DNA from: an uncultured virus (IMG/VR IMGVR_UViG_3300042350_004632)
Taxonomy: Duplodnaviria; Heunggongvirae; Uroviricota; Caudoviricetes
IMG/VR virus record: IMGVR_UViG_3300042350_004632
Span: 52,314 to 72,313 of that record
Reading direction: 5' to 3' (one strand)
Length of the DNA: 20,000 bases
The translations under genes and the position numbers were made by a program. The first letter of the stretch is position 1, and every line of letters begins with the position of its first letter. Below the pieces are notes generated by a model, which worked only from the letters and a program-made list of their open reading frames with translations, was not told the origin of the DNA and searched no databases. Shown one piece after another: positions 1-20,000 of this stretch.

Positions 1-1
1 C

Positions 2-109
2 ACAGCGTTACAACCTGTGTTCTATCAAATGAGATTATATAATAGAGCATTATCTGGAGCCGAAATTACTCAAAACTATAATGCAAATAAAAGTAGATTT
101 GGATTATAA
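2..109 (+). CDS. 3' end of a LamG/concanavalin A-like domain protein (partial; probably virion-associated)
   Basis: Frame 2 reads TALQPVFYQMRLYNRALSGAEITQNYNANKSRFGL* (TAA 107-109). YNRALSxxEIxQNYNA is a typical C-terminus of phage LamG_3 domains. Confidence 0.7.
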   Translation, partial: TALQPVFYQMRLYNRALSGAEITQNYNANKSRFGL

Positions 110-117
110 TTATAATG

Positions 118-149
118 TTTGCTAACCCAAGTAAAGCTTAATATATTTA
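118..149 (+). promoter_or_regulatory. Bacteroidota sigma-A-type promoter for the DNA polymerase gene
   Basis: TTTG (118-121), 20-nt spacer, TATATTTA (142-149); matches the TTTG-N19-21-TAnnTTTG consensus with one mismatch. Confidence 0.6.
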
Positions 150-153
150 ATAT

Positions 154-2742
154 ATGTTTCAAGCTATACACTATGATTTTAGAAATAAAACATGTCATCT
201 AAGAGATGATAAACAAGGATGGATGAGTTTTGAATACTATCCAACTTACTATAAACTTGATCCTGATGGCAAGTATGAAACACTAGATGGTAAACGAGTA
301 TCACCAACCCAAAAATGTGATAAAAATGATCCACTAACGTATTATGAGATAGATATACCTATGGAAACTAGGGTATTAGTTGATGCTTATAAAGATTTAG
401 ATGAGGCGCCTCAATATCATAATACAGTATTTATAGACATAGAGTGTGAAATTGGAGGAGCATTAACAACTGATTATATTAAATCAGCTCCAATGAAAAT
501 AACATCTATAGCTTTATATGATGTTACACTTAAAAAATACTATTGTTTAGTTTTAGACGAAAAAAAACAGTTAAATGATATTAAAGAAGATAACAAAGAA
601 ATTATATCATGTGCTAAAGAATTTGACTTACTATCTAAATTCATCAGTATATGGCTTGATTCTGATCCTACTATTATCAGTGGTTGGAATAGTGAGTTTT
701 TTGATATACCTTATCTTTATCATAGGATTTGCAGGGTATTGGGTGAAGAAAAAGCTAAAGAATTATCACCGTTAGGTATTGTTTCTACACAAGATTTCTT
801 TAATAAGAAAGCTCAAACAAATGAATCTGTAGTTAATATAGCAGGTGTTAATCATCTTGACTATATGTTGTTACATAAGAAATATATTATGAAACAAGAG
901 TCATCTTACAAACTAGGTGACATAGGAGAGAAATATGTTAAGTTAGGTAAGATAGAATATGAGGGTTCACTTGATAAATTATTTAAAGATGATGTTCTTA
1001 AATTTATAGAATATAACTTACGTGATGTTGAGATATTAATTGAATTAGATAAAAAATTACAGTTTATAGATTTAACAGTTAATATATGTCATTTATGCCA
1101 TGTACCTTATGAGAATATATATTACTCAACAGCATTAAATGAAGGTGCTATTTTAACTTATCTAAAACGAAAAGATATAGTTTCACCTAATAAACCAACT
1201 ACTTACAATCCAGCATTAAAAGAAGCAAATGAAGAATATGCTGGTGGTTATCTAAAAGATCCAGAACCAGGACTATATGAATGGGTGAGTGATTTAGATT
1301 TTACATCACTATATCCATCAATTATTCGTAATTTAAATATGGGTATTGAAACATTAGTTGGTAGAATACAAAATAGAAACAAGTATGATAACCAATGGGG
1401 ATTAGGAGATTTAAAAGCAATGGATGGTGAAGAAGAAATACCAATTGAAAAAGTAACACCAGATAGAAGAGTTAAATTAACTTACATAAAAGTAAAAAAC
1501 CTAATTGATTTAATTGAAAATAATAAATTAATAATATCAGCTAATGGTACTTTGTTTAGAAAAGATAAGTCTAGTATTATAGTAGAGATATTAAATGATT
1601 GGTTTGATAAAAGAAAACAATATAAAGATTTAATGAAAGCTGCTTTTAAAGCTGGTGATACAGCTAAAGGTGAATATTATAATCGATTACAACATACTTT
1701 TAAAATTAAATTAAACGACGTATATGGAGTATTTGCTCAGAATGGATGGAGATATAGTGACGGTAATTTATTTATTAGTAAAGCAATCACACTCACAGGT
1801 CAACGTTTGGACCAGGAATCAATTAACTTTATCAATAGAGAAATTAGCACAGAGTTAGGAGTAGAAAAAGACTATGTAATTACAGCTGATACAGATAGTT
1901 TATTTTTTGAATTAAAAGATCTAATATTAAAACGAAAACCAGATATTAATATTAATAATAGAGAAGAAGTAGTACCTGTTGCTCTTGAGATAACTAAAGA
2001 CTATCAAGATAAAACAAAACCATTCTTACAAAATTTATGTAAAGATTTATTTAATATTGATAATGAATATTTTGAATTAAAACAAGAGGTTGTTCTTGAA
2101 CGAGGTTATTTTGCTGGTAAGAGAAGATATGCTCAATTTATTGTTAATAAAGAAGGTGTACCAACTGAAGAATTAGATATTAAAGGAATGGATGTAATGA
2201 AATCAAACATGAATCCATTATATAGAAAGTTTGGTGAGGGTATTTTACTAGATATAATGTATGGTAAAACTAAAACTGAAATTGATAAAAAGATTATTGA
2301 TTTTAAAAAATCATTAGATATTGTACCTATTAAAAGTATCGCTAAACCAACCGGAGTTAGAAATATTAAAAAATATATAGCTTCACCTCCACAATCAGGA
2401 CAGATATTTTCTAAACTAGAACTTAAATGTCCTATTAATACTAAAGCTGCTATATGGTATAATGATTTATTACGTTTTAAAAAACTAGATAAAAAATATT
2501 CATGTTTTACAGAAGGTGATAAGATGTATTACATACAATTAAAAGACAACCCATATAAAATAGAAGTGATAGGATTTACAGGTAATGATCCAGAATTCAT
2601 AACTGATTTTATTATTAAATTTATTGATAAAGAAGAAGGATTTAATTCAACTCTACTAAACAAATTACAAGGTATATATAGTGATCTGAAATGGTCATTT
2701 CCAAGTTTAAATGCTTATGTAAATAAGTTTTTTTCATTCTAA
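154..2742 (+). CDS. Family B DNA polymerase (T4 gp43-like) with 3'-5' exonuclease
   Basis: 862 aa. ExoI DIECE, ExoII GWNSEFFDIPY, ExoIII YNLRD, YAGGY, motif A DLDFTSLYPSII, motif B KIKLNDVYG, motif C DTDS, KRRYA, IKGMD. Confidence 0.97.
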   Translation: MFQAIHYDFRNKTCHLRDDKQGWMSFEYYPTYYKLDPDGKYETLDGKRVSPTQKCDKNDPLTYYEIDIPMETRVLVDAYKDLDEAPQYHNTVFIDIECEIGGALTTDYIKSAPMKITSIALYDVTLKKYYCLVLDEKKQLNDIKEDNKEIISCAKEFDLLSKFISIWLDSDPTIISGWNSEFFDIPYLYHRICRVLGEEKAKELSPLGIVSTQDFFNKKAQTNESVVNIAGVNHLDYMLLHKKYIMKQESSYKLGDIGEKYVKLGKIEYEGSLDKLFKDDVLKFIEYNLRDVEILIELDKKLQFIDLTVNICHLCHVPYENIYYSTALNEGAILTYLKRKDIVSPNKPTTYNPALKEANEEYAGGYLKDPEPGLYEWVSDLDFTSLYPSIIRNLNMGIETLVGRIQNRNKYDNQWGLGDLKAMDGEEEIPIEKVTPDRRVKLTYIKVKNLIDLIENNKLIISANGTLFRKDKSSIIVEILNDWFDKRKQYKDLMKAAFKAGDTAKGEYYNRLQHTFKIKLNDVYGVFAQNGWRYSDGNLFISKAITLTGQRLDQESINFINREISTELGVEKDYVITADTDSLFFELKDLILKRKPDININNREEVVPVALEITKDYQDKTKPFLQNLCKDLFNIDNEYFELKQEVVLERGYFAGKRRYAQFIVNKEGVPTEELDIKGMDVMKSNMNPLYRKFGEGILLDIMYGKTKTEIDKKIIDFKKSLDIVPIKSIAKPTGVRNIKKYIASPPQSGQIFSKLELKCPINTKAAIWYNDLLRFKKLDKKYSCFTEGDKMYYIQLKDNPYKIEVIGFTGNDPEFITDFIIKFIDKEEGFNSTLLNKLQGIYSDLKWSFPSLNAYVNKFFSF

Positions 2743-2763
2743 AAAATATATTATATTTAAAAT

Positions 2764-3498
2764 ATGAATAAGCAAATTCTAACATCAGTTATTGATAAGT
2801 ACCATTTAGGAGGAACTGTAGAATCAGTTAAATGGGTTGTTAACAATAAAAATATAGTTATCAATTTTATTACTCCATTTAAAAACTTAGTAGGTAAAAT
2901 AACCAGTTCTAACATCGATTTAGAGGACAGTGAAATTGGGATATATAATACTAGTCAATTTGTTAAGCTAGTCAAGATAATGGATAATTATATAGTTTTA
3001 AAACTAAATAAAAGCGAACGTGGTACTCCACTTGAACTAACTTTAGCAGATAATCAATATGATTTGAATTATTACTTATCAGATCTAAATTTAATTGAGT
3101 CTGTTCCTGATATTAATGAACCAACTGCATATGATGCTACAGTAGATATTGATAGTGAGTTTATTAATAAATTTGTTAACGCTAAAAAGGCATTAGGTGA
3201 TACTAAACAATTTACAGTTAAAACAGAATATGATGCTAATGAAGGAACACAATTGTTAATCACTATAGGTGAAGGAAATGGTTACGCTAATAAAATTAAA
3301 TTTAAAAATAATTGTGAATCATTATTTGGATTAAGTGAAATACCATTCCCTGCTGATATAATGTTAGAAATATTAAAAGCAAATTCTGATACAACTAAGG
3401 GTAAAATAGAGATTAGTCAAGAAGGATTAATGAAATTAACATTTGAAGAAGATTCTATAGAATCTATTTATTATTTAGTTCGTCTTTCCACAAACTAA
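2764..3498 (+). CDS. DNA polymerase sliding clamp (gp45/PCNA-like)
   Basis: 244 aa, acidic and beta-rich, directly after the polymerase; C-terminus KIEISQEGLMKLTF...YYLV is clamp-like; clamp-loader genes lie downstream. Confidence 0.75.
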   Translation: MNKQILTSVIDKYHLGGTVESVKWVVNNKNIVINFITPFKNLVGKITSSNIDLEDSEIGIYNTSQFVKLVKIMDNYIVLKLNKSERGTPLELTLADNQYDLNYYLSDLNLIESVPDINEPTAYDATVDIDSEFINKFVNAKKALGDTKQFTVKTEYDANEGTQLLITIGEGNGYANKIKFKNNCESLFGLSEIPFPADIMLEILKANSDTTKGKIEISQEGLMKLTFEEDSIESIYYLVRLSTN

Positions 3499-3514
3499 TA
3501 TATTTATAAACACA

Positions 3515-3542
3515 AACAGAGACACGGTAGGTCTCTTAGTTA
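3515..3542 (+). repeat. Left arm of a long-range inverted repeat enclosing hsp20
   Basis: AACAGAG-acac-GGTAGGTCTC-TTAGTTA is complementary to 4038-4068; it also forms a local hairpin AGAGAC/GTCTCT (3518-3536). Confidence 0.8.
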
Positions 3543-3558
3543 CGAATAATTAAAAATC

Positions 3559-3591
3559 GCTCACCTTCGGGGAGCATAAAACACAGGAGGT
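3559..3591 (+). promoter_or_regulatory. UUCG hairpin plus strong Shine-Dalgarno site in the hsp20 leader
   Basis: GCTC(A)CC-TTCG-GGGAGC (3559-3575); AGGAGG (3585-3590) lies 6 nt before ATG 3597. Confidence 0.7.
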
Positions 3592-3596
3592 TTAAA

Positions 3597-4040
3597 ATGA
3601 CATATTTATCCCATTGGGAAACAGACCCAATTGACATTTTTTGGAAGAATTTTTTTGACCAAAACAGTAAGTTTCAAAACACAATTGACGCTAAAATCAA
3701 CTACCCAGTTGATATCTACGAGACAGAAAACGGGTTACGATTTGAACTCGCAGTAGTTGGTCTAGACAAAGAAGATCTAGATATACAAACAGAATCAGAT
3801 ACATTAAGAATTAAACACGAAAAAAAGGAAAGTGATATTCCACTTGAAGCATACTACCAAAAAGGTATAGCTAAACGCTCATTTGATTTAGCGTGGAAAA
3901 TATCATCTAAACTTGATTTAAGCAAATTAGATGCTACATTGGATAAAGGATTATTAATCATTGATGTTCCTTATTCAGCTGATAAAGCACCTAAAAAAGT
4001 TGAAATCAAATCAAACAATAAATCCTTATTACAAGGATAA
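3597..4040 (+). CDS. Small heat shock protein (Hsp20/alpha-crystallin family)
   Basis: 147 aa. YPVDIYE, LAVVGLDKEDLDI, KGIAKRSF, ATLDKGLLIIDVP, and a C-terminal V-E-I motif. Confidence 0.95.
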   Translation: MTYLSHWETDPIDIFWKNFFDQNSKFQNTIDAKINYPVDIYETENGLRFELAVVGLDKEDLDIQTESDTLRIKHEKKESDIPLEAYYQKGIAKRSFDLAWKISSKLDLSKLDATLDKGLLIIDVPYSADKAPKKVEIKSNNKSLLQG

Positions 4041-4068
4041 TTAAAACGAGACCTACCAAAACTCTGTT
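4038..4068 (+). repeat. Right arm of the long-range inverted repeat enclosing hsp20
   Basis: TAATTAA-aac-GAGACCTACC-aaaa-CTCTGTT, running from the hsp20 stop codon to the base before the next ATG (4069). Confidence 0.8.
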
Positions 4069-4278
4069 ATGTTAATACCAACCCAGCTTATTCCATTCCA
4101 AGATAAACTTTATATCTTAAAACGTCGTGTTATAGATGATCCTAAATACACTGGTGAACCATTAGACACTATGATGAAATGGATAGGATCAAATAAAGTT
4201 TTAAGAAAAGATGGTTATTTATTTTTTCTAGAAGAAATAGAAGAAGCTGAAGTGCTTGGCTATGAGACAAAAAATTAG
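4069..4278 (+). CDS. Hypothetical protein (69 aa)
   Basis: ORF filling the gap between hsp20 and groES; no recognised motif. Confidence 0.65.
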   Translation: MLIPTQLIPFQDKLYILKRRVIDDPKYTGEPLDTMMKWIGSNKVLRKDGYLFFLEEIEEAEVLGYETKN

Positions 4279-4286
4279 TATATTAA
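4255..4286 (+). promoter_or_regulatory. Putative Bacteroidota-type promoter for groES-groEL
   Basis: CTTG (4255-4258), 20-nt spacer, TATATTAA (4279-4286). Confidence 0.45.
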
Positions 4287-4301
4287 TTAAAATAAAGTAT
4301 T

Positions 4302-4592
4302 ATGAGTAAATTAAAACCATTAAATGGGAACATTATTATTAAGCCTTTAGAGGACCAAGAAACAACTTATGGCAATATTGTAATTCCTGATATGGGAAAA
4401 GAAAAACCAGAAATAGGAGAAGTAATATCAGTAAGTGACACCTTAAATTGGCATACAGGAGAGTATGTTTGTTCAAAAATTAAACCAGGAGATATAGTTC
4501 TTATACCTAAGATGGGCGCTGTATCATTTATGGTGGATGGAGAAGATTATTATGTAACTAAAGAAACAGAAATATTAGCAATTTATGAGTAA
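4302..4592 (+). CDS. groES: Co-chaperonin GroES
   Basis: 96 aa. LKPLNGNIIIKP, mobile loop TTYGNIVIPD, KEKPEIGEVISV, KPGDIVL, ETEILAI. Confidence 0.95.
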   Translation: MSKLKPLNGNIIIKPLEDQETTYGNIVIPDMGKEKPEIGEVISVSDTLNWHTGEYVCSKIKPGDIVLIPKMGAVSFMVDGEDYYVTKETEILAIYE

Positions 4593-6255
4593 AATTATAG
4601 AGTATAATCAAGAAGCAAGACAAAAACTAGCTGAGGGAGCTAGAAAGTTATCTCAAGCAGTTGTATCAACATTAGGTCCATTTGGTCGTAATGTTATTAT
4701 TGAAAGACAAAATGAGTTACCTCAATCAACTAAAGATGGTGTTACAGTAGCTAAATCAATTACTTTAAAGGATCCAATTGAAAACATAGGTGCTGAGGTG
4801 ATTAAACAAGCCGCCATTAAAGCCGCTAATACTGCGGGTGATGGTACAACAACTACAACACTATTAGCTTATTCTATTATTAAAGAAGGTTTAAATAGTG
4901 TTAGAGCAGGTTCAAATGCTGTTGAAATCAAAAAGGGTATTGATGCTGCTGTTAAACAAGTAGTTAAAGCTCTAAAAGAAAATAGTAAAGACATTTCATC
5001 TGAAGAACAATTAAAACAAGTAGCTACAATATCAGCTAATAATGATGAGTCAACAGGTGAATTAATCGCTACTGCTATTGATAAAGTAGGTAGAGAAGGA
5101 GTAGTTGCTATTGAGGAAAGTAAAACAGGTGAAACATCACTTGAAGTAGTAGAAGGTATTCAGTTTGATAGAGGATATAAATCACCTTATTTTGTCACTA
5201 ATAATAGTACAATGCAGTCAGTTTTAGAAGATCCATTTATATTAATTTATGATGGTCGTATAACAACAGCTGCTGAGTTATTAAATGTATTACAAAAAGT
5301 AAATAGTGAGAATAAATCATTACTTATTGTAGCTGATGATATTGATGGTGAAGCACTAGCCACACTTATTGTTAATAAAATGAGAGGTGTTGTTAAAGTA
5401 TGTGCTGTTAAAGCACCTGATTTTGGTGAACGTAAAACATTACTATTAGAAGATTTAGCTATTGTTACTGGAGGTCAAGTTATATCTAAAGATAAAGGTT
5501 TGAAATTAGATAAAATGCCTGTAAGTCAATTAGCATCTTATTTAGGTACAGCTAGAACAATAACAGTAAGTAAAGAAAAAACAACTGTTGTTGATGGTAA
5601 AGGATCTGAAGAAGCAATCACCGCTAGAGCTATAGAAATTAAAACACAAATTGATAATGCTCAATCATTCTTTGAAAAAGAAAAATTACAAGAACGTTTA
5701 GGTAAATTAATTGGTGGTGTAGCTATTATTAATGTTGGTGGTGTGAATGAGATTGATATGAAAGAATATAAAGATAGAGTTGAAGATGCTTTATTTGCTA
5801 CTCGTGCCGCTAATGAAGAAGGTATACTACCCGGTGGTGGAGCAGCGTTATTATATGCTAGAGAAGCTATTACATACAGTAAAGAAGAAAGTGAAGATTT
5901 TAAAACAGGTAAAAAAATAATTTATAGTGCTTTATCAGCTCCATTTATTCAAATACTTGATAATGCTGGTTATACTAATCCAAGTTGGTACATGTATGAA
6001 TTAGGTAAAACAGCTTTAGACCCAAATACTGATGTATATGATAATACATGGAGAGGATATGATTTAAAAACTGAAACATTTGTTAATATGCTTGACGCAG
6101 GTATATTAGATCCAACTAAAGTAGTTCGTTTAGCAATTGAAAATGCATCATCTGTAGCAGGTACTATATTAACAACTGAAACTGTTATATATGAGGAACC
6201 AACTAAAGATAAAAAAGATGATGAAGGAATGGGTAATATGATGGGAATGATGTAA
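4585..6255 (+). CDS. groEL: Chaperonin GroEL
   Basis: 556 aa. TLGPFGRNV, TKDGVTVAK, AGDGTTT, GIQFDRGYKSPYF, KAPDFGE, GILPGGG, GILDPTKV, and a Gly/Met tail; overlaps groES by 8 bp. Confidence 0.98.
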   Translation: MSKIIEYNQEARQKLAEGARKLSQAVVSTLGPFGRNVIIERQNELPQSTKDGVTVAKSITLKDPIENIGAEVIKQAAIKAANTAGDGTTTTTLLAYSIIKEGLNSVRAGSNAVEIKKGIDAAVKQVVKALKENSKDISSEEQLKQVATISANNDESTGELIATAIDKVGREGVVAIEESKTGETSLEVVEGIQFDRGYKSPYFVTNNSTMQSVLEDPFILIYDGRITTAAELLNVLQKVNSENKSLLIVADDIDGEALATLIVNKMRGVVKVCAVKAPDFGERKTLLLEDLAIVTGGQVISKDKGLKLDKMPVSQLASYLGTARTITVSKEKTTVVDGKGSEEAITARAIEIKTQIDNAQSFFEKEKLQERLGKLIGGVAIINVGGVNEIDMKEYKDRVEDALFATRAANEEGILPGGGAALLYAREAITYSKEESEDFKTGKKIIYSALSAPFIQILDNAGYTNPSWYMYELGKTALDPNTDVYDNTWRGYDLKTETFVNMLDAGILDPTKVVRLAIENASSVAGTILTTETVIYEEPTKDKKDDEGMGNMMGMM

Positions 6256-6305
6256 TAAATTTTGACCTGGAATTAAAACATATATTTAATATATAAATAA
6301 AAATT

Positions 6306-6536
6306 ATGATTTGGTATATTTACATTATTAGTATTAGTTATTGTGTTTGGAAAATGACTAAAAGCTATAAAAAAGTATATGGCGAAGGAAATCCAATTGG
6401 ACCAACACCAGGATTAGAAACTCTATTTATTATTCCATTTGCTCCAATTCTAGCGGCGGTTGATATTACTATGACATGGGTTAGATGGTCGCGTGAAGCA
6501 GAAGAAGCTAAAGTGAGAAGAAATAAAATATTCTAA
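6306..6536 (+). CDS. Hypothetical membrane protein (76 aa)
   Basis: Two hydrophobic segments; TATATTTA upstream at 6281. Confidence 0.65.
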   Translation: MIWYIYIISISYCVWKMTKSYKKVYGEGNPIGPTPGLETLFIIPFAPILAAVDITMTWVRWSREAEEAKVRRNKIF

Positions 6537-6540
6537 TAAT

Positions 6541-6696
6541 TGTCAAGTGGTGAAAGCTAGATCAGCAGGTAGACACACCCACTCGTCTCGTGGGCGCTGA
6601 GTTTGAGATAGATGTTTGGATATGGGTTGACCACAAGCCGGCTATTTTGTCCAACATTGAATCACAGCGTGGATGGTTCGAATCCTCCCTTGACAG
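6541..6696 (+). ncRNA. tRNA-like RNA with a 76-nt variable arm and non-canonical anticodon loop
   Basis: Acceptor TGTCAAG/CTTGACA + G; D-stem GTG/CAC with GGTAGA; anticodon stem CCCAC/GTGGG with loop TCGTCTC; variable arm 6595-6670 closed by CGCTG/CAGCG; T-arm GGA(T)GG-TTCGAAT-CCTCC. Confidence 0.8.
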
Positions 6697-6714
6697 CTTA
6701 AATATAGATACAAA

Positions 6715-6834
6715 AGGTTGATTGGGAAGCCTTACACCTTCATTAAAAAGTTGGAATGTAAGCAAGGAGGTGTAGGAACCGAAGTAAAGCCAATCGTAAA
6801 AGTAGATGTCCACGCACCCATCTTCTACTTTCCT
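6715..6834 (+). ncRNA. Unassigned structured RNA A (multi-stem)
   Basis: TGATTGG/CCAATCG, CCTTACACCTTC/GGAGGTGTAGG, AAAGTAGA/TCTACTTT, closed by AGG/CCT; GC-rich relative to flanking DNA. Confidence 0.55.
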
Positions 6835-6841
6835 AAAATTA

Positions 6842-6966
6842 TTGACACGCACGGCAACCGAAGTCATACTAGTCAAAGATTAGGCAATGCGAACAATCAT
6901 GAAGAATACCTCACTGTGCGTAGGTTAGTTTTAAGTTCTTCTGACCGTGGGGAAAGGCCCACTCCA
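6842..6966 (+). ncRNA. Unassigned structured RNA B (junction plus possible loop-loop pseudoknot)
   Basis: TGAC/GTCA, GATT/AATC, GAAGAA/TTCTTC, ACCT/AGGT, ACGCACGG/CTGTGCGT, terminal GTGGG/CCCAC, then TCCA. Confidence 0.5.
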
Positions 6967-7051
6967 GCCTGGATGTTGGAATTGGTATACAAGAAGGTCT
7001 TAAAAACCTTTGAGCTGAAAGCTCGTGCGGGTTCAAGTCCCGCTCCAGGTA
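6967..7051 (+). tRNA. tRNA-Leu (anticodon TAA)
   Basis: GCCTGGA/TCCAGGT acceptor, discriminator A, AAGGT-CTTAAAA-ACCTT, class II variable arm GAGC/GCTC, GCGGG-TTCAAGT-CCCGC; CCA not encoded. Confidence 0.96.
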
Positions 7052-7097
7052 CATACAAAAAAATATTAGTTTCTAGTATCTACCAATATTTATTAAT

Positions 7098-7565
7098 GTG
7101 AAACAATATGATACTAAAAAATCAAACAGTTGGAAAAAATTAGGAATAAAACCTAAAAATATTCCACAACAAGAGTTCATTGACATATGTAATAGTAGTG
7201 AATCAATGGCTCACGCTGCTTCTAAATTAGGATTACATTTTAATACCTTTAGAAAATACGCCATGGGTTATGGTTGTTATAACACAAACCAATCTGGTAA
7301 GGGATTAAAAAAAGATTTTAAAAAAAGAATAACTAATATAAAAGACTACGCAACAAGAGCATCAGTAAGAAAACGTATTTTACAAGAAAATCTTATTCCT
7401 CATGAATGTAATGAGTGTGGAATTTCAGATTGGAAAGGTAAAAAACTATCACTACATTTAGATCATATTGATGGTAAAGCATGGAATCATGAATTATCTA
7501 ATTTAAGATTTTTATGCCCAAACTGTCATTCACTAACCAGTACATATACTGGAAAGAATAAATAG
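7098..7565 (+). CDS. Free-standing HNH endonuclease (putative homing endonuclease)
   Basis: GTG start. CNECG...LHLDHIDGKAWNHELSNLRFLCPNCHS HNH/zinc motif; N-terminal HTH-like segment SMAHAASKLGLHFNTFRKY. Confidence 0.9.
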   Translation: MKQYDTKKSNSWKKLGIKPKNIPQQEFIDICNSSESMAHAASKLGLHFNTFRKYAMGYGCYNTNQSGKGLKKDFKKRITNIKDYATRASVRKRILQENLIPHECNECGISDWKGKKLSLHLDHIDGKAWNHELSNLRFLCPNCHSLTSTYTGKNK

Positions 7566-7578
7566 TTCTTTAATTTAT

Positions 7579-7972
7579 GGGGGTAACATGGTATCGATTC
7601 GTAATCGGAGGATAGTATCACATGCAGAGGGAAGGCGTTCAAACCTCTTTAATATCCATGCTAAACAATAACTGACGAAATGTCAACAATGACCTTCGAC
7701 GACCTTATGGCGTTCGTAGGCGCCGACTACGCTGTAGCAGCTTAGTCCGCATCGGGTATGAAATCCTAGGAACAGAATTCATTGAGTACTCACAATCGAC
7801 TCATTAAATAAGGACTGTGAATTAGTTTTCTCTGTAGTCATAAAACAGAGTGGTGGATTCAGACCATGACGGTCATGCCCATTACGGTGCAATAGAAATA
7901 TAGTACTAAGCGTGTGAGACGTTGGTATTATTGTTCATTACGAAGACGTGGGTTCGAATCCCACTACCTCCA
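7579..7972 (+). ncRNA. ssrA: tmRNA
   Basis: GGGGGTA/TACCTCC acceptor with G3:U70, discriminator A, T-arm GTGGG-TTCGAAT-CCCAC, CATGC/GCGTG helix, ATAACT resume context, tag ORF 7674-7745 ending YAVAA*. Confidence 0.95.
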
Positions 7973-7997
7973 CTATATTTATAATAAATAATTATAT

Positions 7998-8087
7998 ATG
8001 AACACAATTGATATAGTTGCTGTAGCAACAGTGTTAGTAGTATCAGCTATATTTGGTATAGCATTTTTATATAAAAAAAACAAATGA
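7998..8087 (+). CDS. Small membrane peptide (29 aa), not in the ORF track
   Basis: MNTIDIVAVATVLVVSAIFGIAFLYKKNK*; single TM with basic tail; ATGA overlap with the next gene. Confidence 0.6.
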   Translation: MNTIDIVAVATVLVVSAIFGIAFLYKKNK

Positions 8088-9085
8088 CAGAACTAAAAGA
8101 TTTTTATTATATCTACACTCTTGTAGGTACTAATTATATCAAACCAGTTATTCAAAGTTTTCAATTTGTTCCGAAAGAAGCTAATATTGTTATTGTAACT
8201 AACACACCAGAAATATTAAAGGATGTTAAAGTTGATTTCAATTTAATAATATCTGATTTAGAATCATTAAGAGATGATTGGAGTAAAGAACATGAATATC
8301 TAATTCAGGAAACTGATGACCAAAAATATATGGATCAGTTAAGAGAGTTATATAAGGAAAGCTATAAATTTCCTATGGGTATAATGAGGTACGGAATGAA
8401 GTGGGCAATAGAAAATAATATAACAAAATTTGCTTTAGTAGACTGTGGTGTAAAAGTAAATTATGTTTTCAATCCTCAACCTGCACTTGATAAATTCAAT
8501 GAATTAGGAGCAACTAAAAATTTATTATTTGGTTCTCCTATGTTAGGTGAAGGTGGTGATTTTGCTCATTTATTATCTAATAATTATTTTAAAAATATAT
8601 TTACTAAGTATAATGTACGAATAGATAATTTAAATGATTCATATTTATTTGAATGGAAAGAAAATTATATAGGTGATATTACATTTGATGGTTGGATAAG
8701 AGGATTTTGGTTTAATGATATTAAGTTAATAGAGTTATATTTCAATTTATGGAATGACATAACAAAACAAACTTATAACAGTAATGATATGTATCCAATA
8801 CTTCAAACAAGTCATTGGATACAAGCATTTGAATGGGTTAGTATTATACTTAATTCAGTATTTGCTATCAATTATAATACTATGATTTGTGGAACATGGG
8901 ATATAGCTCATCACATTAGACATCCAGAAATTGATTTTTTCGCCGCTGATTATAAAATGGGACAAGAAAATTTTGAATGGGTACCAACTGAAACTAGAGA
9001 TGAATTTTTAAAAATAAATAGAGAAAAATTATTAAAATGGTATGGTCCAGAGAGAGCAAAAGATATTGTATATGGATGGACTTAA
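8084..9085 (+). CDS. Hypothetical protein, possibly a GT-A-fold glycosyltransferase
   Basis: 333 aa. N-terminal YTLVGTNY, IVIVTN, and hydrophobic strand FALVDCG at a DxD-like position. The fold call is tentative. Confidence 0.5.
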   Translation: MTELKDFYYIYTLVGTNYIKPVIQSFQFVPKEANIVIVTNTPEILKDVKVDFNLIISDLESLRDDWSKEHEYLIQETDDQKYMDQLRELYKESYKFPMGIMRYGMKWAIENNITKFALVDCGVKVNYVFNPQPALDKFNELGATKNLLFGSPMLGEGGDFAHLLSNNYFKNIFTKYNVRIDNLNDSYLFEWKENYIGDITFDGWIRGFWFNDIKLIELYFNLWNDITKQTYNSNDMYPILQTSHWIQAFEWVSIILNSVFAINYNTMICGTWDIAHHIRHPEIDFFAADYKMGQENFEWVPTETRDEFLKINREKLLKWYGPERAKDIVYGWT

Positions 9086-9147
9086 AAATAAATAATACTT
9101 AGCACAGTTCTCAAAAGTTTTACTGTCCCAGGCTAAGTTTTTATTCC

Positions 9148-9177
9148 AGGCAACCAGCAATGGTTGCCTTTTTTTTT
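9148..9177 (+). terminator. Rho-independent terminator
   Basis: AGGCAACCA-GCAA-TGGTTGCCT followed by a T run. Confidence 0.92.
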
Positions 9178-9258
9178 ACTATAATATTTATATGTGTAAT
9201 AAATTAGGTTGTATATTAATATATACAATCTTTTTCTGTTTAAATAAAAATTAAAAGT

Positions 9259-9501
9259 ATGAAAAAATTCTTCAGTCAATTATTTGACGACAACAACACT
9301 ATTAATGAAAAAGCTATTATTGGTTTTTTAGCATTTTGCATGATGTGTGCATTTGCTATAGCTGATATAGTTACAGGCGCCATGAACAAACCATTGTTAG
9401 TAAATGAATTTATTTATGATTCATTTAAAGTATTAACAATTGCTTGTTTCGGAATTGCTTCTGTAGATAAGTTCATTAACAAGAAAAAAGAAGCAGAGTA
9501 A
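9259..9501 (+). CDS. Small two-TM membrane protein (holin-like topology)
   Basis: 80 aa, two hydrophobic helices, charged C-terminus. Confidence 0.65.
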   Translation: MKKFFSQLFDDNNTINEKAIIGFLAFCMMCAFAIADIVTGAMNKPLLVNEFIYDSFKVLTIACFGIASVDKFINKKKEAE

Positions 9502-9511
9502 ATAAACAATA

Positions 9512-9907
9512 ATGGATAACCTAAGTAAATTTGTTCCATTATTCCTAAATGGAGGTTGGATAGTATTACTTATTGGAGCAGCAGGAATGATCGCCAGGCT
9601 TGCGACAAGCAAGAATCCTGAAGATAAAACTCCTTCACAAGTTATTAGTAATATATCTGCCTCCATGATTGCTTCTCTAATTGCTTGGTTCATATTAGAG
9701 CAGTTTGAAGTGCCATCCATGTATAAAGCTATTACTTATGGATTGGTAGGATTAAACTCTCCTGAGTTATTAACAGGCATAGTTAAGATATCTACAAACT
9801 TTGCTAACAACCCAACAGATTTTATTAAAAATATAAAAACAGGTGGAACACCACCTCAAAAAAAAAGAATAATTAAAAAATCAAAGTCACGAATCAAAAG
9901 AGGTTAA
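9512..9907 (+). CDS. Multi-pass membrane protein with Lys-rich tail
   Basis: 131 aa, about 3 hydrophobic segments, C-terminus KKRIIKKSKSRIKRG. Confidence 0.7.
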   Translation: MDNLSKFVPLFLNGGWIVLLIGAAGMIARLATSKNPEDKTPSQVISNISASMIASLIAWFILEQFEVPSMYKAITYGLVGLNSPELLTGIVKISTNFANNPTDFIKNIKTGGTPPQKKRIIKKSKSRIKRG

Positions 9908-9908
9908 T

Positions 9909-10613
9909 ATGAAGAGTTCAACAATTATGATCATTCTTACAGCGATAATAATAGCTGTAGCATTATTTGGAAAGCATGTAAATGATAAAATACAAGCATC
10001 CGCCACTACAATTTTAGAAGACAGATTAAAGCCAGGACCCCTTTTATCACACAGATTTGATTACTACGGAACCTACATCAGTAGTGCGTTATCTACCAGC
10101 ATTATTAATGTAGATACGCTACTTACTCATAAAGATGAGATAATGGAAGTAAGAGAACAAACAGGTAAAGAGTGGAAAGCTTATCTTTCTACATATTTAG
10201 TTCCTGAAGAAGACTCAGTTGCTAAGTTATCTGATAAGCAAATGATTGACATTGATGAAAAACTTGATGATATATTTAAGTTAGCTGAAACTGATAAAAT
10301 AGGTGCTCAAAAATTATTAGAGCAAAGTAATATTAAAGAAGAGCTACTATCAGTAACAGACAGGATTAACTGGTTAACAGATTTACAGTCTAGAATTGGT
10401 CAAGAAGAAACAGTTAAGATGTTATCACTTATCCGAATATTTGATAACTTTATGATTGGTTGTTTAGCATTAGCTATAATGCTAAGTGGATCAATATTCT
10501 ATTCAGCTATAAGAGATAGAAAAAAAGCTCAACCTGTAAAAAAGACAGCTAGGAGAGTAACTAAAAAACCAATAGCAAAAAAGAAACCAATTAAAAAACC
10601 AATAAGAAGATAA
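9909..10613 (+). CDS. Two-TM protein with a putative four-helix-bundle (4HB_MCP-like) periplasmic sensor domain
   Basis: TM1, then LEDRLKP...WKAYLSTYLVPEE, then TM2 and a short Lys/Arg tail. These motifs resemble 4HB_MCP_1 ligand-binding domains. Confidence 0.6.
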   Translation: MKSSTIMIILTAIIIAVALFGKHVNDKIQASATTILEDRLKPGPLLSHRFDYYGTYISSALSTSIINVDTLLTHKDEIMEVREQTGKEWKAYLSTYLVPEEDSVAKLSDKQMIDIDEKLDDIFKLAETDKIGAQKLLEQSNIKEELLSVTDRINWLTDLQSRIGQEETVKMLSLIRIFDNFMIGCLALAIMLSGSIFYSAIRDRKKAQPVKKTARRVTKKPIAKKKPIKKPIRR

Positions 10614-10620
10614 ATTAAAA

Positions 10621-11076
10621 ATGAAAAACATTATAATAATAATACTACTCCTAATAAGTTCAGCAGCGTACAGTCAAAAAAACTATGTATATGCTGGTAC
10701 AGGGTTGTTTTTTAATTCTCCCATCAAAGATTGGAAAAATACACTAGGTGCTAATGTTGAATACGGCAGGTATTTAAAATCAGGAATATCGATAGGAGTT
10801 AACTTTGGATACTGGTCATTGCTGAAAGGATATGAGTATAATGGCGCAAAGATAACTTTTCCGCTCTACAGCAATAAGTATTATTCCTTTTCCTTTAGCG
10901 GCGGCTTAAACTACTTTTATGCATTCAAAGATATCTTAGCTGAATACGATTTAAATAATAATTTATATATTTTTAAAGATAAATCAATATCACTATCTCT
11001 AAATTACTGTAGACAAAGTGGTTTAGGGTATGATAAAGCAGAAAGTTTTAATTTTGGAATAAATAAAGATTTTTAA
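10621..11076 (+). CDS. Small outer-membrane beta-barrel protein
   Basis: Signal peptide ending AYS-Q, alternating Gly/aromatic strands, C-terminal Phe (FNFGINKDF). Confidence 0.65.
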   Translation: MKNIIIIILLLISSAAYSQKNYVYAGTGLFFNSPIKDWKNTLGANVEYGRYLKSGISIGVNFGYWSLLKGYEYNGAKITFPLYSNKYYSFSFSGGLNYFYAFKDILAEYDLNNNLYIFKDKSISLSLNYCRQSGLGYDKAESFNFGINKDF

Positions 11077-11121
11077 AAAATAGTGTATAAAAAATTATTG
11101 TTATTATTAAACAAACACTAA

Positions 11122-11153
11122 TTTGGCTTGACCGAGATAAGACGTTATATTTA
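11122..11153 (+). promoter_or_regulatory. Bacteroidota-type promoter
   Basis: TTTG (11122-11125), 20-nt spacer, TATATTTA (11146-11153). Confidence 0.6.
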
Positions 11154-11175
11154 ATTATATAAAAAAATAAATTTT

Positions 11176-11379
11176 ATGAAAAAAGTTATGATTGTATTAG
11201 CAACTGTTGTATTTACAGCTTGCGGAGGAAACAGTTCAACAGAACAGACAACTACTGACAGTTTAGTAGTATCAGACAGTGCATCAGTAGTTGATTCAGC
11301 TATATCAGCTACAGACTCTACCACATCTCAAATTCCAGTAGGTGGAGAAACACCAAACCGTCCAGTTCCAGTTAAGTAA
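11176..11379 (+). CDS. Small Ser/Thr/Asp-rich lipoprotein
   Basis: MKKVMIVLATVVFTA-CGG lipobox; low-complexity DS/T-rich body. Confidence 0.8.
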   Translation: MKKVMIVLATVVFTACGGNSSTEQTTTDSLVVSDSASVVDSAISATDSTTSQIPVGGETPNRPVPVK

Positions 11380-11385
11380 GTAAAA

Positions 11386-11416
11386 GGGGACTCATTTGAG
11401 TCCCCATTTTTTTTTA
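11386..11416 (+). terminator. Rho-independent terminator
   Basis: GGGGACTC-ATTT-GAGTCCCC followed by a T run. Confidence 0.92.
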
Positions 11417-11431
11417 TTATTAATTAAGGTT

Positions 11432-11932
11432 ATGTATAGAATAAAACAATTCTTCAAACAAATCTACAATTTAATTCGTTGGTTTCCTATTATCTGGAAA
11501 GACCAAGATTGGGATGATCATTTCATTTTTGAAATACTCAAATTTAAACTTAAAAATCAAGCTAAGTATATTGGTGATAAAGATAGACATACTAGAGCTA
11601 AACGTGATGCTGAAATAATGATGCTGTGTGTTCGTTTAATTGAAAAAGTACAAAGCGAATATTATGGGATGGAATACATTGATTATTACAAATCAGATAT
11701 TAAATTTATACCTAGTATTTCCCATCCAGGTAGTTATGAAATGGATGAGGAACCAATATCAGAACATTATGATGATTATTTTAAAAAATATCCATTAATA
11801 TATAGAATGGTTCCTGATTTACAAGCACCTAAAGCAAAAATTGCACTTCAAATAGCTAGAATAAATGAAGAACGAGCACATAAATTACTATTTAAAATAT
11901 TAGAACAAAACATTAGAGGATGGTGGGATTAA
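11432..11932 (+). CDS. Hypothetical protein (start revised to ATG 11432)
   Basis: The track start at 11396 lies inside the terminator. From 11432 it reads MYRIKQFF...WFPIIWKDQDWD...RGWWD. Confidence 0.75.
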   Translation: MYRIKQFFKQIYNLIRWFPIIWKDQDWDDHFIFEILKFKLKNQAKYIGDKDRHTRAKRDAEIMMLCVRLIEKVQSEYYGMEYIDYYKSDIKFIPSISHPGSYEMDEEPISEHYDDYFKKYPLIYRMVPDLQAPKAKIALQIARINEERAHKLLFKILEQNIRGWWD

Positions 11933-12066
11933 CAGTTATATTAATTATAATTTTTATCTGGTTATCATATGAACTATGGAGAGCTCCATTAATAGAGGAA
12001 CATACCGGAAAAATTATTAGACCAGCAAAAAAATTATCAGACTTATTTAAAAATAAAAAACAATGA
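11920..12066 (+). CDS. Small membrane protein (48 aa), not in the ORF track
   Basis: MVGLTVILIIIFIWLSYELWRAPLIEEHTGKIIRPAKKLSDLFKNKKQ*; overlaps both neighbours. Confidence 0.55.
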   Translation: MVGLTVILIIIFIWLSYELWRAPLIEEHTGKIIRPAKKLSDLFKNKKQ

Positions 12067-12221
12067 TAGGATTAATTTTACTTATAATAGCTATATCAAT
12101 TACAATAGCTTGGTTATGGGCTGGAGGAATTATTTATATGCATAAGCATCATAAAGATTATAAAGGTAAAGATTTTTTGGATTGGGAAATTGATGATGAA
12201 GATAAGGATCGAATATTTTGA
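12063..12221 (+). CDS. Small membrane protein (52 aa), not in the ORF track
   Basis: MIGLILLIIAISITIAWLWAGGIIYMHKHHKDYKGKDFLDWEIDDEDKDRIF*; ATGA coupling to the previous ORF. Confidence 0.65.
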   Translation: MIGLILLIIAISITIAWLWAGGIIYMHKHHKDYKGKDFLDWEIDDEDKDRIF

Positions 12222-12248
12222 CTTTATTTCATTTTATAAATTAAGGTT

Positions 12249-12452
12249 ATGAGAACAGAAACTGAACGTTTAGCAAGTTATAAATCAGCATTTTTAGAGA
12301 AAGTTAAGAAATGGAACTGGAGTGATTATGATGATGACAAACCTAGAAAACCTAGAGGTAGAAAAGCCAAAGTAGTAGAACGACCACCTGCTCAACCTAG
12401 ATCTAAAGGTGAACAACAAGTAGTTAACAAATTTTTTAATTACATTAAATAA
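12249..12452 (+). CDS. Hypothetical basic protein (67 aa)
   Basis: Contains KPRKPRGRKAK (AT-hook-like PRGR). Confidence 0.65.
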   Translation: MRTETERLASYKSAFLEKVKKWNWSDYDDDKPRKPRGRKAKVVERPPAQPRSKGEQQVVNKFFNYIK

Positions 12453-12457
12453 AAGTT

Positions 12458-13261
12458 ATGAATATAGTTTATAATATTGATTCCCAAACAGGTAAATTAA
12501 AACTTAAGTTTAAACAAAATATTCTTGATAACCTAGATAAAGATGCTAAAGAAGCATTTAATAAGTATATTTTACCTATGTTAACAATGAATAATAAATT
12601 TGTTTTAACAGGTAGTTTATCTCTTAGATTACTAGGTCTTGAACCTATGAGTCCTATAGGTGATTTTGATTTTGGTTTAAGAGAAGAATTTACTGAAGAA
12701 GATTATAATAATATAAAAAACTTCTTTGATTTAAATGATATGAAAGTAGGATATGGTTGGGATGGAGCTGGTGAAAAATTCAAAATACCATATAAATTTG
12801 ATCCTAAAGAACGTATGTGGCAATTTTCAAAATCATGGGATGACGTAGAAAATGATATTCTCGGAGTTGATCTTTCAGTTCATAAATATTTTAAAATAGA
12901 TATATTTAATGATGAAATACTTAGAAAAAAAGATATCATAACTATATATTATGATGATTTTGAACTTCGTCTTGTACATCCTAGCATTACTTATAGTTAC
13001 AGAATGAGATACGCTTTAGATCCTAGATCATCCACTGCTTTTAAGTATTGGGAACGTATGGTAAGTTTTATAAAAGATGCTAAACCTTATTATAATACAC
13101 TTAGAGCTTTATATAATATGATAGCTCGTGTTAATGAACATAATATTAATATTGAGGGTGATAAAAAAAGAATTGAATATATTAGAGGATTAGTTATAAA
13201 AAGAGAGTATAACATGGATGAGTTCTTTAAAAAAGTTTGGGATGAACCTATAACTGAATAA
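12458..13261 (+). CDS. Putative nucleotidyltransferase (DNA pol beta superfamily)
   Basis: FVLTGSLSL...IGDFDFG (hG[GS]...DxD) and a third acidic residue in KIDIF. Confidence 0.65.
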   Translation: MNIVYNIDSQTGKLKLKFKQNILDNLDKDAKEAFNKYILPMLTMNNKFVLTGSLSLRLLGLEPMSPIGDFDFGLREEFTEEDYNNIKNFFDLNDMKVGYGWDGAGEKFKIPYKFDPKERMWQFSKSWDDVENDILGVDLSVHKYFKIDIFNDEILRKKDIITIYYDDFELRLVHPSITYSYRMRYALDPRSSTAFKYWERMVSFIKDAKPYYNTLRALYNMIARVNEHNINIEGDKKRIEYIRGLVIKREYNMDEFFKKVWDEPITE

Positions 13262-13274
13262 ACAATATAAATTT

Positions 13275-14351
13275 ATGAATAATATAGATCGTCAATATAA
13301 AGAATTATTACTTGATTTAATACATTTCGGAGTAGATAAAGCAGATAGAACAGGAACTGGAACTAAATCAATATTTGGTAGACAGATTAGACACAACATG
13401 AAAGAAGGATTTCCATTATTAACTACAAAGAAGATGGCTTGGAAAGCAATTGTAACTGAATTAATGTGGTTTTTAAGAGGTGACACTAATATCAAATATC
13501 TTGTTGATAATGATTGTCATATTTGGGATGGTGACGCTTTCAAAAATTTTATGAGTAATAGTGAGGATGATGAAGATCCTGATTTTTCAATTTGGAATAT
13601 AGGACAATTTATAAATTTAATTAAAACCGATGATGAATTTGCTAATAAGTGGGGTGAGTTAGGACCAATCTACGGTAAGCAATGGAGAAGTTGGGAAGGA
13701 TTAGATAAAACAACAAGCACTTGGGAAGACTTTCCTATTGAAATAGATCAAATCGCAAATCTAATCTCCGAACTCAAAACAAATCCTGATAGTAGAAGAT
13801 TAATGGTATCGGCTTGGAATGTAGGTGAGTTAGACCAAATGGTATTACCACCTTGTCATTATGGATTTCAAATTTATACGAGAGAGTTAGATGAAACAGA
13901 ACGAGTTAAACTTATGGATAAACATTTATGTTTGACTGAAAAAGATAATCTACCTCAATACTATACAGTAGAGGAATTAAAAGAGAATAATATACCAACA
14001 CGAGCAATTTCATTAATGTGGAATCAAAGAAGTGTAGATACATTTTTAGGACTACCATTTAATATAGCATCTTATGCTTTGTTATTAGAAATAATTGCTA
14101 AGTTAGTTAATATGGTACCCGATGAATTGATTGGCAATTTAGGTGATGTTCATTTATATAACAATCATTTAGAACAAGCAGCAGAACAATGTTCAAGACA
14201 TCCTTATGAATTACCTAAACTAAAAATGAATCCTATATTTTTAGCTAACTTAGAACATAAAGGATTTGATGAAACAATACACGGACAAGTCAATTTTGAA
14301 TTAGAAAATTACCAATCACATCCAGCAATTAAAGCACCATTAAGTAATTAA
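13275..14351 (+). CDS. thyA: Thymidylate synthase
   Basis: DRTGTGT, FPLLTTKK, ELMWFLRG, LGPIYGKQWR, DSRRLMVSAWN, LPPCH, QRSVDTFLGLPFNIASY, GDVHLYNNH. Confidence 0.98.
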   Translation: MNNIDRQYKELLLDLIHFGVDKADRTGTGTKSIFGRQIRHNMKEGFPLLTTKKMAWKAIVTELMWFLRGDTNIKYLVDNDCHIWDGDAFKNFMSNSEDDEDPDFSIWNIGQFINLIKTDDEFANKWGELGPIYGKQWRSWEGLDKTTSTWEDFPIEIDQIANLISELKTNPDSRRLMVSAWNVGELDQMVLPPCHYGFQIYTRELDETERVKLMDKHLCLTEKDNLPQYYTVEELKENNIPTRAISLMWNQRSVDTFLGLPFNIASYALLLEIIAKLVNMVPDELIGNLGDVHLYNNHLEQAAEQCSRHPYELPKLKMNPIFLANLEHKGFDETIHGQVNFELENYQSHPAIKAPLSN

Positions 14352-14378
14352 CCTAAATTCTTTAACTATATTTAAATT

Positions 14379-15116
14379 ATGAAAACAATAATATTAGGCG
14401 ATACACATGGTCGTTCCAATTGGAAACTAGCCATACATCAGGAACAACCTGATAGGATTATCTTTATAGGTGACTACTTTGATTCATTTGATATTCCAGG
14501 AGTAGAACAAATTCATAATTTTAAAGAGATTATTCAATACAAAGAAAATAATCCACAAATTGAAGTTACATTATTAATTGGCAATCACGACCATCACTAC
14601 TTTCCAGAAATTGGATACACAGGTACAAGTGGATATCAATCTGGAATTGCACCTTCAATTACTCAAGTAATAGATGAAAATAGATATCATTTACAAATGG
14701 CTTATGGATTCGGAGATTATCTATTCACTCATGCTGGTGTAAGTCCTATATTCATGGATCAAGTATTTGGATCTGATGGTTGGTCTAAAGAGAGTATTGT
14801 AGTTGACTTAAATGAACTATTTAAATACAAACCTAAAGCATTTGAATTTAATGGCTTTGATGGTTATGGAGATAATACAACGCAAACTCCAATTTGGATT
14901 AGACCAGGTTCACTTATGAGTGCAAATAAAAAACATGATAAAGGATTAAAGAAAGATTATATTCAAATTGTAGGTCATACTCAAATGAGACGACTTGACC
15001 TAAAAGGATCAGATAAATTTACTGGTGGTAGATATTATTTTATAGATACAATGGATACATCAGGAGAATATCTTATAGTAGAAGACAATCAATTAAAAAC
15101 TAATTCAGTAAAATAA
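14379..15116 (+). CDS. Calcineurin-like metallophosphoesterase
   Basis: GDTHG, GDYFD, GNHD, HAG and GHT motifs. Confidence 0.93.
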   Translation: MKTIILGDTHGRSNWKLAIHQEQPDRIIFIGDYFDSFDIPGVEQIHNFKEIIQYKENNPQIEVTLLIGNHDHHYFPEIGYTGTSGYQSGIAPSITQVIDENRYHLQMAYGFGDYLFTHAGVSPIFMDQVFGSDGWSKESIVVDLNELFKYKPKAFEFNGFDGYGDNTTQTPIWIRPGSLMSANKKHDKGLKKDYIQIVGHTQMRRLDLKGSDKFTGGRYYFIDTMDTSGEYLIVEDNQLKTNSVK

Positions 15117-15117
15117 A

Positions 15118-15342
15118 ATGGGTAGGAAAAAGAAAGAAAATAAACCGATAGACTGTATTCAACCTGAATTTATTGTTTATAGTGATTTAGGTTATTATTG
15201 TGGGATGGGATTTGGTGGTGAGTTTCAATGGTCACAACATGAAAAAGAAGCTAAACCATTAAACCATATTAATAAGTACCATACTATAAAATATTTGGCG
15301 CCTCGAAATATTGACATTATATTTGAATATATTAAAAAATAA
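15118..15342 (+). CDS. Hypothetical protein (74 aa)
   Basis: Tightly packed ORF; no recognised motif. Confidence 0.65.
   Translation: MGRKKKENKPIDCIQPEFIVYSDLGYYCGMGFGGEFQWSQHEKEAKPLNHINKYHTIKYLAPRNIDIIFEYIKK
15294..15325 (+). promoter_or_regulatory. Perfect Bacteroidota sigma-A promoter upstream of the clamp loader
   Basis: TTTG (15294-15297), 20-nt spacer, TATATTTG (15318-15325). Confidence 0.65.
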
Positions 15343-15347
15343 AAGTT

Positions 15348-16238
15348 ATGTTTAATACAAAACATACTCTTTGGGTAGAGAAATATCGTCCTAGTATTTT
15401 AGAAGGATATTTAGGTAATGAAGAGTTTATTAATAGTTTACAAGGATGGATTGATAAAAATGATTTTCCTAATCTATTACTTCATGGATCAGCTGGTACT
15501 GGTAAAACAACAGCTGCTAAATTAGTTGTAGGAAATATCAATTGTGATTTTATATATCTAAATTGTTCTGATGAGAATGGTATTGATACAATTAGAGATA
15601 AAGTAAAACAATTTGCTTCTGGAGCTACATTTAAACCACTTAAAGTGGTTATATTAGATGAAGCTGATTTCTTAACTATAAATGCTCAAGCGGCACTTAG
15701 GAATGTTATTGAATCATTTAGTTTAACAACTAGATTTATATTTACTTGTAATTTTGTAGAGCGTATTATTGATCCATTACAATCAAGATTAACGTCATTT
15801 GCATTAAATACTCCCGAACCTAAAACCATAGCTAAACGTTTAAAGGAAATACTTGATATAGAACAAATAGAGTATGATATTAAAGATGTAGTTGAAATAA
15901 TCAAAAAAACATATCCTGATATTAGACGAGCACTTAATTCACTTCAGGGTCTATCAATTGGAGGTAAATTAATAGCTAAAAATATTATTGATAGTCATTA
16001 TACAGAACAAATAATTAATGAAGTCAAATCAAAGAAAAAAACATCATTTAATAATATCAGACAACTTATAGCAGATAATAATGTGACTGATTTTACAGGT
16101 TTATATAAGGAACTACATAATGAGTTCTCATCACCTGATGCTACTATAATTATAGAAGAATACTTATTTCATTCAACAACTATACCTGATAAAGAAATAT
16201 GTTTTATGTCCGCAATCGCTAAACTTTTAAATATATAA
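15348..16238 (+). CDS. Clamp loader AAA+ subunit (gp44/RFC small subunit-like)
   Basis: LWVEKYRP, Walker A GSAGTGKT, Walker B ILDEAD, AQAALR, LQSRL, DIRRALN. Confidence 0.95.
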   Translation: MFNTKHTLWVEKYRPSILEGYLGNEEFINSLQGWIDKNDFPNLLLHGSAGTGKTTAAKLVVGNINCDFIYLNCSDENGIDTIRDKVKQFASGATFKPLKVVILDEADFLTINAQAALRNVIESFSLTTRFIFTCNFVERIIDPLQSRLTSFALNTPEPKTIAKRLKEILDIEQIEYDIKDVVEIIKKTYPDIRRALNSLQGLSIGGKLIAKNIIDSHYTEQIINEVKSKKKTSFNNIRQLIADNNVTDFTGLYKELHNEFSSPDATIIIEEYLFHSTTIPDKEICFMSAIAKLLNI

Positions 16239-16239
16239 T

Positions 16240-16482
16240 ATGAGTCAACAAGAACAAATTAAATTAAACATTGACCTAAAGAAAACAACTCCGATTGTTT
16301 GTGATGAGTGTGGTCATGATGTATTCCAAGAAGGTCTTATGCTTAGAAAAGCAAATAAATTTTTAACAGGTACACCTCAAGATGCTCTAATTCCATTACC
16401 TGTATTTAGTTGTTCTAAATGCGGTCATGTTAATGAAGCATTCCTACCAGAACCATTAAAGAATCTAGATGAATCTATTTGA
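16240..16482 (+). CDS. Zinc-ribbon protein
   Basis: CDECG...CSKCG. Confidence 0.75.
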   Translation: MSQQEQIKLNIDLKKTTPIVCDECGHDVFQEGLMLRKANKFLTGTPQDALIPLPVFSCSKCGHVNEAFLPEPLKNLDESI

Positions 16483-16876
16483 TTGGATAAATCAGATAAC
16501 ATATAATAAACAACCGTGGAATACATTTACGGATGAAGATAAATCTGAATTTAATACATTCATGATTCATCGTTTTATAAGTATGAATCCAGATTACATT
16601 GATGTTGTTAATATGATTCAAAAATATCCTAATTGTCCTAATAGAATGGTTTATAAATTCTATTGTGATTTATTACCTAAAAAGAAATCATTCTTTAAAT
16701 ATATTAAAGCAAGTGGTAAAAATGACTCTGAGACTATTAAAGCAGTAGCTGAATATTATCAATGTAGTACTCGTGAAGCTAAAGATTATGTTAACATAAT
16801 TGATACTCAATTAGTAAAAAATACTTTTAACTTGGGGACGCCAAGTACAAAACAAAAAAGGAGAAAAAAACAATGA
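16469..16876 (+). CDS. Putative clamp loader small subunit (gp62-like)
   Basis: NLFDWINQI, FMIHRFISM, KKSFFKYIK, VAEYYQCSTREAKDY resemble gp62; downstream of the gp44-like gene. Confidence 0.7.
   Translation: MNLFDWINQITYNKQPWNTFTDEDKSEFNTFMIHRFISMNPDYIDVVNMIQKYPNCPNRMVYKFYCDLLPKKKSFFKYIKASGKNDSETIKAVAEYYQCSTREAKDYVNIIDTQLVKNTFNLGTPSTKQKRRKKQ
16826..16846 (+). repeat. Left arm of a long-range inverted repeat enclosing ORF 16873-17181
   Basis: TTTAAC(T)TGGGGACGCCAAGT is complementary to 17192-17211; it also forms a local hairpin ACTTGG/CCAAGT. Confidence 0.8.
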
Positions 16877-17181
16877 TTACATTTTTATTAGGTGTTTCAG
16901 CTACAGTTGTGGTTGGGATACTGGTTTGGCTTACTATTGGTGCTATTAAGGTATCAAAAAAGGTCAAGTCAATAGAAGAAGAAATGAGAAATGTCTGGAT
17001 GGATATTGAGTCTAGATACAATTCAATTGAACGTGATCGACACGATTTACAAGAAGTTACTGATCGTAGAATTGATAATAACATTAGTTATATTGATTCA
17101 CGATTAGATAAACTAATTAATGAAATAAGCAATAAGTTTATCACTAAAAAAGATAAACTAGATAATACAGTAAATTATTAA
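16873..17181 (+). CDS. Membrane-anchored coiled-coil protein (102 aa)
   Basis: N-terminal TM followed by a charged helical region. Confidence 0.75.
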   Translation: MITFLLGVSATVVVGILVWLTIGAIKVSKKVKSIEEEMRNVWMDIESRYNSIERDRHDLQEVTDRRIDNNISYIDSRLDKLINEISNKFITKKDKLDNTVNY

Positions 17182-17191
17182 CAATTAATTA

Positions 17192-17211
17192 ACTTGGCGT
17201 CCCTAGTTAAA
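17192..17211 (+). repeat. Right arm of the long-range inverted repeat; overlaps a putative promoter -33 box
   Basis: ACTTGGCGTCCCTAGTTAAA; CTTG (17193-17196), 20-nt spacer, TAAATTTA (17217-17224). Confidence 0.8.
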
Positions 17212-17243
17212 TTAACTAAATTTAAATTATAAATACATTCTAT

Positions 17244-17522
17244 ATGAGTAAAATAATTGAACGCCCACAAGATGATATTACATGGTCAGTGATGGAAGAT
17301 TTAAAGTTGAGAGCAGATGTAGGTTTAAAAAAATATAATACAACATTAGGTGAAAATAACCATCAAAATATGCTTCAACATGCGTATGAAGAAGCATTAG
17401 ACATGGCTCAATATTTAAAAAAAGAAATAACTACATTAAATACAATTCAAGATTTAGTTAATAAATATCCTAATGATATGCAGTTGGGAGAACAAATAAG
17501 AATGAAATATGGCAAAAAATAA
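17244..17522 (+). CDS. Hypothetical protein, possibly an all-alpha NTP pyrophosphatase-like protein
   Basis: GLKKYNTTL...LQHAYEEALDMAQYL carries an EExxD helix motif. The function call is tentative. Confidence 0.5.
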   Translation: MSKIIERPQDDITWSVMEDLKLRADVGLKKYNTTLGENNHQNMLQHAYEEALDMAQYLKKEITTLNTIQDLVNKYPNDMQLGEQIRMKYGKK

Positions 17523-18450
17523 ATTAACTGAAGTTGAATTAAAAATAAAAAATACTGCACCTAAAGAAATAGATTATAGATTTCAAACCACAGTATCTTA
17601 TTCTCAATATTCTATATATCGTAGATGCCCTCATCAATGGTATTTGAATTATGTTAAAGGTTTAGCTTCATATCAAGCATCAATTCATACTATATTTGGT
17701 ACTTCAGTTCATGAAACAGTACAACATTATTTAAAAGTAATGTATGAGGAAAGTGGAGCAGCTGCTGACAGAATAGATATAATAGCTATGTTTAATGAAC
17801 GTTTTAGAGCTGTGTACAAAGAAGAATTTGAAAGAAGTAAACAACATTTCTCTAATCCAGATGAGATGAAAGAATTTTTTGAAGATGGGGTTAGTGTACT
17901 TACTTGGTTTAAAAAACATCGTACTCAACTTTTCTCAACTCGTAATGTAGTATTATTAGGAATTGAGATGCCATTAATGGTTAATCTATCTAAAAATTTA
18001 TTCTTAAAAGGTTATATTGATTTTGTATTATATGATAAAGATTTAGATAAAGTTTATATATATGATATCAAAACATCAAGACAAGGATGGAATGATAAAG
18101 CTAAAAAGGATGAGATAAAAATATCTCAAATATTACTTTATAAAGAATATTTTTCAAAACAATATAATATTGATATTGATAAGATTGAAGTTGAGTTTTT
18201 TATAATGAAAAGAAAAATTTGGGAGAATGATGCATTCCCTATACCTTATATATCATCATTTAAACCAGCTAGTGGTAAAACAAAACGTAAACAAGCAATG
18301 GAACGATTTAATTCATTCTTATCTGAATGTTTTGATGGTGATGGTAAATCAATAGATAAAGAATATCCTAAAATAGTAAGTAAAGATTCTTGTACTTATT
18401 GTCCATTCAGTAATGATAAAACACTTTGTAATAAGAATGTTGTTTTTTGA
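17509..18450 (+). CDS. PD-(D/E)XK nuclease (Cas4/AddB-like)
   Basis: SYSQ...CP, FGTSVHE, E...KGYIDFV...IYDIKT, QILLY, C-terminal CTYCPF...C. Confidence 0.88.
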   Translation: MAKNKLTEVELKIKNTAPKEIDYRFQTTVSYSQYSIYRRCPHQWYLNYVKGLASYQASIHTIFGTSVHETVQHYLKVMYEESGAAADRIDIIAMFNERFRAVYKEEFERSKQHFSNPDEMKEFFEDGVSVLTWFKKHRTQLFSTRNVVLLGIEMPLMVNLSKNLFLKGYIDFVLYDKDLDKVYIYDIKTSRQGWNDKAKKDEIKISQILLYKEYFSKQYNIDIDKIEVEFFIMKRKIWENDAFPIPYISSFKPASGKTKRKQAMERFNSFLSECFDGDGKSIDKEYPKIVSKDSCTYCPFSNDKTLCNKNVVF

Positions 18451-18490
18451 TTTCTGTATATATTTATATACGCAATAAAAGCAATATATT

Positions 18491-18685
18491 ATGGCAGAAA
18501 ATAAATTAACAAGTGTTAAAGTTAGTGAAGAGTTATTTGAAGAATTTAAAGTACTATGTGTACGTACAAAATTCTCACTTCAAAAATTAGTAGATAGAAG
18601 TATTCATATGTATTTAACTGATGATGATTTCAGAAAAGAAATACACGCTCACAATAACTTAGCATTATCCGGTAGTCAAGTTTAA
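18491..18685 (+). CDS. Putative ribbon-helix-helix DNA-binding protein
   Basis: LTSVKV strand followed by two helices (SEELFEEFKVLC, SLQKLVDRSIHMYL). Confidence 0.6.
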   Translation: MAENKLTSVKVSEELFEEFKVLCVRTKFSLQKLVDRSIHMYLTDDDFRKEIHAHNNLALSGSQV

Positions 18686-18704
18686 AAAATAATTAAAATA
18701 CGTT

Positions 18705-19976
18705 ATGAAAGAAGGTTACATTCCTAAAGAACAGAGAAAAAAAATACTCTTATTATGTGATGATATTAGATTTACATCTGGTATTGCTACTATAGCTAGA
18801 GAAATGGTTGTAGGTACATCTCATGTCTTTAATTGGACAAATGTAGGTGGTGCTATTAATCATCCAGAACAAGGTAAACGACTTGATTTAAGTCCAGACA
18901 CTAACATATTTAATGAAATTAATGATGCTAGTGTATTTGTATATCCAGTATCAGGTTATGGTGATCCTCAATTAATTAGAACATTAATAGACATAGAAAA
19001 ACCAGATGTGTTAATGTTTTTCACTGATCCAAGATATTGGACTTGGTTATTTCAAATGGAAAATGAAATTAGAAAAACCATACCTATGATTTACTTAAAT
19101 ATTTGGGATGAATATCCAGCACCATTATATAATGAGGCTTATTATGAATCATGTGATGGATTAATGGCTATATCAAAACAAACACTTAATATAAATAAAT
19201 TAGTGTTAGGTGATAAAGTTAAGAATAAAATATTAAGTTATATACCACATGGTATTAATGAAAAAATATTTCATCCTGTAGATAAAAATGATTCTAAATT
19301 ATTAAAAGCTAAGACTCAGATTTTTAAAGATAAGAATTATGATTTTACTTTAATGTTTAATTCTAGAAACATTAGACGTAAATCAGTTCCTGATACACTA
19401 GCTGCTTTTAAGTTATTTTTAGATAAATTACCTAAAGAAAAAGCAGACAAATGTGCTATTATATTACATACACAACCTATTGATGAACATGGTACAGATT
19501 TATATTCTGTTAGGGATATATTATTTACAGAAGAACAATGTTCTCAAATATATTTTTCAGATCAAAGAATATCATCTGAAGAAATTAATTTATTATATAA
19601 TTTATCTGATGCTGTTATATTATTATCATCTAATGAAGGATGGGGTTTATCATTGACTGAAGGTATGATGTGTGGTAAAATGATTATAGCTAATGTTACT
19701 GGTGGTATGCAGGATCAAATGAGGTTTGAGGATGAAAACGGCAATTGGATTGAGTTTGATAAAGATTTTTGTTCTAATCATTTTGGAACATATAAAAAAT
19801 GTGGAGATTGGGCAGTACCAGTATTTCCAAGTAGTATAAGTATACAAGGTTCAGTACCTACACCTTATATATTTGATGATAGAGTTGATTTTAAAGACGC
19901 AGCTGATGCTATAATGAAAGTATATGAGTTAGGAGCTGAAGAAAGAAAACGCAGAGGTGATTTAGCTCGTGAGTGA
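18705..19976 (+). CDS. Glycosyltransferase family 4 (GT-B); possibly interrupted by a premature TGA
   Basis: SGIATIAREM, IPHGIN, RNIRRKS, LYNLSD...SSNEGWGLSLTEGMMCG; the frame stays open after TGA 19974-19976. Confidence 0.9.
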   Translation: MKEGYIPKEQRKKILLLCDDIRFTSGIATIAREMVVGTSHVFNWTNVGGAINHPEQGKRLDLSPDTNIFNEINDASVFVYPVSGYGDPQLIRTLIDIEKPDVLMFFTDPRYWTWLFQMENEIRKTIPMIYLNIWDEYPAPLYNEAYYESCDGLMAISKQTLNINKLVLGDKVKNKILSYIPHGINEKIFHPVDKNDSKLLKAKTQIFKDKNYDFTLMFNSRNIRRKSVPDTLAAFKLFLDKLPKEKADKCAIILHTQPIDEHGTDLYSVRDILFTEEQCSQIYFSDQRISSEEINLLYNLSDAVILLSSNEGWGLSLTEGMMCGKMIIANVTGGMQDQMRFEDENGNWIEFDKDFCSNHFGTYKKCGDWAVPVFPSSISIQGSVPTPYIFDDRVDFKDAADAIMKVYELGAEERKRRGDLARE

Positions 19977-20000
19977 GTAACATCAGAAGAATCTAAAATG

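Follow-up and report, generated by a model that had tools for sequence, protein, structure and literature searches.

The window analysed here, a 20,000-nucleotide stretch of an uncultured Caudoviricetes virus, lies in a 72-kb virus contig with T4-like tail and replication genes, GroES and GroEL, queuosine-type genes and thymidylate synthase (scan of 59 of the 73 ORFs). The nearest cultured-phage match to its GroEL belongs to a Flavobacterium phage (57.6%). A tRNA-like RNA that forms a 156-nt cloverleaf starts four nucleotides beyond the end of a 76-codon ORF, with tRNA-Leu and tmRNA downstream of it. The features referred to throughout are as follows.

6541..6696, + strand: whole tRNA-like RNA gene, positions 1-73; C74 is at 6697, and the CCA is not encoded and would need adding
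6541..6547, + strand: acceptor stem 5′ strand, U1-G2-U3, pairing with 6689-6695 (A72), 7/7 pairs
6550..6576, + strand: D arm, class II (Leu-like), with 3-bp stem, A15, G18 G19 and a 20a position
6556..6567, + strand: D-loop insert of 12 nt, phage-only and variable, with a GCT/AGC mini-stem; the palindrome is weak here
6578..6594, + strand: anticodon arm, GUC at 6585-6587, U37, C38
6595..6621, + strand: variable arm core, 5′ side, with V1, a bulge, V2, a putatively loop-E-like internal loop (GATA) and V3
6622..6634, + strand: distal motif ATGGGTTGACCAC of the variable arm, conserved, a small hairpin and an optional module
6636..6643, + strand: self-complementary tip AGCCGGCT, a candidate dimerisation site typical of phage copies
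6648..6670, + strand: variable arm 3′ side (V3, GAA of the internal loop, V2, V1) and U48
6671..6688, + strand: T arm with G49-C65 and A51-U63 (tRNA-Asn-type pairs) and one bulged U
6696..6697, + strand: discriminator G73 and C74
6967..7052, + strand: ordinary tRNA-Leu(TAA), same small RNA cluster
7579..7975, + strand: tmRNA

The D stem pairs 6550-6552 with 6574-6576, leaving four nucleotides between G19 and C23 (the 20a type), and the anticodon stem pairs 6578-6582 with 6590-6594 around a loop, 6583-6589, that reads U32 C33 G34 U35 C36 U37 C38. The variable region, 6595-6670, is exactly 76 nt long, the T loop is TTCGAAT, and G73 at 6696 is followed by CTT. A first-pass annotation had described a perfect 7-bp acceptor stem, a canonical T loop with a bulged T in the T stem, an enlarged D loop with a GCT/AGC mini-stem, C33 and a pyrimidine at 37 around a nominal GTC anticodon, and a paired 76-nt variable arm, and all of these are present where it placed them. 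It had also allowed for a match to a described Rfam family: Rfam 15 gave none to the element in the window up to E 5, and searching 8 host loci up to E 1 likewise left the element unmatched. ARAGORN did not report the element in the window. The folding energy of the whole element is not significantly different from that of shuffles (z -0.72; variable arm alone, z -2.03), and it is the comparative (covariation) evidence given below that shows the element not to be a chance fold.

The surrounding cluster holds other features. An HNH endonuclease gene (7098-7565) is inserted between tRNA-Leu and the tmRNA, whose tag, DEMSTMTFDDLMAFVGADYAVAA, is unusually long and is conserved in relatives. A second conserved non-coding element, at 6783-6836 (and 6715-6790), consists of GCCAATCGTAAAA followed by a hairpin with a compensated stem; its variable 5′ part starts GGTTGATTGG and may pair with the element. 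It recurs at 30 distinct viral loci, in many cases with tRNAs on either side, has no Rfam match, and is represented by contigs in 4 of 4 RNA libraries examined. A third element of about 125 nt (6840-6966) lies directly 5′ of tRNA-Leu, has variable inner stems and no Rfam match, and was found at 9 distinct viral loci. Upstream of the window, the same contig carries QueD, QueC, QueE and GTP cyclohydrolase genes (L019:1994-6885), a gene set that suggests 7-deazaguanine DNA modification.

The RNA family and its identity signals

Relatives were collected by pattern scans that fixed the anticodon, or the tip motif and T loop, or the D motif, T loop and 3′ end with the anticodon and arm left free, so that no feature was fixed in all scans; G73 and C74 were fixed by the pattern for part of the viral set. 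Once five tRNA-like sequences outside the family and the degenerate copy L453 had been removed, the family comprises at least 251 distinct copies: at least 165 come from viruses and at least 86 from cellular genomes, most of these Bacteroidota. Among the 80 genome loci listed, 75 parse as family members, and host locus titles include Chitinophaga, Pedobacter, Aquirufa, Saprospiraceae, Flammeovirga, Sporocytophaga and other Bacteroidota; the exceptions are one assembly and one 518-bp contig, the latter from an alphaproteobacterial bin and carrying a phage-type copy. A metagenome scan yielded 112 further distinct copies.

In an alignment of 90 sequences, double-sided changes occur at 28 of 38 pairs, in the four tRNA arms and in V1, V2 and V3, which supports the first-pass argument that the intact stems speak against decay. 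Pairing is found in 95.9% of cells, a value reached by none of 500 shuffles and compared with 43-54% in slid controls. The covariance model that the annotation had called for was built on these 90 sequences (R1); the window, itself one of the training rows, scores 120 bits. Applied to 150 Bacteroidia genomes, R1 separates members (at least 92 bits, 106-212 nt) from ordinary tRNAs (at most 66 bits) and finds the RNA in 26 of the 150, about one in six, bearing in mind that model and patterns favour the features used to build them. Family arms are 70-96 nt and total lengths reach 212 nt. The shortest members, of 106-125 nt, lack the distal motif and keep the proximal arm core; the motif is likewise missing from 21 of 35 model-found host copies and 50 of the 112 metagenome copies. 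The family is thus real and conserved, and it is undescribed within the literature and databases searched.

One small member stands apart: L529:1501-1576 (minus strand; genome G159) is 76 nt long, with a short variable loop, an AUC anticodon, U1-A72 and G73, in a genome that has gatB, AsnRS and AsnA. It is possibly a minimal or ancestral form. Copies with a UUC (Glu-type) anticodon occur at L527:1501-1610 and 1723-1831 (G139) and at L719 and L742; they could be charged by GluRS to give Gln, or could reflect a relaxed reading of position 34.

The conserved bases are those of an aspartate tRNA in the anticodon arm and discriminator, joined to an acceptor and T stem of another kind. Among the 251 matches listed, GUC is present in 251, C38 in 239, G73 in 250, C74 in 250, U1-A72 in 251 (including 165/165 viral copies) and G2-C71 in 249, whilst CCA is encoded in 30. 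The 35 model-found host copies all have U1-A72, G73, C74 and G49-C65, and 34 have A51-U63; the anticodon is GUC in 33 and UUC in the two G139 copies. U1-A72 is found in 112/112 metagenome copies, A72 being fixed by that scan's pattern, and position 34 is not absolute there (A34 in 3/112, U34 in 2/112). The aspartate identity set is G73, G34, U35, C36 and C38 (PMC9976931), and the window has all five. The annotation's Ser/Sec-like identity gives way to this set with U1-A72. The GUU of tRNA-Asn is absent (C36 in 251/251 copies listed), as is the G1-C72 first pair of decoding tRNA-Asp. All five hosts checked have separate, ordinary tRNA-Asp genes, which begin with G1; their five sequences have G49-U65 and G51-C63, opposite to the family pairs (G49-C65 in 231/251, A51-U63 in 187/251 and G51-C63 in 4/251 of the matches listed).

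A decoding loop needs U33 and a purine at 37. Purine 37 occurs in only 3/251 of the matches listed, and position 33 is U in 162/251 and C, A or G in 89/251; the window itself combines C33 and U37 with the 76-nt arm and the G49-C65/A51-U63 pairs, none of which belongs to a decoding tRNA-Asp. The first-pass claim that the RNA is unlikely to decode is upheld. Some traits it had stressed are lineage quirks rather than family features: among the matches listed, the bulged T is found in 22/165 viral and 0/86 host copies and C33 in 69/165 viral and 9/86 host copies, and the D-loop insert is likewise a feature of phage lineages. In sum, that reading stands as regards a selected, non-decaying tRNA-like RNA unlikely to decode, and falls as regards the amino acid.

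The other conserved pairs have published roles. U1-A72 is a signal for amidation by GatCAB, which G1-C72 and U20a prevent (PMC9976931); efficient amidation is seen for a tRNA that combines U1-A72 with a GUC anticodon, and tRNA-Asn with C36 is also a good substrate (PMC1635274). G49-C65 and A51-U63 exclude Asp-tRNA-Asn from EF-Tu (PMC1904265). Since the conserved bases match these rules, the RNA appears to be an Asp-identity body with two amidation-substrate signals and without a decoding loop. One feature stands against amidation. The D loop has a 20a position, and an added U20a costs amidation 7-fold, whilst amidation of tRNA-Asp with U1-A72 is down 120-fold unless U20a is removed (PMC1635274). 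The three host tRNA-Asn examined also have 20a, and class II geometry may change its effect.

Distribution in Bacteroidota and their phages

The co-occurrence sample consists of 150 Bacteroidia genomes, many of them incomplete, around a centre (G001) that is a carrier by construction; GatCAB was judged by gatB alone, one genome (G277) was counted as gatB+ and RNA-negative, and the Fisher values for the counts ignore kinship. In this sample gatB was found in 111 genomes, the RNA in 26, GlnRS in 57, AsnA in 5, AsnB in 19 and AsnRS in 121. The RNA is present in 26/111 gatB+ and 0/39 gatB- genomes, and all 26 carriers have AsnRS; gatB was also found in 5/5 hosts of a separate check. Amongst GlnRS+ genomes, in which GatCAB would have no other evident use, it occurs in 14/15 with stand-alone gatB, 0/38 without gatB and 0/4 with a GatB-AspS fusion, as against 12/92 of the gatB+ GlnRS- genomes, and it is found in none of the 22 genomes with AsnA or AsnB. 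We read this as three alternatives for asparagine: a synthetase, a fused relaxed AspRS, or the tRNA-like RNA. Sampling across the phylum gave 9 true pattern matches in 201 genomes and 13 strong model matches in 150 (overlapping the class sample), all gatB+.

The alternatives do not account for every genome. Eighty of the 92 gatB+ GlnRS- genomes are without the RNA, nearly all of them also without AsnA or AsnB and with the same His-less AspRS as carriers, and 21 of 38 gatB- GlnRS+ genomes lack both AsnA and AsnB. Most of the former and these 21 thus have no synthetase, no fused AspS and no RNA, which means that other asparagine routes exist; the AsnB test also misses some. Twenty-nine seemingly AsnRS-less genomes proved to be an artefact of the E-value limit (5/5 retested have AsnRS, and no archaeal-type non-discriminating AspRS was found among those retested), so this group is no control for the AspRS comparison. 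The first pair of tRNA-Asn does not separate carriers from other genomes. A72 is kept in 16 of the 17 carriers with a match, which counts against a role of the RNA in asparagine synthesis, and one carrier, G004, has a G1-C72 tRNA-Asn, which counts in favour.

Turning to AspRS itself, on a tree made by a quick method from 50 genomes (25 carriers, 20 of the 39 gatB- genomes, the 4 fusions and G175, without the 80 gatB+ GlnRS- RNA-less genomes) the carrier label has to change 12 times, and well-supported branches force 5 of these changes. Its sister contrasts are G248/G209, G274+G301/G240 and G325+G183/G021; G240 has AsnB, and G021 has AsnB but no gatB and no RNA, in contrast to its sisters. The His of RDHG is found only in the 4 GatB-fused AspS and in 0/96 stand-alone Bacteroidia AspRS. 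RDHG occurs in solved Asp/Asn ligases and RDLG in the Asp ligases of E. coli and Thermus, and we take the His to be an Asp/Asn-ligase signature from PDB alignments; a literature search for it returned no paper. His-less AspRS can be non-discriminating in Bacillus and Staphylococcus, and if that held here the RNA would not be needed. In the four fusions (L563-L566; G269, G296, G235, G322) a single ORF of about 1,110 aa joins GatB to an additional AspS with the His, and each may be a one-chain, transamidosome-like protein.

Host copies lie outside tRNA clusters (one tRNA in 80 loci listed) and beside a regulator. A divergent Lrp/AsnC gene is found 130-400 bp upstream in 55/75 host loci listed, and within 1.5 kb in 23/26 model-found carriers, an independent class sample. 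The best PDB match of the protein is E. coli AsnC (E 1.6e-35; next 1.4e-21), and its top NCBIfam match is AsnC, below cut-off. In E. coli, asnC and asnA are divergently arranged. Here, too, an AsnC-type regulator lies beside a presumed asparagine-making gene, with the difference that the neighbour is an enzyme gene there and an RNA gene here, and that regulation here is proposed from gene order. The E. coli AsnC protein is an activator of asnA, and asparagine dampens its action (PMC8707732). AsnC homologs in 5 RNA-less genomes adjoin neither asnA nor asnB, so the effector of the regulator can only be suggested. No AsnC homolog was found in the 4 GatB-AspS fusion genomes or in 5 other gatB+ genomes; when the latter 5 were searched more deeply with the model, the RNA did not appear either. 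Some Pedobacter-type loci (L505, L506, L368, L376, L380) have tandem pairs behind asnC, a short-arm then a long-arm copy, and tandem copies reach four in L427.

Viral copies, on the other hand, have a tRNA or tmRNA nearby in 52/80 loci listed, and differ from host copies in structure. D-loop inserts of 11-25 nt occur in 108/165 viral and 1/86 host copies (matches listed), and short inserts contain a palindrome of at least 6 nt in 30/50, against 8.7 in shuffles. At the tip of the arm a perfect palindrome of at least 6 nt is present in 83 of 95 distinct viral sequences (200 base shuffles: mean 19.3, maximum 34), compared with 17/49 host tips (shuffles 12.6). The viral palindromes have 18 different 6-mer cores, a diversity that argues for selection on self-pairing, though related tips are not independent. 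Phage copies also drift more than host copies at 33 and 37. No class II synthetase or YqeY was found in four large carrier phage records, which points to reliance on host enzymes. Asn makes up 6.7% of phage proteins against 5.2% of host flank proteins, in a rough comparison, and our best guess is that the phage copy boosts asparagine supply during infection. Neither a phage-type nor a host-type query matched the element in cultured phages, and the nearest cultured phage by GroEL has no copy in the 41.6 of 160 kb examined. Among 4 RNA libraries, an 81-nt piece of a relative is present in one and a 122-nt contig of a relative in another; such contigs cannot show transcription, ends or splicing and were not counted as expression.

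A proposed role in asparagine synthesis

Taking these data together, we think it rather probable that the RNA is a dedicated non-decoding cofactor on which AspRS and GatCAB make asparagine, and of which phages carry copies; as part of this explanation, it would be native to Bacteroidota and have been acquired by their large phages. From the observed fold, conservation, gene context and co-occurrence we infer the following biochemical steps. The AsnC-type regulator would turn the RNA on at asparagine shortage, as gene order suggests, and RNase P, 3′ trimming and CCA addition would mature it. Applying the published rules to the sequence, ordinary host AspRS would load Asp via GUC, C38 and G73, the pairs G49-C65 and A51-U63 would exclude the Asp form from EF-Tu, and GatCAB, admitted by U1-A72, would amidate Asp to Asn. 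The missing purine 37 and the bulky arm would prevent insertion of Asn at Asp codons. The Asn ester would be freed by hydrolysis or by a factor possibly binding the conserved core of the arm, and the released Asn loaded onto tRNA-Asn by AsnRS. With Asp identity on the RNA, a discriminating AspRS would be enough, and the asparagine made would have to come off; the route would thus substitute for AsnA or AsnB and make a non-discriminating AspRS unnecessary. In phages it would act as an auxiliary metabolic RNA, probably in dimeric form. Two details are awkward for a fixed anticodon, namely the UUC of the G139 copies and the 76-nt AUC form in an AsnA+ genome. Free Asn-tRNA has a half-life of 7 min (PMC1904265), and binding of the amidated Asn form to EF-Tu could slow release.

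A fuller version, to which we give slightly less than an even chance, holds that this is an ancient Bacteroidota RNA class serving as a reusable asparagine-synthetase scaffold without a protein gene, which stands in for asnA under AsnC, is charged by ordinary AspRS, works with an otherwise orphan GatCAB, stays off the ribosome and through its arm releases Asn or hands it on, and of which large freshwater phages carry copies whose palindromic arms form dimers or rings. Three routes to Asn are known (PMC9437257). If the asparagine-carrier reading is correct, a tRNA-shaped RNA makes a free amino acid, a third route beside AsnA/AsnB and relaxed AspRS, and a non-coding RNA joins the auxiliary metabolic genes of phages. 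It would also explain why GatCAB is kept beside AsnRS and GlnRS in many Bacteroidota, a gap raised in PMC4206432, where Bacteroidetes with AsnRS, GlnRS and GatCAB and no Asn synthetase are described and a relaxed AspRS is assumed.

Whilst the RNA family fits no known class, the mechanism would plug into a known pathway. Indirect Asn synthesis by a non-discriminating AspRS and GatCAB in Thermus, Deinococcus and Bdellovibrio (PMC4206432, PMC1635274) shares the proposed chemistry, the U1-A72 and T-stem signals and the genomic signature, GatCAB beside AsnRS and GlnRS with no Asn synthetase; it differs in using a relaxed synthetase and a decoding tRNA-Asn, where we find an Asp-identity, non-decoding-looking RNA with a 70-96 nt arm. 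The non-elongator tRNA-Gly of Staphylococcus (PMC1904265) is likewise kept from translation by weak EF-Tu pairs (A51-U63) and serves metabolism, but is of normal size, acts in cell-wall synthesis and gives its amino acid to a transferase with no conversion on the RNA. Bacterial class II tRNAs (Leu, Ser, Tyr; RF00005) share the 3-bp D stem, A15-U48 and an arm at the variable position. Ordinary tRNAs of 80-86 nt also score 45-66 bits on R1. The family differs in an arm that exceeds theirs three- to fivefold in length and has a conserved core of its own, in the GUC anticodon and in having no Rfam match. Allo-tRNAs and SelC* (PMC5389517) are also non-canonical metagenome cloverleafs, with 8/4 or 9/3 branches as against 7/5 here.

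The strongest competitor, though an unlikely one, is a regulatory sensor or sink, in which the RNA is charged and amidated and its charge state is the signal, or it titrates AspRS or GatCAB. The tight link to the regulator gene would fit, as would the conserved, protein-binding-like internal loop in the arm, and the release step that asparagine supply calls for has no known agent. The mutual exclusion of the RNA with AsnA/AsnB and with the GatB-AspS fusion fits a supply role instead, and tandem copies, up to four, fit a need for quantity. Slightly less likely again is that the phage copy has been repurposed, either as a decoy for anticodon nucleases, as the annotation had proposed, or for other tRNA-attacking defences, or as an AspRS/GatCAB inhibitor, with dimers formed via the palindromes. 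Phage copies sit in tRNA clusters, have gained palindromic tips and D-loop inserts absent from host copies, drift more at 33 and 37, and come from large phages of which the four checked encode no class II synthetase. They nevertheless retain U1-A72 and the tRNA-Asn T stem, needless for a nuclease decoy, and phage proteins are the richer in Asn by the rough comparison above. A decoy is possible for phage copies; a pure decoy leaves the host pattern unexplained.

That the RNA translates, by placing Asn at Asp codons in programmed mistranslation or as a plain extra tRNA-Asp, seems improbable. It has a full cloverleaf, 77/86 host copies listed have U33, and an Asn-charged form could bind EF-Tu (PMC1904265), yet the rarity of purine 37, the non-U33 copies, the long arms and the ordinary tRNA-Asp genes of the hosts all speak against it. 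We place still less weight on the RNA being a precursor whose variable-arm insert is an excised intron, as proposed for Lak phage tRNAs, in which long inserts have been called introns (10.1101/356790): a spliced product would still carry the non-decoding loop and U1-A72, the arm branches off where it does in class II tRNAs, differs freely in length between copies and has a structured core that is retained in hosts, and the pattern finds no insert-less twin in 149/150 genomes, the one short form having AUC. tRNA-Sec has a UCA anticodon and a long acceptor branch, and the family has neither, its branch being 7/5. A Ser/Sec-type mimic recognised via the long arm and G73 is the least likely reading of all: G73 and G2-C71 do belong to the bacterial Ser set (PMC9976931), but C72 is absent in 251/251, G30-C40 occurs in 5/251 and C11-G24 in 47/251 of the matches listed, and that set includes no anticodon bases, so that the invariant GUC and C38 would go unexplained.

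Several further comparisons were set aside. Pairing of the GUC anticodon with GAC of the tip motif was rejected, both being invariant (no covariation) and the tip optional, and hairpin, hammerhead, Y RNA and T-box readings were rejected by eye, their core motifs being missing. A tRNA-Asp-overlapping candidate in PMC10690425 differs in size (66 nt) and in its marine origin; the alignments of that paper may hold a family fragment. No description of the family or of a dedicated Asn-synthesis RNA was found in the full-text literature searched, most subscription papers being outside it. T4 RNA C and D (139 and 119 nt), which the annotation had cited, are of similar size and also lie in a phage tRNA cluster, and RNA C shares a T-loop-like 3′ hairpin; they do not match the family model at E 0.01, and the family, chromosomal in Bacteroidota, is no phage oddity of their kind. 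Even if the mechanism proposed here is wrong, a tRNA-like class of 106-212 nt with more than 150 viral variants has been missed by ARAGORN and Rfam.

Other unusual tRNA-like genes were noted as well. A tRNA-Leu-like gene at L189:585-726, which is not among the family counts, carries a long, structured insertion in the region of its anticodon arm. In a separate phage family the acceptor, D and T parts are constant (AGTCAGG ... CCTGACT A) and enclose a freely variable middle of 40-110 nt with no fixed anticodon; its 11 distinct copies, several per genome, include L008:492-630, L008:765-922, L072:1528-1665 and L317:197-331 and 456-545, with further loci in L011, L094, L252, L264, L271 and L306.
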